From Promethearchaeota archaeon (lineage in GTDB: Archaea > Asgardarchaeota > Lokiarchaeia > Sigyniarchaeales > SOKP01), in assembly GCA_048940445.1 (NCBI GenBank), contig JBHLON010000005.1, positions 59,125-123,124 on the forward strand: DNA of 64,000 nt, given 5' to 3'. Below the pieces are notes generated by a model. That model had not been told where the DNA came from and did not search any database. It saw only the letters and a program-made list of their open reading frames with translations. Shown one piece after another: positions 1 through 64,000 of the stretch. Numbering within the stretch: the first letter of the stretch is position 1; each line of letters starts with the position of its first letter. The position numbers were made by a program, and so were the translations under genes.

Positions 1-37
1 AAATAGAATTTAATAAATCTGTTAGCATTTCAGCCAT
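1..37 (-). CDS. 5' fragment of a gene running off the left edge (MAEMLTDLLNSI...)
   Basis: ATG at 37 on minus strand; frame open to window edge; purine-rich GAGCGAGAAG just upstream. Confidence 0.35.
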   Translation of the reverse strand, partial: MAEMLTDLLNSI

Positions 38-217
38 GATCTTCTCGCTCTTAAATATAAATAATTAAATTCTTAATAAATTCATTTTGTAGCTTTAATT
101 ATAAATATAACAGAGTACAACAATAAAAAAATTTTTATGTTTTTGAAACTTTTGAATTTTTAAGGAAAATATTTTTTTAAATGTACAGAAGACTTTAGAT
201 AAAATTATCATTCTCTT

Positions 218-396
218 GGGCCATTAGCTCAGACTGGTTAACAAGGTTTTAAAAGCTTGGTCAAAAAGCGCAGGTCTTATAAATGACCGACGGACATACA
301 TCAAATTAAATTGTCTGTTATTAGTAAAAACCTGAGTCTCATTGTGTTTCCATCAATGAGTGAAGGAAATCCGGGGTTCAAATCCCCGATGGCCCA
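218..396 (+). tRNA. tRNA-Ile(UAU) with three introns (~241-265 D-loop, ~282-328 anticodon loop, ~336-368 variable loop)
   Basis: Acceptor GGGCCAT/ATGGCCC+A; D arm GCTCAGACTGGTTA..AAGC; anticodon stem CAGGT/ACCTG with CT-TAT-A; T arm CGGGG-TTCAAAT-CCCCG; each insert forms a hairpin; removing them gives a standard Ile-type cloverleaf. Confidence 0.85.
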
Positions 397-407
397 TTTT
401 TAAAATA

Positions 408-1088
408 TTATTTATCTAAATTTGTTGAAATTAAGTTTAAAGTCCACTTCTTTATCTGCATAAGATTTTTTAACAATCCTGCTACAAGATTTTCAGGAAA
501 CGGTTTTTCTTGGTCAAGATTTTGGACTATGGTCATCCACTTATTTAGGGCTAATTGTACTAGACTCGCACCATCGGCTTCCATAAATATAGGTATTACC
601 GCAGCACTCTCTCTAGCATCCCCAATAGAGAAATAAATCTTTCTATTCATATCTTTTAACATTACTAAATTTGCGCATTCATCCAATTTACGTTCTACTA
701 AAATCATTTTAAGTATTTGAGTTTGAATATCTTTATTCTTTTTTATGAATTGTTCTTTTCTGTTGATTATAAGAGGTTGTATTTCCGTTACAAGTTTATC
801 TCCAGTGGAATCCTTTGGAAAAAATTTAGTCAATTTGATTACATCGTCTAAGACTTCAATATTAATGAATTTTTTAGTGTTAGAATAAAAAATTGTTTGA
901 AATCCTCCTTTATCTTCACTAGGAGAGAGTTTAATGAAAATATTTCTCATTGTGATTGAATTACAACAATGATATGCTAATTCGAATAATTCTTTTGAAG
1001 TTAATGGGTTATATGGTATTTGAATATCTTTGAAGAGCCATTGTGAAGATATAACATTATTAAACTGATTTAAAAGTCGATTCTCCAT
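408..1088 (-). CDS. Hypothetical protein, 226 aa, downstream of secS
   Basis: Long ORF with ATG start; no motif recognised. Confidence 0.75.
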   Translation of the reverse strand: MENRLLNQFNNVISSQWLFKDIQIPYNPLTSKELFELAYHCCNSITMRNIFIKLSPSEDKGGFQTIFYSNTKKFINIEVLDDVIKLTKFFPKDSTGDKLVTEIQPLIINRKEQFIKKNKDIQTQILKMILVERKLDECANLVMLKDMNRKIYFSIGDARESAAVIPIFMEADGASLVQLALNKWMTIVQNLDQEKPFPENLVAGLLKNLMQIKKWTLNLISTNLDK

Positions 1089-1184
1089 AATTAGATAACA
1101 TAATAGTATTTATTATTATATAGTTCTATTCATTTTTATTTATTTTTATTATTTATGTAGAAGAATTAAATAATTTGATTGATT

Positions 1185-2570
1185 TTACTTCTGTACAATT
1201 TGATTATAGGCTTTTTCGAATCTATTAACAGCAAGAATTATATCCCTTGAAGTGGTACCTATAGCAGCATTCATTATAATATAGGGAATTGTATAGTTTG
1301 AACAACAAGTTCCAAATGCACTTTTTTTAGGATTATATACTCTTGGACCAGTAACCCTTAAGTTATATAAAGCTCCTCCTAATTCTGATAACTGATCTTC
1401 TCTTAAATTTTTTAATGTCATTGCTACTGCAACTGGATTAAATACATCTAAAATTCTCTCATTTATCTTTTTAGCGACATTCTCAATTTTTTGTTGTAAT
1501 AATTTTCGATTTTTCTGTTGAGTAGTTATTAATTTCTGATATCCTTTCAGCCCCAAAGAAAGAATTGAAATCAAAATGTTAACAATTGGAGTTGCTGAAG
1601 CGCGTCCAGCATAAGCTTGACTTATTTTGATAATCTTTTCTTTATGTGGTGAAGCAATTATCGCCCCACCAATAGGAGTAAGTACATTTTTATCAGTTGA
1701 TTGAATTATCGCATCTATTCTTCCCGCATCTATTCCTGAGCGAATCAATTTCATCCATTCTGGGCTCTGAACTCCATATGCGTTTATTACAATATGAACA
1801 AGATCATTTTCCTTGGCAAATTTACTGATTTCTTTAATATCATCATTTTCACGAGGAGGAAAGAAACTTGTAGAAGAAATAATCGCAAAGCAATCTTTAT
1901 CTAATTTTAATTTAAGATTTTCAATTGGAATTCGAACAGCATCTCCAAAAATTTTACCCTCAACAATTTTTGGCTTCACACCTACTAAATCGATGCCCTT
2001 TAAAAGAGATTTATGGTCAATTTGGGGTACTAAGACTGTTCTTTTAGATATTAATGCCTTATTATTCCAATTAGGCCTTAGAGCGCTAAGACACAAAGCT
2101 AATGACATTCCAGTACATAATGGTACCACAATTGCACTTTCAATATTTGGTATACCAAATTTCCTCATAAAGTCTCGTGTTAAATAATTTGTTAATTCAT
2201 ACATAATAGATCCACCAGGGGCTTTTGGTTGAGGAGCTGTTAAAAACCCACTTCTACCTACACCATGACAAAAGCCTTGTGAAGTTTTAATATGTAATTT
2301 AGACGCTATCCTAGCTTCTCGTTCTCCTACTCGTGCTGCTTTAATGTCCTTATCTGTATCCATATTTGAAAGTGTTTGTAAGAGATATGCGATTTGTTCA
2401 TCTGTCCAATGTTCTTTTGGAACACTTTTCTGTTCAAATAGAATTTTAATCGGTTTAAGAAATTCTTTTAATACTAATTGTCCTCTATTCAATATATTTT
2501 CAGGAATAGATGCAGTTTTAAAATATTCAATAATTTTATTAAACTCAATCAATTTAAACACTTTTATCAT
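1185..2570 (-). CDS. spcS: O-phosphoseryl-tRNA(Sec) selenium transferase (SepSecS)
   Basis: GEREARI, HGVGRSG, QPKAPG, TGMSL, DHKS, NAYG, QSTDKN (PLP Lys) and YAGRAS motifs; adjacent to tRNA-Sec. Confidence 0.97.
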   Translation of the reverse strand: MIKVFKLIEFNKIIEYFKTASIPENILNRGQLVLKEFLKPIKILFEQKSVPKEHWTDEQIAYLLQTLSNMDTDKDIKAARVGEREARIASKLHIKTSQGFCHGVGRSGFLTAPQPKAPGGSIMYELTNYLTRDFMRKFGIPNIESAIVVPLCTGMSLALCLSALRPNWNNKALISKRTVLVPQIDHKSLLKGIDLVGVKPKIVEGKIFGDAVRIPIENLKLKLDKDCFAIISSTSFFPPRENDDIKEISKFAKENDLVHIVINAYGVQSPEWMKLIRSGIDAGRIDAIIQSTDKNVLTPIGGAIIASPHKEKIIKISQAYAGRASATPIVNILISILSLGLKGYQKLITTQQKNRKLLQQKIENVAKKINERILDVFNPVAVAMTLKNLREDQLSELGGALYNLRVTGPRVYNPKKSAFGTCCSNYTIPYIIMNAAIGTTSRDIILAVNRFEKAYNQIVQK

Positions 2571-2577
2571 AAAGATA

Positions 2578-2734
2578 TGGCGGCCCTTGAGGAGATTTTC
2601 TAAGATTGGTTAATTTCCAACCATTATCGAACTCCTATCCCTCCGCAGGATAACTAGGTTTGAAGCCTAGCGTCAGAGACCACTTATCGTTGGAGATCGA
2701 TATGATCTCAAAACAATTCCGACCGTCAAGGGCC
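2578..2734 (-). tRNA. selC: tRNA-Sec(UCA), 9/4 fold, encoded CCA, two introns (2684-2717 D-arm; ~2596-2625 T-loop)
   Basis: 9-bp acceptor GGCCCTTGA/TCAAGGGCC, G73+CCA; CTAGG-CT-TCA-AA-CCTAG anticodon arm; long variable arm TATCC..GGATA; 4-bp T stem GGAG/CTCC; splicing at a bulge-helix-bulge gives 7-bp D stem GTCGGAG-TGGT-CTCTGAC. Confidence 0.95.
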
Positions 2735-2939
2735 ATTGAAAATTAATATGATAATTAGTTGATTTAAATTGAATTTTATTATTATACTTTATTCTTTATT
2801 TAAACTAAATTATTTACGGCAGAAATTCTATACCTCTGAAATTAACTTCGGATTTATATAATATTAATCCAATGATTAAGTTTTTAAGTTTACTTCTTTG
2901 AGTAGTAATTATAAAAAATTAGATCAAAATCAAAATTGA

Positions 2940-3980
2940 ATGAGTTTAATCAAATATATCGCTCGTAGATTAATATTTTTAATCCCAATTTTGTTCGGGA
3001 CATTAACATTAACATTTGTATTATCAAGATTTATGCCCGGTGATCCCGTTTTAGGATATGTTGCAAATCTGGGGCAGAACGGATTCGAACGGGGTTTATC
3101 TCCAGGTGAATATGAACGAGCTCTAAAGTTGCTTGGACTTGATAAACCAGTATTAGAACAGTATGCTATATATTTGAAAGATTTATTTACGGGTAACTGG
3201 GGATATTCAGTTTCAATTGTAAGAGGTGAAGCTGTTTGGGATTTAATAAGCCAAAGAATTCCTCGAACAGTAGATTTAGCCCTTTTTTCAATATTAATAG
3301 CAGTACCGCTTGGAATTAAAACAGGAATGATTTCAGCAAAACATAGAAATAAAGCTCAAGATACTTTTACAAGAGGATTCTCCTTAATTGGAGTTTCTAT
3401 TCCCGTTTTTTTCTTAGGATTAATGTTCCAATATGTTTTTGGCTATACTTTAGGACTTTTCCCTATAAGTGGATATAAGAATTATGCTTATTCTGATCCT
3501 CCTTATGTTACTGGTTTCCGAATAATTGACGCTCTAATTTCAGGACAACTCTATATTATCTCAGATTATTTATATCATTTAATTTTACCCGTAACAGTTT
3601 TATCTTTCACAATTTTAGGGAATATTACAAGACAAACGCGTTCAAGTATGTTAGAGGTATTAGAAGAAGATTATATAAGAACTGCTCGAGTAAAGGGATG
3701 TGATGAAAAAAATGTATTATATATACATGCTAGAAAAAATGCCTTAATCCCTACAGTAACAGTTGTAGGATTAAATCTTGGAGGTTTTTTGGCAGGTGCA
3801 GTTCTAACAGAAGTCACCTTTAATTTTCTTGGAATAGGGGATTTATTGATTGCTGCGATTGCATTGAACGATTACTGGGTGTTAAACGGTATTGTATTTT
3901 TCATCACAATTTGTTATGTTCTTATTAATTTGGTTATAGATATAATATACAGTATGTTAGATCCACGAATAAGTTATTAA
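2940..3980 (+). CDS. oppB: Peptide/nickel ABC transporter permease (OppB/DppB), orphan paralogue
   Basis: MPGDP, LGLDKP..QY, EDYIRTARVKG (EAA loop), DPRI C-terminus. Confidence 0.93.
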   Translation: MSLIKYIARRLIFLIPILFGTLTLTFVLSRFMPGDPVLGYVANLGQNGFERGLSPGEYERALKLLGLDKPVLEQYAIYLKDLFTGNWGYSVSIVRGEAVWDLISQRIPRTVDLALFSILIAVPLGIKTGMISAKHRNKAQDTFTRGFSLIGVSIPVFFLGLMFQYVFGYTLGLFPISGYKNYAYSDPPYVTGFRIIDALISGQLYIISDYLYHLILPVTVLSFTILGNITRQTRSSMLEVLEEDYIRTARVKGCDEKNVLYIHARKNALIPTVTVVGLNLGGFLAGAVLTEVTFNFLGIGDLLIAAIALNDYWVLNGIVFFITICYVLINLVIDIIYSMLDPRISY

Positions 3981-4011
3981 GATATCTCCTATATTCTAAA
4001 TAGACATAGGT

Positions 4012-4692
4012 TCAGTTTTTAATTATTTTATCTTCAATATCGCTACATTTTATTCTTCTTGTCCCAGGAGTCATCAAGCCTATATTGTATACTGTATCTA
4101 TAAATTTTACAATAATGTGAGAGGAAGCCCCAAAAATTACATATAATTTGCCATTAGAGGTTCTGTATTTAAATTTCCCGACCGCAATTCGATCTCCCTT
4201 TAAAAAATAAGTCTTTTCCTTATAATTAAGTTTATTTGCGAAAAAGTTAATAGGGATTCTTACAATCTCTTTGACTTCTTCTTCTTGCTTAATTAATTTA
4301 ACTTTTTTTACCATAAATCCTACGAAAGGAGTTATGATATATCCTTTAGGTGTGAGATGATCATCTATACTCCCTAAGATACTTATAGTTAGTCGAGAGA
4401 CCCCAATTTCTTCTTCAACTTCCCTTAGAGCTGTGTCTAATAGACTTTGATCAAATTTAGGATCGAACTTTCCCCCTGGAAATGACATTTCACCTGAATG
4501 CTTATCGTTTATTCTTTTTGTACGACGTATCATAAGCAGATCATAAGGAGTTTCTTCCCGTGGTTGAATTAAAAGAATTACAGCCGAATTGACAAATGGT
4601 GCTTGTTGCATTTTAAGTCTGATTGGAGAATTGAAATCATTTAATTTACTTCTAATTGAAGTCTCGTGAAATATAAAATCTTTAGTATTCAC
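4012..4692 (-). CDS. Nudix hydrolase, CoA pyrophosphatase (NudL/Nudt7) family
   Basis: SAV..L; R....HSGEMSFPGG CoA motif; Nudix box TALREVEEEIG; IFGAS. Confidence 0.9.
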   Translation of the reverse strand: MNTKDFIFHETSIRSKLNDFNSPIRLKMQQAPFVNSAVILLIQPREETPYDLLMIRRTKRINDKHSGEMSFPGGKFDPKFDQSLLDTALREVEEEIGVSRLTISILGSIDDHLTPKGYIITPFVGFMVKKVKLIKQEEEVKEIVRIPINFFANKLNYKEKTYFLKGDRIAVGKFKYRTSNGKLYVIFGASSHIIVKFIDTVYNIGLMTPGTRRIKCSDIEDKIIKN

Positions 4693-4695
4693 TGT

Positions 4696-5427
4696 TTAAT
4701 TATCATCATCCAAAATTTCAAATTTATTTACAATTTGGTTCCTATACTTAATATACTCTTTCAATTGCTTAATTTTTTCGAGTTTGAATCGATTTAATCC
4801 CATTTCTGACATATTATAATCATATATCTTTTCAATGAACGCTGAAATCATATAGGCGGTAGCACCCCAAATTGTATATGTTCTTTTAGTTACGGGTTCA
4901 AAATAATTAAAATAGAAGATAGGAAACTTTTTATCTTCAATTTTAATTGCTTGTTCTTTGAAATTTTTTTTTAAAATAAAGAAGTCTATAGGAATTTTTA
5001 ATATAGATTGCACTTCCCGGTCGTCTTTTACTAATTTCTGATTTTTGTCAACAATAGCAATAAAGGGAGTGATTATATATTTTGTCATTGTCGGAAAATC
5101 ATCAAGACATCCTAAAATTTTTATTTTATTCCTTGGAACACCTATCTCCTCTTCTGTTTCTCTCAAAGCAGTATCTTTTAGGGTTTTATCCTTATTTGGT
5201 TCATATTTTCCTCCAGGAAAAGAAATTTCTCCTCTATGTCTTGAGCCTCTTTCAGAACGATGAATTAAAATTAATTCATAAGGTTTATTGTTATATTGAA
5301 TTATAGAAAATAAGACTGCAGAACTTGTAAAAAAAGGATCTTTAAGTGAAATCCTTAAAGGAGAATTGCAATCCAAAATTTTTTTTCTTACAAGACTCTC
5401 ATTGAAAATTAATTTTAAACTATCCAT
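4696..5427 (-). CDS. Nudix hydrolase, CoA pyrophosphatase family (tandem paralogue)
   Basis: HRGEISFPGG; TALRETEEEIG; IWGATA. Confidence 0.9.
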   Translation of the reverse strand: MDSLKLIFNESLVRKKILDCNSPLRISLKDPFFTSSAVLFSIIQYNNKPYELILIHRSERGSRHRGEISFPGGKYEPNKDKTLKDTALRETEEEIGVPRNKIKILGCLDDFPTMTKYIITPFIAIVDKNQKLVKDDREVQSILKIPIDFFILKKNFKEQAIKIEDKKFPIFYFNYFEPVTKRTYTIWGATAYMISAFIEKIYDYNMSEMGLNRFKLEKIKQLKEYIKYRNQIVNKFEILDDDN

Positions 5428-5512
5428 TAGTTTTTAAAAAGATTTTAAGATGTTTGTTAATTAAAAAACATAATATTCAATCCTAATAAAATTTTTTTGG
5501 AGATGTTTAAAA

Positions 5513-5815
5513 TTGAAACTCCCAAAAGAACTCAGAGAAAAAAGAGATTTAACCGCTGCTACAAACAAGGGAAAGCAGTGTTCAATAATAGGGTGTAATG
5601 AGCTAGCTACAAGATCTCTCTCAGAAAGTAAATGGAAATCATATTTAGAAAAAACAGATTTGAAATATAAGGAGAATAAGCAAAAAAAAATTTTTCTCTG
5701 CAAAAATCATTATAAGGATGTAAATAAATTAAGAAAATCCCAAGAGAAGTTTTATCAAAAAAAAGGATTTTTGGAAGATTCTTTTTCTGGAGGAAAATTA
5801 AAGAGATATGATTAG
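5513..5815 (+). CDS. Small basic zinc-finger-like protein
   Basis: CSIIGC ... RSLS ... LCKNHYK, a likely C2-CH metal site. Confidence 0.7.
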   Translation: MKLPKELREKRDLTAATNKGKQCSIIGCNELATRSLSESKWKSYLEKTDLKYKENKQKKIFLCKNHYKDVNKLRKSQEKFYQKKGFLEDSFSGGKLKRYD

Positions 5816-5827
5816 TAGCTATAAATC

Positions 5828-5953
5828 TTAAGGAACTAGAACCATTTGCTGATACAATGTACTGATTAATGAATATTGAGCATCAATGATTCCAATTGTT
5901 AGAAATGATAACGTAATTAAAAAGATAATAAAACCAATTAAAATTTTCCTCAT
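5828..5953 (-). CDS. Small single-TM membrane protein, 41 aa (not in ORF track)
   Basis: MRKILIGFIIFLITLSFLTIGIIDAQYSLISTLYQQMVLVP; basic N-terminus plus hydrophobic helix; fills the intergenic gap. Confidence 0.6.
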   Translation of the reverse strand: MRKILIGFIIFLITLSFLTIGIIDAQYSLISTLYQQMVLVP

Positions 5954-5994
5954 GATATCGATTATAATTATATTAGAACTTATATAAAATTTAG

Positions 5995-6864
5995 TTATTC
6001 AACGAGGGTTTCTAACGTGTTAATCTTTACGTCAATTTTTTTAAGCTTCAAATCAAATCCTTTATCTTTTTCTTTATAATCTTCTTCGGTAATCTCTTTG
6101 GCAGAAAATCTACCTTTATTGAGATTTCTCTCAGCTTTTAATTCAGACTTTTCCATTTTTAATTCTTTAATCCATAATTTAATGCCAGATATGAGATCCT
6201 CCCGTTCTTTCACAAAATCTGCTCTTTCTTCTTTATATTTCTCTTTTAATTCTTCAAATGTTTCCTTATCTATCTTGTGCAATTTGAATTCTTGAGTTAA
6301 ATTCTTTAGTTGAAAGATTCTTTTATTAATATCATCTTTAATCCTTTGAACTATAAATGGCTCCTCCATTTTTTGTTTAACTTCGTTTTCTTTTTGTTTA
6401 AGTTCGTTAATTAATGTTTTAATTGCATCAATTTTGACAGTAACTGATTTCTTGTATTCCTCTTCTACATCATAGCGAGGGTCATTCAAAGACTTTTGAA
6501 TTTCTTTTAATTTTTCTAAAAGCAATTTTTTGTTTAATTGGATATCATTATACTCTATATAGAGTATCATCTGCTCTTTAACTTCAAATGGTAACGGTTT
6601 TTCTAATTTTTCTTTTACTTTTGCCTTTTTCTTTTTTTCTCCTTTAATTTCAATTTCTTCAAGAGGTTCTTCTTCAATTTCGATCTCATGGGATTTTTGT
6701 TCTCCACGGATTTCCTTCACTTTTTCTTTTATAACATCTTTAGGTTTCTGAACTTCTTTTGTCTTAGGTTTTTGAACATCACTCAAGACTGGCTTGCCAC
6801 ATATTATACAAAATTTATCAGTAGGTTTCAAAGGGTTCCCACAATAAACACAGTAACGAGGCAT
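5995..6864 (-). CDS. Zinc-ribbon plus long coiled-coil protein with SHOCT/CdvA-like motifs
   Basis: CVYCG..FCIICG N-terminus; K/E-rich linker; KIDKETFEELKEKY and EITEEDYKEK motifs. Confidence 0.8.
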   Translation of the reverse strand: MPRYCVYCGNPLKPTDKFCIICGKPVLSDVQKPKTKEVQKPKDVIKEKVKEIRGEQKSHEIEIEEEPLEEIEIKGEKKKKAKVKEKLEKPLPFEVKEQMILYIEYNDIQLNKKLLLEKLKEIQKSLNDPRYDVEEEYKKSVTVKIDAIKTLINELKQKENEVKQKMEEPFIVQRIKDDINKRIFQLKNLTQEFKLHKIDKETFEELKEKYKEERADFVKEREDLISGIKLWIKELKMEKSELKAERNLNKGRFSAKEITEEDYKEKDKGFDLKLKKIDVKINTLETLVE

Positions 6865-7016
6865 TTTTCACAATCCTTACTTTTTTTAATTGATATTCTA
6901 ATATAATAAAATTAAAATCCATTTAATTAAATTTTATTGGAGTCCAATATTTAGAAGAATAATTAAGAATTTTTTAATTTCTTCTTTTAAAATAAAAGAA
7001 ATTTATAAAAGTTCCT

Positions 7017-8459
7017 TTGATTGACGTTAAGAATTTAATTCCGATTCATATAGGGCTATATGGACACATAGATAGTGGTAAAACAGCTATAGCTGCAGTT
7101 CTTAGTGAAATTATCTCAACTGCAGGTATTGACGCTCATCCGCAAAGTAAAGAAAGGGGTATAACTATTGATTTAGGTTTTACAAGTTTCGTGTTAGAAA
7201 AGTTTATCATAACTTTAGTTGATGCACCTGGTCATGCAGACTTAATCAAAGTAAGTGCTTCTTCAGTAGAAATAATTGATTGTGCGCTGGTAGTTTTAGA
7301 TATAAATAAAGGTCCACAAGTTCAAACTGGCGAACATTTAATTATGATAGAATCATTAAATATTAAGGATATTATAGTTGTGCTTAATAAGACAGATTTA
7401 TTTAAAGGTGATATTAATCAAGAGATTCAAAAAACAAGAAAATTTTTTCAATCTACCTCTTTTGGAGCCGAAGTGCCAATATTTACCGTGTCTGCGAAAA
7501 AAAAGACAGGCTTTCAAGAATTGAAAGATGGAATTTTAAAAACAGTAAAAAATCTCACGATAAATAGAGAATTCGAAGGAAGTCTTATATTACCAATCGA
7601 TCATCATTTTTTAATAAAAGGGAAAGGAACAATAATAACGGGTACAATTTTGCAGGGGAAACTAAATTTAAATTGCACATTATATATATTACCTGTTGGG
7701 ATCTCTGGAAAAGTTAAATCTATTCAAATATTCCATCAAACAGTTGATAATGCCAAAGCAGGTGACAGGGTTGGAATCAATATTAAAGGTATTGACGTCA
7801 AGAAGGTTTTTAGAGGTTGCTATGCAACAGATAATAAAGAACTTTTTGAATACTCTGATTTAATTGAAGTATATGTGACAAAAAATAGATTATTTAAAGC
7901 AGAAACCCATTTTGGAACCCAAGTGCACGCAACTATTGGAATGTTTACAACAACAGGTTATATTTATCCTTTTTATGAATTAAATGGGAAAAAAATTCAA
8001 ATGAATGTAGACAAAGAGTTAACAAATTTTAAAGCTTTTATATGGTTCAATGAGAACGTTTTATTTAGGAAAGAAAAATTTACAATATTGTTAACCCGCT
8101 TAGATTTACCTCCAATAACTTTAAGGGTATTAGGTTCAGCTAAATTGATTAATATATTCAATGATTTACCATTAATTTATAGATATAAAACAAAACGAGG
8201 AATAATTCAAAATCCATTACATCCGCAAGGTATAATTTGCACTGGTTTAGCCCAAAGTTTAATTGGTGCTAAAAAGATCGTGGGGCGTAAATTAGAGAAA
8301 CCCTTTACTAAAATAATTAGTCCGTTTGGAACCAAGGGATCTGTAATTGTGGGAATTGAAAAAGATCACGCTCGTGTGAAGAAAGGTGAAGATGTCATTT
8401 TGAAGGAACTTAGAAGCTTTAAATTAAAATCTAAAAAAGATTTAAATTCTCAAAATTAA
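7017..8459 (+). CDS. selB: Selenocysteine-specific elongation factor (archaeal SelB/eEFSec type)
   Basis: GHIDSGKT, PQSKERGITIDLGF, DAPGH, QTGEH, NKTD, DHHF; short C-terminal domain with ISPFGTKG and no bacterial winged-helix repeats. Confidence 0.95.
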   Translation: MIDVKNLIPIHIGLYGHIDSGKTAIAAVLSEIISTAGIDAHPQSKERGITIDLGFTSFVLEKFIITLVDAPGHADLIKVSASSVEIIDCALVVLDINKGPQVQTGEHLIMIESLNIKDIIVVLNKTDLFKGDINQEIQKTRKFFQSTSFGAEVPIFTVSAKKKTGFQELKDGILKTVKNLTINREFEGSLILPIDHHFLIKGKGTIITGTILQGKLNLNCTLYILPVGISGKVKSIQIFHQTVDNAKAGDRVGINIKGIDVKKVFRGCYATDNKELFEYSDLIEVYVTKNRLFKAETHFGTQVHATIGMFTTTGYIYPFYELNGKKIQMNVDKELTNFKAFIWFNENVLFRKEKFTILLTRLDLPPITLRVLGSAKLINIFNDLPLIYRYKTKRGIIQNPLHPQGIICTGLAQSLIGAKKIVGRKLEKPFTKIISPFGTKGSVIVGIEKDHARVKKGEDVILKELRSFKLKSKKDLNSQN

Positions 8460-8486
8460 TTTATATTATTAAGTGAGGTTATAATA

Positions 8487-8924
8487 ATGGAACATATTCC
8501 TGCTACTGAAATTGAGATTGACCAAGAAATTTTAGATGAATTAATGCGCAATTTAGAGCATTTAGAAAGCTCTACCGACCTTGAGGGTACTGCTTTAGTA
8601 TCTAAGACAGGATTAAGAATTGCTAGTTCTGAAACAGCAGATATAGTCGCTGATGTGTATAGCGCAAGTCCTGCAACATTAATTTCTTTAGGAGAGAAAA
8701 TAAGTACTGGTTTAGGTCAAGGGGAATTACGGGAAATCGTAATCAGAGGAGTAAAAGGATATACTATTATTATTGTGGGAGATGCGGATAATAATTTTAT
8801 GCTATTCACTAATTGTAAAAAAGGATATAAATTAGGTTATTATTTCCATAAAATCCGTAAATCATTTAAAGAAATGGAACCTACTCTTAAGAAAATACAA
8901 ACTTCTTACAGAAAATCTGTTTGA
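8487..8924 (+). CDS. Roadblock/LC7 (MglB-like) protein
   Basis: EGTALVSKTGLRIAS ... LGQGELREIVIRGVKGYTII pattern. Confidence 0.85.
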   Translation: MEHIPATEIEIDQEILDELMRNLEHLESSTDLEGTALVSKTGLRIASSETADIVADVYSASPATLISLGEKISTGLGQGELREIVIRGVKGYTIIIVGDADNNFMLFTNCKKGYKLGYYFHKIRKSFKEMEPTLKKIQTSYRKSV

Positions 8925-8941
8925 CTTAATATAAGTCAAGT

Positions 8942-10741
8942 TTAGCTTAATACCCATTTTACTATATCTCCATTATTAAGATAATAGAGATTCGCGGCAG
9001 CTACCACGTATTCATCATTTACATAAAAAAGCCAGTTTCCATATGTTCCGTTTATTGCTTCTACTAGATATCCCATTTCTCCATAATTTTTATAAATTAC
9101 TTCACAGCTATAATTCAAAGCATCAAAGGCTGTTGTTTTATGATTAATTAAATTTATATTATCTACTGTTATTATTGTACCATTTCCATAGTCAACCATT
9201 AAAGTAATATTATTAACCTCTTGCTTGGGTTCATTTGGGACACTGACAGATAGGGTAGAGATATAAATAAATAGTGAACTGAAACTAGCAATACCTAGAA
9301 CTGCAATAAGAGTATATTTATTTAATTTTTTATATTTAGGTTGAAATTTTGTAACGATTAAAGAGCTTATAGCTAAAAAACTGCTTATAGAAATAACTAG
9401 AAGATAGGGAAAAAGCACTAATATCAAATTGACTTGTGGATTAGGGGGTAAAATACTATACAATGGATGATAACCTTGAATTCTTATCTCAAGTAAATAA
9501 TTCCCTATTGATGTTTTTGCCCATAATAATAAACCGGTCTGCTTTTCATAAATTAGGGTTGTTTTTTGAGCTCCTCCAATCTGATTGAATTGTATTTTTA
9601 AGGTTAAATCCGACTCTTGAATTTCAACATTACCAGAAATAAATCCGTTAGCTTCTTGGAAAGCTAATTGCTTAATTCCGGTAATATTGTTAGCCATAGT
9701 AATCCGAAATCCTGGCTGAAAAGTATTATATCCAAGTATTAAATTATATGCAATCTCACTATTTGAGCGGTTAAATAAGGTGAAATTTGAAATTAATATA
9801 CCTGAGAAATTTTCAAAAATTTTAATATCTAACCACGGAATTGGATTTTTGAAAATGTTTCCCCAATCGTTCTTATCTTTATTAAACAACCCAGTAAAGT
9901 TAATAGTAATTAATCCGGAAGGATTAGTTCGAAAATTACCCTCAAAAGAATCAGCTGGCCATGGTGTGAAATTATACCAGCTAGAAGACCCTCCGAAATC
10001 ATCTACTATGTAATCATAATTTTTATCTTCACTCATTGTGAAATTTATCGAGGAGATTTCAAGTCTATAATTTCCTACTTTAGTTTTAGCCCAAATCAAT
10101 AGGCCACTCAATTTATCATATTTAAGGTAGGTTCTTTGAGTTCCATATGATTGTTCATAACTAATATAAAGAAAGTGATAAGATTCTTCAGTCTTGAGTT
10201 CTCCAGAAAAGAAACCAGATACTTGTTCTTGAGCTACATTTTTGATATAAGTCATGTTATCCACAGGAATTAGAAAGCCTGGTTGAAACTGGTTGAATCC
10301 TAAAATTAAATTATAAGCGATTTCACTATTAGAACGATTTGCTAAAGTAAAGTTTGCTTTAAGCAATCCTAGATCGTTTTCAAATATCTCAATATTCATC
10401 CAAGGGATTGGATTCGTAAACATATTTCCCCAATCATTTTGATCTTTATCATAAAATCCTGTAAAATTGATTATTATTTGTCCATTTGGATTAGTTTTAA
10501 AATTTCCTTCAAAGGAATCTGATGGAGATGGGGTAAAATTGTACCAACTAGAAATACCTCCAAAATCAGACACATTATAGATATAGACCCCATTTAGATC
10601 AATATCATTAGAATATAATTCTGGAATTGAACTATTACAAGATATTGGAGAAAAATCATTACCAAATATTAGAGTATCAAATAATAAGAAAGAGAAAAAC
10701 AATATTCCAATCTTAATATTAGTCATAAGAATCAAGGACAT
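8942..10741 (-). CDS. Membrane-anchored surface glycoprotein: two ~185-aa repeats, TM hairpin, C-terminal DUF4430/transcobalamin-like domain
   Basis: Signal-like N-terminus; duplicated domain; two TMs; C-terminal VDYGNG..TAFDAL..GYLVEAING..WLFYVND..GDIVKW; many NxS/T sequons. Confidence 0.8.
   Translation of the reverse strand: MSLILMTNIKIGILFFSFLLFDTLIFGNDFSPISCNSSIPELYSNDIDLNGVYIYNVSDFGGISSWYNFTPSPSDSFEGNFKTNPNGQIIINFTGFYDKDQNDWGNMFTNPIPWMNIEIFENDLGLLKANFTLANRSNSEIAYNLILGFNQFQPGFLIPVDNMTYIKNVAQEQVSGFFSGELKTEESYHFLYISYEQSYGTQRTYLKYDKLSGLLIWAKTKVGNYRLEISSINFTMSEDKNYDYIVDDFGGSSSWYNFTPWPADSFEGNFRTNPSGLITINFTGLFNKDKNDWGNIFKNPIPWLDIKIFENFSGILISNFTLFNRSNSEIAYNLILGYNTFQPGFRITMANNITGIKQLAFQEANGFISGNVEIQESDLTLKIQFNQIGGAQKTTLIYEKQTGLLLWAKTSIGNYLLEIRIQGYHPLYSILPPNPQVNLILVLFPYLLVISISSFLAISSLIVTKFQPKYKKLNKYTLIAVLGIASFSSLFIYISTLSVSVPNEPKQEVNNITLMVDYGNGTIITVDNINLINHKTTAFDALNYSCEVIYKNYGEMGYLVEAINGTYGNWLFYVNDEYVVAAANLYYLNNGDIVKWVLS
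9478..10582 (-). repeat. Internal tandem domain duplication (about 10582-10048 and 10021-9478)
   Basis: DFGGISSWYNFTPSPSDSFEGNFKTNP..DWGNMFTNPIPW versus DFGGSSSWYNFTPWPADSFEGNFRTNP..DWGNIFKNPIPW; NRSNSEIAYNLILG is identical in both. Confidence 0.92.
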
Positions 10742-10849
10742 TAGGATAAATTACCTATATCATATTATTGTTTTTTATAATATTTAATATTTTACAATAG
10801 ATTTATAAGGAAAAAAATTATTTTTTATATTAGGAAACTTATCCAGGTT

Positions 10850-11521
10850 ATGAAATCATTGGAAGAAAGTTTAGAATTAGATAGAAAGGAAACTTACAAT
10901 GGTTCAGTATGGTTTCAGAAAAGAACACTCCGAATTGCCTTGGTAAGTTCTTTTACAGGATTAGCTGTAGTTTTAGGGTATGCATTAGCATATCTTCCTA
11001 ATATTGAAGTATTTACAATGATGATATTTCTGGGAGGGTTTATATTAGGTAAAAGAGATGGGCTAATAATAGGCGTTTTGAGCTCATTAATTTTTGTAAT
11101 TTTAAATCCTTATGGAGCATCACCACTTTTTCTTTTAAGTTATCAAATTTCTCATTATTCCTTAGTTGGGCTGATTGGTGGTGTTGTAAAGAATTATCTG
11201 AGTAAAAAGAATTATTTTAAACCAAAAAGAGATTTATACTTGTTTCAAATAATGTTCATTCTTGGTTGTATTGGAGCATTTATCACATTTTTTTATGATT
11301 TAATTAGTACGTTAATAGGAGCGTTTATAGTTACTTTTAGGTTTTCATCATTTCCCACAACTATGGAATTCTTCTCACAACTACAAGTTTCTTACAATTT
11401 TTTTATTATATCTTATATTTATGGAATCCCTTTTACAGCTATTCACCTAATAGGAAATACACTTGAGTTTATATTTATTTTACCTGGATTAATCAGCTTA
11501 ATATATAAATTATTAAATTAG
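10850..11521 (+). CDS. ECF transporter S component, CbrT-like (possibly cobalamin)
   Basis: About 6 TMs; LPNIE..T motif after TM1; NPYG; C-terminal GIPF..IHLIGN. Confidence 0.75.
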   Translation: MKSLEESLELDRKETYNGSVWFQKRTLRIALVSSFTGLAVVLGYALAYLPNIEVFTMMIFLGGFILGKRDGLIIGVLSSLIFVILNPYGASPLFLLSYQISHYSLVGLIGGVVKNYLSKKNYFKPKRDLYLFQIMFILGCIGAFITFFYDLISTLIGAFIVTFRFSSFPTTMEFFSQLQVSYNFFIISYIYGIPFTAIHLIGNTLEFIFILPGLISLIYKLLN

Positions 11522-11555
11522 AATAACTTAAGTTTAAGATATTAAAAGTGGATAA

Positions 11556-12035
11556 TTATTCTGTTTGTGCTAGAAGGGTTACTTTTCCTCCTGCTGCTTC
11601 AATTTTTTCTATTGCTTGTTTTGAGGCTTTATTTACTGAAAGATTTATTTTTTTATTAATATCTCCACGACCTAATACCTTTTGAATATTAATATCGTTT
11701 AAATTAATGCTATACGTATTTCCAGATTTTATTGCAACCTTCTCTAGAACTAAATCATCAATTTTTAAATCTAAATCTTTTACATTAAGAGCTTTTGTTT
11801 GATGAATACGGGTCATATCTTGAGGTCGTTTGAAACCCTTTGCTCCTATTTTCCATTCAGGATCAGGAAAACCAAGTTCTTTTTGTTTATAGTAATATGA
11901 TTTCATACTTTTATTCCATTGAGTTGTTTTACCTCGGCCTGCCCTTTGTCCAGTTTTCCGATGTTGTCCAACTCGCCCAAATCCACATGTTCGAGTTCCT
12001 CTCTTTTTTCTTATTTTTCGGGGATATTTTCTCAT
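11556..12035 (-). CDS. rpl15: 50S ribosomal protein uL15
   Basis: RGTRTCGFGRVGQHR; KVLGRG; AIEKIEAAGG. Confidence 0.97.
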   Translation of the reverse strand: MRKYPRKIRKKRGTRTCGFGRVGQHRKTGQRAGRGKTTQWNKSMKSYYYKQKELGFPDPEWKIGAKGFKRPQDMTRIHQTKALNVKDLDLKIDDLVLEKVAIKSGNTYSINLNDINIQKVLGRGDINKKINLSVNKASKQAIEKIEAAGGKVTLLAQTE

Positions 12036-12047
12036 CTATAACACCTT

Positions 12048-12590
12048 TTAAATCATTTTATGAATTAATTCATTTATATAATTTTTAACGTATCCTAAGC
12101 TACCACCTTCTCCATAATGGAGTTTTATAGAACCTCGATAACCTTTTTTAGGTGGATGTAAACGGAAAACTGGTTTGATTTTGTAGATATCTTTTTTTCT
12201 ATATTGGATATCTCCTTTTAATAAAGCTTTAGCAAGTTCCTTTATACTTTTATATTCAGTTAAATTTTTGATATGTTCATCTGTAAGCGGTTTATTTCCT
12301 TCTACTTTTCCTCTTACTCTTAAAAGTCTAATTAATGTTTTTTCATCTATTTCACCAAAAGCAATATAATCTTTACATTTGTTCAGCATTCCTAAATAGC
12401 TTTTTTCTCCCCAAATAAGTACTCCATGGTTAACTTTAAACATTCTTAGCATTTTTAGAGTGTCTAAGATAGTTCTCTTCATTCCAGGAGCCCCTCTTAT
12501 CCTAATTGCAAAATATAAGACAGGTGTAAATTCTTTTACTTTATGTTTTTTTTTAGTGATTGATTCATTGTCTGCTATCATTTTAATCAT
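12048..12590 (-). CDS. rpl30: 50S ribosomal protein uL30 (archaeal long form)
   Basis: AIRIRG; FRLHPPKKG; operon position. Confidence 0.96.
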   Translation of the reverse strand: MIKMIADNESITKKKHKVKEFTPVLYFAIRIRGAPGMKRTILDTLKMLRMFKVNHGVLIWGEKSYLGMLNKCKDYIAFGEIDEKTLIRLLRVRGKVEGNKPLTDEHIKNLTEYKSIKELAKALLKGDIQYRKKDIYKIKPVFRLHPPKKGYRGSIKLHYGEGGSLGYVKNYINELIHKMI

Positions 12591-12598
12591 TACTCTTG

Positions 12599-13213
12599 TT
12601 ATACTTTAAAATTATATTTATGGGCATTTTTAAGGGCATTAAATGTCGCTTTTACAAGGTTTTCGCTTGTTCGCGTATCACCATAAGTCTTACTCCAAAT
12701 ATCTTCGATACCCGCTAGTTTTAGTAATTGCTTTACCTTATCTGCTGATGCCAATCCCACTCCTGCAGGTGCAGGAATCAATCGGATTCGCACTGAACCA
12801 CATTTTCCATCAGTTTTAAATGGGATACTATGTATACCACCACAACCACATTCTTTACTCCCACATCCTCTAAGTACAGGAATTACAGACAATTTTGCTT
12901 TATCTATTGCTTTTCTTATTGCAGGACCTACTTCACGTGATTTAGCTGAGCCAATTCCGATGAATCCATCGGCTCCTACCAATACAACAGCTTTAAATTT
13001 GGAACGTTGACCACTTGCACTCATTTGTTGAACCATTGATATTTTTACAACATCTTCACGTAATTGTGGAAGTAATATATCAATTATTTCCTTTTCTTTA
13101 ACAACCAAATTATTCGCAAAAATTTTATCCAATGTAATTAATCCTTCTCGAACTAATTCTCCCAAACGAGTTCTGGGTACCCAGGTTTCTTCAATATTCC
13201 TCAAACGACTCAT
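12599..13213 (-). CDS. rps5: 30S ribosomal protein uS5
   Basis: WVPRTRLG; GCGSKECGCG; LIPAPAGVG. Confidence 0.97.
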   Translation of the reverse strand: MSRLRNIEETWVPRTRLGELVREGLITLDKIFANNLVVKEKEIIDILLPQLREDVVKISMVQQMSASGQRSKFKAVVLVGADGFIGIGSAKSREVGPAIRKAIDKAKLSVIPVLRGCGSKECGCGGIHSIPFKTDGKCGSVRIRLIPAPAGVGLASADKVKQLLKLAGIEDIWSKTYGDTRTSENLVKATFNALKNAHKYNFKV

Positions 13214-13227
13214 ACAACTTCACATCC

Positions 13228-13821
13228 TTAAGGTTTACTTTTAATAGATTTCAACGTAGCTGAAAACATTTGATTAATCTTTAGTGGATTTATTTTATTA
13301 CTATTTAAGTATCCTGAAAATATTTTTTCATACTTTTCAGGATTTTCATCTTTTAACATCTTAGCATATTTTTCAATATGTAAACCTTCTATTCTTTCTT
13401 GAAGATTTTCTGGAAAGAATCCTTCACTATAAGGAATCTCTAAACCAGCATCTATTACTCCTTTGGACGCTGCTATCAACCTATTGCGATGATATAAGAT
13501 CCCCAAATCTAAGATGGCTTTTGATATATTTTGCTTTTTTGCTCTTAAACCAAGGAGATAACCGGTTAAATAAGCTGTAGGTATATTACCAGTATTTGCC
13601 TTCCAACCATACTTATTCGTTAACTCTTTAGAAAAAGCTGAAGAGAGAATTTTATCTCCTCCAAGTTTAGATTGAACAGCTTGAACTAGTATATGATTAT
13701 TTGATGCTCTAGCTACAATCCGTAATTGATTTGATTTTAGAAATTTCAATCTTCTATGATAGTTTGTTTTACCTATCAATCTTCTTCTAAATGGTCGTTT
13801 ATACTTTGGCCCTTTTGTCAT
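13228..13821 (-). CDS. rpl18: 50S ribosomal protein uL18
   Basis: RRRLIGKTNYHRR; TGNIPTAYLTG. Confidence 0.97.
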   Translation of the reverse strand: MTKGPKYKRPFRRRLIGKTNYHRRLKFLKSNQLRIVARASNNHILVQAVQSKLGGDKILSSAFSKELTNKYGWKANTGNIPTAYLTGYLLGLRAKKQNISKAILDLGILYHRNRLIAASKGVIDAGLEIPYSEGFFPENLQERIEGLHIEKYAKMLKDENPEKYEKIFSGYLNSNKINPLKINQMFSATLKSIKSKP

Positions 13822-13823
13822 TT

Positions 13824-14279
13824 TTACCTTCCTCTCCTTAGTAATTCTTTTTCTCTGATATATCGATTCATTTGAGCTACACTCGCAAACATTCCTCCTT
13901 TAGCATTTTTATATAATCTCCGATAGTTACTAGCAGTAATTAATTTTCTATTTCTTAACTTCTTTAATTCCCTTCTCTGAGGTCTTATTCTTCTTATCCA
14001 ATCTCTTTTCTTGGGGGTTCTAGCAGTTTTTTTACCTTTTCTTTTTCCTAAACCTCTTGCTCTTCCTTTTTTCTTCCTTTGATGATGTAATTTCTTGCGA
14101 TAATTTGAAATTCCTTTTTTATATTTCTTTTGTATTATACCATCTTTGATTAAACTTCGTATATCCTCTCTAGTTATAGCTAATTGAATATCATCTATTA
14201 AATAGGGGTCAAAATATACTCGATTCTCACCACACTTTAATATTTCTGCCGCCATTCTTTTTTGGGCCTTTAAACTCAT
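13824..14279 (-). CDS. rpl19e: 50S ribosomal protein eL19
   Basis: QKRMAAEILKCGENRV; GKRKG; LYKNAKGG. Confidence 0.97.
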   Translation of the reverse strand: MSLKAQKRMAAEILKCGENRVYFDPYLIDDIQLAITREDIRSLIKDGIIQKKYKKGISNYRKKLHHQRKKKGRARGLGKRKGKKTARTPKKRDWIRRIRPQRRELKKLRNRKLITASNYRRLYKNAKGGMFASVAQMNRYIREKELLRRGR

Positions 14280-14299
14280 AATTTCACACCTATATAAAA

Positions 14300-14779
14300 T
14301 TAATTTTCATCTAATGATTCTTCCAGATCATCTATATCAACTTCTTCCATATCTTTAAGAGGACTCTCTAGTAATGATTCAAATCGTTCTAATTCTTTTT
14401 GAGCAATTCCTAAATTAAGTATTTTAAATCCTCTACTCTGAGCATAATCAACTAAAGCAATTCTCTTCTTAGCACCTAATTTTCCTGAAAATTTTATCGC
14501 ATGCTTTTTATTATTCAATCCATTAAAATCTTTTAAATTAAAAACTCTTATTTCCTCATATCCAGAGGGATGGTATCCTCTCACTTTCCTAGGACTTCTA
14601 TAACCAACAGTTGGGGATTTTACACCACTTTTTTCTTTTTTTCTTGTCTGTGAATCAATTCCTCTGGCTTTTCTCCATGAATCTTTCAATTTTTTATATC
14701 TCCATGATTCAACACGCCTAAATGATGGTCTTTTCTTTTTTAATCTCTCTCTTATTTGAAATAATCTTTCTTTTTCCAT
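14300..14779 (-). CDS. rpl32e: 50S ribosomal protein eL32 with acidic C-terminal tail
   Basis: WRKARGIDS; GYRSP; HPSGY. Confidence 0.97.
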   Translation of the reverse strand: MEKERLFQIRERLKKKRPSFRRVESWRYKKLKDSWRKARGIDSQTRKKEKSGVKSPTVGYRSPRKVRGYHPSGYEEIRVFNLKDFNGLNNKKHAIKFSGKLGAKKRIALVDYAQSRGFKILNLGIAQKELERFESLLESPLKDMEEVDIDDLEESLDEN

Positions 14780-14793
14780 TTCTTTTCACTTTC

Positions 14794-15372
14794 TTATCTT
14801 ATTTGCCAGAGAATTTCTTCTCCTAATTTAATTTTATAGAGATAAATTCCATCTTGAAACACCCGAGGATCCTTCTTCTTAATTCTACAACACTTTTTAA
14901 GATTTGCTGCTGTTTGTCCTAATTTTTCCTTATCTGGTCCTATTAAGATAATATCATCACCTTCAATCTTTACTTCTACATTATCAAGGTATTTCGCTAT
15001 CCTTGGGGCTCTTTCACCTAAAAAGTTAATAACATGAATTTCTTTTTTGTTTGGTTTGACTTCTGCATTAAATGGAAAATGAGAATATGCCATTTTACAG
15101 AAATACTCGTAATTAGTTAGAACTCCAGTTATAATACTCTTAATGATGTTATATATGGTATTAGTTAAAGCAAGTGTACCGCTTTTGGGAAAGTAGGTTG
15201 AAAATATTATATTTTGGCCCTCAATTAAGACTTTAACACCCCTAATATGGGAAAAATCTTTTGTAATTTCTCCATTCGGTCCATTTACGATTATATGTTG
15301 ATCATCCCCTAATGTAACTTTCACATTTTTGGGAATCTCTAATTCTTGCTTAAAAAATGCTGTCTTTACCAT
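14794..15372 (-). CDS. rpl6: 50S ribosomal protein uL6
   Basis: YSHFP; NFLGERAPR; KDPRVFQDGIY. Confidence 0.97.
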   Translation of the reverse strand: MVKTAFFKQELEIPKNVKVTLGDDQHIIVNGPNGEITKDFSHIRGVKVLIEGQNIIFSTYFPKSGTLALTNTIYNIIKSIITGVLTNYEYFCKMAYSHFPFNAEVKPNKKEIHVINFLGERAPRIAKYLDNVEVKIEGDDIILIGPDKEKLGQTAANLKKCCRIKKKDPRVFQDGIYLYKIKLGEEILWQIR

Positions 15373-15393
15373 TATGAACTACCTTTGATCCAT

Positions 15394-15777
15394 TTAATAA
15401 ATATAACATAAAGTCACACCACCAATATTTTTCTCTTCTGCTTCCTTCATAGTAATTATACCTTGATTTGTGGTCATAATTATTAGTCCTAGTCCTGGTG
15501 CCGGTAAAAGTTTCCTTTCAAGCATTTCAAATTGAGACATTTTGTAATTAAGTCTTAATAGTCCCTTCGCTTCATTTATTTTACCTAATAATGCTATCCT
15601 AAATTTTCCATGACGTCCATCATCATATCGTTCGAATTCCCCAATATATGCATTTTTTTGGAGGATTAATAATATTTTTTGTATTAATTTTGATGCTGGA
15701 CTTATAACTACTTCTTTCTTTCTTGCTCTTTCAGCATTACGTATCATATTCATTGCATCTGCGATTGTATTTACCAA
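15394..15777 (-). CDS. rps8: 30S ribosomal protein uS8 (TTG start)
   Basis: YIGEFERYDDGR; LLPAPGLG; TTNQGI. Confidence 0.97.
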   Translation of the reverse strand: MVNTIADAMNMIRNAERARKKEVVISPASKLIQKILLILQKNAYIGEFERYDDGRHGKFRIALLGKINEAKGLLRLNYKMSQFEMLERKLLPAPGLGLIIMTTNQGIITMKEAEEKNIGGVTLCYIY

Positions 15778-15798
15778 TTTTTACACCTCTTTTTAAAT

Positions 15799-15954
15799 CT
15801 AATCAAATCTTTTAAATCCTATAGCTTTACCAATCTCATAAAAACATCTTCTACATATATATAAACCATATCGCCTAATTATTCCTCTGTGAGTCCCACA
15901 TCTTCTGCAGGTTCGGGTTCCTTTACCAATTTTACCTTGAGGCACTTGTATCAT
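15799..15954 (-). CDS. rps14: 30S ribosomal protein uS14, zinc-binding, 51 aa (not in ORF track)
   Basis: Translated by hand: MIQVPQGKIGKGTRTCRRCGTHRGIIRRYGLYICRRCFYEIGKAIGFKRFD; canonical position between uL5 and uS8. Confidence 0.96.
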   Translation of the reverse strand: MIQVPQGKIGKGTRTCRRCGTHRGIIRRYGLYICRRCFYEIGKAIGFKRFD

Positions 15955-15976
15955 CTACTTTTTATTTTAACCATAT

Positions 15977-16582
15977 TTACATAAATTCTAAATCTAAACG
16001 TTCTACAATTTCCACTCCAAAATTTTTTTCTAGGAAATATTGAGTTTCTGTTTTAGAAACATAATGATGCTTTGGAATTTTGCCTTTTGTTTGCCTTCTA
16101 AATTTAATTCTCATACCAGGTCTTGTAATTCGTCCAACTACATCTAAACCCCAGATTCCTATTAAATTATCATATTCAATACCTGGTATCGATATATGTT
16201 CAGTTATTCCAAAACCAAAATTACCATAATTATCAAAACTCTTACGCAGAATTTTATTATTATTTACAATTAATAGTCTTTTGAGTAATTTCTCAGCTTC
16301 ACTACCCCTTATCGTAACCATTGTTCCAATAGGTCTTCCTTTCCTTAAATTAAATTCTTTTATATTTTTTTTTGATAAAGTTTTTACTGGTTTTCTGCCA
16401 GTAATGGTCTCTAAGACTTTTATTGCTCTTTCTAACTCTTCTCCACCACTACCAACACCAATATTCAATATAACTTTCTCTAAAAATGGACGCTTCATTG
16501 GATTCTCCCACATTTTCTCAAACTGTTCAGTTACTTCTTTTGGGGTCCTTTTTCTGGTTTTTACTGACATTTTAATTATCAT
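15977..16582 (-). CDS. rpl5: 50S ribosomal protein uL5
   Basis: NPM; KVILNIGVG; FDNYGNFGFGITEHI. Confidence 0.97.
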   Translation of the reverse strand: MIIKMSVKTRKRTPKEVTEQFEKMWENPMKRPFLEKVILNIGVGSGGEELERAIKVLETITGRKPVKTLSKKNIKEFNLRKGRPIGTMVTIRGSEAEKLLKRLLIVNNNKILRKSFDNYGNFGFGITEHISIPGIEYDNLIGIWGLDVVGRITRPGMRIKFRRQTKGKIPKHHYVSKTETQYFLEKNFGVEIVERLDLEFM

Positions 16583-16594
16583 CTCTTCTTATAA

Positions 16595-17350
16595 TTAACT
16601 TTGAGTTTCGGGGAGACTAATTTCAGGCTTATCTTCTCCAATAACGAAAGTATAATCATACAGAGTTTCGGTGTGTTCAGAATTGTGTTGGATCGAAACC
16701 GTGCTGGCTTTTGGCCCATATCGTTTTAAAATGGAGATAATTTTACCCACCTGCCCAATATTTTTACCTGCCATTATAACGGCTAGATTACCTTCTTTAA
16801 ATCTAATAACTTTCTCAATTTGTTGTTCTGGCAATGTGATCTTCAAAACATCCATCCTTTTATATATGTCATCTTTAGGATTTTGGGGATCTTTTATTTG
16901 AATTAAAATGTTTCTTCCATCGTGCAAATTTAATTGAAGGTTTCCACCTTTAACAGTGGTTTTTTGATTTATTCTACATAATTTATAATTACTCTCTTTC
17001 TCAGAAATTTCATGAAGGATTAAACCGTAGTGAGAATCTGGAAGTATCCGGTAATATTTATTCATTTTCTCAATAGTTAATACATCCATCAATCCAACAG
17101 GAAATGCTTTATCTTTGACTGTTTTCCCATCTACTTTGATGTACCCAAGGCCTATTAATTTTTTCGCTTCTCTATGAAAATTTACAATCTTAAGATTGTC
17201 TCTTATAATATGAAGTAGTGGTAAGCAAAATCGGTTTGGATGTGGTCCTGGAGAAGCCTTTATGAAGAACTTACCATGTTTCCTTTTAATTTGTAAAAAT
17301 TTAGGAGTATTAAGTCTTTTTAATATTTTTTTCCCTCCATGTTGGGTCAT
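16595..17350 (-). CDS. rps4e: 30S ribosomal protein eS4
   Basis: PGPH; FPVGLMDV; LNLHDGRN. Confidence 0.97.
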   Translation of the reverse strand: MTQHGGKKILKRLNTPKFLQIKRKHGKFFIKASPGPHPNRFCLPLLHIIRDNLKIVNFHREAKKLIGLGYIKVDGKTVKDKAFPVGLMDVLTIEKMNKYYRILPDSHYGLILHEISEKESNYKLCRINQKTTVKGGNLQLNLHDGRNILIQIKDPQNPKDDIYKRMDVLKITLPEQQIEKVIRFKEGNLAVIMAGKNIGQVGKIISILKRYGPKASTVSIQHNSEHTETLYDYTFVIGEDKPEISLPETQS

Positions 17351-17790
17351 TTATACTCCTCCTCTTTCAATTTTTTCGGAGCAACCAATTCTTCTTCACT
17401 AAATACATACACGGCCTTTCTTTCAATCATACTGGCTCTCCATGGATCTAATTTCTTTTCTTTACCCAATTTTGTCAATACAAGTTTAGAAATGTGAATT
17501 GAAGGGTTAAATTGAGTTCCGTCTGCTTTTTCAAATTGACATTCTTTGATCTTCGCTCTTTGATTTTTCGTAATTTCCAGAACTTCACCTTCGAAATCTT
17601 TGAACTCTCCCTTGCATACTTTTACTTGATCACCAACTCTTAATGGGAGTCTTTTGATCCCATATTCGTCTCTAAGAAAATCTGCTACTTTAGTTGATAA
17701 TAATTTAGCTCTTTGGTGAACTTTGTAATTAAACAATGCTTTTCTTTGTTTTCCTGGTTTTTTTGAAGTAATTTTCATACTCATTCTCAC
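17347..17790 (-). CDS. rpl24: 50S ribosomal protein uL24
   Basis: SKKPGKQRK; KOW motif VGDQVKVCKGEFK. Confidence 0.96.
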   Translation of the reverse strand: MRMSMKITSKKPGKQRKALFNYKVHQRAKLLSTKVADFLRDEYGIKRLPLRVGDQVKVCKGEFKDFEGEVLEITKNQRAKIKECQFEKADGTQFNPSIHISKLVLTKLGKEKKLDPWRASMIERKAVYVFSEEELVAPKKLKEEEYK

Positions 17791-17795
17791 TTTTT

Positions 17796-18221
17796 TTAAA
17801 TTATTAAAGATGAGATAGACGCTAGGCGAGGAAACAATTCAGCTGCTTCCCTTGCAATTGGTCCTCGAATTTCTGTTCCTTTAGGGTCTCCTTCTTTACT
17901 TATTATCACTCCAGCATTATCTTCAAAACATACACGTGTTCCGTCTAATCTTTTATAGATCTTCTTCTGCCGAACAATTACTGCTTTCATAATGTTTCCT
18001 CGCATATCTGGCCGTCCTTTTTTTATTGCTACTGAACAGACTGATCCTACCGTTGCTTTAGGTAATCGCCTTAGCCTCGTCTTTGTATGATCAACATTAA
18101 TTATCTCGGCAATTTTTGCTCCAGAATTATCTGTAATAAAAATCCTTGAAGAATTTTGAAGTCCATAGCTAGTTCTAGGTTTTACCATTTTCTTCCTTCC
18201 TGTCTTTCTTCTTGTTCCCAT
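17796..18221 (-). CDS. rpl14: 50S ribosomal protein uL14
   Basis: DNSGAK; FEDNAGVI; KGTEIRGPIARE. Confidence 0.97.
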   Translation of the reverse strand: MGTRRKTGRKKMVKPRTSYGLQNSSRIFITDNSGAKIAEIINVDHTKTRLRRLPKATVGSVCSVAIKKGRPDMRGNIMKAVIVRQKKIYKRLDGTRVCFEDNAGVIISKEGDPKGTEIRGPIAREAAELFPRLASISSLII

Positions 18222-18572
18222 CTACATCTCCTCACGTGATAGTTTATCTAATACAATAAATGCTTTCATCTTAGAGATTTTTCTACTCTCACCTACTCGC
18301 ACTAAATCTCCTAATTTAATTTCATTCTTTAAACAATCTGGTAAATGACACGCAAGACGTGTGTTACGTCTTTCATATCGTTGATATTTTTTAACGAAAT
18401 GAAGATAATCTCTTTTAATTATTATACTATTCCTGGATTTTTTACTTACAACTATTCCACTTGTTATTTTGCCTCGAATTCTTGTAGTCCCATGAAATGG
18501 ACAATATTTATCATTACATTCCTTTGTTTTAGGGGGTGTTACTCCAGGAATACCAATGTTTCGAATACTCAT
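18222..18572 (-). CDS. rps17: 30S ribosomal protein uS17
   Basis: CNDKYCPFHG; KKYQRYERR; GESRKISK. Confidence 0.97.
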   Translation of the reverse strand: MSIRNIGIPGVTPPKTKECNDKYCPFHGTTRIRGKITSGIVVSKKSRNSIIIKRDYLHFVKKYQRYERRNTRLACHLPDCLKNEIKLGDLVRVGESRKISKMKAFIVLDKLSREEM

Positions 18573-18573
18573 T

Positions 18574-18867
18574 TTACTTTTTCATCCACTTTTTCTTTTT
18601 TAAGCTTCTTAATCTATTTTCTGGAATTCCAACAATCTTGGAACCATCAACTTCTAATAAATCTTTATTTAACTTGAATCTGAAAATATAATCCTTTTTT
18701 ATATATTTTTTAATTTGATTTATTTTTTCGATTATTAACATATTACTCGACTCGTCTATTATAATACCCAGATATTTGAAATCTGAGCCTCTATTTTTTG
18801 ATTTTAATTTTGCACAAGTGTGGAATCCAATTAAATCATGATAGATTATATATTTAGGACTAATCAT
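18574..18867 (-). CDS. rnp1: RNase P protein subunit p29 (Rpp29/Pop4)
   Basis: HDLIG; GIIIDESSNM; VDGSKIVGIPENRL; conserved position in the operon. Confidence 0.9.
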   Translation of the reverse strand: MISPKYIIYHDLIGFHTCAKLKSKNRGSDFKYLGIIIDESSNMLIIEKINQIKKYIKKDYIFRFKLNKDLLEVDGSKIVGIPENRLRSLKKKKWMKK

Positions 18868-18868
18868 C

Positions 18869-19087
18869 TTATCCTTTCAATCTCTCTTCATTTTTAACGG
18901 TTAAAATTCTAGCAATTTGCTTTCTTAATAGCTTTGCTTTTGCAGGATTATCAGCGATGCCACCACCAGTTTGTTGACTATATAACATCATTAATTCTTC
19001 TTTTAATGTAATAAGAGTCCTTTCTCTCTCTCTTTCGTCCATCTGTCTAACTTTTTCAGCAGTTATAATTTCTGGCATTTTTTTCAC
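18869..19087 (-). CDS. rpl29: 50S ribosomal protein uL29
   Basis: NPAKAKLLRKQIARILT. Confidence 0.95.
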   Translation of the reverse strand: MKKMPEIITAEKVRQMDERERERTLITLKEELMMLYSQQTGGGIADNPAKAKLLRKQIARILTVKNEERLKG

Positions 19088-19101
19088 TTAACCTATATTT
19101 T

Positions 19102-19893
19102 CTATTTTTTACTTGGTTCAATAGATACTTCTGATACATCTTCCTCATCTACTTCATCCAGTAAATCTTTTTCTTCTTCACTTAATTCAGCTTCTTCTTC
19201 AGTTACTTCATATTCTTTTTCTGCTATTTTTTCTACTCTGGTCTTTTTTTCAGTTGCTTTTGCCTTTGCCTGGGCTTTAGCCAATTCGGCCTCAAATATT
19301 TTTATATCATCTCCCATCTTTGTATCTGCTTTCATGATTTTAACAATAACACCAAGTACTCCACTTTTCTGAATACATTGAGCAACTCCCTTATCTACTC
19401 CAGTTTCCGCAGGTTGCCCAGATTTTGTCATTGTTCCTGCTCGAAATATCTGTGAACGTGCTCTCTGTGAAGTCACCTTTCCTGCTACTCGAATCTCTAC
19501 TCCTTTTGCTCCTGCATCCATCACCTTTCTTAATATATAATACCCTGCTCTACGATAATGTCTACCTCTGTCAAGACTATATGCTAACCTTTCAGCCATA
19601 ATCTGAGCGTCTAAATCTGGGTTCTGGACTTCCTCAACCTCTATCTGGGGCATTTCCAAGCCATACTGTTCTTGTAAGATGTCTGTGATTTCTTGAATTC
19701 TCTTTCCACCTTTTCCAATCACTAAACCCGGACGTGAAGTCTTTAGTGTTATTCTTACTCCTAAAGGTGTTTTTTGGATATCTACTCCAGCAAATCCAGC
19801 TCGTACAAGCTCAGATCGTAAAAATTCATTTATTTGCATCATCTTGACGCCTTGTTCAATAAAATGACGGGATAAGGGACTCATTCTTTTCAC
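19102..19893 (-). CDS. rps3: 30S ribosomal protein uS3 with acidic C-terminal tail
   Basis: KH motif RPGLVIGKGG; NPDLDAQ; GAKGVEI. Confidence 0.97.
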   Translation of the reverse strand: MKRMSPLSRHFIEQGVKMMQINEFLRSELVRAGFAGVDIQKTPLGVRITLKTSRPGLVIGKGGKRIQEITDILQEQYGLEMPQIEVEEVQNPDLDAQIMAERLAYSLDRGRHYRRAGYYILRKVMDAGAKGVEIRVAGKVTSQRARSQIFRAGTMTKSGQPAETGVDKGVAQCIQKSGVLGVIVKIMKADTKMGDDIKIFEAELAKAQAKAKATEKKTRVEKIAEKEYEVTEEEAELSEEEKDLLDEVDEEDVSEVSIEPSKK

Positions 19894-19917
19894 TCATAAA
19901 TTTTTATTATTTTATAC

Positions 19918-20397
19918 CTAACTTGGAAATTCATATACTACAATTTCAATATGCGATAGACGTCTGTATTTTGCACTTGATCGGCCATGAGCACGTTGGA
20001 TATACCTTTTAATAGTTCTTCCCTGATGTGTTGCTGCATGAATTATTCGACAGGCTTCAATGTCCAATCCTTTGTATTCTGCATTTGATTCAGCAGCAGA
20101 TAATACTTCATAAATTCGAGCAGCTGCTTTTTGTGGATATCTTCCTGCATACCATTTAAATTGTTTTAAATCTTTGCGATGAGCTTGCTTTTTTTTATAT
20201 CTTCTGAATGGTACCGACTGTTTTAATTGAATAACTTTTTCTAAATATGATTTAGCATTGTCAATTTTCATACCTTTAATTACAGCACAAATTTCTCTTG
20301 CATGCTTTGGTTTAATTCTTAAATCTCTCCCAGATGCCCTTGCTAATCTTTCAGCATCATACTTTTGTTCTATAAATGAATAATTCCAGGTAGGCAT
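19918..20397 (-). CDS. rpl22: 50S ribosomal protein uL22
   Basis: VPFRRY; GRYPQKAA; RAHGRS. Confidence 0.97.
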   Translation of the reverse strand: MPTWNYSFIEQKYDAERLARASGRDLRIKPKHAREICAVIKGMKIDNAKSYLEKVIQLKQSVPFRRYKKKQAHRKDLKQFKWYAGRYPQKAAARIYEVLSAAESNAEYKGLDIEACRIIHAATHQGRTIKRYIQRAHGRSSAKYRRLSHIEIVVYEFPS

Positions 20398-20431
20398 TTT
20401 CTATATCTCTCTTTTTGAAAATAATTCAACA

Positions 20432-20965
20432 TTATTTAAGTGGAACATATTTACTTGAACGTGTTGCTCCTATACCGGGTGATCCGTGTTGGACTCTCTT
20501 TCTTGTTAAAGCAAATTCCCCAAGATAATGACCAATCATTTCAGGGCGAATTTCTACAATTTCATAGGTTCTTCCGTTATAAATACCAACTTTAAGACCT
20601 ACAAACTCTGGGAAAATTACTAAGTCTCGAACGTGTGTTCTCACAACTAAATCTTTTCCTCTTTTTTTCGCTCGATATGCTCTTCTTAACCTTTCGATAA
20701 CTTTTTTCTGGCGAGGAGGAAGTCCTCTTCTTAAAGTTCTTCTAGTTCTTGATGGCAACAGTTGAAGCAATCGATCCATGTTCATCTTTTTTAGGTCTTC
20801 TAGTGTATATCCACGGTAATGAAATCTTAATTTATCACGTTCCTTTTCAACGTCTAATTCCTCGATTTCAGCTTCTTCTTCAACTTCTTCCTCAATATTC
20901 TCTGGAGATTCTTCTTCTTCTAAATCTTCTTTATTCTCTTCATTAAGATCTTCATTCGGAGCCAT
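20432..20965 (-). CDS. rps19: 30S ribosomal protein uS19 with ~40-aa acidic N-terminal extension
   Basis: YRGYTLEDL; RTHVRD; EMIGHYLGEF; GATRSSKYVPLK. Confidence 0.97.
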   Translation of the reverse strand: MAPNEDLNEENKEDLEEEESPENIEEEVEEEAEIEELDVEKERDKLRFHYRGYTLEDLKKMNMDRLLQLLPSRTRRTLRRGLPPRQKKVIERLRRAYRAKKRGKDLVVRTHVRDLVIFPEFVGLKVGIYNGRTYEIVEIRPEMIGHYLGEFALTRKRVQHGSPGIGATRSSKYVPLK

Positions 20966-21195
20966 TTTTACACCAATCTATTTGTTCCATTTACTATTTT
21001 TTGTTTAATTTTACTTGATTATTTTGACATGTAAGGTTACAAGTCATCTATCAAATTTTAATTTTATTAAAACGAGAGAACTGAAAAACATAAAATTTAA
21101 AAGTTTATAACCTAAAATTGACCCAAACCCTAAAGATCTTCAAAACGTGAATTTTATCGAAGATTAAAAGAGTTTTATTATAATATTTGTCTCAC

Positions 21196-21870
21196 TCAGT
21201 AATATTTGTTAGGATTATAAACACGAACAATGTCCGCTTCATTAAAGACTCCGCTCCATCTTTCTTCAATTATAACAAATGCATCTGGATCTTTATTCGG
21301 ATTTATCACTGAATGAAACATATTTTTTAAGTTTGCAAAATAAGAACCATCTTTGATAAAATAGTACACTTTATTTCCATTTATTACAATAGGTTTACCT
21401 GTTAAAACTTTCCAAAATTCACTTCGATATTTATGGATTTGGATTGAAATACCCATCTCTGGTTTAATATATATCAGATTATAATCACTATATGTGAATT
21501 TTATACTATACCATTTTGATAATATATCATCGAATCCTTTAGGAACATTAAACTTATCTATGAATGAATTAGGATCAATTTTTACTTTCTGTGTATGTTC
21601 GTATTTATAAGGATTATAAATAATCTCATGTTTAGAAATATCTTGATTTACCCCAAATTTGATCTTTTCCTTGCTATTGTTTAATAACATATAATAATCA
21701 TATGGAGCAATATTCAAATCTGTGATTGATAAATTATTCACGATAAAAGATGATCCATTTATGAAAAAAATTTTATCTAATAGAGCATCATCAATAGAAA
21801 TCACTAGAGTATCTCTACCGTTTTTCCTTAAAAAAGTGCCTCTCTTAGCATCTAAAATTTGTTCTATCAT
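21196..21870 (-). CDS. Cupin protein with mannose-6-phosphate isomerase type II-like C-terminal domain
   Basis: ISIQIHKYRSEFWKVLTG ... FHSVIN ... EADIVRV. Confidence 0.7.
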   Translation of the reverse strand: MIEQILDAKRGTFLRKNGRDTLVISIDDALLDKIFFINGSSFIVNNLSITDLNIAPYDYYMLLNNSKEKIKFGVNQDISKHEIIYNPYKYEHTQKVKIDPNSFIDKFNVPKGFDDILSKWYSIKFTYSDYNLIYIKPEMGISIQIHKYRSEFWKVLTGKPIVINGNKVYYFIKDGSYFANLKNMFHSVINPNKDPDAFVIIEERWSGVFNEADIVRVYNPNKYY

Positions 21871-22845
21871 TTAAGTTTGCCCCATTAAAGCATTATATTT
21901 TTGGTATCTTTCTTCAATCTCATTTAAATGTGGGATTGATTCTTGCGCTCCTTTTCTAGTTACAGCAATAGAGGCTGCTGCTGTAGCATACTTTACAGAT
22001 GTTATTATGTCTTCTCCTTGATTTAATTTACTTGCTATAATACCATTAAAACAGTCCCCAGCTCCAACTGTGTCAATAGCTTTAACTTTGAATGCAGGCA
22101 ATTCAATGTATTTATCATTTTTAGATAAATACGTTAATGAACCTTTACTACCTAGGGTTGTAATTACACTTTTTACCCCTAAGCTACATATATCTCTTGA
22201 AATTTGAATAATCTTCTTATTTCCTTTATGTAATGATTCTTTAAAACCTAATAATGTACTTAATCGAGTTAATTCGCCCTCATTTGGGATGAGGATATCT
22301 GTTTTGCTTAAAATTTTAGGAGGTATAGTTTTTAAAGGAGCAGGATTAAGGATTTTAATAACCTCTCCTTTAGAGGCAATTGAGAAAACTTCTTCGATAG
22401 TTTCAATTGAGATTTCCATTTGCACTATTAATGAAGTTGAGTTTTTAATTAATTTTGCAAGTTTTCGAATATCTTCTGGCATTAATTTAGCATTAGCTCC
22501 TGGAGCAACACTTATCATATTTTCTCCATCTTTATCAATCATGATGAAAGCAATTCCACTTGATTCAGTAGGATCTTTAAGGATATAATCTGTATTAACT
22601 CCTTCATTCCTTAATTGAGATATCATTTGTTCCCCATATAAATCTCTACCTACTTTACCGATAAAAATAGTATTTGAACCAGAGCGCACTGAAGCAACTG
22701 ATTGATTTGCTCCTTTTCCACCTAAATATTGCTTAAAAATACCTCCTGTTATTGTTTCACCAGGCTTAGGCAATCTTTCTGAATAAATATTTAAATCTAT
22801 ATTGCTAGAACCTATAATAATTACATAATTTTTCGAACCAATCAT
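21871..22845 (-). CDS. rbsK: Ribokinase (PfkB family)
   Basis: GSSNID; GGKGANQ; NPAP; PNEGE; DTVGAGDCF. Confidence 0.95.
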   Translation of the reverse strand: MIGSKNYVIIIGSSNIDLNIYSERLPKPGETITGGIFKQYLGGKGANQSVASVRSGSNTIFIGKVGRDLYGEQMISQLRNEGVNTDYILKDPTESSGIAFIMIDKDGENMISVAPGANAKLMPEDIRKLAKLIKNSTSLIVQMEISIETIEEVFSIASKGEVIKILNPAPLKTIPPKILSKTDILIPNEGELTRLSTLLGFKESLHKGNKKIIQISRDICSLGVKSVITTLGSKGSLTYLSKNDKYIELPAFKVKAIDTVGAGDCFNGIIASKLNQGEDIITSVKYATAAASIAVTRKGAQESIPHLNEIEERYQKYNALMGQT

Positions 22846-23015
22846 AATTAAATTTAATTCTTAAGTTTCTATTAACTATAAGTAGACCATCACAATTAAA
22901 ATCAATCGTATCTTATCGAATAGTTTTAATTTAATATTATTTTACCAAATAATATTACCTTTAACCAAATTGCTTATTATCAAAAAAAAAATAATTTTTA
23001 AAAAAGTGAATAAAA

Positions 23016-23342
23016 ATGGCAAAAGATAAAATTATTGGTGCAATAGTATTAATTCTAGGGATTTTTATCGCAGTTGTCTATACGATGGGAAGTATTGTGG
23101 ATCTCTGGTTTCAAACTTGGGGTAATAATCCAAATTGGGCAGTTCATATTTTTGGTAGCTTCTTGGGGGGATTACTTTCATGGGAACTTTTTGTAGTAAT
23201 ACCCATTTGGTTGATAGTAATCTTAATTTGTATTATCGCTATCTGGATCGGATATAGTATGCTAACCACACCCGCGCCTGTCCCACTCGAAGAACTAGAA
23301 GAAGAATTAGCAGCTGAGGAAGGAGAATCTTCTGAAGATTAG
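23016..23342 (+). CDS. Two-TM membrane protein resembling DPM2
   Basis: DKIIG..VYT first helix; IP..WIGYSML second helix; acidic tail. Confidence 0.65.
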   Translation: MAKDKIIGAIVLILGIFIAVVYTMGSIVDLWFQTWGNNPNWAVHIFGSFLGGLLSWELFVVIPIWLIVILICIIAIWIGYSMLTTPAPVPLEELEEELAAEEGESSED

Positions 23343-23402
23343 AATGAAAACAACTTAAATCTTATTTTTTTTAATTTCATTTTTTAAAATGAGGAGAAAT
23401 AT

Positions 23403-24518
23403 CTAATTGAACTCTAAGAAATGAGCTAGTAGATGACCACTACTATAACAGCTAATTAAGAGATTGGAATTGGGCTCATATTTCAAACCATTTAAACAAG
23501 ACTTTTGTGTATTTTTTGATATTATTTGTCCATTTGTCGCATTTACAACCATTAACTCTCCTTTTGTAGTACCAATACCTATGAATTTTTGATTATCTTT
23601 ATGAATTTGACAAATTGCCTCCACATTTATATTTTTTAGCTCCCAATCAACTCCCAAATTTCTATTTAAACATATCAATTTTGAAGAAAATTGAATGTCT
23701 TCAATTTTTTTGTCTTGATTGAAATATGAAAAAGAATAAGAACTGATTAATAATTTCCTATGCTTAAAAAATGGTAAGGAAAAACATTTCCATATATAAT
23801 CATTGAAAGATATACTTTTCGTTTCTCTTTGTGTGCTTTTGTCGATTATATGAAGATCTCTATCGTCCCCGCCACACACAATGAAGTCTGTCTCATTAGA
23901 TGACAAATATGAGATGCATCTTATTTTATTAGAAAGGACTTTAAACCATTTTAAGTTTCCATTGATCTCTTCAAAGATCTTGATCGTACCATCATTACTA
24001 CATGCAAAGATCTCTTTTTTATTACTTAATTTATTATCCGACCATATACATGCATCTTCAACCCCATCTCCAAATAATTGCCCCCAAATCAATGATCCAT
24101 TTGAAGATTGCAGAACCCGTAGACTTTTGTCTAGAGAGTACGCAATAATTTCAAAATTATTATCAAGATTGATATCATCTAATAAAAATCCGCTAATTGA
24201 AGATGCAAATTTGTGATCCCATAATGGTGTCAAGGATAAAGGTGCCGAAATTTGAAAAACACGCAGAATTCCATCCATTCCACCAGTTATTAATTTAGGT
24301 AAGGTATCAATTTTGGCATTGTATATCTTTAGGTCCCAAATTGGAGTATTTTGCGTACAAGCGTTCTCGTATAACAAATCTCCTTTTAGTGAGAGAAAAT
24401 AGATTTTCCCTGATTTTGAATATGAAACTATCTTTGTACCTAAATTTTGATTTGTCAGTATTTCTAGGCCTAATAATTGTTCATTAGTTTTATATTTCCA
24501 TATTTCGATGGTTCTCAA
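23403..24518 (-). CDS. WD40/FG-GAP-like beta-propeller protein
   Basis: Repeated blades TGGMDGILRVF, AYSLDKSLRVL, ACSNDGTIKIF, CGGDDRDLHII; DDINLDNNFEI calcium-like loop. Confidence 0.8.
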   Translation of the reverse strand: MRTIEIWKYKTNEQLLGLEILTNQNLGTKIVSYSKSGKIYFLSLKGDLLYENACTQNTPIWDLKIYNAKIDTLPKLITGGMDGILRVFQISAPLSLTPLWDHKFASSISGFLLDDINLDNNFEIIAYSLDKSLRVLQSSNGSLIWGQLFGDGVEDACIWSDNKLSNKKEIFACSNDGTIKIFEEINGNLKWFKVLSNKIRCISYLSSNETDFIVCGGDDRDLHIIDKSTQRETKSISFNDYIWKCFSLPFFKHRKLLISSYSFSYFNQDKKIEDIQFSSKLICLNRNLGVDWELKNINVEAICQIHKDNQKFIGIGTTKGELMVVNATNGQIISKNTQKSCLNGLKYEPNSNLLISCYSSGHLLAHFLEFN

Positions 24519-24616
24519 CTATCTTCACATTTTAATTATTGGTTATACTATAAAAGAATTCATTTTATTTACTTTTAAATGCTAGATACTCTAAAAATAA
24601 TATTCGTGATTAATAA

Positions 24617-25063
24617 ATGTCAGTAGAAAGGAGAATTGATATTTTTTCAGCTTTAATATCAACCCTCAGTATCATTGCCTTAATAATGGTTATAATTGGA
24701 CCTTTCGCTGGAACCTTTAATTTTGGTTATGGTTATTATTACTATTCTTGTTTATACTGTGAAAATTGGACTACAATTGACTTAATTACACAGATATTTA
24801 TAATAATACTTTTGATCCTTCAATTTTTAATTGCTTTAAACGAATTACTTCCAAAGAAAATTATTTCAAATGATTTAACTATGATAGGCATAATAATGGC
24901 AGGATTGACATGGACTTTAGCTCTGATAGGTTTAGCTTCTTTCGGAATATGGTGGGGATTCATTAATGATTTCGAATGGTGGCCAGAATTAGGTTTCTAT
25001 GGCAGTCTTGTTGGTGGAATTCTCAATATGATTCTATTTATTTTGAAATTTAAGAATAAATAA
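24617..25063 (+). CDS. Four-TM membrane protein (claudin-like topology)
   Basis: Four hydrophobic helices; CxxC in first loop; WWPELGFY before TM4. Confidence 0.7.
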   Translation: MSVERRIDIFSALISTLSIIALIMVIIGPFAGTFNFGYGYYYYSCLYCENWTTIDLITQIFIIILLILQFLIALNELLPKKIISNDLTMIGIIMAGLTWTLALIGLASFGIWWGFINDFEWWPELGFYGSLVGGILNMILFILKFKNK

Positions 25064-25208
25064 CTCCTCTTTTTTTTTTGAAAGTAAAAAATAAAGAGAA
25101 TTTCTTAAAATAAAAACGAAATTTAAATTTTTTACTTTATTCTCATAATTACTGAAAAACACTCTAAACGAACTTAAACAAAAAATCATTCTTAAAAAGG
25201 TTTTAATT

Positions 25209-25406
25209 ATGGGATTCAGAATTGAAATTGATATGGATGCATGCAGCGGATGTGGAACATGTTATGAGGTTTGCCCTAGTGAATGTTTTGGAGAACCAGA
25301 AGGAGGCAAAGTAAATGTTCTAGAAGAAAACAGAGACGATTGCGTGGGTTGCAGAGCTTGTGAAACACAATGCTCTGAGGAAGCCATTACCATCACTGAA
25401 GATTAA
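25209..25406 (+). CDS. 2[4Fe-4S] ferredoxin
   Basis: CSGCGTCYEVCP and CVGCRACETQC. Confidence 0.95.
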   Translation: MGFRIEIDMDACSGCGTCYEVCPSECFGEPEGGKVNVLEENRDDCVGCRACETQCSEEAITITED

Positions 25407-25472
25407 GAATTGTTTAATAATGTATATTTACAAAATTTTTTTTATTTTTATTACCTATTTAATAAGATAAAA

Positions 25473-25820
25473 TTATTCAATTTTCTCAATATTTTCTAGT
25501 GGAATCCACCCCGATTTTCCATTTTCTGAAGTTACCCAAATCCACCCACTTTCTTCTAGTTCAATTAAAAATTCTTCTCCGATAGAAACTGTTAATTCAG
25601 TTGCATCATAGTCTTTTAACATGATAGCATTATTCCCATGAATTTTAAGATAACTCTTAGGAACCCATCCTGACTTTTTGGATTTATTAATAACCCAAAT
25701 CCATCCTGGCCACTCAGAATCTTTAGTTTCTAGACGCAGCTTTTCTCCTTTTTTAAGTATTAACGGGACTGAAAAGGATGCTGTGTGATTTTTAACTACT
25801 CTACAATCTTTTTTTATCAT
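25473..25820 (-). CDS. Tandem SH3-domain protein
   Basis: Two repeats of L...GE....GWIWV.....SGW(V/I)P; DYDATELTV. Confidence 0.85.
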   Translation of the reverse strand: MIKKDCRVVKNHTASFSVPLILKKGEKLRLETKDSEWPGWIWVINKSKKSGWVPKSYLKIHGNNAIMLKDYDATELTVSIGEEFLIELEESGWIWVTSENGKSGWIPLENIEKIE

Positions 25821-25920
25821 TATTTTACTTTAGTATTGATTTTTTTAAAGAATTTCTATTTAAATTAGTTCAGTGTTACATAATTTAATAGTTATATAAT
25901 ATGATGAACATTTTGGTATT

Positions 25921-26238
25921 ATGCTAAAACAAATTGAAGAGTTTAGTGATGTACTAAAAAAAAAATTTGATCAAGAAAAGCAAAACAATAAAAAGAAGGT
26001 TTCAGCTTTAAAGAATTGTCGATTAGATATTGTCGAAATAAAGTCTGCTATTGAATTTCTACCAAATGGATATAAAGAATTAAATGAAAAATAAAACTTG
26101 CTCCATGAAAAATATTCTTATAAAAAATTCTATAAATATGAAAAAAAGAAAAATAATTTTTTAGATTCCGTTATAGAATTATCCAAAATATGTGAAATGC
26201 TTGAAGATAATATTAGGTTTACAATATCACAAAATTAA
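25921..26238 (+). pseudogene. Helical ORF interrupted by an in-frame TAA at 26092-26094
   Basis: ATG at 25921; 57 codons, TAA, then 47 more sense codons in the same frame to TAA ending 26238. Confidence 0.45.
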
Positions 26239-26244
26239 TAATTG

Positions 26245-26270
26245 TTTCGTGAAACCCCCCTTTCACGAAA
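26245..26270. terminator. Perfect 10-bp inverted repeat with C6 loop between convergent ORFs
   Basis: TTTCGTGAAA-CCCCCC-TTTCACGAAA. Confidence 0.5.
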
Positions 26271-26323
26271 GTTTATTCATATCTACTAAATATTTCAAGA
26301 TTCATCATGAAAAGAATGAAGAT

Positions 26324-27430
26324 TTACCATAATAAAATTTTGTTACAATTTTTACAGATACCCTCATTAATCTGTATGTTAAGGCATGTTTCATGATACG
26401 GGGTTTTACAAGCATTGCACATAAAAATTTTTCCAGTGTATTCCCCAAAATCATATCCACAATATCCACATTTATTTGCAAAAGAAAAATCAGTGCTATT
26501 TACATTTACTTGAACAATTTGGGAGGTTCCCGTCAATCCTATAACATTATCAGAAGGGGTTAGGTAATCGTTTGATTGGATTGGTGCTGAATCTTGATGA
26601 TGAGGTTGTTGAAAATCTTCCCAATTAGATACATAGGTAGAAGTAGGTTTTTTTGAAATTCCTGTTTTTTGAGCTACTTTTTCATCTAAGATATTAGTTA
26701 AAATAAGTGCTGAAGCGTATTTACCCTTTACTCCTCCTTTTTGCAAGTGAGTATGAGAGATCATATGAATGACTCTACCTCCCGCTTTACCAAAATCAAA
26801 ATATATAAAAACAGGAGCTTCTCCCCATTTACTTAATATTTCTTGAGATGATATCAAAACGTGTACGTTCGGATTCAAGATGCTAATTGGAAAGCTTTTG
26901 GTTTCTAACCACCATCTGAATTCTGTCTTTTTAGTATTTTTTGCGTCCTTTTTTTGCCATTTACTCTGTTGTATTTCACTAAGAACACCATCAAGGTAAG
27001 GGTGATTTGGTTCCAATATTTGGCATGCAACTACTGCATCTGCTGTTTTTTGCCCATTCCAGCGGATAAAACCAGGAAAAACTACTTCTACCAAAGTTTT
27101 TATGGCCCAATCTGTTGTGATTAGCCAACCACCATTTAAAGATACATAATCTTTCACTTTTAAATAAGCAGAATGAGGAATCTCATCGCCTGGGCATCCA
27201 ATTAGTACTACATCGTAATCATTAAGATTATATTTCATTATTTGTTTTGGCTTTATAGTTTCATGAGTGGCAGCATACATATGATCGATAATTTTTTTGG
27301 GTTTTTCATATCGTCCTTCGACAGCTAAGATTTTACCATGCTTCTCGACAGCGTGTACAACATCTTTTTTATTAAGCGCTTCCATCTTACGTTGCTTAAC
27401 CTCAGAATATAAATCTTTCCAGCTACTCAT
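26324..27430 (-). CDS. GATase/ThuA-like alpha-beta domain plus C-terminal C4HC3 (PHD/RING-variant) zinc finger
   Basis: YDVVLIGCPG ... GGWLITTDWA; C-terminal CGYC-x13-CNAC-x4-HETC-x9-CKNC. Confidence 0.75.
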   Translation of the reverse strand: MSSWKDLYSEVKQRKMEALNKKDVVHAVEKHGKILAVEGRYEKPKKIIDHMYAATHETIKPKQIMKYNLNDYDVVLIGCPGDEIPHSAYLKVKDYVSLNGGWLITTDWAIKTLVEVVFPGFIRWNGQKTADAVVACQILEPNHPYLDGVLSEIQQSKWQKKDAKNTKKTEFRWWLETKSFPISILNPNVHVLISSQEILSKWGEAPVFIYFDFGKAGGRVIHMISHTHLQKGGVKGKYASALILTNILDEKVAQKTGISKKPTSTYVSNWEDFQQPHHQDSAPIQSNDYLTPSDNVIGLTGTSQIVQVNVNSTDFSFANKCGYCGYDFGEYTGKIFMCNACKTPYHETCLNIQINEGICKNCNKILLW

Positions 27431-27512
27431 TAAAAATCTCTCACATTAAGATTATAAGGAATTTAATGTTATTTTTATAAAAGTAATAAAAAAATACATA
27501 TTTATATTTTCA

Positions 27513-29024
27513 TTGAAAGTGATTATGATTAAATATTTAAAAGATTTGGGAAATCCATTAGAATTTTGGGAATATTTTTATGAAATTTCAAAAATTCCTC
27601 ACTGTTCTGGACATGAGGGGCAATTAAGGCTTTTTATACAAAAAGAAGCAGAAAAACTAGGTTATGAAACTAAAACAGATAAAGTTAATAACTTAGTCAT
27701 CAAAATTCCATCAAATCCGAGTGAAAAAGATGTAGTAGTTATTACCTTACAAAGTCATATGGATATGGTGTGTGAAAAAAATGATGACATCATACATGAT
27801 TTTTCAACGGATCCTTTAGATCTGGAAATAATTAAAATTAAGAATGAAAATTGGATAACTGCCAAGGGTACCACATTAGGGGCAGACAACGCTGTTGGAA
27901 TGGCATATCAATTAGCCATTATGAGAAAGATATATAAAAAGGAGTTGGATTTAGGTCCCATATCATTGAATCTTTTATTTACTGTTGATGAAGAGAGAGG
28001 ACTCACAGGAGCAAGTCAAATCGACAAAGACCTAATAAATGGTCCTTATATGATAAATCTAGATTCAGAAGGAGATAATAAGTTTACAATAGGAGCCGCA
28101 GGAGGGCGAGTTTTTGAAGTTAAATTATTACTTGAAAAAAGTATTCATGATCAAGATGACTTAGTACCAATAACTCTTTCAATTACAGGTTTAACTGGTG
28201 GTCATTCAGGGGTAGATATTGATAAAGGTAGAGCAAATGCACTAAATTTACTTTCTCAAATTTTATGGAAATTAAATAATAATTATAAAATTCATTTAAT
28301 ATCTTTAAGTGGTGGTAATCTAGATAATGCTATTCCAAGAGAAGCAGAAGCGTTATTTTTTATAAAAAAGACTACTTTCTCTGAAATAAATGAATTAATA
28401 GAGCACACTTCTCTACATATTAAGATGTTATATGGGAATATTGAACCTAATATCAAAATAGATATTAATCAAGTAGATACTTCTAATGAATTTTCAACTT
28501 TTTCAGAAGATATTCAAAATAGGTTGCTTGAACTTTTGTTTTTAATGAAAAATGGCCCAATTTATCTACATCCTACAAATAAAGAATTAGTACATACTTC
28601 AAGTAATTTTGCTTCAATAAAAACAGAGGAATCTTTTCTTAAATTTGTAATCAGTCAAAGAAGCCTAACTCAATATGATTTAGATGTTATTTTTAATCAA
28701 TTTCAAACTCTGTTTAAGATGTCTGGATTGAAATTTATGACTGATATTAAGTATGAATATCCAAGTTGGACTCCAAATTTTAATTCAAAGCTTTCAATGC
28801 TAGCAGCAGAGAGCTATAAAGAATTATTCAATAGTGATGTCATAATACACGCTATTCATGCTGGTTTAGAATGCGCTTACTTCAAATATCATTTTCCTCA
28901 ATTGGAAATCATATCATTTGGACCAACTATTATTGATGGCCATTCACCTGATGAACGGCTGAAAATAAGTAGCGTGGAAAAAATATGGAATTTATTAATA
29001 AATTTATTAGTCAAACTAGTTTAG
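27513..29024 (+). CDS. pepD: Aminoacyl-histidine dipeptidase (peptidase M20C)
   Basis: QSHMDMVCEK; TLGADN; DEERG; NLDSE; GGHSG; IHAGLEC; HSPDE. Confidence 0.95.
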   Translation: MKVIMIKYLKDLGNPLEFWEYFYEISKIPHCSGHEGQLRLFIQKEAEKLGYETKTDKVNNLVIKIPSNPSEKDVVVITLQSHMDMVCEKNDDIIHDFSTDPLDLEIIKIKNENWITAKGTTLGADNAVGMAYQLAIMRKIYKKELDLGPISLNLLFTVDEERGLTGASQIDKDLINGPYMINLDSEGDNKFTIGAAGGRVFEVKLLLEKSIHDQDDLVPITLSITGLTGGHSGVDIDKGRANALNLLSQILWKLNNNYKIHLISLSGGNLDNAIPREAEALFFIKKTTFSEINELIEHTSLHIKMLYGNIEPNIKIDINQVDTSNEFSTFSEDIQNRLLELLFLMKNGPIYLHPTNKELVHTSSNFASIKTEESFLKFVISQRSLTQYDLDVIFNQFQTLFKMSGLKFMTDIKYEYPSWTPNFNSKLSMLAAESYKELFNSDVIIHAIHAGLECAYFKYHFPQLEIISFGPTIIDGHSPDERLKISSVEKIWNLLINLLVKLV

Positions 29025-29113
29025 ATATTTTGAAAATAACTTGTATAACTAAAAAGTTTTTAATTTAAAAAAAATTAATATGTTGTAGATATAAAGCATT
29101 TTTATAAGAAAGT

Positions 29114-29626
29114 ATGCAAAAACAGACAACTCCTAAGGAAGATATCAGTGGTTCTGAAACTATTTTTGAAAAAATAAAAAGCAAAACACCCTGGTTATTT
29201 GGAAACTCATTAAGAAAACCTAAAGTAAATTATCCCCAATTCAAACTTCGAAAGATGGAAATGCCATTACCTGGGCGAACCTTAGTCGTAATAGGAATAT
29301 ATATAATATTATTCCTCCTCCAAACAGGCATAATATATATTATTTATAGAGAACCTATAGCAATAGGGTCTAATCAACAAGGTGATCCTGTTCTATTCTA
29401 TCCTGATATACATGAAGCATTCATAATTGAGAGTATAGTCGCTTCAATTTTTATTTTTCTTTGTTCTATTGGTTTTATTCTTCTCTATCAGGCATCAAAG
29501 TATGTATATAATAAGAAGACTGCTATAAAAATATTAATAATAGGCATTATTTTAGTTATTTCTGCTTTTGTTGCACTACAAGCGTTTATAACTATAAAAT
29601 TAGGGGAAAAATTATTTAATGTTTAA
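29114..29626 (+). CDS. Oligosaccharyltransferase subunit OSTC/DC2 (OST3/OST6 TM family)-like
   Basis: Three TMs; TGIIYIIYREPIAIG..P..F...FIIESIVAS..F..SIGFILL resembles DC2 (GGIIYD.I.EPP..G..Y..EG..SS.LF..GG.GFI.L, recalled). Confidence 0.75.
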   Translation: MQKQTTPKEDISGSETIFEKIKSKTPWLFGNSLRKPKVNYPQFKLRKMEMPLPGRTLVVIGIYIILFLLQTGIIYIIYREPIAIGSNQQGDPVLFYPDIHEAFIIESIVASIFIFLCSIGFILLYQASKYVYNKKTAIKILIIGIILVISAFVALQAFITIKLGEKLFNV

Positions 29627-29702
29627 TTTTATTACTTATTTCTTCTATTAATGAAGGCTTTCCTAAAAAAAGAAAAAAAATTAATAAATTTATACTCCAA
29701 AA

Positions 29703-30101
29703 TTATAAATTAGCAATAAAAGCTTTATATGCGGCCTCATCTAATAAATTGCCTTTTTCAGAATCCCAATTCGATGGCTTAACTTTAAATAGCCATGCTG
29801 AGAAAGCATCTTCATTGATTTTTTCTGGTTCATCCATTAATGATGAATTAATTTCTGTTACGGTTCCTGAAACGGGACTATAAACATCCCCCACCGCTTT
29901 ACTTGATTCAACAGTACAATCCAAAGGATCACTACTTGGTTCATCTCCATCCATTTTAACTTGCATAATAGTAGCTCCTTCAAGAGATTCAACATCTACA
30001 AAAGATATTTCACCTAATTGTTCAGCCGCATAAGGAGTGATTCCAACTGCTCCAGTTGCATCATTAAACCATTGATGGGTCTTAGTATACCAAATTGTCA
30101 T
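29703..30101 (-). CDS. gcvH: Glycine cleavage system H (lipoyl carrier) protein
   Basis: YTKTHQW; GITPYAAEQLGEI; VESSKAVGDVYSPVSG lipoyl-Lys motif. Confidence 0.93.
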   Translation of the reverse strand: MTIWYTKTHQWFNDATGAVGITPYAAEQLGEISFVDVESLEGATIMQVKMDGDEPSSDPLDCTVESSKAVGDVYSPVSGTVTEINSSLMDEPEKINEDAFSAWLFKVKPSNWDSEKGNLLDEAAYKAFIANL

Positions 30102-30228
30102 TTTTTATCTAACTCTTTGTTATATTTTTATAAAACAAAATATATTGAATTTAATTGTATGATAAATTTAATTATATCCAAAATATAAAATTTTTTTATT
30201 AATTTGACTTAAAATCATATCTGCCAAC

Positions 30229-31068
30229 ATGACCTTTTCTATTAGTGATAAAATCAATTTTTATAATAATTTTAAAAATTTTTATCATCAAATTCTAAAA
30301 AATTTCAAATTTGATTATAATCGCGATCAGAACGCACGGGATTTCTTACAAGAAATGATGATGAAAAAAAAAGATTATGATCTTGAAGAAATCCTTAAAT
30401 CCATTAAAATTATGATTCATAGTAAAGAGAAAATACTAATCTATGGTTGTGGACCATCATTAGAAAATACAATGAAATATATACTCAAGATTAACGGAAA
30501 TAATATTTTTAATAATTCAATCAATCTCTGTGCTGATGGAGCAACCAGATTACTACGCGAAAAAAGTGTCCCTGTCGATGCTATATTTACAGACTTAGAT
30601 GGAATCTCTGATGTGGATTTTCTTTATTCTAAATTTGTAATTGTACACGCCCATGGAGATAATATAGATAAAATGCAAAAATTTAAAGATGTAATCATCA
30701 ATTTCAAAAATGTAGTTGGTACAACTCAAGTAGAACCGACTAAATACATTTTAAATCCGGGAGGTTTTACTGATGGGGATCGGATTTTATTTTTTTTAAA
30801 ATCATTTCTAAAACCGACACATAATATTTTTTTAATCGGTATGGATTTTGATAAGATAGTTGGTAAATATAGTAAAATTGATAAATATAATAATTTTAAA
30901 GCTTCAAGAACTAAGAGAAAGAAACTAAAATATGCAAAATTTTTGCTAGAATGGATTCAAAGCCAAATCCCATGTCCTGTTTATAATGTAAATTCAAACA
31001 AAAGTACCAAAAAGCTTAATAACTTAACTTTATTCGAATTTAAAAAATTTGTAATTTTTTCTAATTAA
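30229..31068 (+). CDS. mptE: 6-hydroxymethyl-7,8-dihydropterin pyrophosphokinase (MptE/DUF115)
   Basis: GCGPS; ADGA; TDLDG; HAHGDN; GTTQ; GGFTDGDR; GMDF. Confidence 0.9.
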   Translation: MTFSISDKINFYNNFKNFYHQILKNFKFDYNRDQNARDFLQEMMMKKKDYDLEEILKSIKIMIHSKEKILIYGCGPSLENTMKYILKINGNNIFNNSINLCADGATRLLREKSVPVDAIFTDLDGISDVDFLYSKFVIVHAHGDNIDKMQKFKDVIINFKNVVGTTQVEPTKYILNPGGFTDGDRILFFLKSFLKPTHNIFLIGMDFDKIVGKYSKIDKYNNFKASRTKRKKLKYAKFLLEWIQSQIPCPVYNVNSNKSTKKLNNLTLFEFKKFVIFSN

Positions 31069-31859
31069 GTATTTCGATCTTTAATACCCTCAGACTTTAT
31101 TTCAAATAACCCCTTTTTCTCTGGTAGTGAAAATGAATTAACTAAATGCGCAGTACCAATTGAATCTTCTCTTAAAGTTAAATATAAAAACTCAGAATAA
31201 TAATGATCGAGGTATTGAATTCCAACAGGATTTTCTGAGATGATGGCATCATTGATGAAATTTGGGGAAACTTGAGCCGTACCAATAGTGATTAAGTTAT
31301 AGGAGTTAATTAAGTCATTAAGATAATTTAATATTTTGAGAAAATCAGTTTTAGCTTTATAATAACTAATTTCAAAACTCGATTGCTCTACTCGATAATA
31401 ATTATTAATCGAATCAATCAAGATTACCTTATATTTATTACTTTTTAGGATTTTTTCAACATTTTGTAAATTCAAAATAAACATAGAATTGCTTAAAATC
31501 TTAGTTACTAAAATGCTTTTCAATACATTATTTGGATTAAGATTCTGGGCTTTTGTTATTTGTACAATTCTTTCAGGACGAAATGTATTTTCGGTATCTA
31601 TAAAAATACATGACCCAAATTTCTTGTAAGATTCTACACATAATTGATGACAGAGTTGAGTCTTTCCAGTACTATATTTTCCAAATATTATATAAAATTT
31701 TTTTGAATAAAATCCTCCATTCAAGATGTTATCTAAATTACATAATCCAGATGGAAGTATGTTAGTTCCTTCTAAATATGTTTTTTGCTTTTCTAATATT
31801 ATGTTTGTACTAATATGTTGATCATTTTTATTGAGTATCTTGGAAAGGTTTAGGATCAT
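31065..31859 (-). CDS. RadA/Rad51 paralogue lacking the N-terminal HhH domain
   Basis: LDNILNGG; Walker A GKYSTGKTQLC; FIDTENTFRPERI; Walker B ILIDS. Confidence 0.88.
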   Translation of the reverse strand: MILNLSKILNKNDQHISTNIILEKQKTYLEGTNILPSGLCNLDNILNGGFYSKKFYIIFGKYSTGKTQLCHQLCVESYKKFGSCIFIDTENTFRPERIVQITKAQNLNPNNVLKSILVTKILSNSMFILNLQNVEKILKSNKYKVILIDSINNYYRVEQSSFEISYYKAKTDFLKILNYLNDLINSYNLITIGTAQVSPNFINDAIISENPVGIQYLDHYYSEFLYLTLREDSIGTAHLVNSFSLPEKKGLFEIKSEGIKDRNT

Positions 31860-31979
31860 CTTGTAGTTGATTTTATAATTAAAATTTAGTTAATCATAAG
31901 AATTATTTATCTATCTGATATTAAAAATTAATCTTAAAATAATATGCAAAAATTAATTTTTAGCCAAACATAATTTATT

Positions 31980-32618
31980 TTGTTAAAAGAAAGAATTGAA
32001 ATTAAGATGGCAAAGAAAAAAAAAGAAGTTTGTCCTTATTGTGGTAATAGCTTTGCATACCTTTCGCGTCATAAGTGTAAAGTAAAGGAGCGATTGGAAG
32101 GTTCGGAGGAATCTGATCAATCAGAAATTGAAAGAAGGATCGAAAGAATAGAAGAAAGGAAAAGACATTTTACTCGAAACCTCAAAAAGGAAGAAAAGGC
32201 TATCCTTGATATAATTAATAGAAAAAACGCCTTATATTTTAAAGAACTTCTGAAATTAACCAAGAAAAATCGGAATGAATTAGATGAGATACTAGATACA
32301 TTAGCTCTGCAATCAAAGATTAAGGTAAGGAGGGAGTTAGTTGATGCCTCATGGACAAAATTCATATCAGCTGTTGAAGATATTGAAGTTAAAGTAAAAG
32401 ATATTAAAATAGATGAAAGTAAAAATGATTTTATCTTCGATCTTTTCTCATACCAACCATGTTTGATTTGTCCCTTTATTGCTAGATGTAATGAAACTAG
32501 TAATGATCAATTTAATCCACACATTTGTCCTTGGCTTACTGAATGGATTTATGCATCACTAGAGGGTAAAATTTATAAAGTAAATTTTGATGAGATTCAA
32601 TCAGAAGACTTAGAATAA
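31980..32618 (+). CDS. TFEbeta / RNA polymerase III C34-like protein with extra N-terminal zinc finger
   Basis: CPYC..HKC finger; central winged-helix-like region; C-terminal PCLICP..C..NPHICPWLTEWI Fe-S motif. Confidence 0.75.
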   Translation: MLKERIEIKMAKKKKEVCPYCGNSFAYLSRHKCKVKERLEGSEESDQSEIERRIERIEERKRHFTRNLKKEEKAILDIINRKNALYFKELLKLTKKNRNELDEILDTLALQSKIKVRRELVDASWTKFISAVEDIEVKVKDIKIDESKNDFIFDLFSYQPCLICPFIARCNETSNDQFNPHICPWLTEWIYASLEGKIYKVNFDEIQSEDLE

Positions 32619-33281
32619 CTATTTCTTCTTTAATCCGATGAGGTAGATTTCATTACTTTTTTTTTTTGAAGCTTTTGGCTTGAAGCTTTTAACTTGAAAA
32701 AAGTGATTTTTAAAATCCTTAAAAAATGCTTCAAAGTCTTTTCCTTGAAAAAGTTTAATAACGCAATTTCCTCTAATTTTTAAAAACCTTGTTAATGAAA
32801 GTATTTCATAACATAATTGTATTTGTCTTGCCTGATCACTAAATTTATTACCAGATTTATTTATGCTAGCATCAGAAAGGATTAAATCTATCTTCTCTCC
32901 TTCAAAATATTCATCTATTTTTTCTCTTAAATCTTCATCATGAATATTCATTACTATTGTTTCGATATCTTCAATTGAAGAGAGCTTTTTAATGTCTACA
33001 CCCATAATTTTGAAATGATCTCTTGAATAATAGGTATCATTATATTTCTCTAGATTTCTAATGGCGAATTCTTTTGAAACTTGTAACCAAGAACCAGGAG
33101 CACTTCCTAAATCTAAAATATAATAAGCTCTCTTAAACACATTGAATCTTTTTTGAATTTCTAATAATTTAAAAGCTGAACGCGCTCTATATCCTTTTTG
33201 TTTGGCTTCTTTATAATAAGTCTCTTTTGAGTGATTTGATTGATATCTAACCAAATTTAACACCTTTAATTTACATTCCAC
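32619..33281 (-). CDS. rlmE: 23S rRNA U2552 2'-O-methyltransferase RlmE/FtsJ
   Basis: YRARSAFKL; DLGSAPGSW; LSDAS; KLFQG; KPKAS..S.EIY. Confidence 0.95.
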   Translation of the reverse strand: MECKLKVLNLVRYQSNHSKETYYKEAKQKGYRARSAFKLLEIQKRFNVFKRAYYILDLGSAPGSWLQVSKEFAIRNLEKYNDTYYSRDHFKIMGVDIKKLSSIEDIETIVMNIHDEDLREKIDEYFEGEKIDLILSDASINKSGNKFSDQARQIQLCYEILSLTRFLKIRGNCVIKLFQGKDFEAFFKDFKNHFFQVKSFKPKASKKKSNEIYLIGLKKK

Positions 33282-34482
33282 GAATAAGTTCTTCTAATTT
33301 TTGTATTCCAATATTGGTTTTTATGGCTAAATAGTCAAAAAGGGTTCTTGAAGCTTGAGCTCCTAGGTTTTCAATTTTTTCAATTATCAAATTAATTTTG
33401 GGAACTTGAGATAATTTGAATTTTTCACATAGTTTATGAATATTATAATATGAAGCTGGCATATCCATTTCCTTTAATGCAATATTCAAAATTTTATTGA
33501 TTTTACTTTTATTAGTAAATTGGGTATCTAAATTTTGGATAATTAGTTTTTCGAGAAAAACCTTATTATGCAGATTTTCAATCCAAAGAGGACCCGCATA
33601 TTCAAGTGCTTTATTTTTTTTGCAAATAGGACAATGATGAGGGATTATTAGAATATTTTCATGATATACTGAACGAGCCCCACAATCATTACAGTGTAAG
33701 ATATAACCATAAGTTGAAAAATTTGAATAGATTTTTTTATTCCCTTTATATGTAAGAGCGAAAATTTTTAGAAAATGACCCGAATAAAACGTTAATAGAG
33801 GTGTTATGCCAATGTTGTTTATATTGGCTATTTTAGAAATAAAATAGAGCAATATTCTTGCACCAATTTCTTTACAGTACTCGTTGTGAAGAGGTTTAGA
33901 TAAATACTTTTTGATGCACGCTCGTTTTCTAACACCAAATAAAACTGCTGTATCTGTAGCAGTCACGCATAATAGACCATTCTCTTTTTGAATTAATTTT
34001 GAAGCACAATCAATGAAGTTAGAAGGAGTCCCAAAAGGATCGATAATTAAAACATTAGGACGCCTCAACTTATCTTGACTTACTAATTTGAAGAAGAGGG
34101 AATTAGCCTCTTCGTTAGTTACCTCCACATTATCTAAAATTTTGTTAGTTATGTCTAAATTTTTTTTTATTAGCTTAACTGCAAGAGGATTTATATCATT
34201 TATATAAATTTTTTTAATGTTATTGCATTCTTTAAGTAATCTGATTGATGTTATTCCAGAGGCTGCCATAGAATCAACGATGATTAGCGAATCAGGATGG
34301 TACAAATTTTTATAAGTAATAATTGATGAAATGGTTATGTCTCGATTTATTTCCATATCCTTATTATAAAATACATTCATTGATTTTGATGGTATCTTCT
34401 CTTTATCAGATCGATGAATAAAAAATTCTACAGAACCTTCTTTTTGTAATAGATACTTACTATTTTTTTTATTTTGCTTCAT
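33271..34482 (-). CDS. trm1: tRNA (guanine-26 N2)-dimethyltransferase
   Basis: VFYN..M..NRD; DPFGTP; VTATD; EIGARIL; GPLW. Confidence 0.95.
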   Translation of the reverse strand: MKQNKKNSKYLLQKEGSVEFFIHRSDKEKIPSKSMNVFYNKDMEINRDITISSIITYKNLYHPDSLIIVDSMAASGITSIRLLKECNNIKKIYINDINPLAVKLIKKNLDITNKILDNVEVTNEEANSLFFKLVSQDKLRRPNVLIIDPFGTPSNFIDCASKLIQKENGLLCVTATDTAVLFGVRKRACIKKYLSKPLHNEYCKEIGARILLYFISKIANINNIGITPLLTFYSGHFLKIFALTYKGNKKIYSNFSTYGYILHCNDCGARSVYHENILIIPHHCPICKKNKALEYAGPLWIENLHNKVFLEKLIIQNLDTQFTNKSKINKILNIALKEMDMPASYYNIHKLCEKFKLSQVPKINLIIEKIENLGAQASRTLFDYLAIKTNIGIQKLEELIRGM

Positions 34483-34533
34483 ATTTTTTGTTTGAATTTT
34501 AATTATTCCACTATTAGTAGGTAATTAACTTTT

Positions 34534-35517
34534 TCAAATTGTAAGATATAAATTGACTGCCTTCTTGCTGCCGATTATCCCACCATAACAAAGAGTATGC
34601 AATTCTTTAACATTATCTTTTTTCAAAAGGGGAATTTCTTCCAAATATTTTGTTTTATTTTTACTGTCTAAAGCCAAAAACTCTCCTACTAGTGTTTTTA
34701 TTATAAAAGCTAGGGGTAACCATTCATAATAAACCCTAATTTTTGGTTTCGGCGAAGGAAAGTACGCATAAACCCCTCCATAGTTCAGAATTGCGTGGAT
34801 ATCTCCTACAAAACTACCACTATAACGATCTTTTAAATGATGTTGAATCAGGATTTGTTCATATTTTTTAAAAGTCTCATTCCATTGAGTTGAATCACCT
34901 CCGATACATCTAATGCCTCCTTCTTGTTGATTAGGCATAAACTTTAACTCTTGAAATACATAATGATAAAATGTCATGCTGTAAGGTGAATTATCTAACA
35001 TAAACTCTGCAACTTTATTGTTAATAGCAATTACAAGATTAGTAAAGATTCCATAGAGAACGTAAAATCCACATATTATATTACCAGTTTCGTTATATAT
35101 TCCAATAATTGTTCCTACCGTTCTATTTACAGCAACATTCGTAGAGCCATCAACTGGATCAATTGTTATTCCAAATATGCCCTCACCTAAAACAGGAGCT
35201 GCCTCCTCAGAAGCTATATATGAAAAACTTGCATTGCTCTCTGTTAATGCCTTTAAAATTATACTGTGTGTTAAAACATCTTCGTGAATTTGAGTTTCAT
35301 TAAAAATGTTCTTAGAATTAGCATCAGTTTCTTCAATGTTCATTCTGTGCTTTATTTCTCGAGAACTTATTCCCCTCTCAAGTAAACCTCGTATAGGAAT
35401 TGTAGCGTCGGCAATAGTTTCAATGATTTCAATTAACTTCTCTTTATGAGGATATAAGGGATCAATTTCTTTTACTAACCATTTAGACAATTTAATTTTT
35501 TCAATTTTGAAGCTCAT
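34534..35517 (-). CDS. fbp: Fructose-1,6-bisphosphatase class I (divergent)
   Basis: ASEE; DPVDGSTN; GTIIGIY; RYSGSFVGDIH..L..GG..Y; KIRVYYE..PLAF. Confidence 0.85.
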   Translation of the reverse strand: MSFKIEKIKLSKWLVKEIDPLYPHKEKLIEIIETIADATIPIRGLLERGISSREIKHRMNIEETDANSKNIFNETQIHEDVLTHSIILKALTESNASFSYIASEEAAPVLGEGIFGITIDPVDGSTNVAVNRTVGTIIGIYNETGNIICGFYVLYGIFTNLVIAINNKVAEFMLDNSPYSMTFYHYVFQELKFMPNQQEGGIRCIGGDSTQWNETFKKYEQILIQHHLKDRYSGSFVGDIHAILNYGGVYAYFPSPKPKIRVYYEWLPLAFIIKTLVGEFLALDSKNKTKYLEEIPLLKKDNVKELHTLCYGGIIGSKKAVNLYLTI

Positions 35518-35718
35518 AACCTAAGACCGAACTTTTGATTTTCTAATATGTAAAATCTTTAATTATTATAATGAAAATTTATAGTTAATTCTTTATATCA
35601 ATAAAAGAGAGTTAAATAATATGTAGAATTATAATCAAACTATATAGTTTATTTAGAACAGATTTATTACATTTATTCGAATTAAATTATATGATTAATG
35701 TTTCTAAAGGTGTAATCC

Positions 35719-36843
35719 ATCATTAGATCTAGGAAAATAATTAAAATTAAGAAAGTCCTAAAACAAAATTATGTTGCATTTTTAATTGTGATTTTCTGGT
35801 TTCTTGGGAATTTCATATATTTTTCGATCAAAACCTCCAGTTCTTATGAGGCTTTATTGATAATTTTTTACTTTAAACATTATTCAAGTTTGTATGGAAA
35901 TTTTTATGCAAGTTTTACTGAGTTCATCATTTTTGGTTTAATCTTCTCCTTAATTACTATTGACCTTTTTAGAAAGTACAATCCTGCAGATACAAGCAGA
36001 GAATTAGCAAGATTTTGTGATAATCACGTTGTAATTATAGGATATAATCATGTAGGAAAAAGAATTGTAGATTATTTTCATGAGAATACTGATTATGATG
36101 TTGTAATTATTGAAAAAAGAGAAAATTTAGTAAAGGATTTAATCGAAAATGAATTGGCAGTTATAAATGACGATGCCTTAAAGATAGAGACCCTAAAGGA
36201 TGCCAGTATAGAGAAAGCAAGAGCTGTTTATGTGATGAGTGATAATTTAGAAGTTCAATTAGTAGTGAATGCAAATATTAGAGAATTAAATAAGTATTGT
36301 AAACTAGTATGTAGGGTTTTTGAGGATGATATTGGAGACTTAATTGCTAAAACTTATAATGCAATAGTTATTTCTACTTCTAAATTTGCATCTGAGATTA
36401 TTTTTAAAAAGATAAGTAAACATAATTACAAAAAAATTCTTTTAATTGGTTTAGATCATATAGCTTTAAGATTAATTGAGAAGATCAAACAACGTGGTAA
36501 TATTGATTATTATATCATCGAGGAGGATGAAGAAAAAATTGAACAACTAATGATTCCAAAAGAAACTATTATAATTGGTGATCCAAAAGAAGAACTAATA
36601 TTAGGTAGAGCAAACGTTCTGGAGAGAGATTGTATTATTAACACTATCTCAGATGTAACTGATATTATACTTATTACACGAAAAATAAGAGAATTAAATT
36701 CTAAATGCAAAATATTTTCTAGATTTTTTCTTGATAGTGTTGCGGAAGTGCTTGAAAGACCCCCTTTTCGTTCGAAAGTTATTTCTAGCTCGAAGCAAAC
36801 CCTAAAAATTATGACTAAAGAAGGAATATTAGATCTTTCATAA
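35719..36843 (+). CDS. Membrane protein with two TrkA-N/RCK domains (K+ channel-like, no GYG filter); start probably upstream of the ORF-track GTG
   Basis: HVVIIGYNHVG and second ILLIGLDH Rossmann folds; frame open from 35716. Confidence 0.8.
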   Translation: MIRSRKIIKIKKVLKQNYVAFLIVIFWFLGNFIYFSIKTSSSYEALLIIFYFKHYSSLYGNFYASFTEFIIFGLIFSLITIDLFRKYNPADTSRELARFCDNHVVIIGYNHVGKRIVDYFHENTDYDVVIIEKRENLVKDLIENELAVINDDALKIETLKDASIEKARAVYVMSDNLEVQLVVNANIRELNKYCKLVCRVFEDDIGDLIAKTYNAIVISTSKFASEIIFKKISKHNYKKILLIGLDHIALRLIEKIKQRGNIDYYIIEEDEEKIEQLMIPKETIIIGDPKEELILGRANVLERDCIINTISDVTDIILITRKIRELNSKCKIFSRFFLDSVAEVLERPPFRSKVISSSKQTLKIMTKEGILDLS

Positions 36844-37518
36844 AAATCCATTTTCAGTAAGAGTTGCTGAAATTGCAATTAATTTTTTATTACTTTTATT
36901 AAAAACAAATTTACGTTGATTTAATTTGTTTGTACGGGTGATTTTAATAGTTGAATTAATCCAATATTCCATAACCAATCCCCCGCTCTGTACTTCAATT
37001 ATTTGTCCATTACGGTTAACATCAGATTTATTATTTACAATCAAAATATGAATATTATAGGTTTTATTTAAATAAGATAAATTTGCCAGAATTTGGCTTA
37101 ATTTATAATTCATTATAAAATTTTTTTCTTTACTCTCTCGATTAAGTTCCATACGATATAGATCCGTTATAGAATCAATAATAATTAATTCTAGGCTACT
37201 GTTATCTTTATCTAAAATAATAAATTCTAAATTAAAAACTAATGAATAAAGATCTTCAAAATTCAAGGAGATTATAAAGCTTATATTATCTAGAATCTTC
37301 TTTGGTGAGTTTTTAATAAGATTATTTACTTTTTCGAACGGAAAATTAGGTTTTGTATAAATATAGATAACTGTTTTTTCTCTGGATGCTGTGGCTATAG
37401 CATTTTGAATTGAAAAAGTTGTCTTTCCTACTCCATAATCACCCCAAATCGATGTAATCTCTTTGTTAGAAAAAGTTAAGTTGATAAATTGATTAAATTC
37501 TTCATTTAAAGAATTCAT
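36838..37518 (-). CDS. radB: RadB-like RecA-family ATPase
   Basis: Walker A GDYGVGKT; IIIDSITDLYR; SGG..MEYW. Confidence 0.8.
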   Translation of the reverse strand: MNSLNEEFNQFINLTFSNKEITSIWGDYGVGKTTFSIQNAIATASREKTVIYIYTKPNFPFEKVNNLIKNSPKKILDNISFIISLNFEDLYSLVFNLEFIILDKDNSSLELIIIDSITDLYRMELNRESKEKNFIMNYKLSQILANLSYLNKTYNIHILIVNNKSDVNRNGQIIEVQSGGLVMEYWINSTIKITRTNKLNQRKFVFNKSNKKLIAISATLTENGFL

Positions 37519-37542
37519 AATTATAAATTTTTAAATCGATAA

Positions 37543-38397
37543 TTGATTTATATAATTAATTTGAGAAAATTACCTTTATATATATTTACAGAAGATTTGA
37601 ACTTTTTTTATAAATTAAATAAAGCCTTAAAAGAAAAAAAGATTCCTTTTAAAATTTCTAATATTCCGGATAAAATTCCAAATTTTCCATCACTTATACT
37701 TACTACAGTTAAAGAGTTTGACAGATTGGGAAGACTGAATAATAAAGCCACTATTTTAGCATATTCACTTGACGAAAAGTTTGAGGATTACCTGTTGAAA
37801 GTAATCGCTTCTTATAGAGTAGGATTTAAACAAAAATATAATTCACTTACATTTTCAATTGACCCCGGTAATAGAATAGGTTTAATAGTCTTTTTAGATG
37901 ATTATTATTTTGACTCATATTGCTTTTATGAAGAAAAAAGTATAATTAGAAATATCCTCACCACGATTAATTTTTTTCAAATGGACAATCCTCAATTAAT
38001 GAATTTAGAATTCAAATTTGGGAGCGGAGTTTTATCATTAACTCAAAAGTTAATTAGCTTAATTTATAAGAAATTAAAAAATCAAGAAAAAACAAGAGTT
38101 TTTTTAATTGATGAATTTAAATCTTCAAAAATAAAAACTTTAAATAAATATCGCAGCAAAAAGATATCCAAAGATGAAATCTCTGCTTTAATTTTAGCAC
38201 TAAGAGATGGTATTGAACTTAATTTTAATAGTTATATTTCAATATCTGATCAAACTAAAGGAAAAAAACCTAAATTTAAAACACTACAGCAAAACAAATC
38301 TATTACTCTTAATAAACCTATATATACGATAGAACAGATAGTCGAAAAAATTTTAAATAGTGAACTGTCGCTCAGTAACGCTTCACAACTAATTTAA
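37543..38397 (+). CDS. Protein with RNase H-like (YqgF/RuvX-like) domain
   Basis: SIDPG.RIGL; KFGSG; LIDEFKSS; DEISALILA. Confidence 0.7.
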   Translation: MIYIINLRKLPLYIFTEDLNFFYKLNKALKEKKIPFKISNIPDKIPNFPSLILTTVKEFDRLGRLNNKATILAYSLDEKFEDYLLKVIASYRVGFKQKYNSLTFSIDPGNRIGLIVFLDDYYFDSYCFYEEKSIIRNILTTINFFQMDNPQLMNLEFKFGSGVLSLTQKLISLIYKKLKNQEKTRVFLIDEFKSSKIKTLNKYRSKKISKDEISALILALRDGIELNFNSYISISDQTKGKKPKFKTLQQNKSITLNKPIYTIEQIVEKILNSELSLSNASQLI

Positions 38398-38438
38398 GGA
38401 ATAAGTTTTTTAATAAATTCTTATATAATATAATAAAT

Positions 38439-38460
38439 TGAAATAAGGTTTCTTATTTCA
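38439..38460. promoter_or_regulatory. 9-bp inverted repeat upstream of the acetyltransferase pair (operator or terminator hairpin)
   Basis: TGAAATAAG-GTTT-CTTATTTCA. Confidence 0.35.
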
Positions 38461-38517
38461 TAAATTTCAAAATAGATAATTTTTTTATCTGGTTTTGGAA
38501 AGGGGATAAAATGTACT

Positions 38518-39636
38518 ATGATACGATTTAAAAGTATTGATGTATTTCGAGGACTTTGTATTTTTTATATGATTTTTGGACATATGATTGATTGGTGGAT
38601 TTCACCGACAGATTTTTGGTTGTATGACATAATTTGGAATTATGGAGCAGTTTTTGGAGGATCAGGATTTTTACTTGTTTCTGGTATGAGCGCCGCACTT
38701 TCATATAAAGCAGGGTTAACAAAAGTTGAGAATTACGAAGAACTCAATAAAAATAGAATTAGAAATGAATATATTATTAGAGCTTTATTTATATTATTAG
38801 TTTCAATGATATGGAACTCTGTAGGAACCGTCTATATGGGTTTACCTGGAGTATGGTTATGGTTTGTTCTGCAAACGATTTCAATCTCACTTTTGATGGC
38901 TTGGCCACTGTTAAAAACTTCTAAACTATTTAGATTACTTATTTGTTTTGCAAGTTGGATTAGTAATGAGATTATATTTATGTGGTTATCTCCTTATTCT
39001 GGACAAGAAAATATCTATGGTTACTTTTTCTACCTTTTTTACAATAGTCCTGAACAAAATGTAATTCTTGGCTACTTTCCATTTCTGCTTTTAGGAACCG
39101 TTATTGGAGAAATATTGTTTGATGCTGGAATGATAAACAATTTGGAAGAACGTCGATCTTATTTAAAGAATAAACTACTCAAACCTTTAATAATAGGAGG
39201 TTTTATTCTAATAACATTTGGTTTAAGCTTTAAATTTCCAAATATAACAAATAAAGAAACCTTTTCGTCTCATATGTTTATACTTGGAATTGAGTTTTTG
39301 ATTTTAGCATTTTTAGTTCTCTTAAAAGATTATGGTAGATATAAATTAAGAAGAAGGTTTACATTCTTTGAATACTATTCATTTTATTCTTTTACAATGT
39401 TTTTATCGCATCATATGTTATTTTTCCTGTTCCAACCACAATTTAATAGTATCCAAATTTGGTTTCTAATAAGTCCGATATTGATCATATGGACATTATT
39501 ATTTCGTTTTATCTATAAAAATTGGGATAAATATATTTCATTGAAATTTTTAATAAATAAATCAGCGATCTTTTTTGCCAGAAAAATAGAATTGATTAAA
39601 CCAAATAAGCAGTACTTTAAAATTGTTTATGAGTAA
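38518..39636 (+). CDS. Transmembrane acyltransferase, HGSNAT catalytic/DUF1624 family
   Basis: RFKSIDVFRG...M..GH; F..VSG; about 10 TMs. Confidence 0.85.
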   Translation: MIRFKSIDVFRGLCIFYMIFGHMIDWWISPTDFWLYDIIWNYGAVFGGSGFLLVSGMSAALSYKAGLTKVENYEELNKNRIRNEYIIRALFILLVSMIWNSVGTVYMGLPGVWLWFVLQTISISLLMAWPLLKTSKLFRLLICFASWISNEIIFMWLSPYSGQENIYGYFFYLFYNSPEQNVILGYFPFLLLGTVIGEILFDAGMINNLEERRSYLKNKLLKPLIIGGFILITFGLSFKFPNITNKETFSSHMFILGIEFLILAFLVLLKDYGRYKLRRRFTFFEYYSFYSFTMFLSHHMLFFLFQPQFNSIQIWFLISPILIIWTLLFRFIYKNWDKYISLKFLINKSAIFFARKIELIKPNKQYFKIVYE

Positions 39637-39767
39637 AATATTTCTAATAAAAATATTAAAATATTTTTAAAATTCGAACGAACTTTCTCTTTAAAGGAAA
39701 ATTTTAATTAAAACTAAATATTTAATGAAATAAAAAATTGGCTAATTAAGAGTAAGTTAACATTGCG

Positions 39768-40838
39768 ATGAAACGCTTGAAAAGCATTGATATATTTCGC
39801 GGATCATGCATATTATGGATGTTTGTAGGACATCTTCAAGATTGGTGGTTAACGGATTCAGATAGATGGCTTTTCCATTTAACTTATAACATTGTTGATC
39901 CCATAGGGTCTTCAGCTTTTATATTCATTGCCGGTTTGACTGCAGTTTTATCACTTCGATCAAGACGTCTTAAAGCTCAAGATACTAAAAATCTTCAGTT
40001 AATTAGAAAAGAATATTTTTTTCGAGCATTCTTAATCTTTTTACTTGCGATATCTTATAATATTAGTATAGCGATTGCACTCTTTAATCCATTATGGATC
40101 TGGGCATGGTTTGTCTTACTCACAGTCTCAATTTCTCTTATGATTGGTTGGTTTTTAATGAAATTATCAATTTGGATTCGAATTATTATTGGTTTTGCTA
40201 TTTGGATATTAAATCGAATATTATTAATACTTCTATTACCATTTGAAAACCAACTAAATTTAAACGGTATTATATTCCAGATTCTCTACTTTAAATTAGA
40301 TCTTGATGTCATTCTTTCCTTCCTGCCCTTTTTCATCTTTGGAACTGTTTTAGGGGAAATTTTATTCAAAGTATACCTTATTAAAGATGAAAAATTGTTG
40401 AAAAGAAAATTAAAAACAAATTTCATATATCCTACATTAATATCAGGCTTAATTTTAATATTAATTGGAATTTTAATTTTTTTCCCTCAATTTTTCAAAA
40501 ATCGAAGTTTTTCTTGGTTGATTTACACATTAGGAATAGACTTAACTCTTATATCAATTTTAGTCATTTTTGAAGAACTAAGGACTCCCAAATTAAAGAG
40601 AAGTTATCATTTTTTATTTTTTTATTCTTATTATTCCCTTACCATTTTTCTTGGCCATAATATACTATATTTTTTGTTTTATAAGCAATTAAGTGTAATT
40701 AATATATGGATTTACATTTTAATCACAGTTGCCTTAGTAGGGTTATTATTCAAAATAATCTACGATAGGTTGGGACAAAGGCTATCTATCAAAGTCCAAA
40801 TAGGAAAATTAGCTAAATATCTGGCAAAAAAAGTGTAA
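39768..40838 (+). CDS. Transmembrane acyltransferase, HGSNAT catalytic/DUF1624 family (tandem paralogue)
   Basis: RLKSIDIFRG...M..GH; FIFIAG; YSLTIFLGH. Confidence 0.85.
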   Translation: MKRLKSIDIFRGSCILWMFVGHLQDWWLTDSDRWLFHLTYNIVDPIGSSAFIFIAGLTAVLSLRSRRLKAQDTKNLQLIRKEYFFRAFLIFLLAISYNISIAIALFNPLWIWAWFVLLTVSISLMIGWFLMKLSIWIRIIIGFAIWILNRILLILLLPFENQLNLNGIIFQILYFKLDLDVILSFLPFFIFGTVLGEILFKVYLIKDEKLLKRKLKTNFIYPTLISGLILILIGILIFFPQFFKNRSFSWLIYTLGIDLTLISILVIFEELRTPKLKRSYHFLFFYSYYSLTIFLGHNILYFLFYKQLSVINIWIYILITVALVGLLFKIIYDRLGQRLSIKVQIGKLAKYLAKKV

Positions 40839-40843
40839 TTTAA

Positions 40844-42016
40844 TTAGTGATCTGGATAACTTGTAAATAGTTTACCCCATCCTGTCTTCATAAACTTCTT
40901 AATTCGTTGCTTTCCAATAATTGGGTACCAAATCATATCATGAAATATCATTGAAGCCATAATTGGTCCTATAAAAAATAATTCGCTTTTAAATAATGGG
41001 TATATAAATTGTAAAGGACCTTTTCTAACCATTTGATCTCCCCAGATTACCAAACTCCTTTTTACTTTAAATTTCCAATTGGTTTCTGATACATCTTTTC
41101 CCACTATTTCAATTTGGTTAAAATCTCCACAACCTAATCCCATTTCATGAGCTAATTTAATAGCTGGTAATTTAAGAGGATCAAACCCCATCATTCTAGC
41201 TACCACAGTATCAACTGCGACTTGATCATATCCTGCTAAAATATAATTTTTAATTCTTGGTATCATTGTTCTTGGTCCAGCCCCATCTCCACAAACAGTT
41301 CCATCAACTACGGCAAGAATATTTGGATGAATTTGTTTTTGAATTATTAATAAGTCAACAAGCACCTCGCTCATATATTGATGTGAAAAATGTCTCCTTT
41401 TAGTGAGTAAGCCACCAAAAGCGTTTTTCATAGCACAAGTTATCCCTCCATCTTTCATTTCAGCGTTTGTATGCTCTAATGGCCCTCCTATTGCCCCTGT
41501 ATGACCATGAGTCTTCATTGTTGGAAGGTGAATGATAGATTTTCCTACATAGAATTTGGGTATTCGAAATCCTTCAGGAAATATTTTTGAATTTAAAACT
41601 AATAATTCTTGATTCTTTAAATTTACAAATTTCGATCGCAATGACTCATATGGGACAAAAGGAATCCGCGTTAAAGGAATAAACCAAGCATTAAACTTTT
41701 TTATTATTGGCCACCAGCGATTTCCCTTCAACCCTTTTTCAATATTTGTCACTACTGTTCTGTTTTCTGCTGTAAATAACTTCTTAGGATTATATCCATC
41801 CTCTATCATTGTTTTAAGAAGCCCTTCTAACTGCCACGGTGGACTTGAACAAGCTGGGAAAAATTTTGACCAACTTAAATTTAATTTAATAAGAATTTTT
41901 TCTTGTTTACTATAAAATTTCTGATATTTTGCCATTTCGAGGAGTGTCTTATAGTCATTTAAAACTGAAGATGGCCTTGTTTTAAGTATGAATACTTGGG
42001 GCTTTATTATTGCCAT
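40844..42016 (-). CDS. DUF362 domain protein
   Basis: IKLN; LPTMKTH; TCAMKNAFG; VVDGT..GDGAGP; DQVAVD. Confidence 0.88.
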   Translation of the reverse strand: MAIIKPQVFILKTRPSSVLNDYKTLLEMAKYQKFYSKQEKILIKLNLSWSKFFPACSSPPWQLEGLLKTMIEDGYNPKKLFTAENRTVVTNIEKGLKGNRWWPIIKKFNAWFIPLTRIPFVPYESLRSKFVNLKNQELLVLNSKIFPEGFRIPKFYVGKSIIHLPTMKTHGHTGAIGGPLEHTNAEMKDGGITCAMKNAFGGLLTKRRHFSHQYMSEVLVDLLIIQKQIHPNILAVVDGTVCGDGAGPRTMIPRIKNYILAGYDQVAVDTVVARMMGFDPLKLPAIKLAHEMGLGCGDFNQIEIVGKDVSETNWKFKVKRSLVIWGDQMVRKGPLQFIYPLFKSELFFIGPIMASMIFHDMIWYPIIGKQRIKKFMKTGWGKLFTSYPDH

Positions 42017-42135
42017 AAAAAAGATAATTGTTATCTACTTATCTTTTTTATGATTCTCAAAATATAAGAAAAATTGATTTATAACCTAAGAGATCAAAAA
42101 CGAATTAAAATGTTAAAAGGAAAAGTAAAAAAATA

Positions 42136-43245
42136 TTAATCTGAGATATATTCCCAACCTTCATAGGATTTTTCTGTTTCTTTTTTAAATGGTAAGCAAT
42201 TAATGTAATGATTTCCTTCTAATTTTATCATTACTGGATTTTCAACCCCACAACCCACATGTTGGCCTTTTTCAAAACATCTTGGATGAAAAGCACATCC
42301 AGAAGGAGGATTTATTGGGCTAGGAACGTCACCTTCTAGAATTATTCTTTTCCTCTTTGAAGAAGGATCAAAAGTGGGTCTTGCTGACAATAATGCCTTC
42401 GTATATGGATGTTGAGGATTATAAAATACTTCATCAATTGAACCTCCTTCTACAAACTTGCCTAAATACATAACTTGTATTCTATCTGCAATATGTTGTA
42501 CAACAGTCAGATCATGGGTTATAAAGATGTATGCTAAGTTAAATTGATTTTGAAGATCTTTTAATAAATTCAATATTTGGGCTTGAACAGAAACATCCAA
42601 TGCAGAGGTTGGTTCATCTAATACAATTATCTCTGGATTGCAGGCTAATGCTCTTGCAATAACTATTCTCTGCTTCTGACCACCTGAAAATTCATGTGGG
42701 TATCTATCTAAATGTTCAGCTTTCATTGAAACTGTTTCTAATAGCTCAAGAACTTTTCTCCTAATTTCACTACGTTTTCTTATACCCATTAAAATTCTTA
42801 ATGGTTCACCTATTAAGTTCACGACTTTCCAACGAGGGTTCAGTGATGAATCAGGATCTTGAAATACCATCTGGATTTTTTTCCGGAATTGCATTTTTTT
42901 ACGCTTCGCTTGCATTGCTTTCTTTTTTCGCCATCCTTTAATCCCTGCCGAATCAACTCTTTCATCTCCATAGTATATTTCACCCGCATTATTAGTTACT
43001 AGATCTAAAATTGTATTACCGATTGTCGTTTTTCCGCACCCGCTTTCTCCGACTAATCCTAAAGTCTCTCCCTTATAAAGTTTAAAAGAAACTCCATCGA
43101 CAGCTTTTACGTAACCAACCACCCTTTTAAATATACCCCCATAAATAGGATAATAAGTCTTTAAATTATTTACTGTCAAAATTGGTTTTTTCATTTCAGA
43201 TTCTTCCAATTGTTCACTTTCCATTTCTTTTTCAGTAACTATCAT
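42136..43245 (-). CDS. oppF: Oligopeptide ABC transporter ATPase OppF
   Basis: GESGCGKT; FSGGQKQR; DEPTSALDV; HPYT; PSGCAFHPRC. Confidence 0.96.
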   Translation of the reverse strand: MIVTEKEMESEQLEESEMKKPILTVNNLKTYYPIYGGIFKRVVGYVKAVDGVSFKLYKGETLGLVGESGCGKTTIGNTILDLVTNNAGEIYYGDERVDSAGIKGWRKKKAMQAKRKKMQFRKKIQMVFQDPDSSLNPRWKVVNLIGEPLRILMGIRKRSEIRRKVLELLETVSMKAEHLDRYPHEFSGGQKQRIVIARALACNPEIIVLDEPTSALDVSVQAQILNLLKDLQNQFNLAYIFITHDLTVVQHIADRIQVMYLGKFVEGGSIDEVFYNPQHPYTKALLSARPTFDPSSKRKRIILEGDVPSPINPPSGCAFHPRCFEKGQHVGCGVENPVMIKLEGNHYINCLPFKKETEKSYEGWEYISD

Positions 43246-43266
43246 TTTTTCACTTCTTCAATATTC

Positions 43267-44520
43267 TTAAATTAAAAAGGATTCACCTTTTTCTTCTTTT
43301 GTCCATTGATATTTTGGAGAGTCTTTATATTTAGGATCATATAAGTGACAGGCAATATAATACTTATCTCCAATTTCAATGAATTCAGGTTTAACTTTAT
43401 CACAAATCTCTAGTCTCTCATCACATCTTGGATGAAATCTACAGCCTGAAGGAGGATATATTAAATTTGGAACCATACCCCTTATAGTTTTTAACTTTTT
43501 ATCTCTCAACTCAATACTTGGAATAGCTGCAATTAAACCCCTTGTATATGGATGACGTGGTTTTTTAAATAGATCATCAGCAGTAGCATATTCTACAATA
43601 CTTCCACTATACATCACTGCTACTCTATCGCATAATTCAGCAATAATTCCTAAATCGTGAGTTATTAGAAGTATTGAGGTTTTAAATTTATCTTTTAAAT
43701 CTTTCATTAATTCTAAAATCTGAGCTTGAATTGTGACATCTAAAGCAGTTGTGGGTTCATCAGCTATTAAGAGTGCTGGATTGCATGACAATGCCATTGC
43801 AATCATAACACGCTGTCTCATACCGCCGCTCAATTCATGCGGATATCTTTTAAGAATCCCTTCAGCATCTGCAATTCCTACTTCATTAATCACTTGTAGG
43901 CATTTTTCTGTTAGAAGATCTTTAAACGTAGGTATATGGCTTGTTTCACTCTTTAATCGATCAATTTGAGATTGAATTTCCAATGTCTCATCTTCAGTAA
44001 GTCTATCTTTATTATTACTTAAATGTTCTTTTAATTCTTTTTTTTTAACTAATTTATTTTTCCTTTCTAAATTTCTTTTAGCAAGTTCTTCTTTTATAAT
44101 ATCTCTCTGATGTAATAAAAATACCTCACCGACTTGAGTCCCAATTGTCATTACTGGATTAAGTGAATTAAGAGGATCTTGAAAGATCATGGTTATATCC
44201 TTTCCACGATGCTGTCGCATTTGATTCTTATCTAATTCTAGTAAATTTTTCCCTCTAAATAGAACCCTTCCATCAATAATCTTTCCAGGGGCTCTTACTA
44301 ATTGAAGTAGTGATAAGGCTGTAACGGATTTTCCGCATCCAGTTTCTCCTACTAATCCCAATACTTCATCCTCATAGATGTCGAAAGTAATACCATCAAC
44401 GGCTTTCACAATTCCTTCTTCAGTATAAAAGTATGTTTTTAAACTTTTAACTTCTATTAATTTCTCTTTTTCAACATCCTCGGAAGTTACAAACTCTTCT
44501 ACCTTTTCACTTTCTACCAT
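43267..44520 (-). CDS. oppD: Oligopeptide ABC transporter ATPase OppD with coiled-coil insertion
   Basis: GETGCGKS; LSGGMRQR; DEPTTALDV; GCRFHPRC. Confidence 0.96.
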   Translation of the reverse strand: MVESEKVEEFVTSEDVEKEKLIEVKSLKTYFYTEEGIVKAVDGITFDIYEDEVLGLVGETGCGKSVTALSLLQLVRAPGKIIDGRVLFRGKNLLELDKNQMRQHRGKDITMIFQDPLNSLNPVMTIGTQVGEVFLLHQRDIIKEELAKRNLERKNKLVKKKELKEHLSNNKDRLTEDETLEIQSQIDRLKSETSHIPTFKDLLTEKCLQVINEVGIADAEGILKRYPHELSGGMRQRVMIAMALSCNPALLIADEPTTALDVTIQAQILELMKDLKDKFKTSILLITHDLGIIAELCDRVAVMYSGSIVEYATADDLFKKPRHPYTRGLIAAIPSIELRDKKLKTIRGMVPNLIYPPSGCRFHPRCDERLEICDKVKPEFIEIGDKYYIACHLYDPKYKDSPKYQWTKEEKGESFLI

Positions 44521-44576
44521 GGTTGTATATTCCCGAATTAAGATAATTGTTCATATATAAATAAATTAATTATTAG

Positions 44577-45596
44577 CTATAAGTTTTTCAATCGTGGATC
44601 CAATGCATCTCGCAAGCCATCACCCAATAACATGAACCCTAGCACAGCTAATAGAATCATGAAGCCAGGTCCCATTGATGCCCACGGTGCAGTATAAAGG
44701 AATGTTCGTGCCTCATTAATTTCATTCCCCCAATCTATCATTCTTGGGTCACTAAATCCTAAAAATGAAAGCCCAGCTAAACTTAATACAATACCTCCAA
44801 TATCAAAGGTAACTGAAATAATTATGGGCTGAATCACGTTAGGTAATATATGTCTAAACATAATTCTGAAATCTCCTGCTCCAGAAACTTTAGCAGCTTG
44901 TATATAAGGTAATTCTCTCGCTTGTAGAACTGATCCTCTTATTAAACGAGCATAATAGGGCACTCCAAGAATACCCCATGCTAACATTACATATTCTATT
45001 TGAACGCCAGTATTAAAAATTTCACTGAAAACGGCAATAAATACTAATGCTAAGATTAAACCTGGAAATGCAAGCAATATATCTGCTAGTCTCATGATTA
45101 AGGAATCTACCCAGCCACCATAATAAGCAGCAATCACTCCAAATATAATTCCAAATATTACACTAAACCCAATAGCAGGAAGTGCTACTGTTAAAGAAGT
45201 TCGTGCGCCAAAAATCATTCGAGCGAGTACATCACGTCCAAATTTTGTCTGGCCTAAAGGATGGTTTACTGAGGGGGCTGCCCAAGATCCTGCAGTTACT
45301 CCATTAGCTTGATCAAAAGTATACATAGAAATCCAGTTTGGAAATACAGCTAACGTAACAACAAAGAAAACTATACCTATTCCTATTATACTAAGGACAG
45401 ATTTAAATCTTCGAATAAATCTCCTTCTACTTACTGTCTTTTCATATTCAAACTCTTTTAGAGATAAATCTTCCAATCTAGAAGCCGGAATGAATAAAAA
45501 TTTCAGATTCCTAAAAATCCAAGAACCTATTGTATTTACTGTAGTCTTTTCTTCTTTCTCTTCCACTTGAATCTCATAAATTTCTTCTTCTTGCAA
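44577..45596 (-). CDS. oppC: Oligopeptide ABC transporter permease OppC
   Basis: HPLGQTKFGRDV; EAA-like YIQAAKVSGA; GDGLRDALDPR. Confidence 0.96.
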   Translation of the reverse strand: MQEEEIYEIQVEEKEEKTTVNTIGSWIFRNLKFLFIPASRLEDLSLKEFEYEKTVSRRRFIRRFKSVLSIIGIGIVFFVVTLAVFPNWISMYTFDQANGVTAGSWAAPSVNHPLGQTKFGRDVLARMIFGARTSLTVALPAIGFSVIFGIIFGVIAAYYGGWVDSLIMRLADILLAFPGLILALVFIAVFSEIFNTGVQIEYVMLAWGILGVPYYARLIRGSVLQARELPYIQAAKVSGAGDFRIMFRHILPNVIQPIIISVTFDIGGIVLSLAGLSFLGFSDPRMIDWGNEINEARTFLYTAPWASMGPGFMILLAVLGFMLLGDGLRDALDPRLKNL

Positions 45597-45619
45597 ACTT
45601 ACTCACTTTTTTATGAATT

Positions 45620-46639
45620 TTAATACCTAATTCGTGGATCTAACATTCCATATATTAAATCTGTTATTAAATTGACCATAACAAAAATTATTGCAAAGAA
45701 AAATACTAATCCATTCAATACCCAATAATCACTATTGCGAATGGCTTGGACAAGCAATTGTCCTATCCCATTCAAGCCAAAGGTAGTCTCTGTAAGTACA
45801 GCACCAGCTAAAAGTCCCGCAAAACTTAATCCTATTACGGTTACCGTTGGAATCATAGCATTTTTTCTCGCATGAGTGTTAATTACATCTTTTTCTTTAC
45901 AACCTTTTGCTCTAGCAGTCCTTACATAATCTTGCTCTAGCACTTCTAACATGCTAGAACGTGTTTGTCTTACAATCCCTGCTAATGAAATAAAAGATAA
46001 ACAAAAAACTGGTAATATTAAATGATATAAATAATCGGAGACCATGTATATTTGACCTGATATCAAAGCATCTAACCACCTAAAACCGGTCACAAAAGGA
46101 GGATCAGTGTAACTGTAAGTCTTAAAGCCAGTAGTTGGAAAAATAGGCACAAGATATCCTACAGTATATTGTAATAACATTCCAAGAAAGAAAACCGGAA
46201 CCGCCACTCCAATTAGAGACATACCTCTGAAAATAGTGTCTCTCGCTTTATTTCTATGTTTCGCAGAAATAACTCCTGTTTTTATACCAATAAAAGCAGC
46301 TATAATCATTGACAATACTGCTAAATCTACTGTTCGTGGTAGACTCACCATTATTAAATCCCATACACCTAACCCCTGAGCGATAGATATAGAAATTCCC
46401 CAATTCCCTGTAAACAAATCTCCAAGATATCTAAAATATTGTATATAAATAGGCTGATCTAATCCCAAATTATGTACTACTTGTCTATATAACTGAGGGG
46501 AAACCCTTCCTTCGGGTAAGTATGCTAATACGGGATCTCCCGGCATGAATCGAGATAATATAAAAGTCAAAGTTAATACTCCAAAAAGTACTGGTATCAT
46601 TGCTAATAGCCTTCTGATAATATATTTTATCATACTCAT
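45620..46639 (-). CDS. oppB: Oligopeptide ABC transporter permease OppB
   Basis: MPGDP; QDYVRTARAKG; LDPRIRY. Confidence 0.96.
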   Translation of the reverse strand: MSMIKYIIRRLLAMIPVLFGVLTLTFILSRFMPGDPVLAYLPEGRVSPQLYRQVVHNLGLDQPIYIQYFRYLGDLFTGNWGISISIAQGLGVWDLIMVSLPRTVDLAVLSMIIAAFIGIKTGVISAKHRNKARDTIFRGMSLIGVAVPVFFLGMLLQYTVGYLVPIFPTTGFKTYSYTDPPFVTGFRWLDALISGQIYMVSDYLYHLILPVFCLSFISLAGIVRQTRSSMLEVLEQDYVRTARAKGCKEKDVINTHARKNAMIPTVTVIGLSFAGLLAGAVLTETTFGLNGIGQLLVQAIRNSDYWVLNGLVFFFAIIFVMVNLITDLIYGMLDPRIRY

Positions 46640-46668
46640 TGTTTAAAAACCTCCCTAATAACTTTTTT

Positions 46669-47151
46669 TTACCTCTTTATTATTTTTACTTTTTTCATAT
46701 AACTCTTGTATTTTTCTTTTGTTATTGCTGCTAAAAAAGCGGCAAATAAATTTATACCAAGTAAACTGGCTATTGTGATATATGTCTCGACTCTTATGAA
46801 GTAAATTCCTATTACTGTAATGTCGAATCTCTCTATGATGAACCAATACCATATCCAAGATTCAATTATTATAAATGGGATTAACCAGATGCTGTTTCTA
46901 ATTCCATACTCAAAAAATTGCTCGCGAAATGCCATTATAAAAACAATGACTCCCAGAATAATAGCTGAAAGATAAGTATAAGGGCTAAATAAAACTTGAT
47001 ACAAAAATAGAATTCTGTCACCTATTCCTTTATAAGAATAAACAGGTGGATGATATACATTCGCTAAATAACCAAAAAACACAAAATGAATTAATAATAA
47101 AGCCAATATAAAATTTGTCTGCCTGGCAAATTCGATTTTTTTAAATTTCAT
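46669..47151 (-). CDS. Hypothetical four-TM membrane protein inside opp operon
   Basis: Four hydrophobic segments; FREQFFEYGIRNSIW; tight spacing to neighbours. Confidence 0.75.
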   Translation of the reverse strand: MKFKKIEFARQTNFILALLLIHFVFFGYLANVYHPPVYSYKGIGDRILFLYQVLFSPYTYLSAIILGVIVFIMAFREQFFEYGIRNSIWLIPFIIIESWIWYWFIIERFDITVIGIYFIRVETYITIASLLGINLFAAFLAAITKEKYKSYMKKVKIIKR

Positions 47152-47164
47152 AAATTTCTTCTCC

Positions 47165-48061
47165 CTAAGTTCTGATTGATTGCAATATTTTACCTAGATT
47201 TATATCTTGGATATTTACAGTTATGTTGTTCAATTTAAAATCTTCAATATCAGAAATATTAGATCTTTTATTAATTAATTGAATATCTTCGTAAACTTTT
47301 AAGTTTATCGTATTTTTATCGCGAGCTTTCAAAAGATTCAGATTATAAGAAAAGCAATCTAATAAATCCTCATAGATTAAATATGGAACAAATCCCATCT
47401 CATAATCCTTGTCATTTATTTTATTATGAACGGGCATTTTAATAATTAATGGATAAAATTTATTTTTCCTTTCTAAATATAATTTTTCTACCTTAATTTC
47501 GCCATGTAAATCGATTTGAAACAGATTTTCTTCAATTTTATTGCGGATATAATTAATAATTGTTTCACAATAATGAATTAAGGGATACCTATAATCTTCT
47601 TGAAGTGGACTTAAATTCCTCTGAATTATATAACTATACGTTTTAATAAATTCTTCATTAATAAATGTAAATAAATCACTTAAATCACTATTATAAGAAT
47701 TAATGTTAATAGATTTGTTCCACCAATTTCTTAGATATTTCACTTCTAAGTCTCTCAAGGTAATTTCCTTTTTTTTTGATTTAGCATATTCAATCAAATT
47801 TTTTATACCTATAGAATAAAATAATTCAAAATTGATAATTAAATTTAAAGTCTCACATAGAGCATCTAGCCTCTTAAGATCCAAAATAATAAATAAGGTA
47901 GGTTCTCCATTTGATACTTTGTCTATTCTCATAGGGAGAGGCAAAATAGGAACTTCAAATATATAGGTTGGAAAAAGATCAAAATAAAATCCTATAGGAG
48001 CAATATCATGTTTAAATGATTTTAATTTCACAAGAGGAGTTGATTTGTAAAAATCCATCAT
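47165..48061 (-). CDS. Hypothetical soluble protein inside opp operon
   Basis: 298-aa ORF; PILPLPMRID and GFVPYLIYED segments. Confidence 0.75.
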   Translation of the reverse strand: MMDFYKSTPLVKLKSFKHDIAPIGFYFDLFPTYIFEVPILPLPMRIDKVSNGEPTLFIILDLKRLDALCETLNLIINFELFYSIGIKNLIEYAKSKKKEITLRDLEVKYLRNWWNKSININSYNSDLSDLFTFINEEFIKTYSYIIQRNLSPLQEDYRYPLIHYCETIINYIRNKIEENLFQIDLHGEIKVEKLYLERKNKFYPLIIKMPVHNKINDKDYEMGFVPYLIYEDLLDCFSYNLNLLKARDKNTINLKVYEDIQLINKRSNISDIEDFKLNNITVNIQDINLGKILQSIRT

Positions 48062-48116
48062 ATAAATAAAGGGAATAATTAAAAAAAAAAGTAATTATTA
48101 TTGAATATTTCTGATC

Positions 48117-49808
48117 TTATGCTCGGTACATGGGATAGAATCTTAAAGCTCCAGCGGAATTATACCAGGTTCCCTGAATATCTACTGAATGAACATATGT
48201 TATTTTTGCATTATAACCAAAGCAGTGAGGATATAACCTATAAGCTAAGTACCATTGAATATTCTTATAAATTGTATTTCTGGCATTATCATCTGTTGTT
48301 TGTACGGCTTGGCCCATCATGCTAATTAATTTTGCATCATTGACTTGGGCAGAGTTGCCGCTTGACGCAGGATTAAATAATGGATCAAGCATGTTAAAGG
48401 GATCCAGATAGTCTGGGGCCCATCCAATCCAAAATAGACCTAAGTCCGCCTGATCAACAAACAACTTTCTGAGAAATGCATCCCATGTTATCCCATCATC
48501 TACAACATTTATTCCTATTGCTGGAAGCCACGCATGTAAAGCATCATACATATCTTCCCTCATAGAATTACCAACATTGTAACTATAGTTGATTGACAGT
48601 AGGTTAGCAGCTAACCATTGAGCATCAAGAGGATCATTATTTACTGGTAAACCCGAAGCTGCAGGTACATTATCAACAAGAGTTTGTCGAGCAACTACCA
48701 AATTATAATCTGCTGGGACAACAGACGCATTATATGCCGCTCCATAACCAGGAGAAATTGGACCTGTTGCCCTGGTAGCTAGACCATTCATTATTTCATC
48801 AATAATGTACGTATAATTAATAGCGAATGAGATAGCCTTTCTCCAAGGAGTGGATATATCTAAATTATTCATACCAAGATATTGGTATGTCAAACTTGGA
48901 AGTCCATAATCATCAGTAAAATGTTCGACTTTTATCGTAGGGTTCGAATCAAAAGTTGGGATCAAAGAGGGTATAGCACCGGCGAGATAATCAATTTCAT
49001 GTCCTAACATTGCGTTATTTCGGGTTGTAGGATCAGTAATGAAGGCCATGATTATTTCTTCGAAATAAGCTGGTGTTCTCCAATAATAGTCCCAACGAGC
49101 AAGTCTGACTTCAATATTAGGGACATAATACTGATAAGCAAAAGGACCAGTTCCAATGACTCTTCCTCCTGTAAGAGAGATATATCTATCTGCAGGAGTA
49201 GAAGAAGGAGATAACATAGCACCGCCTACATAACATAATAGATCTAAGAAAGGAGCGTAAGGAGCATTCATGTAAATAGTTACGTTATAGGCATAATCAG
49301 AAACAACATGATTTATAATAGGTTGACCATTGGGTAAAAAGTATAAGGAAGCAGGTTCCCCAGCAGTCATAGTGGACGGAAGGGTTCCTGTGCAGTTGAA
49401 TAGATATAACATTCTATCAAAATTCCATTTGGTTGCATTTGCATCAAATGGAGTTAAATCATGAAATACAATCCCTTCTCTAACTTTTATTTCTAGAGTC
49501 GTGTCATTTTTGTAATAGTAGCTTTCGGCAAGATCAGGAATTCTCGGTTGAGAGTGATCAGAATAATTGTAAGTAAAGAGCGTTTCCACCACTTGTTCAA
49601 GTACATCATTAGATGCAGAATCCCATGAGTTTACAGGATCAAGAACGTGGGGGGGTGAAGCGGTACCATATACAAGAGTTAGGTTCTCTGGTGCTGTTAA
49701 TTGAGCCTGTGAGAGCCCTAAGATGATGTTCCCTACTCCTGAAGCGGCTAGCGCAATTGCAAGTACAATTATGGCTACATTTTTCTTTTCCATTTCCATA
49801 TTTTTCAC
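48117..49808 (-). CDS. oppA: Oligopeptide ABC transporter substrate-binding protein (SBP family 5)
   Basis: N-terminal TM anchor; LDP; PDLAES; FHDLTPFDA; GTGPF; GWAPDYLDP. Confidence 0.95.
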   Translation of the reverse strand: MKNMEMEKKNVAIIVLAIALAASGVGNIILGLSQAQLTAPENLTLVYGTASPPHVLDPVNSWDSASNDVLEQVVETLFTYNYSDHSQPRIPDLAESYYYKNDTTLEIKVREGIVFHDLTPFDANATKWNFDRMLYLFNCTGTLPSTMTAGEPASLYFLPNGQPIINHVVSDYAYNVTIYMNAPYAPFLDLLCYVGGAMLSPSSTPADRYISLTGGRVIGTGPFAYQYYVPNIEVRLARWDYYWRTPAYFEEIIMAFITDPTTRNNAMLGHEIDYLAGAIPSLIPTFDSNPTIKVEHFTDDYGLPSLTYQYLGMNNLDISTPWRKAISFAINYTYIIDEIMNGLATRATGPISPGYGAAYNASVVPADYNLVVARQTLVDNVPAASGLPVNNDPLDAQWLAANLLSINYSYNVGNSMREDMYDALHAWLPAIGINVVDDGITWDAFLRKLFVDQADLGLFWIGWAPDYLDPFNMLDPLFNPASSGNSAQVNDAKLISMMGQAVQTTDDNARNTIYKNIQWYLAYRLYPHCFGYNAKITYVHSVDIQGTWYNSAGALRFYPMYRA

Positions 49809-50111
49809 TTAATTTAAAGTTTTGATTTTTTTTATTAGATTTTTTGTTAGATTACTACTTAAATTGTAAACTTATAAGTTTTTTCTTCTTTTTTTATAAG
49901 TTTCAGAAATCAATATAAGATCTTAGTCTAAGTTGATTTCATTTGTGATATTATATTTAATTCTATTTAAAGCTTTTTTATTGAGGTACAATACAATAAG
50001 GAGGGGTTTAATGTTGCAAGACCAATTATTTTAATAATTTAGCAGATATTTCAATTTAAGGTTAAAATATGGAATTATTTGGAATGATTAGAAAAAATAT
50101 CTGTAAAGGAT

Positions 50112-51068
50112 TTAAGTTATACCCAAATTAAAAAATTCAATGAATTGATCAAAATAAAAAGATATAATCAGTATCAAAAGTAAAATGAAGGCAGAGATAA
50201 TAATCCCCTTATCAAAGAAAGCTTTTTCTGGACTTCGGGCTACTTTTGGTTTTGCCATAGTTAAATAGTTGTAGCGCATTATAATATAAAGGGCAATTGG
50301 AATTGTAAATATAGCAATATATTCATATAATTTGACACTATTAGGATCAAACAATTTAAAGTTAAAGATAAGATATAACGAATAAGTCATAAAAAGACAA
50401 CTTGAAATAATTGTATAGAACTGATTTAATAATTCTAAAGAATATTGTTTATAAACTCTTTTATGCTCGATTGCTTTTTCCCTGCCTAGATAACTCAAAT
50501 CTGCTCTTCTTTTTCCTATGCTGAGGAATAGTGCTACTTCAAATATCGCTAAAAATAACCATGCTGAAACATATTCTTCGATTAAAAAGCAGCCTGCTAA
50601 AGCTCGCCATAAGTAGCCTAAGGATAGAATCAAAATGTCTATGAATGCATAATTTTTTAAAAAAAGATTGTAAATTTGACCGGTTGCTATAATAAGGAGT
50701 ACCATTAAAGCAAAATTCAAACTAGGTATTAAAGAGAAAAAAGAAAGAGTAATAATACCAATTAAAATAAGTAGGATTAAAATAATTATTAATATCACTG
50801 CAAAATAAACTGGAAGTTCTTTTGATGCAAGAGGCTTTTTCTTTAGTTTTTCAGGATGATTTCTATCACTCTTAATATCTCTGATATCGTTGATTATGTA
50901 ATTAAACGAAGAAGCACAACATAATAGGATAAAACCTATTAAAAGAGAAAAATAAAGGGAAATATCAAATAATCTCTGACTAAAAAAAATTCCAACAAAT
51001 ATTAGTGCATTTTTATAATATTGCCTTACTCTTAAGAGGTTAAAAATACTCTTCAATTTATTTAGCAT
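50112..51068 (-). CDS. UbiA-family polyprenyl-phosphate phosphoribosyltransferase (DPPR synthase-like)
   Basis: LRVRQYYKN; YIINDIRDIKSDRNHPEK..KPLAS; GKRR; multi-TM. Confidence 0.85.
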   Translation of the reverse strand: MLNKLKSIFNLLRVRQYYKNALIFVGIFFSQRLFDISLYFSLLIGFILLCCASSFNYIINDIRDIKSDRNHPEKLKKKPLASKELPVYFAVILIIILILLILIGIITLSFFSLIPSLNFALMVLLIIATGQIYNLFLKNYAFIDILILSLGYLWRALAGCFLIEEYVSAWLFLAIFEVALFLSIGKRRADLSYLGREKAIEHKRVYKQYSLELLNQFYTIISSCLFMTYSLYLIFNFKLFDPNSVKLYEYIAIFTIPIALYIIMRYNYLTMAKPKVARSPEKAFFDKGIIISAFILLLILIISFYFDQFIEFFNLGIT

Positions 51069-51134
51069 ATTAAGTTTTTGAAAATCTCATTTATATTAAA
51101 CTTTATTAAGGCTATATTTTCTTTTTAGAAGAGA

Positions 51135-51207
51135 TAGCCCGGCACGGATTCGAACCGTGGTCACGGGGTTCAAGGCCCCATATGCTTGGCCGCTACACCA
51201 CCGGGCT
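51135..51207 (-). tRNA. tRNA-Gln(UUG), intronless, with C at position 33
   Basis: AGCCCGG/CCGGGCT+A acceptor (A1-U72); TAGCGGCCAAG D loop; TGGGG-CC-TTG-AA-CCCCG; CACGG-TTCGAAT-CCGTG. Confidence 0.92.
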
Positions 51208-51232
51208 TATTTTATCAATGAGTCATTTAACT

Positions 51233-51856
51233 TTATATATTAAAAGGTTTTAAATCTTGCTTAAAGAATTTATCATTCAATAAATTTTTGTTGGTTTTTA
51301 AGAATTCAAGCTCCTGATTTTTGTTCCTATATTCGTCAGGGAGCATTTGTGGAATTGTATCTATTATAGGAAACCAGCGTTTACATTTTGGGCAAAGTAA
51401 CAGCCCAGAATCTATTTCTACTTCAAGTTTTATCTTATTGATGAAAAACAATTCAGGAGTTAGGTTTTCAATTTGATCGGCACCCAAATTTTTAGAATAT
51501 TCCATTAAGTTTTTCTTAACTTCATTTTTAATAAGATTAAAGCATAATTCACTCAATTGATTTGTAGAATTATCATGAATAAAATTAAATTCATCAATAC
51601 TTGATAAGATTAGTTCCATATATTCATTTAATGAGGATTTTTCCAATACAATACCATCATTAATATATATACTCTCTCCTTCTTTATAGATTTTAATTAT
51701 CTCTTCTTTTTTAATAAAATCTACGTCTCTAAGTTTATAGACGTTTAAAAAGTTCTTAAACTCTTCGAGTTCGGTATCATATGAAAAAATATATAGCTCT
51801 AACGGAAAGTATTTATCTATTGGGCAAGCTAAAATATCAAATAACCATGGTTTCAT
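51233..51856 (-). CDS. trm112: Trm112-like methyltransferase activator with long helical insertion
   Basis: MKPWLFDILACPIDK..PL.L and EVEIDSGLLLCPKCKRWFPIIDTIPQML flank a ~120-aa insert. Confidence 0.88.
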   Translation of the reverse strand: MKPWLFDILACPIDKYFPLELYIFSYDTELEEFKNFLNVYKLRDVDFIKKEEIIKIYKEGESIYINDGIVLEKSSLNEYMELILSSIDEFNFIHDNSTNQLSELCFNLIKNEVKKNLMEYSKNLGADQIENLTPELFFINKIKLEVEIDSGLLLCPKCKRWFPIIDTIPQMLPDEYRNKNQELEFLKTNKNLLNDKFFKQDLKPFNI

Positions 51857-51888
51857 TTATATGCCAATTCAACATTATAGATATGTAA

Positions 51889-53745
51889 TTATAATAAATA
51901 ACTTCTTAGTTGTTGTATGAATTTATCTATTGTACGATCGATTCTTCTTCTTCTCTTCATAAAATCACCTAGCAATTTCTCGTAAGCAGCTTTTGATGGT
52001 AGTTTTCCTCGTTTATATCGATTTTCAAGTAGCGTCAAGCTATCATTAACAGTAATTCTTTCAGCATCCATTAAATCTAACTTACTAATTATATTATTAA
52101 AAGTTTCATTTGCTTCCATTAAAGTATTTTTAAATGGAATGATTTCCTGTTTGATTTGCTCAATTTTGGCTGAATTTTTATCTGAAAGATTCATAAAAGT
52201 CTTCTTTGTAATCTTTTTGCGTTTTAAATCTTCTTCTGCCTTTCTGACTTCTAAGATAAGAGCATTTTTTTCCTCATATAATGCACAAAATTCTCTAATT
52301 TCATTTAAAACCGTTAAATCTCTTTTAACTATTGATATGCCTTCCTTTTTCTTACTTAGTTTTATATAAACTACATAAAAGGATAAAATAGAAGTAATTA
52401 TAACCATTATTATAATAGGTCTTAAGAGTAAATTAAATAAATCGATATTATAGGTTATCTGGATCAAATTGGATTCTAAAGGGCTTACATTATTTGAATT
52501 GTAAATAAGAATTTTCGATCCCTGAGAATTTGTGATTGTTTCGGGTAAAGAAGAAATATAATCTAAATTACCGCATCCCTCGATAACTAAATTAATTGTT
52601 TGCTCCTTCGCTAAAAAGGGATATTTAGTTATCATTAAATCTATTTGAAATGACTCTTGAAACCAATTCATAGAAACATATTCTTCAAAAGGTAAATTAT
52701 ACTCAATAGTAAATTCGAATTTGGAAAGCGGTGAAATACCTACACGATTTCGTAATAAATTGATTTCTATTGGCATCATTTTAGAATTGGATTCTGAAAT
52801 CGACGCCGATAGATCTCCAATACTATCAAATACACGAAGATTTTTAGAATCAAGGGGAATTTCAAAATTAAATGAAGAGATATCAATAGCTCCAGTATTC
52901 TGAATAGTCAGCTCATCTTTGATCTTTATTATACCCCAAGGTAGAATGTTTATAATCCGACTAATCTTTTCTAATTCTAATTTGGTGTATTGATTATTTT
53001 TAAAAGTCACTGAGACTTCTTTACTTTCGTTAGGAAGATTTCCTAGAAAAGGTTCCAAAGAGTCGATCGTTAGAGTTGCAGCTAAATCATATAAAATAAT
53101 ACCAGGTGAGATTTCAGTACCCATAGTATCTATTTTTTCAAAATCAATAATAGTTGATGCTTCAGGTGTTGTGATAAGTGTTTTAATATTTTCTCCTTTT
53201 GCTTTATATGGTAGAGTCGGAAACAAGAAATTGGTAAAATTTATCTCTTGATCCGAACCAACTTTTTCAAAATATACAAGATTATTATAAGTTTGCATAA
53301 TCAATATCGTAGTTTCTTCTTGATAAAATAAAGGAGAGTCTAAATAGATTGTAACTATGTTGAAATCATTCATAATGAAATCAGTTTTTTCAGTTAAAAG
53401 AGACTCTTCTCCTGAATCTTTTGCTTGAATAAATATTAAATCTGCAAAGTTTTGGTGAGGGATTCCTATTGAAATTGAAGTGATAGGATTACTATTTTTA
53501 TTTAAAACATTAAAATAATCTTGAATATTTACCAATCCATATCCAGTTATATTTATATTTCTTACACTTTCAGTAATTAATATATTTTCAGCTCCTTCTA
53601 AATTTGTAGATAGTTTTGGATTTTTATTTTGATAATTATTTTGATTATAAGTTTTATGATCATAATTAAGTGATGAAATTAAAATTGCAAATATAAGCAA
53701 TCCAGTGATAACAACAAAAATTTTTTTTAATCTAAACATTTGCAT
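51889..53745 (-). CDS. Ribophorin I (OST1/RPN1)-like protein
   Basis: Signal anchor; two repeats of R.I.I...G...I.D.....N beta-sandwich; single TM; cytosolic helical bundle. Confidence 0.82.
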   Translation of the reverse strand: MQMFRLKKIFVVITGLLIFAILISSLNYDHKTYNQNNYQNKNPKLSTNLEGAENILITESVRNINITGYGLVNIQDYFNVLNKNSNPITSISIGIPHQNFADLIFIQAKDSGEESLLTEKTDFIMNDFNIVTIYLDSPLFYQEETTILIMQTYNNLVYFEKVGSDQEINFTNFLFPTLPYKAKGENIKTLITTPEASTIIDFEKIDTMGTEISPGIILYDLAATLTIDSLEPFLGNLPNESKEVSVTFKNNQYTKLELEKISRIINILPWGIIKIKDELTIQNTGAIDISSFNFEIPLDSKNLRVFDSIGDLSASISESNSKMMPIEINLLRNRVGISPLSKFEFTIEYNLPFEEYVSMNWFQESFQIDLMITKYPFLAKEQTINLVIEGCGNLDYISSLPETITNSQGSKILIYNSNNVSPLESNLIQITYNIDLFNLLLRPIIIMVIITSILSFYVVYIKLSKKKEGISIVKRDLTVLNEIREFCALYEEKNALILEVRKAEEDLKRKKITKKTFMNLSDKNSAKIEQIKQEIIPFKNTLMEANETFNNIISKLDLMDAERITVNDSLTLLENRYKRGKLPSKAAYEKLLGDFMKRRRRIDRTIDKFIQQLRSYLL

Positions 53746-53889
53746 TTAATTTACTCCGAAAGTTAACTAAGAATAATTATAATTATTAATAAAATTTTAT
53801 TTAATTTTTTTTTATCTTTCTGAATAAAACTTAATATTATTCGAATTTTATTCTTAAGTAATATAAATTAAAAAATTAAGGATCAAAAC

Positions 53890-54108
53890 ATGTCAACTAG
53901 AAAAACTCAATCAAGACGTAAAAAAAGACGAAGCGGAAATGCTCCTATGCCAATGGGAGGTGCTGGATTAATGAGGTTTTTTGAAGATAGCTCAATTGGA
54001 ATTAAAGTGGGTCCGATTTCAACAGTGATATTTGCTGTCGCATTAATACTGGTAGTAATATTTGCTTGGATAGGAGTTTTTAATTGGTTATTTAGTTTTG
54101 GCGGTTAA
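53890..54108 (+). CDS. secG: Preprotein translocase subunit Sec61beta
   Basis: Basic N-terminus; GAGLMRFFED..GIKVGP; single TM. Confidence 0.93.
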   Translation: MSTRKTQSRRKKRRSGNAPMPMGGAGLMRFFEDSSIGIKVGPISTVIFAVALILVVIFAWIGVFNWLFSFGG

Positions 54109-54155
54109 AATAACCTTAAGCATTTCTTATTAGTTTCTTTAGAAAAAATTATATC

Positions 54156-54449
54156 ATGATGGTCTCAGAATTTCAAAATTTAATAAAAACCTTATATATC
54201 AAGAAAGATTTACAAAGAGGCATTCAAGAGACTTTTATATGGTTAGTTGAAGAAATTGGAGAACTAGCCACCCTTCTAAAAGAAAAAGAGGTAAAAATTA
54301 AAAAAATTTCTCATGAATTAGCGGATATTATCGCATGGACGAATTCAATAGCAAACTTATTAGATATTGATTTAGAAAAAGCATTAATCGAAAAATATCC
54401 TAATCAATGCATCAAATGTGGTAAAAGTCCATGTGAATGTGAAAATTAA
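54156..54449 (+). CDS. MazG-like nucleotide pyrophosphohydrolase
   Basis: WLVEEIGELA ... ELADIIAW; C-terminal CIKCGKSPCEC. Confidence 0.9.
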   Translation: MMVSEFQNLIKTLYIKKDLQRGIQETFIWLVEEIGELATLLKEKEVKIKKISHELADIIAWTNSIANLLDIDLEKALIEKYPNQCIKCGKSPCECEN

Positions 54450-54633
54450 AAGAGTTATAGTATATATAAGTCATTCTGTTTTGTTTAACCACTCAAATAA
54501 ATTTAGGTTGTTTAATTATATTTTAGAATTCAAAGAGAAAATATAGCTGTTTTAAAACTAGTTTATATGTGAAAATTAATAAAATATTTTTTATTTAAAT
54601 AACTTAAAAATAAAAATGAATATATAGGTTATC

Positions 54634-55371
54634 TTGAACAATCGAGACTTTTCAATTATTCATTCTGAAGCTGAAATCCATAAGGATGCATTTATAGATA
54701 ATTTCACAGTAATTGGAAAAGGTGTAAAAATAGAAAAAGAAGTTTATATCTCAAAGGGAGTAAAAATTTATGGTAAAACATTCATAAAGAAAGGGTCTTA
54801 TATTGGTGAGAATTGTATTATAGGACATCCTCAAAGGGATTTTTTACAAAAGCAAATTGAAAGCAAAACACAAATTAATGAATTTGAAGGACCATTATTA
54901 ACCATTGGAGCAGAATGCACCATAAGAGCAGGTTCGATAATATATTCAGAAGTTATAATTGGTGATAATTGCCAAACTGGCCATAACGTTTTAATTCGAG
55001 AAAAGACTCAAATTGGTAAAAATTCTTTAGTAGGTACTAATTGTATTATTGATGGGAATGTTTCTATTGGAAATGATGTAAGTATACAAACAGGTGTGTA
55101 TATCCCCTTATTTTGTACTATTGGAAATAATGTCTTTATGGGACCCTATTGCAAATTAACTAACGATAAATATATGAAACGCAAAGATTTTCGGTTAAAA
55201 GGTGCAAATATTGAGGATTTTGTATCAATTGGGGCAAATTCTGTAATTCTACCTGGTATAACTCTAAAAAAAGGAACTATTGTTGGTGCCGGAGCTGTAG
55301 TTGTAAAGGATACCGTTGAGAATGATGTAATTGTAGGCAATCCAGCTAAATTATTAAAAAAAAATATCTAA
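54634..55371 (+). CDS. Hexapeptide-repeat (LbH) sugar N-acetyltransferase, WbpD-like
   Basis: Hexapeptide repeats; LTNDKY; IGANSVILPG; VGAGAVVVKD; GNPAK. Confidence 0.88.
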   Translation: MNNRDFSIIHSEAEIHKDAFIDNFTVIGKGVKIEKEVYISKGVKIYGKTFIKKGSYIGENCIIGHPQRDFLQKQIESKTQINEFEGPLLTIGAECTIRAGSIIYSEVIIGDNCQTGHNVLIREKTQIGKNSLVGTNCIIDGNVSIGNDVSIQTGVYIPLFCTIGNNVFMGPYCKLTNDKYMKRKDFRLKGANIEDFVSIGANSVILPGITLKKGTIVGAGAVVVKDTVENDVIVGNPAKLLKKNI

Positions 55372-55414
55372 ACTTATTTTTGTATAAAAGAAAGAACTAT
55401 TAAATGCTGATTTA

Positions 55415-56515
55415 ATGAACTTAAACAAAAAAAGAATATGGATTGATATTGAAGAACCAAAAACTGCAATAATGTTTAAATCTTTAGTCTCAAAGTTAGA
55501 AGAGGAAAAAGCTTCACTTTTAATCACAGCTAGAAACTATGACTCAACCTTCCAAATTTTAGATGATTTGGAAATAAATTATATAAAAGTAGGAAAACAT
55601 GGAGGAGAAAAACTGGATGGTAAACTAAAAGCCTACATTGACAGATTAGGAGATTTATTTCCTTACATTTTTAAATTTAAACCAGAATTTTTTATAACCT
55701 TTTCTTCTATTGAAGGAACACGAATTTCCTATGGATTAAAAGTCCCATCAATAGGATACAATGATGAGCCTCGAAATGTTCATGTATGTAAATTATTATT
55801 TCCTTATTTAGATCAAATTATAACTCCTGAATGTGTACCTAAAGAATGGTACATAAATCTTCACGCGAATCCAGAGAAATTAATTAGGTATAATGGAATC
55901 GATGAAATTGCATGGTTAACAGAATTTACTCCTAATAATGATATCCTCAAGAAATTTGACGTTCAAAAAGGACAATATATCATTATTAGGAGTGAGCCTA
56001 GTTTTGCAAGTTATTTTTTATCTAAACTCGAGCCTGAAAAAACACTTATCTCTGACTTTTTTCCTTTAATTTTTAAAAAATATCCGAATTTGAAATATTT
56101 TATTATTCCAAGGACAGATAAACAAGAAAATTATCTTAAAGTAAAATTGAGAGATTATATTAGAAATAAAAATACTATATTAACACGTTATTTACCTAAT
56201 ATGAGTAATTTTTGCTTCTATTCTGCTCTAGTTATTAGCGGAGGAGGAACAATAGTTCGTGAATCAAGTCTATTAGGAGTACCCAGCATTGAATTTTTCC
56301 CCGGAGATACAGCACCTCAAGAGTCATTCCTAATAAACAATGATTTTCCTTTATTTCATATTAAGAACTATAAAAAGGTTGCTGAAAAAGCGATCGAAAT
56401 TTTGTCAAGTAACCCAAAACCTAATCGATTTTCAGAAGCTTTTAGGGAGAGACTTAATGATTTTGAAAATCCGAATGAAATATGCTTTAAGAAAATAAAA
56501 GAAAGAATCACATAA
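55415..56515 (+). CDS. DUF354 GT-B fold protein
   Basis: IWIDI..P; ITAR; GKHGG; SGGGTIVRESSLLGVPSI. Confidence 0.85.
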   Translation: MNLNKKRIWIDIEEPKTAIMFKSLVSKLEEEKASLLITARNYDSTFQILDDLEINYIKVGKHGGEKLDGKLKAYIDRLGDLFPYIFKFKPEFFITFSSIEGTRISYGLKVPSIGYNDEPRNVHVCKLLFPYLDQIITPECVPKEWYINLHANPEKLIRYNGIDEIAWLTEFTPNNDILKKFDVQKGQYIIIRSEPSFASYFLSKLEPEKTLISDFFPLIFKKYPNLKYFIIPRTDKQENYLKVKLRDYIRNKNTILTRYLPNMSNFCFYSALVISGGGTIVRESSLLGVPSIEFFPGDTAPQESFLINNDFPLFHIKNYKKVAEKAIEILSSNPKPNRFSEAFRERLNDFENPNEICFKKIKERIT

Positions 56516-57880
56516 TCACGGTATTTTACGTTTAATTTTTTTAATTTGAGACCAAAAATATCTGATTGTTAAATAATACCATATTGCTAAACATGGCACT
56601 ATAAAGATTATTGAGAAGATAATATTAGTTGGTATTTTGATAAATCCTAAATCAATATCATGATAAAAAATATTCATGATAATTGTATCAATAAATATCA
56701 AAAGAAGAATGATGACTCCTAAGAATGTTATCATTAAAGAAACGATGCCTCTTATTCTAGGGAAGAAGTATAATATAATTGTGATAGCTACTAAACATGT
56801 TATTATAGAAGTGATCAAAGGAATTAAACCGATATCATGCAAAGTCCAATGGATAAAAATCATTGAAACAATAGAGAACAATCCACAAATAACAGATATT
56901 ATAAAAAAATTCTTTATTAGCTGAGGTTCTGTTAAGGGGCCTTTAGCTAAAATTAGACGAGGTAATGTTAGTGCTGCGCTTTTTTCTTCTGATGCCGTAA
57001 TTAGATCTTCTCTTAAGAGAACTACATCACTTTTCTGTCCCTGTATTTCACTACTTTCTAAAAAACCTCTAACAGAACTAACAACAAAAAAACTATTAAA
57101 AAAATGAATTAATAAAGCACTAAATACAACAACCTCTAAGGATCCCAATAATGCTATACAAGCAAATAATGCCCCCATAGTTAAAGTACCTACATCACCC
57201 GGAAATATTTTTGCAGGATATTTATTATATAGAAAGAAGGGGATTAACACAGCAATTCCAGATATTATAAATACTAATGCTACAGTTGAATGCCATAATA
57301 AAGCAGAAATGAACAAAAAGCATAATGCAATTAAAGACGCACCAGATCCTTCTCCATTATAACCTTCAAGCATATTCGATGTATTAGTCAAAATGGCTAC
57401 TATCAATGGAACGACTAAAGGATAAATCAAAGTTAACCTAGTTTCCCCAAGGATAGGTATTATAGGAGATTGTATATTGATATAACCAAAAAAATTCGCA
57501 ATAAATATAATTACACCTGTAAAAATTGTAAGTATAATTTTGTATCGGGATTTTAATTTTTTTCTGTCATCAAAATAGCCAATTGATCCTGATACAATAA
57601 TTGTTAAAAGAAATACGATTAATTCATTAAACAAAGTTGGGAAAAAAATTATTGATACTATTGTGGTTAAAACTAACCCAAAAAGAATACTTAAGCCACC
57701 AGATTCGGGGATTTCTGGCTTTTTATTTTTGTGAATATCAATTCCAGTAAATCCTTTTTTTTTCATAAATCTAATTATATAAGGTATAATAAGATAAGTA
57801 GAGAGAAATCCTACTACAAAAGTGATTATTAAAGCTAAGATTTCAAGAATTCCCCAATTTATTTGCGTTATTAGTATCAT
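56516..57880 (-). CDS. UDP-GlcNAc:dolichyl-phosphate GlcNAc-1-P transferase (AglH/Alg7/DPAGT1)
   Basis: GIDIHK..KPEIPESGG; GYFDD; NTSNMLEGYNG; YNKYPAKIFPGD; extra C-terminal TMs. Confidence 0.9.
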   Translation of the reverse strand: MILITQINWGILEILALIITFVVGFLSTYLIIPYIIRFMKKKGFTGIDIHKNKKPEIPESGGLSILFGLVLTTIVSIIFFPTLFNELIVFLLTIIVSGSIGYFDDRKKLKSRYKIILTIFTGVIIFIANFFGYINIQSPIIPILGETRLTLIYPLVVPLIVAILTNTSNMLEGYNGEGSGASLIALCFLFISALLWHSTVALVFIISGIAVLIPFFLYNKYPAKIFPGDVGTLTMGALFACIALLGSLEVVVFSALLIHFFNSFFVVSSVRGFLESSEIQGQKSDVVLLREDLITASEEKSAALTLPRLILAKGPLTEPQLIKNFFIISVICGLFSIVSMIFIHWTLHDIGLIPLITSIITCLVAITIILYFFPRIRGIVSLMITFLGVIILLLIFIDTIIMNIFYHDIDLGFIKIPTNIIFSIIFIVPCLAIWYYLTIRYFWSQIKKIKRKIP

Positions 57881-57999
57881 AGATAGAATTTTTTATAAAA
57901 GTAAAATTTGACTTTAAGAAATTAACCATAATTTATATTCTTTTATTACTATCAAATGATTTGATGGAATCAATTGATAATTTTAATGCTTAGTATTTT

Positions 58000-59106
58000 T
58001 TACACATTTAAGAAGTTTTGATAAACAGCTTCTAATTTTTTTCCAACAGAATTCCAAGAGTATCGTGATATAAAATTCTGAGCTTTACTTAATAAATTTA
58101 TTCGTTTTTCATCGTTTTTGAGTAAATCTAATATTTCACGACCTAAGAGTTTAGGATTTTTAGGTGGCACTAAAATAGCATTATCTTGAAGAATTTCTTT
58201 ATAAGCTCCTATTGAGGAAGTTATTACAGGAGTTCCACATGCAATTGCTTCTAAAGGGGTTAATCCGAATCCTTCGGATGAATAAGAGTAAGTTACAAAT
58301 AAATCTCCCATACTATAAAAATAGGGGAGCTCATTTTCTTTAATAAATCCTATAAAGTGAACGTCTCTATAAGTTTGTTTCCACTTTTTGTATGCTTCCT
58401 TCATATAAAAATCTGGAGAACCTCCAATGACCAATTCGAGATCTTTTATTTCTTTTTTTGCATATTTATAGGCCTTGATTATATTTTCAATGTCTTTATA
58501 GAGAGCTATACGACCAATATATAAAATCACAGGACCTTCTAGTCCTAATCGCTTTTTAAGTTCTTCAGCTTTCGTTTTGTCAGGTTTAAATTTGCTGTCA
58601 ATAGCAGAATGTAAGTTTTGGATGCTAGTAGGATCAAGTCTGGGGAAGTAACTTTTTAATTGCCATTTAGTAAATTCTGAACATGTTGTAATAATTTTAG
58701 CCTTTTTAACAATTTCATTAATAATTAGCTTTTCAATTGGGATCATAGAAAAATTAGATTCAATAGGGCCTAAATCATGAATTGTAGAAATGAAATTTTT
58801 TTTAGATAAAAGAAGAGGAAAAGTCCCTTTAGGTCCATTTCCATGTATAATATCAAAATCTCTACTTCTTAAAATCTTAATTACTTGAGTTGTAAATTGA
58901 GGAATCCATAGATAACTCTTTCGAATGATTCTTATTTGGGAGATTTTCGGATCATTTAGGTCATAATTCCATCTTCCAGTTATAACTTCGACCTTATGGC
59001 CTCTATTTTTTAGATATTCATAGATACCGGAGAAAAATTTCGCGCTTCCATCTAGTTTATCTGGAGAAATTGCTAGCGTAATTAATGCAATTTTCATTCT
59101 TTTCAT
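58000..59106 (-). CDS. GT4 family glycosyltransferase
   Basis: TIHDL; YIGRIALYK; EGFGLTPLEAIACGTPVI. Confidence 0.93.
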   Translation of the reverse strand: MKRMKIALITLAISPDKLDGSAKFFSGIYEYLKNRGHKVEVITGRWNYDLNDPKISQIRIIRKSYLWIPQFTTQVIKILRSRDFDIIHGNGPKGTFPLLLSKKNFISTIHDLGPIESNFSMIPIEKLIINEIVKKAKIITTCSEFTKWQLKSYFPRLDPTSIQNLHSAIDSKFKPDKTKAEELKKRLGLEGPVILYIGRIALYKDIENIIKAYKYAKKEIKDLELVIGGSPDFYMKEAYKKWKQTYRDVHFIGFIKENELPYFYSMGDLFVTYSYSSEGFGLTPLEAIACGTPVITSSIGAYKEILQDNAILVPPKNPKLLGREILDLLKNDEKRINLLSKAQNFISRYSWNSVGKKLEAVYQNFLNV

Positions 59107-59147
59107 ATGGAAAATAGCTTCTTTTATTAATTTATAATATTTATTAT

Positions 59148-60128
59148 TTAGGTTAATTGCTCAAAATTATCTTCAGAAACTAATACAGTTTCTTCAACTT
59201 GAGCTACATAAGCACCTTTCTGCTCTGCTAAGACATAATGAGCTTTTAATTTTCCTTGTTGTACTAGTTCTTGAATCCCAAAAATTACACCCATTCTAAA
59301 TTCCTTACCTAGCCATCTTTCAGCAAAGGGTAAAGTTTTATAATTTTTATTAACATAACCCAAAATCTGTTTTGAGAATTTTCTTCTCAACGGAACTCTA
59401 CCAGCATAAGGATTAATTTCATATATATATGAAGCATTAGTAGTATGAACAGAGCCTTTTCCTGTTGAGGCAAATATCTCAATAGCAAAAACATCTCCTT
59501 CCTCAATGATATCACCACCTTGGGAACCTAATTCTGGTAATTGTTTTTTACCGTGAACAATCCATCTCTCAACTTGATGCCCACCGAGTTCTTTTATTGG
59601 ATTATATTTAAATCCCTTCACAATATCTTCAATTTTTTTGCCAATATCTTTTGTGTGAATCTTAGGTTTAACCATCATCTTTGCTGCTTCTAATGCTACT
59701 TCTGTTGATTGAATAAGGTTCTCTTGTAATTGTTGATCATTAAAACTCATAGTAAAAGCAGTATCAACAAGGTATCCATCTATATGAACTCCTAAATCAA
59801 TTTTTATTATATCTCCATCTTTAACCATGAGATTATCTTCTTTTAATGGAGCAGTGTAATGAGCAGCGATATTATTGATTCCGATATTTACAGGAAAGGC
59901 AATTTGCCCTCCCAATTCAATAATTTTGGATTCAGTAGATTCAATTATGTTTAAAATTTTAGTATCTATTTTGATCTTTGGTTTAATAAAGTTTTTAACT
60001 TCTTGAGCTATTTTTCCTGCTTTTCTAAGTGATTCAGTCTTATGTTGCTTTTCTTCAGCTTCTTTTTCCAATTCTTCTTTACTTTTCTTTTCTTCAGTTT
60101 TAGGTTTTACTTTCTGATTTTCATTCAT
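59148..60128 (-). CDS. map: Methionine aminopeptidase type II
   Basis: AFP; AAHYT; KIDLGVHIDG..DTAFT; GGH; AIEIFASTG. Confidence 0.96.
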   Translation of the reverse strand: MNENQKVKPKTEEKKSKEELEKEAEEKQHKTESLRKAGKIAQEVKNFIKPKIKIDTKILNIIESTESKIIELGGQIAFPVNIGINNIAAHYTAPLKEDNLMVKDGDIIKIDLGVHIDGYLVDTAFTMSFNDQQLQENLIQSTEVALEAAKMMVKPKIHTKDIGKKIEDIVKGFKYNPIKELGGHQVERWIVHGKKQLPELGSQGGDIIEEGDVFAIEIFASTGKGSVHTTNASYIYEINPYAGRVPLRRKFSKQILGYVNKNYKTLPFAERWLGKEFRMGVIFGIQELVQQGKLKAHYVLAEQKGAYVAQVEETVLVSEDNFEQLT

Positions 60129-60330
60129 TAAAATTAGTAAATGATGATATTGATAAAAATTTTTTTTAAAAAAGGAACTCTTTCAGATTAAGAAGATAAA
60201 TAAAAATAAATAATGTAAATATAAATAATTAAATAAAGTTAATTTTAATAGATCATATAATGATTTATTGTTTAGGATAAAATTAAGAAGTTTAATTCTA
60301 CCACATTTGATGATATGGAGGAAATAAATC

Positions 60331-60702
60331 TTGTCTGAAAATATCAGTGAACTAACAGATCTCTTGAGAAAATTATCTGCTGTCAATTCGGATATAGAAG
60401 GGTCTGCTATTGTCAGTGTTCAGGGACTTCCGATTTGTTCTGTTTTAAGTAGAGACGTAAATGATGGTATTGTATCAGCGATGTCAGCAGCTATACAGAG
60501 TGTTTCTGAGCGTGCAGTAGAAGAACTAGATAGAGGTGAACTTAAGAGAATATTAATTGAAGGTGTAAGCGGAATTATTATTCTTTCAAGAGCAGGTGAA
60601 AATGCAATATTATGTACTTTGTGTCATGCAAATGCCAGTTTAGGCATGGTTTTCCTCAATATTCAAAGTGTAGCAAATAGAATAGCTGCTTTATTGGATT
60701 AA
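60331..60702 (+). CDS. Roadblock/LC7 (MglB-like) protein
   Basis: IEGSAIVSVQGLPI; SAMSAA; LDRGELKRILIEG; LGMVFL. Confidence 0.92.
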   Translation: MSENISELTDLLRKLSAVNSDIEGSAIVSVQGLPICSVLSRDVNDGIVSAMSAAIQSVSERAVEELDRGELKRILIEGVSGIIILSRAGENAILCTLCHANASLGMVFLNIQSVANRIAALLD

Positions 60703-60819
60703 TTCAGATTTTAGTAATTTTAAGTTGATTACATAAAATTTTTTTCAAAATGGTTATATAAAGTAATAAAAACACCATCAGATTTTTAATTATTAAGAAA
60801 CATAAAGGATAAATTAATA

Positions 60820-62085
60820 TTGATTAAGCAAAATGGTATAAAAGGAATAGAATCTGAAGAAAAATATTATAAATATTTATCCTCATGCTTGCAAAAAAAG
60901 CAGTTTGAAGAAATAGAAAATTTAATGGGGAATTCAATAAATTTAGATTTTTTTCTTGATCCGAGAAAAATACCTAATCGATTCCAAATAATTTCAGACT
61001 TGTTAATTAATTGTATTCAGACTCTTAATTTAGGTGAGATTTTTAATATTTTGAGGTTCGTAAACAAATACAATTTAGTTGATATAGATTTAACAAATGA
61101 AGAATTGGAAATTATAGAAAATATAAAGAAAGATCAACTACTGATTGCTAATCTAACAGATCTATTCGGAAAGATTTCCAATTCATTTCTCAGATATATT
61201 AGAATGGGAATGCCATTGAATTTATTAAACTATTATAAGAATTCACTTAGTGAATATCCGTTTTATTCTGATAATAGTTATGGTATTAATTCAATTTTAG
61301 ACTATTTGAATGAATATAACACTTATGGCTTGAATGTTAAGTTATTGGGTAATATAGAAAAATTTTGCAGATCATTCAAAAAAAATGTAAAAAATGAAGA
61401 AAAGGATTTTATTGAATTTAGATTTGCAGAAAAAAACCACCTTGTTTCCCCTAAAATTCTCTCTAAATTTCTTTCAATAATTTTTCACAACAAAGAGTAC
61501 AAGTTTTATAATCTCTCAATGGTTGTTCTCTACGGAATTGGACCTCAAGGATTTGGATTTACTTTCTCTACTCCAAAAGATGAGGTTGTAGAAATTTGTT
61601 CTGACATAAATCAAAATAAAGCTGTAATCGTAAAATATAAACGGTTTCTCTTAGAGCAATTCATATCTAGACTGAATAAGGAATTATCAACTCTCAATGT
61701 TCCTGATCTAGTTATAAATAAATTAGGAACATATCTATTAAAATTATTAGAACCTAAAAATCTCATAAGTTATTATCAAAAAGATGACATTCTGCATAAA
61801 TTAAAGTCCTTTTTTGATTTCAATCAAGATATAAAGGGTAAAATTCAAAATTTAATTCCTGGAATTTCGAGATCAATCACAAAAATATTGCGACCAATAA
61901 AAATGATTGATCAATTTAAAGTTCGAATGGACTTAATCGCAGAAAATAAGTTAAGATCAGAAGATATAGCTAAACTTACAAGTTTGAAAGAGAAATCTAA
62001 TTATGATGTACTAAGCGAACGTTTTTTTCTTCAATATATTGTCGAATGGTTTCATGAGCTTTATTTAAAAGAACAATCTAAATAG
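60820..62085 (+). CDS. Hypothetical protein, 421 aa
   Basis: Long ORF with a Gly-rich conserved-looking block GIGPQGFGFTFSTPKDEVVEICSD. Confidence 0.75.
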   Translation: MIKQNGIKGIESEEKYYKYLSSCLQKKQFEEIENLMGNSINLDFFLDPRKIPNRFQIISDLLINCIQTLNLGEIFNILRFVNKYNLVDIDLTNEELEIIENIKKDQLLIANLTDLFGKISNSFLRYIRMGMPLNLLNYYKNSLSEYPFYSDNSYGINSILDYLNEYNTYGLNVKLLGNIEKFCRSFKKNVKNEEKDFIEFRFAEKNHLVSPKILSKFLSIIFHNKEYKFYNLSMVVLYGIGPQGFGFTFSTPKDEVVEICSDINQNKAVIVKYKRFLLEQFISRLNKELSTLNVPDLVINKLGTYLLKLLEPKNLISYYQKDDILHKLKSFFDFNQDIKGKIQNLIPGISRSITKILRPIKMIDQFKVRMDLIAENKLRSEDIAKLTSLKEKSNYDVLSERFFLQYIVEWFHELYLKEQSK

Positions 62086-62144
62086 AACTCTAATAATATC
62101 TTAAGAATATGCTAATTGAAATAAAAAAAAGATAATAAATAGGA

Positions 62145-62549
62145 TTATTTATTATTCCTTGAGTTGTTCTCATAGTAAAATTTAACTGTAATTAGCAAAC
62201 CATTACCAATGCCTCCACCGAGTGCCCCAAAAATAGCTCCAAATAAAAATATCAATATTAAAAGCAGCCATCCATATCCTTCACTAATAATTAAAGCCCC
62301 AAATTGATCTAAAAGACTATAAACGTTCCTTGTAATTAATCCATAAATAATATAGATTGACCATGACACTAAAACTCCCAACGTTCCACTAAGAATAGCA
62401 CGTTTCATGGATTTGTTAAATAATCCAGCAATTATACCAGGAATAATTACTAGTTGCCATAAAGGAATCATCGTAAAGATCATAGTAAGAGAGATTGCAA
62501 TAACAAGACTTAAAATGAATCTTCTATCTTCATTTTTCATTCTATACAC
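62145..62549 (-). CDS. Small multi-TM membrane protein coupled to the acylase gene
   Basis: Four hydrophobic helices; GxxxG-rich; overlaps acylase stop. Confidence 0.75.
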   Translation of the reverse strand: MYRMKNEDRRFILSLVIAISLTMIFTMIPLWQLVIIPGIIAGLFNKSMKRAILSGTLGVLVSWSIYIIYGLITRNVYSLLDQFGALIISEGYGWLLLILIFLFGAIFGALGGGIGNGLLITVKFYYENNSRNNK

Positions 62550-64000
62550 CTCCTATTGGATAAAAAAACATTTTTGATTCGATACAGCTCGTTGGAAAGT
62601 TCGAAAATGTGTTGGTATAGTATTGATAATGATATTTACCTTGGAGAAATAATTCCTCTAATTGATCGGCATAGTGCTTTGAGTTGGAAAGACCTCTTTC
62701 TCCTGACGGTATCACTGTTAGTGAATTATTAAGATTACTGAAATCTACTATGAGTCTTTCCGAAGCGCCACCTACTGCATAACCTGTTCCAGTTCTTATA
62801 TTAACAGCAGAAGGATTAACACAATAACCCTCTCCATCCGCTTCATAGGGACCTTTGCTCAAAGGGGCTAACCCGGTTAAGTGTTCAAAAAGTACTTGGT
62901 GCAAATCTCCCCATCTCCATTCAGAAGGGTCATTTGATCCATAAAAGTTTTCCAACCAATCAATTGAAGCATTTAATGCAGTCAGCATAGTTTCATTTCT
63001 TGTTTCTAGAACCGGAGTATATACATCATCAAACCAATGCGATGTTTCATTTTCTTTCATTAGATATTCTAACATGGCTAGTTGAGGGCCAACTGCGGCT
63101 CCATATTTATTGATTTCATCATTGAAAGTATAATCCATAAAATAATCGCGCCATTTTCTATATATTGTGGGAGCAGCAGAATCTTTATCCATTATATACC
63201 TCCAAGGCTTTAACACACTAAGCACATTATTGATTTTTGTTGGAGGTGAAGGTCCATAATAATTTTCGATGACTTCAATTAAATATGGGATAAAAGCACG
63301 TGCAGGGGTTGAATTAACATCAAATTGAAGTTGTTTCATAAACTCTATATCTATTGTACCATCAGGAGCTCTACTTAAGACTTCATTGATTCTTCTCGCT
63401 CTATAACCATTAACATATTCATTCTGTAGAAAGTATCTAGTATAATTAGGTCCCGCTACGATTTGATTTGATGAAACTAAGTACATCTGATCAGGGTTAG
63501 TGCAATTTGGAAGCCAACCAAATGGAACATAACCTATCCATTCTCCTTCACCATTAGAACCATTATATGGAAAAGTTCCTGTTCCAGAAGCTCTTATCGG
63601 GACCTTTCCTGTAGGACGAATAGCGATATTTCCATAAATGTCAGCATATACTATATTTTGCGCCAAGGTTGTCCAATATTTAGATGCGTCATCAAATTCT
63701 TCCCTATTAGTAGCTCGATCAAATCCATTTCCAGCCTGCAAATTATAATAAATGCCATTAGCAATCCATTTAGGTGCCAAGACGATATTTCCTAAAGACG
63801 AAGGTAAGCCAAAATCACGTAAATCGCTCAAGACAGGGCCATGAATAGTATGTCTAACAGTTAATTTTACAGGATCACTATTTTTAACGTTTATATTATA
63901 TGTCATATACGTATAAGGAGTCACTGTATTATTATAGAGATAATGTGTATCATCAATAGCATTATAATAATACCAATCTATAACATCATAACCAGTATTC
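62542..64000 (-). CDS. Penicillin acylase family (Ntn hydrolase, S45), 5'-truncated by window edge
   Basis: HGPV; QNIVYAD..GNI; SSNQ; YRARRI; WRWGDLH; SGERG...HYADQ; frame stays open to 64000 (NTGYDVIDWY). Confidence 0.92.
   Translation of the reverse strand, partial: NTGYDVIDWYYYNAIDDTHYLYNNTVTPYTYMTYNINVKNSDPVKLTVRHTIHGPVLSDLRDFGLPSSLGNIVLAPKWIANGIYYNLQAGNGFDRATNREEFDDASKYWTTLAQNIVYADIYGNIAIRPTGKVPIRASGTGTFPYNGSNGEGEWIGYVPFGWLPNCTNPDQMYLVSSNQIVAGPNYTRYFLQNEYVNGYRARRINEVLSRAPDGTIDIEFMKQLQFDVNSTPARAFIPYLIEVIENYYGPSPPTKINNVLSVLKPWRYIMDKDSAAPTIYRKWRDYFMDYTFNDEINKYGAAVGPQLAMLEYLMKENETSHWFDDVYTPVLETRNETMLTALNASIDWLENFYGSNDPSEWRWGDLHQVLFEHLTGLAPLSKGPYEADGEGYCVNPSAVNIRTGTGYAVGGASERLIVDFSNLNNSLTVIPSGERGLSNSKHYADQLEELFLQGKYHYQYYTNTFSNFPTSCIESKMFFYPIGGV

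Follow-up and report, generated by a model that had tools for sequence, protein, structure and literature searches.

A three-intron gene for a probable AUA-reading tRNA-Ile(UAU) in Loki-type archaea without detectable TiaS

Anatomy and splicing of the gene

The window, by which is meant the whole stretch of DNA that was analysed, comprises 64,000 nucleotides from a Promethearchaeota archaeon (assembly GCA_048940445.1, contig JBHLON010000005.1). Close to its start, on the forward strand, lies a 179-bp tRNA gene made up of four exons and three introns and ending with A73 at position 396 (Table 1). The unspliced gene was missed by both plain ARAGORN and Rfam (RF00005) in a search of the window, and the only tRNA that these recognised there is an intron-less tRNA-Gln at positions 51135-51207. 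With the three introns taken out, the remaining 75-mer is called tRNA-Ile(tat) by ARAGORN and forms a normal cloverleaf.

The spliced molecule has a 7-bp acceptor stem (GGGCCAT paired with ATGGCCC), a D arm, a 5-bp anticodon stem, a 7-nt anticodon loop with U33 and a purine at position 37, a T arm with a TTCRA loop, and a discriminator. A preliminary description of the locus had pointed to a CT-TAT-A loop in an isoleucine-type body with a GGGCC acceptor, A73 and a short variable loop. The loop, body, acceptor and discriminator are real, as seen from the ARAGORN call and from the 53 orthologues described below. The variable loop is also short, at 5 nt (AGATC), but only once the third intron is out. 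The run of five Ts that follows A73 is likely to act as an archaeal terminator. In the D stem, the pair 13-22 is a C-A mismatch in the window copy. The D arm (225-232 and 266-269 in the window) occurs as two alleles among the orthologues: TAGCTCAG, in 25 genes, which has the same C13-A22 mismatch, and TTGCTTAG, in 28 genes, which has a T13-A22 pair. Nucleotides 9 and 13 covary.

Table 1. Coordinates of the tRNA-Ile(UAU) gene in the window and the basis on which each feature was placed.
Feature	Positions	Strand	Basis or remark
Complete tRNA-Ile(UAU) gene	218-396	+	Spliced product called tRNA-Ile(tat)
Exon 1: acceptor 5' strand, nucleotides 8-9, D-stem 5' strand GCTC, D-loop AGACTGGTTA	218-240	+	Genes without intron 1 (L012, L045) run straight into AAGCGC
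Intron 1, 25 nt, at the 3' edge of the D-loop, position ~21/22	241-265	+	Sequence reading; 4 of the 53 orthologues lack it
Exon 2: D-stem 3' strand AAGC, G26, anticodon-stem 5' strand CAGGT (271-275), CTTATAA (276-282, positions 32-38)	266-282	+	Loop conserved
Anticodon TAT (UAU), positions 34-36	278-280	+	Sequence and ARAGORN call on the spliced 75-mer
Intron 2, 47 nt, beside the anticodon, formally at 38/39	283-329	+	Sequence reading; present in 53 of 53 orthologues
Hairpin within intron 2: 289-296 paired with 312-319, 8 bp including G-U pairs; loop begins TACA (297-300)	289-319	+	32 distinct covarying stems
Exon 3: anticodon-stem 3' strand ACCTG (330-334) and variable-loop nucleotides 44-45 (AG)	330-336	+	Comparison with orthologues
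Intron 3, 32 nt, in the variable loop at 45/46	337-368	+	39 of the 53 orthologues lack it
Exon 4: variable-loop nucleotides 46-48 (ATC), T arm CGGGG-TTCAAAT-CCCCG, acceptor 3' strand, A73	369-396	+	Sequence reading and comparison with orthologues
Run of five Ts directly 3' of A73; no encoded CCA	397-401	+	Sequence reading

The limits of the outer two introns follow from relatives that lack them. Intron 3 is placed by the 39 orthologues in which CCTGAG runs without a break into ATC or AGC and then the T stem, and intron 1 by the four in which GGTTA or GGTCA is joined straight to AAGCGC, since these show the joined sequence. Intron 2 is present in every orthologue, and its limits come from conservation and geometry instead. 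The sequence CTTATAA is identical in all 52 genes of the window's family type, and the base that follows (283) is A, G or T.

A strict bulge-helix-bulge motif consists of two 3-nt bulges around a 4-bp helix, with each cut falling 2 nt past a helix strand. In intron 2, the central helix is formed by TTAT (277-280, nucleotides 33-36) and GTAA (324-327), with C32 unpaired. It is followed by a 3-nt bulge, AA/A (281-283, the slash marking the cut), on one side and by only 2 nt, AA (328-329), on the 3' side, before A330. Cuts placed 2 nt past each strand of this helix fall after 282 and 329, which gives the intron as listed in Table 1. The 3' strand of the helix is GTAA in 39 genes, GTAG in 7, ATAA in 5 and ATAG in 1, and each of these pairs with TTAT. 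The preliminary description had placed this intron at 37/38. By the geometry of the motif it sits formally at 38/39, although the spliced product is the same as from a 37/38 cut because positions 328-330 are all A. The canonical 37/38 register was rejected for the window's genus, in which CTTA (32-35) does not pair with AGTA.

Intron 1 has a central helix of TGGT (235-238) with GTCA (260-263), flanked by the bulges TA/A and AA/A, and an inner helix of CAAG (242-245) with CTTG (256-259). It has no regular outer helix, making this a relaxed motif. The 3' strand of its central helix varies between GTCA, GCCA and ATCA, all of which pair with TGGT. Intron 3 has a 7-bp inner helix (338-344 with 354-360) and a central helix with just 3 of its 4 pairs formed, CCT(G) at 331-334 with (A)AGG at 363-366. 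All three motifs are thus relaxed forms. A closed 4.4-Mb genome from another family of the order (G044) has a strict motif with the intron at 37/38, in which CTTA (32-35) pairs with TAGG between the bulges TA/T and CT/A. Comparison of the sequences suggests that intron 2 has slid by one position between this family, f2 (L045:1501-1620 and G044), and the window's genus.

The number of introns in the tRNA-Ile(UAU) gene ranges from one to three among the relatives. Several genes (L010, L011, L013-L017, L019, L020 and L144) have a further intron of ~30 nt in the D-loop, right after GCTCAG, giving two D-loop introns, and have no intron in the variable loop. The splicing endonuclease of Asgard archaea has been described as an (alpha-beta)2 enzyme of broad specificity with an L1 loop (PMC5829648). 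The genome contains two genes with EndA domains, on contigs C3 and C62, and this number appears to match such an enzyme, which would be able to cut relaxed motifs.

Orthologues, TiaS and the reading of AUA

A DNA search of 60 relatives, together with an exact-pattern scan of public genomes, yielded 53 distinct orthologous genes, which come from related genomes and are not independent samples. CTTATA (nucleotides 32-37) is invariant in all of them, and so therefore is the TAT of the anticodon; nucleotide 38 is A in 52 genes, and A or T overall. The acceptor stem occurs in nine variants, in every one of which all positions form Watson-Crick pairs; double changes are seen at pairs 2-71 to 7-66. 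The T stem has four variants, again all paired, while G1-C72 and A73 do not vary. Since the 53 orthologues keep the loop and all of their acceptor variants are paired, the match is not a matter of chance, and the gene is under purifying selection. The gene is found in two families of the order. One orthologue (L084) has a different yet fully compensated acceptor stem, GCTCCCG/CGGGAGC.

When the spliced tRNA was compared with 19 intron-less tRNAs, the best match, at 56 of 75 positions, was the tRNA-Ile(GAU) from an Asgard genome that has TiaS; the runner-up had 51. The body is therefore isoleucine-like, and charging with isoleucine would be expected from its sequence. A 22-nt motif that runs across exon 2 into the beginning of the intron was matched in 92 public records, almost all of them labelled Promethearchaeota archaeon or Promethearchaeia archaeon, which are the NCBI names for the Loki lineage. 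The Loki-type exon-intron motif is also found, letter for letter, in metagenome-assembled genome (MAG) records labelled Hod-, Hermod-, Thor- or Odinarchaeota and in one labelled as a Nanopelagicaceae bacterium (L084, L087, L098, L106, L125, L129, L150 and L108). These are probably errors of labelling or binning. When families f4-f7 of the class were searched by pattern, along with f8, f17 and f18, which are without TiaS, nothing convincing emerged, with patterns too lineage-specific to speak on absence.

In nearly all archaea, AUA is read by a tRNA-Ile2(CAU) that carries agmatidine, made by TiaS. A single domain model, TiaS_FLD (PF08489), was used to look for this enzyme. It recovered TiaS from all four control archaea and from 156 of the 301 genomes drawn from the phylum at a completeness of at least 80%. 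Genomes labelled Baldr-, Jord- and Freyarchaeota were also seen to bear the enzyme. By the same model, TiaS was not found in the source genome, a MAG that is 93% complete, nor in any of 61 class genomes in one draw (which included the 60 relatives), nor in any of 106 other class genomes (families f1, f2, f4, f5, f6 and f7) in the draw of 301. Since none of the 61 and none of the 106 class genomes has it, against 156 of 301 in the phylum, the loss of TiaS is, as judged from these domain hits, characteristic of the clade and does not reflect a gap in a single MAG. Further families without TiaS are f8 (with genomes of 1.4 Mb), f17, f18, f21 and f25. By contrast, all 19 genomes of f26 have it. This is a Heimdall/Hod-type family that includes a chromosome labelled Candidatus Heimdallarchaeota bin6, whose close relatives bear the label Hodarchaeota. 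A domain search for TilS also found nothing. In one genome labelled Candidatus Baldrarchaeota, tiaS is followed ~150 bp downstream by a CAU tRNA that has a 32-nt intron (L061:2550-2654); from its GGG/CCC anticodon stem, this tRNA looks like an initiator rather than a tRNA-Ile2.

The demand for an AUA reader is high. In 883 long open reading frames, AUA makes up 33.7 per 1000 codons, which places it ninth among all codons and accounts for 33% of isoleucine codons; AUG is rarer, at 19.9 per 1000. The preliminary description had suggested that this genome may decode AUA without TiaS and had proposed a search for tiaS as a check. The search came out in favour of the suggestion, with no tiaS in the source genome or in the 106 other class genomes. 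Because the anticodon is UAU, the body is isoleucine-like and TiaS was not found in the class genomes searched, AUA is most likely read without agmatidine.

The tRNA genes of the source genome were gathered with T-arm anchors, D-arm anchors, G+C islands, anticodon-arm patterns and Rfam, by which about 35 were recognised. ARAGORN itself recovers just 20 tRNAs in the 3.6 Mb, several of them with the wrong anticodon. A second ARAGORN call of tRNA-Ile(tat), at C72:26564-26700, was discarded after inspection by hand: it is a two-intron tRNA-Val(CAC) whose stem is ATACG/CGTGT and whose loop is CTCACAC. In this genome, tRNA genes as a rule have several introns. Many have an intron in the T-loop just past GGTTCAA (contigs C94, C67, C85, C2 and C139), including those for Lys(UUU), Lys(CUU), Asp, His, Thr(CGU), Trp and initiator Met. 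The sole CAU tRNA among the roughly 35 genes is that initiator, on contig C139. No tRNA-Ile2(CAU) was seen among them, in a census too incomplete to prove absence.

Taken together, the sequence evidence makes it very probable that the gene encodes the AUA-reading tRNA-Ile(UAU) of this Loki-type (Promethearchaeota) archaeon. The two-subunit splicing endonuclease would cut the 179-nt precursor at the three bulge-helix-bulge-like sites seen in the gene, and ligation of the exons would then give a 75-nt tRNA with UAU, A37, A38 and A73, a product established by comparison with the relatives that lack individual introns. In the precursor, U33-U36 would be held in the 4-bp helix with the 3' end of the intron, the same kind of pairing as in eukaryotic pre-tRNA-Ile(UAU). 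The mature tRNA would be charged by IleRS, and its U34, whether modified or unmodified, would pair with the A of AUA. The usual archaeal route, by which tRNA-Ile2(CAU) receives agmatidine, would be unavailable because the lineage is without TiaS.

The UAU tRNA might instead be merely supplementary to a tRNA-Ile2(CAU) that is modified by an enzyme unrelated to TiaS or TilS. About ten expected tRNAs, the elongator tRNA-Met and tRNA-Ile(GAU) among them, were not recovered in the incomplete census of ~35 genes, which leaves room for such a second decoder, and recent work on bacteria and organelles has uncovered other modifications of C34 that permit the reading of AUA (PMC11938285). However, no candidate gene or tRNA was seen, and in the documented cases of TiaS or TilS loss, the UAU tRNA is always the sole AUA reader (PMC3919564, PMC3239211, PMC8450103). 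A second decoder is therefore improbable.

The mature anticodon can be read securely as UAU. If splicing took place at or before 35/36, the anticodon would become UAA and the tRNA a leucine acceptor. The window alone could allow this, as it has a run of As before ACCTG, and a junction after nucleotides 33-35 would give the loop CTTAAAA. In close relatives that have GTAGAC or GTAGAT before the 3' stem, however, the same junction would yield UAG, which would mean that one conserved body had changed its identity. Conservation ends exactly past CTTATAA, the central helix sets the cuts after 282 and 329, and the 5-nt variable loop is no leucine-type arm. Contig C108 has a separate and normal tRNA-Leu(UAA), whose variable arm is long. 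The leucine reading can thus be given almost no weight, and the UAU anticodon of the preliminary description, which would have fallen with such a junction, is borne out.

That the gene is a decaying pseudogene or ARAGORN-type noise, as its three inserts, its neglect by standard finders and the C13-A22 mismatch might suggest, is hardly credible given 53 orthologues in two families whose acceptor and T stems show compensatory changes and whose anticodon loop stays constant, the lack of any other AUA reader among the tRNAs found, and the fact that multi-intron tRNA genes are usual in this genome and in some Asgard lineages (preprint 10.64898/2026.10.13.758758).

The intron beside the anticodon

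Intron 2 differs in its constancy from other anticodon-loop introns in the same genus. Whereas it is kept in 53 of 53 genes from two families, the anticodon-loop intron of tRNA-Gly(GCC) is present in three genomes and absent in five. In tRNA-Pro(GGG), the intron lies in the loop in three genomes and upstream of the stem in five, is absent in one, and in one is replaced by an intron in the variable region. The pairing of U33-U36 with the 3' end of intron 2, by GTAA, GTAG, ATAA or ATAG, is found in all 52 genes of the window's type. The hairpin within the intron has a stem of 6-10 bp that covaries freely among the genes. Nevertheless, in nearly all of the 53 genes (L002-L029, L080-L152 and L045; GGACA-TACA at 294-300 in the window), CA stands at the end of its 5' strand and T/G-ACA at the beginning of its loop, and in the other family, G044 has the motif GCATACA.

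The T/G-ACA hairpin motif fits no known box or guide architecture. A box C/D guide within the intron was rejected since it has no C or D boxes. An H/ACA guide was not supported either, as the ACA lies in the apical loop and not 3' of the hairpin, although the motif itself is real. The intron begins with N-TGRCY in all genes (TGACC in the window, 284-288). An inner 3-bp helix of TGA with TCA or TTA was considered as the explanation of the conserved TGRC and was rejected, as the partner is often unpaired in relatives. Pairing of TGACC with GGTCA in intron 1 (259-263) was rejected for want of covariation in relatives. GACC could also pair with GGTC (273-276, nucleotides 29-32), forming an alternative hairpin with the anticodon in an 8-nt loop; this is the structure drawn by a free-energy fold, and only one-sided changes are seen in it.

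One account is that the intron has no role in modification and is simply old and well tolerated, occupying the most stable position. In archaea, no introns are commoner or older than those at or near 37/38. The genome has a single gene of the TruA/Pus1 family, as ordinary archaea do, and no extra Pus1-like gene was found in it. Yeast is viable without the intron of its own tRNA-Ile(UAU) (PMC6582322). Against this stand the retention of the intron in every gene of two families, the coming and going of the Gly(GCC) and Pro(GGG) introns in the same genus, and the conservation of the CA and T/G-ACA motif despite free covariation of the stem. Such a neutral intron has about an even chance of being the right explanation.

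A role in modification is the more tentative of the two explanations, although a conserved and universally kept intron plausibly fits one. The preliminary description had suggested that the intron may be needed for modification of the anticodon, and the support for this is indirect: every gene keeps the intron, its loop motif is conserved, and it pairs with U33-U36. The intron may have been retained beside the anticodon for its control over the fate of U34: the U33-U36 helix and the T/G-ACA hairpin could recruit a pseudouridine synthase to U34 and U36, or they could hold off Elp3, which is present in the genome, until another mark has been placed, and so stop the tRNA from reading AUG. If this were true, archaea would have, probably by convergence, their own version of the eukaryotic anticodon whose pseudouridines at 34 and 36 depend on an intron. 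The stable, motif-bearing intron beside the anticodon is the part of this system that most deserves experiment.

Comparison with known systems

The reading of AUA without misreading of AUG is a classic problem of the genetic code. In haloarchaea, a tRNA-Ile with cnm5U34 binds AUG in addition to AUA (PMC3895270). The class that holds the best-studied Asgard cultures has dropped TiaS, and a UAU tRNA probably serves one of its commonest codons, so that a cultivated and tractable Asgard group could show how an archaeal tRNA-Ile with U34 avoids AUG. There is also a consequence for annotation: an essential tRNA is not seen by the standard finders, and published tRNA sets of such genomes will be without an AUA reader. 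In the searchable literature, no paper was found that ties TiaS or UAU decoding to Asgard archaea. A study of tRNA introns in Asgard archaea described multiple introns, D-arm introns missed by annotators, and repeated gain and loss, with the Freyr-, Jordi- and Atabeyarchaeaceae as its focal families (preprint 10.64898/2026.10.13.758758). Multi-intron genes are common to that study and the present one, but isoleucine and AUA decoding are absent from the preprint, and the source family of the gene described here is not among the focal ones.

A tRNA-Ile(UAU) in the absence of TiaS is already known from a few archaea (Nanoarchaeum, Korarchaeum and ARMAN), to which the Asgard gene is an addition. 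The tRNA-Ile(UAU) gene of Nanoarchaeum equitans bears an intron. Both this species and Candidatus Korarchaeum cryptofilum have a tRNA-Ile(UAU), also called tRNA-Ile3, and neither has TiaS or a tRNA-Ile2(CAU) (PMC3919564, PMC8450103, PMC6000648); the Korarchaeum gene, too, carries an intron (PMC6000648). The Asgard system is alike in its UAU tRNA-Ile without TiaS. However, here the trait spans a whole class instead of a single species, the gene has three introns, and in the window's genus the anticodon intron lies one position further 3' (38/39).

The ARMAN-2, -4 and -5 archaea likewise have a tRNA-Ile(UAU) with no TiaS and no tRNA-Ile2(CAU), and the anticodon intron of ARMAN-2 was cut in vitro by its own endonuclease (PMC3239211). 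They resemble the Asgard case in the UAU anticodon and the absence of TiaS, and the ARMAN-2 precursor also has its intron by the anticodon. ARMAN-2 differs in having one 25-nt intron with a strict motif at 37/38 and an epsilon2 endonuclease, whereas the Asgard gene has three introns with relaxed motifs in a genome with two EndA genes. Among bacteria, Mycoplasma mobile reads AUA with a UAU tRNA-Ile and has no C34-modifying enzyme (PMC3575796), and its U34 is described as unmodified (PMC3895270). Both are prokaryotic UAU readers without a C34 enzyme, although the Mycoplasma mobile gene is bacterial and intron-less.

Parallels in the anatomy of the precursor are also found in eukaryotes. In yeast, the intron of tRNA-Ile(UAU) has two effects: it allows pseudouridines to be made at 34 and 36 by Pus1, and it shields U34 from the Elp-dependent modification (PMC6582322). 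The Asgard gene shares with the eukaryotic one the UAU anticodon and an adjacent intron that pairs with the anticodon in the precursor, and Elp3 is also present in the Asgard genome. It differs in that the Asgard genome is without an extra Pus1-like gene. The preliminary description had called the UAU anticodon eukaryote-style. This holds as an analogy and not as inheritance: common descent of the trait with eukaryotes is unlikely because the Heimdall/Hod-type family, which is closer to eukaryotes, keeps TiaS in 19 of 19 genomes. For the same reason, the UAU trait should not be taken as an ancestral eukaryote-like feature. The red alga Cyanidioschyzon merolae has a three-intron tRNA-Ile(UAU) whose pseudouridylation depends on introns still being present (PMC9602550). 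It is the same isoacceptor, with three interruptions that include one in the D arm and one by the anticodon, but the third intron of the algal gene is in the T arm and that of the Asgard gene in the variable loop. The alga is a eukaryote, and the likeness between the two genes is convergent.

Follow-up and report, generated by a model that had tools for sequence, protein, structure and literature searches.

Does the gene for selenocysteine tRNA (tRNA-Sec) form the 5′ part of the mRNA for SepSecS, an enzyme that acts on this tRNA? The question is raised by a 64,000-nt stretch of a Promethearchaeota genome (contig JBHLON010000005.1), which we call the window. An earlier note on this DNA had placed a tRNA whose CCA ends at 2578 just ahead of an ATG at 2570, both on the minus strand and separated by a 7-nt spacer (TATCTTT). 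Inspection of the sequence confirmed these positions: the spacer occupies 2577-2571, and the ATG (2570-2568) is in frame with secS. The note had proposed that tRNA and enzyme share one transcript, from which processing would release a near-leaderless secS mRNA. We find that the first part of this proposal is very likely the best reading of the locus and that the second part needs revision, as translation most likely starts further downstream.

A tRNA-Sec gene with two predicted introns precedes secS

The features of the junction are as follows.

2578 to 2734, minus strand: tRNA-Sec gene of 157 nt with two introns, recognised from sequence, fold and ortholog alignment
2684 to 2717, minus strand: D-arm intron, 34 nt, placed by alignment to intron-less orthologs and by a bulge-helix-bulge motif
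2596 to 2625, minus strand: T-loop intron, 30 nt, at position 59/60, placed by alignment to intron-less orthologs
2553 to 2577, minus strand: spacer of 25 nt between the CCA and the conserved start, probably the secS leader, containing ATG 2570-2568, an in-frame GTG at 2561-2559 and the motif AAGTG
1185 to 2552, minus strand: coding region of secS (SepSecS) read from the conserved TTG, with the reading frame open up to ATG 2570

The open reading frame (ORF) from ATG 2570 to 1185 comprises 461 codons. In profile searches, its product matches Pfam PF05889 at 388.3 bits (cut-off, 21.1) and NCBIfam TIGR03531 at 481.9 bits (cut-off, 224.85), and it resembles solved SepSecS structures, including that of M. 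maripaludis (PDB 2Z67; E value, 9.4e-110). By these full-length matches above curated cut-offs, the ORF is beyond doubt SepSecS. The genomes in which its relatives occur are labelled Candidatus Hermodarchaeota or Promethearchaeota. The window genome has a G+C content of 30% and is 93% complete.

The tRNA gene was harder to recognise. ARAGORN made no call on the window copy, and the Rfam tRNA-Sec model RF01852 gave only a misaligned match of 23.6 bits (gathering score, 47), since two introns interrupt the gene. As these detectors failed, we judged its identity through intron-less orthologs. Six such genes, found at the same locus in relatives, score 57.7-63.9 bits against RF01852, above the same gathering score, and ARAGORN calls these orthologs tRNA-SeC with anticodon tca. 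The exons of the window copy equal them except for a few substitutions. The window tRNA folds into a 9/4 cloverleaf with two insertions (z, −4.1) and has a perfect 9-bp acceptor stem, a 4-bp T stem, a 6-bp anticodon stem, a 6-bp variable arm and a 7-nt anticodon loop (CTTCAAA) with the anticodon TCA at 2663-2661. The discriminator G (G73) lies at 2581 and is followed by an encoded CCA at 2580-2578. The UCA anticodon, G73, the 9-bp acceptor stem, the 4-bp T stem and the long variable arm are features of archaeal tRNA-Sec.

Removing the D-arm intron yields a 7-bp D stem with a 4-nt loop, matching the D arms of the intron-less orthologs, and removing the T-loop intron restores a 7-nt T loop. Both insertions lie in the setting of an archaeal bulge-helix-bulge, which in its canonical form has splice sites in two 3-nt bulges around a 4-bp helix, and are predicted to be spliced. 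The D-arm motif has a 4/4 central helix with two outer and three inner pairs. The T-loop motif is relaxed in the window, with a 3/4 central helix and a G-A mismatch, and is 4/4 in a relative (L010). Judged from this predicted splicing, the intron-free RNA is an archaeal tRNA-Sec of the 9/4 type, in which the D arm has a 7-bp stem and a 4-nt loop.

Intron content differs among the species of the family to which the window genome belongs. Some tRNA-Sec genes contain no intron (93 nt), some contain the D-arm intron only (about 123-125 nt), some contain both the D-arm and the T-loop intron (about 153-158 nt), and others combine a canonical 37/38 anticodon-loop intron with the T-loop intron (150-151 nt). 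This variation within one family implies that introns were gained or lost repeatedly in a tRNA gene that is essential and present in a single copy. Multi-intron tRNAs have been reported to be the rule in some Asgard lineages (PMC11291895), and a 31-nt T-loop intron has been published for the tRNA-Sec of Lokiarchaeum (PMC4989117); in the literature searched, we found neither a D-arm intron nor a canonical 37/38 intron described in tRNA-Sec. These genes thus correct the statement that archaeal tRNA-Sec has only one intron position. Across the whole window genome, ARAGORN detected only 21 tRNA genes, several of them doubtful; most tRNAs of this organism are probably hidden by non-canonical introns, as in other Asgard lineages.

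The encoded CCA is a second departure from published descriptions. Every tRNA-Sec gene found in the family encodes G-CCA, as do those of two other Asgard lineages (G038 and G046), while the tRNA-Sec of one further genome (G032) lacks an encoded CCA and has a T-run after G73. Among the other 21 tRNAs called by ARAGORN in the window genome, at most one encodes CCA. According to a 2022 review, CCA is not encoded by the tRNA-Sec genes of archaea, a statement that the genes described here correct; no encoded CCA in an archaeal tRNA-Sec was found in the literature searched.

The gene order is conserved across one family

The earlier note had suggested comparing the tRNA-secS spacing in other Asgard genomes, and this comparison bears out the adjacency. 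We surveyed 47 genomes covering the window genus and seven further genera of its family. The tRNA-Sec gene lies upstream of secS on the same strand in 44 of the 47, representing at least eight genera, and at every same-genus locus that includes the 5′ end (22/22) it lies directly upstream. Since the adjacency recurs in so many genomes, this conservation of gene order indicates that it is not due to chance. The spacer from the CCA to the conserved start measures 21-42 nt in 39 of the 44 genomes and roughly 150-240 nt in the other five. In the remaining three family genomes (both genomes of one genus and one genome of another), no tRNA was found within about 0.3-0.5 kb upstream of secS. The linkage is thus dispensable, having been loosened or lost several times.

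Outside the family, the head-to-tail junction was not seen, by inspection and Rfam, at any of 27 Asgard loci (seven from two sister families and 20 from other families and classes). At these 27 loci and the three family exceptions, Rfam detected no tRNA-Sec beside secS at E ≤ 0.1, a search that intron-rich copies could escape. In two complete genomes of a sister family, tRNA-Sec and secS are 0.3 and 1.4 Mb apart. As the junction is kept within the family and unseen outside it, its distribution points to one evolutionary invention of this family. No tRNA-Sec-SepSecS junction was found in the literature searched.

Whole-genome scans of two genomes from two other Asgard classes located an intron-bearing tRNA-Sec about 0.8-1 kb past the 3′ end of secS, in convergent orientation. 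Clustering of Sec genes therefore extends beyond this family, in those classes without the head-to-tail junction.

Translation of secS most likely starts at a conserved TTG

The earlier note had taken ATG 2570 as the secS start, which would leave a 7-nt spacer, no Shine-Dalgarno site and a near-leaderless mRNA. Comparison with relatives does not bear this out. The codon at the position of window TTG 2552-2550, the seventh codon counted from ATG 2570, is ATG, GTG or TTG in all 47 family genomes. In an automatic register of 48 loci, this position reads ATG at 23, TTG at 14 and GTG at 7, and the remaining four are register slips with an ATG beside the position. Conservation of the SepSecS protein begins sharply at the same point. 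In two close relatives, G244 and G116 (SepSecS 78-79% identical), TAG-CTG stands just upstream of the TTG, at the place of window GTG 2561; because it excludes any earlier start, the TTG is the only possible one in these genomes. The in-frame GTG 2561 was also considered as a conserved start and was rejected: frame-breaking indels separate it from the gene in three lineages, it is absent in another, and in G244 and G116 its counterpart is a CTG after the TAG.

The conserved start is accompanied by a candidate ribosome-binding signal. Most relatives have GTGAT at −9/−10 of this start; its window counterpart is weakened to AAGTGTT, with a Shine-Dalgarno-like AAGTG ahead of TTG 2552. No 16S rRNA was found in the window's own assembly, and the Shine-Dalgarno register was set by the 3′ end of the 16S rRNA of a congener (...GGATCACCTCCT). 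Across the window genome, GGAGG, GAGGT, AGGTG, GGTGA and GTGAT are 4-6-fold enriched upstream of starts in the register predicted by this 16S rRNA. GTGAT start positions peak at −11 to −8, and the frequency of G at −9/−10 of starts rises from 0.09 to 0.26. The genome-wide start contexts contain no leaderless signature. By these start contexts, leaders with Shine-Dalgarno signals are the general rule in the window organism; that of secS conforms to it, and the conserved GTGAT ahead of secS is better read as a Shine-Dalgarno element. The claim that the junction has no such site is thus not supported.

A start at ATG 2570, with a cut at the tRNA 3′ end leaving a leader of 7-10 nt without a Shine-Dalgarno element and near-leaderless translation, is in our judgment unlikely. 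Such a start would be in frame and would use the strongest start codon available; the Shine-Dalgarno-like element before TTG 2552 is weaker than those of relatives, and co-transcription with the tRNA would be supported just as it is for a start at the TTG. Against it, ATG 2570 is unique to the window genome: the most similar spacer (L003) reads AAA there, and G244 and G116 have a stop in that stretch. The six residues that it would add are not conserved, the genome-wide G peak is of the Shine-Dalgarno type, and a 7-10-nt leader would be neither truly leaderless nor led by a Shine-Dalgarno element. With a degraded Shine-Dalgarno-like element and only a weak TTG start in the window, the lineage-specific ATG could nevertheless have taken over in this one species.

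We conclude that TTG 2552, the conserved codon, is most likely the start of secS and that its leader is short and ordinary. This start lies 25 nt past the CCA, further than the few nucleotides expected of a near-leaderless mRNA, and in relatives a Shine-Dalgarno-like element precedes it. The earlier note had itself named a start codon well downstream, with its own leader, as the observation that would speak against its reading; the TTG is such a codon, though only 18 nt downstream. For annotators, the practical consequence is that relatives should be compared when the secS start is chosen and that the tRNA-Sec genes of these genomes are invisible to standard tools.

One predicted transcript for tRNA-Sec and secS

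In the window, tRNA-Sec and secS are on the same strand with no terminator between them and no room for a promoter in the 25-nt spacer, the layout of a tRNA-led operon. The argument about promoter room rests on distance. In archaea, the TATA box usually lies about 26 nt before the transcription start site. Where relatives have a tRNA free of introns, its last ~28 nt form a G+C-rich stem without A/T-rich sequence. A TATA box about 26 nt before a start site that still precedes the Shine-Dalgarno-like element would fall in this stem, and there is therefore no room for a secS promoter that would leave this element on the mRNA. As to termination, the longest T run in the window spacer is 3, and thus the spacer contains no oligo-T terminator. 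Most other tRNA genes that ARAGORN finds in the window genome are followed by T-runs and do not encode CCA. These observations, together with the conserved spacing, make a tRNA-Sec-secS co-transcript very likely the best reading; of the earlier proposal, the single transcript is thus supported by spacing and conservation, and the near-leaderless product is not.

A promoter for the predicted unit may be marked by the following feature.

2764 to 2776, minus strand: conserved A/T-rich motif (AAATTCAATTTAA) 42 nt before the tRNA gene, a candidate BRE/TATA promoter element

Many relatives have related A/T-rich motifs 16-61 nt upstream of the tRNA. A loose pattern of the motif occurs 373 times in the window genome and is thus unspecific, and we regard AAATTCAATTTAA as a candidate promoter of the tRNA-secS unit.

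From these positions and their conservation, we infer the following sequence of events. One promoter upstream of 2734 would drive a precursor RNA that consists of the two-intron tRNA-Sec, the 25-nt spacer and secS, possibly continuing into the Sel_Asgard gene described below. Maturation of the tRNA would involve RNase P as well as the splicing endonuclease and its ligase. RNase Z, or a different 3′ nuclease, would cleave behind the tRNA and so free a secS mRNA that is not leaderless, having some 25-28 nt ahead of its start codon; translation would begin at TTG 2552, aided by the weak Shine-Dalgarno-like element. The tRNA substrate and its enzyme would thereby be tied to one promoter, which might also couple their dosage. 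RNase Z is encoded in the window genome (contig 21, 27020-27988; 329.6 bits). An encoded CCA may hinder this enzyme in some organisms. Taken jointly, a tRNA-led selenocysteine operon with co-transcription, a processed short leader and a TTG 2552 start is the reading we favor, with somewhat better than even confidence.

Spacers differ among relatives in their T content. A run of five or more T occurs in 10 of 38 measured relative spacers and could terminate part of the transcripts. Among six close relatives from the clade nearest to the window genome, most have a five-T run right after the CCA and one (L098) has three T; in the window and in L003, the five-T run has been lost (TCTTT). Read-through from the tRNA into secS may thus differ between species.

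Could secS instead have its own promoter, in the 3′ part of the T-loop intron or in an A/T tract of the spacer, so that tRNA and mRNA would be separate primary transcripts? Many spacers contain A/T tracts upstream of the start, the genomes with long spacers or no upstream tRNA demonstrate that secS can have a promoter of its own, and the A/T-rich TTAGAAAA in the T-loop intron, centred about 30 nt before ATG 2570, offers a possible site. However, the tracts in relatives are centred only about 16-21 nt before the start, which under the usual archaeal spacing would place the transcription start site inside the coding region, where residue 70 is the first in-frame Met to follow. A+T makes up about 80% of the intergenic DNA, such that A/T tracts are expected by composition, and the intron-less relatives offer no A/T-rich sequence within the tRNA end. 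TTAGAAAA itself is a poor TATA box and is not conserved, as L010 has TTCGAATA in its place. We therefore consider separate promoters distinctly improbable.

We give still less credence to the possibility that the tight junction arose incidentally, from a single ancestral rearrangement in a compact genome, with no regulatory meaning beyond Sec gene clustering: its single phylogenetic origin, followed by secondary losses, and the convergent tRNA-Sec genes near secS in other classes, which suggest a general clustering tendency, would fit, but the spacer has been held at 21-42 nt across at least seven genera despite an almost complete turnover of its sequence, and GCCA is kept in every tRNA-Sec copy found in the family.

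Feedback by SepSecS bound to the tRNA, which the earlier note had raised as a possibility, is speculative. Least probable, in our view, is an autoregulatory switch in the unprocessed precursor: SepSecS, or else PSTK or SerRS, would bind to tRNA-Sec while it is still joined via the encoded CCA to the secS leader and, with the Shine-Dalgarno-like element and start codon only 15-25 nt away, would block the ribosome or delay 3′ cleavage. The secS leader and first codons have no significant predicted structure (z, −0.32), and a structured regulatory leader therefore gains no support. Were such a switch to exist, enzyme synthesis would be tuned to the pool of free tRNA-Sec, and the locus would parallel, in an archaeon, the thrS operator of E. 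coli, with a genuine tRNA that can be released in the operator's place.

Known tRNA-led operons and neighbouring Sec genes

Operons led by tRNA genes are already known, and the tRNA-Sec-secS pair would add a member. The closest likeness is to pylTSBCD of Methanosarcinales, in which an archaeal recoding-tRNA gene also lies right before, and on the same strand as, the gene of an enzyme acting on the tRNA. There, the pyl cluster begins with pylT, which is preceded by the pyl promoter (PMC2933860; PMC12626013); a description of pylT and pylS as cotranscribed was not found in the literature searched. The two arrangements differ in that the pyl enzyme is an aminoacyl-tRNA synthetase, whereas SepSecS is a tRNA-dependent amino-acid-converting enzyme, and in that the tRNA-Sec of the family carries up to two introns to be spliced from what, in the window, would be a common transcript. 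The tufB operon (thrU-tyrU-glyT-thrT-tufB) likewise opens with tRNA genes, four in number, followed by a translation-factor mRNA that needs release by tRNA processing (PMC6134099). It differs in being bacterial, with four unrelated tRNAs, no pairing of substrate and enzyme, and no introns.

Bacterial sel gene clusters that include selC, such as selDABC of Eubacterium acidaminophilum, also group the tRNA-Sec gene with the Sec synthase gene and other sel genes. Their enzymes are of the bacterial SelA type, and selC there follows the protein genes and does not lead them.

The junction described here would be a clean, family-wide example, in about 40 related species, of a modifying enzyme whose mRNA is headed by the gene of its own tRNA substrate, in hosts that are the closest archaeal relatives of eukaryotes. 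RNase P, the removal of up to two introns, 3′ cleavage and translation would all have to act on a single RNA. If co-transcription is confirmed, the locus would provide a simple natural system for how archaeal tRNA processing makes mRNA 5′ ends.

Two further genes of the window belong with the Sec genes.

408 to 1088, minus strand: Sel_Asgard gene, encoding a 226-aa "putative selenocysteine system protein" (NCBIfam NF045535), 96 nt downstream of secS
7017 to 8459, plus strand: SelB/EFsec-like elongation factor (TIGR00475, 233 bits, just below the cut-off of 242)

The Sel_Asgard ORF, read from 1088 to 408, scores 225.8 bits against NF045535 (cut-off, 132) and has no match in Pfam. A homolog follows secS at all family loci that reach far enough downstream and at six loci of two other families, and the gene may be the third of the tRNA-Sec-secS unit. 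Its AlphaFold model (pLDDT, 94.8) consists of an N-terminal alpha/beta domain and a C-terminal four-helix bundle; structure searches returned weak Foldseek matches and, for residues 116-226, generic four-helix bundles only from the PDB. In another class, a weak Sel_Asgard match (24% identity) lies between secS and the convergent tRNA-Sec.

Between tRNA-Sec and the SelB/EFsec-like gene lie two NUDIX genes, an ABC permease gene and a 289-aa ORF with no NCBIfam match. The SelB/EFsec-like gene is 4.3 kb from tRNA-Sec on the opposite strand, similar to Lokiarchaeum, where EFsec lies a few kb from tRNAsec, also on the opposite strand (PMC4989117). The Lokiarchaeum tRNA-Sec (Mariotti et al. 2016, PMC4989117) resembles the window copy in its 9/4 structure, 7-bp D stem and T-loop intron of ~30 nt. 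In that genome, SecS and tRNAsec were on different contigs (PMC4989117); in the window, by comparison, secS abuts the tRNA, which has an additional D-arm intron and an encoded CCA.
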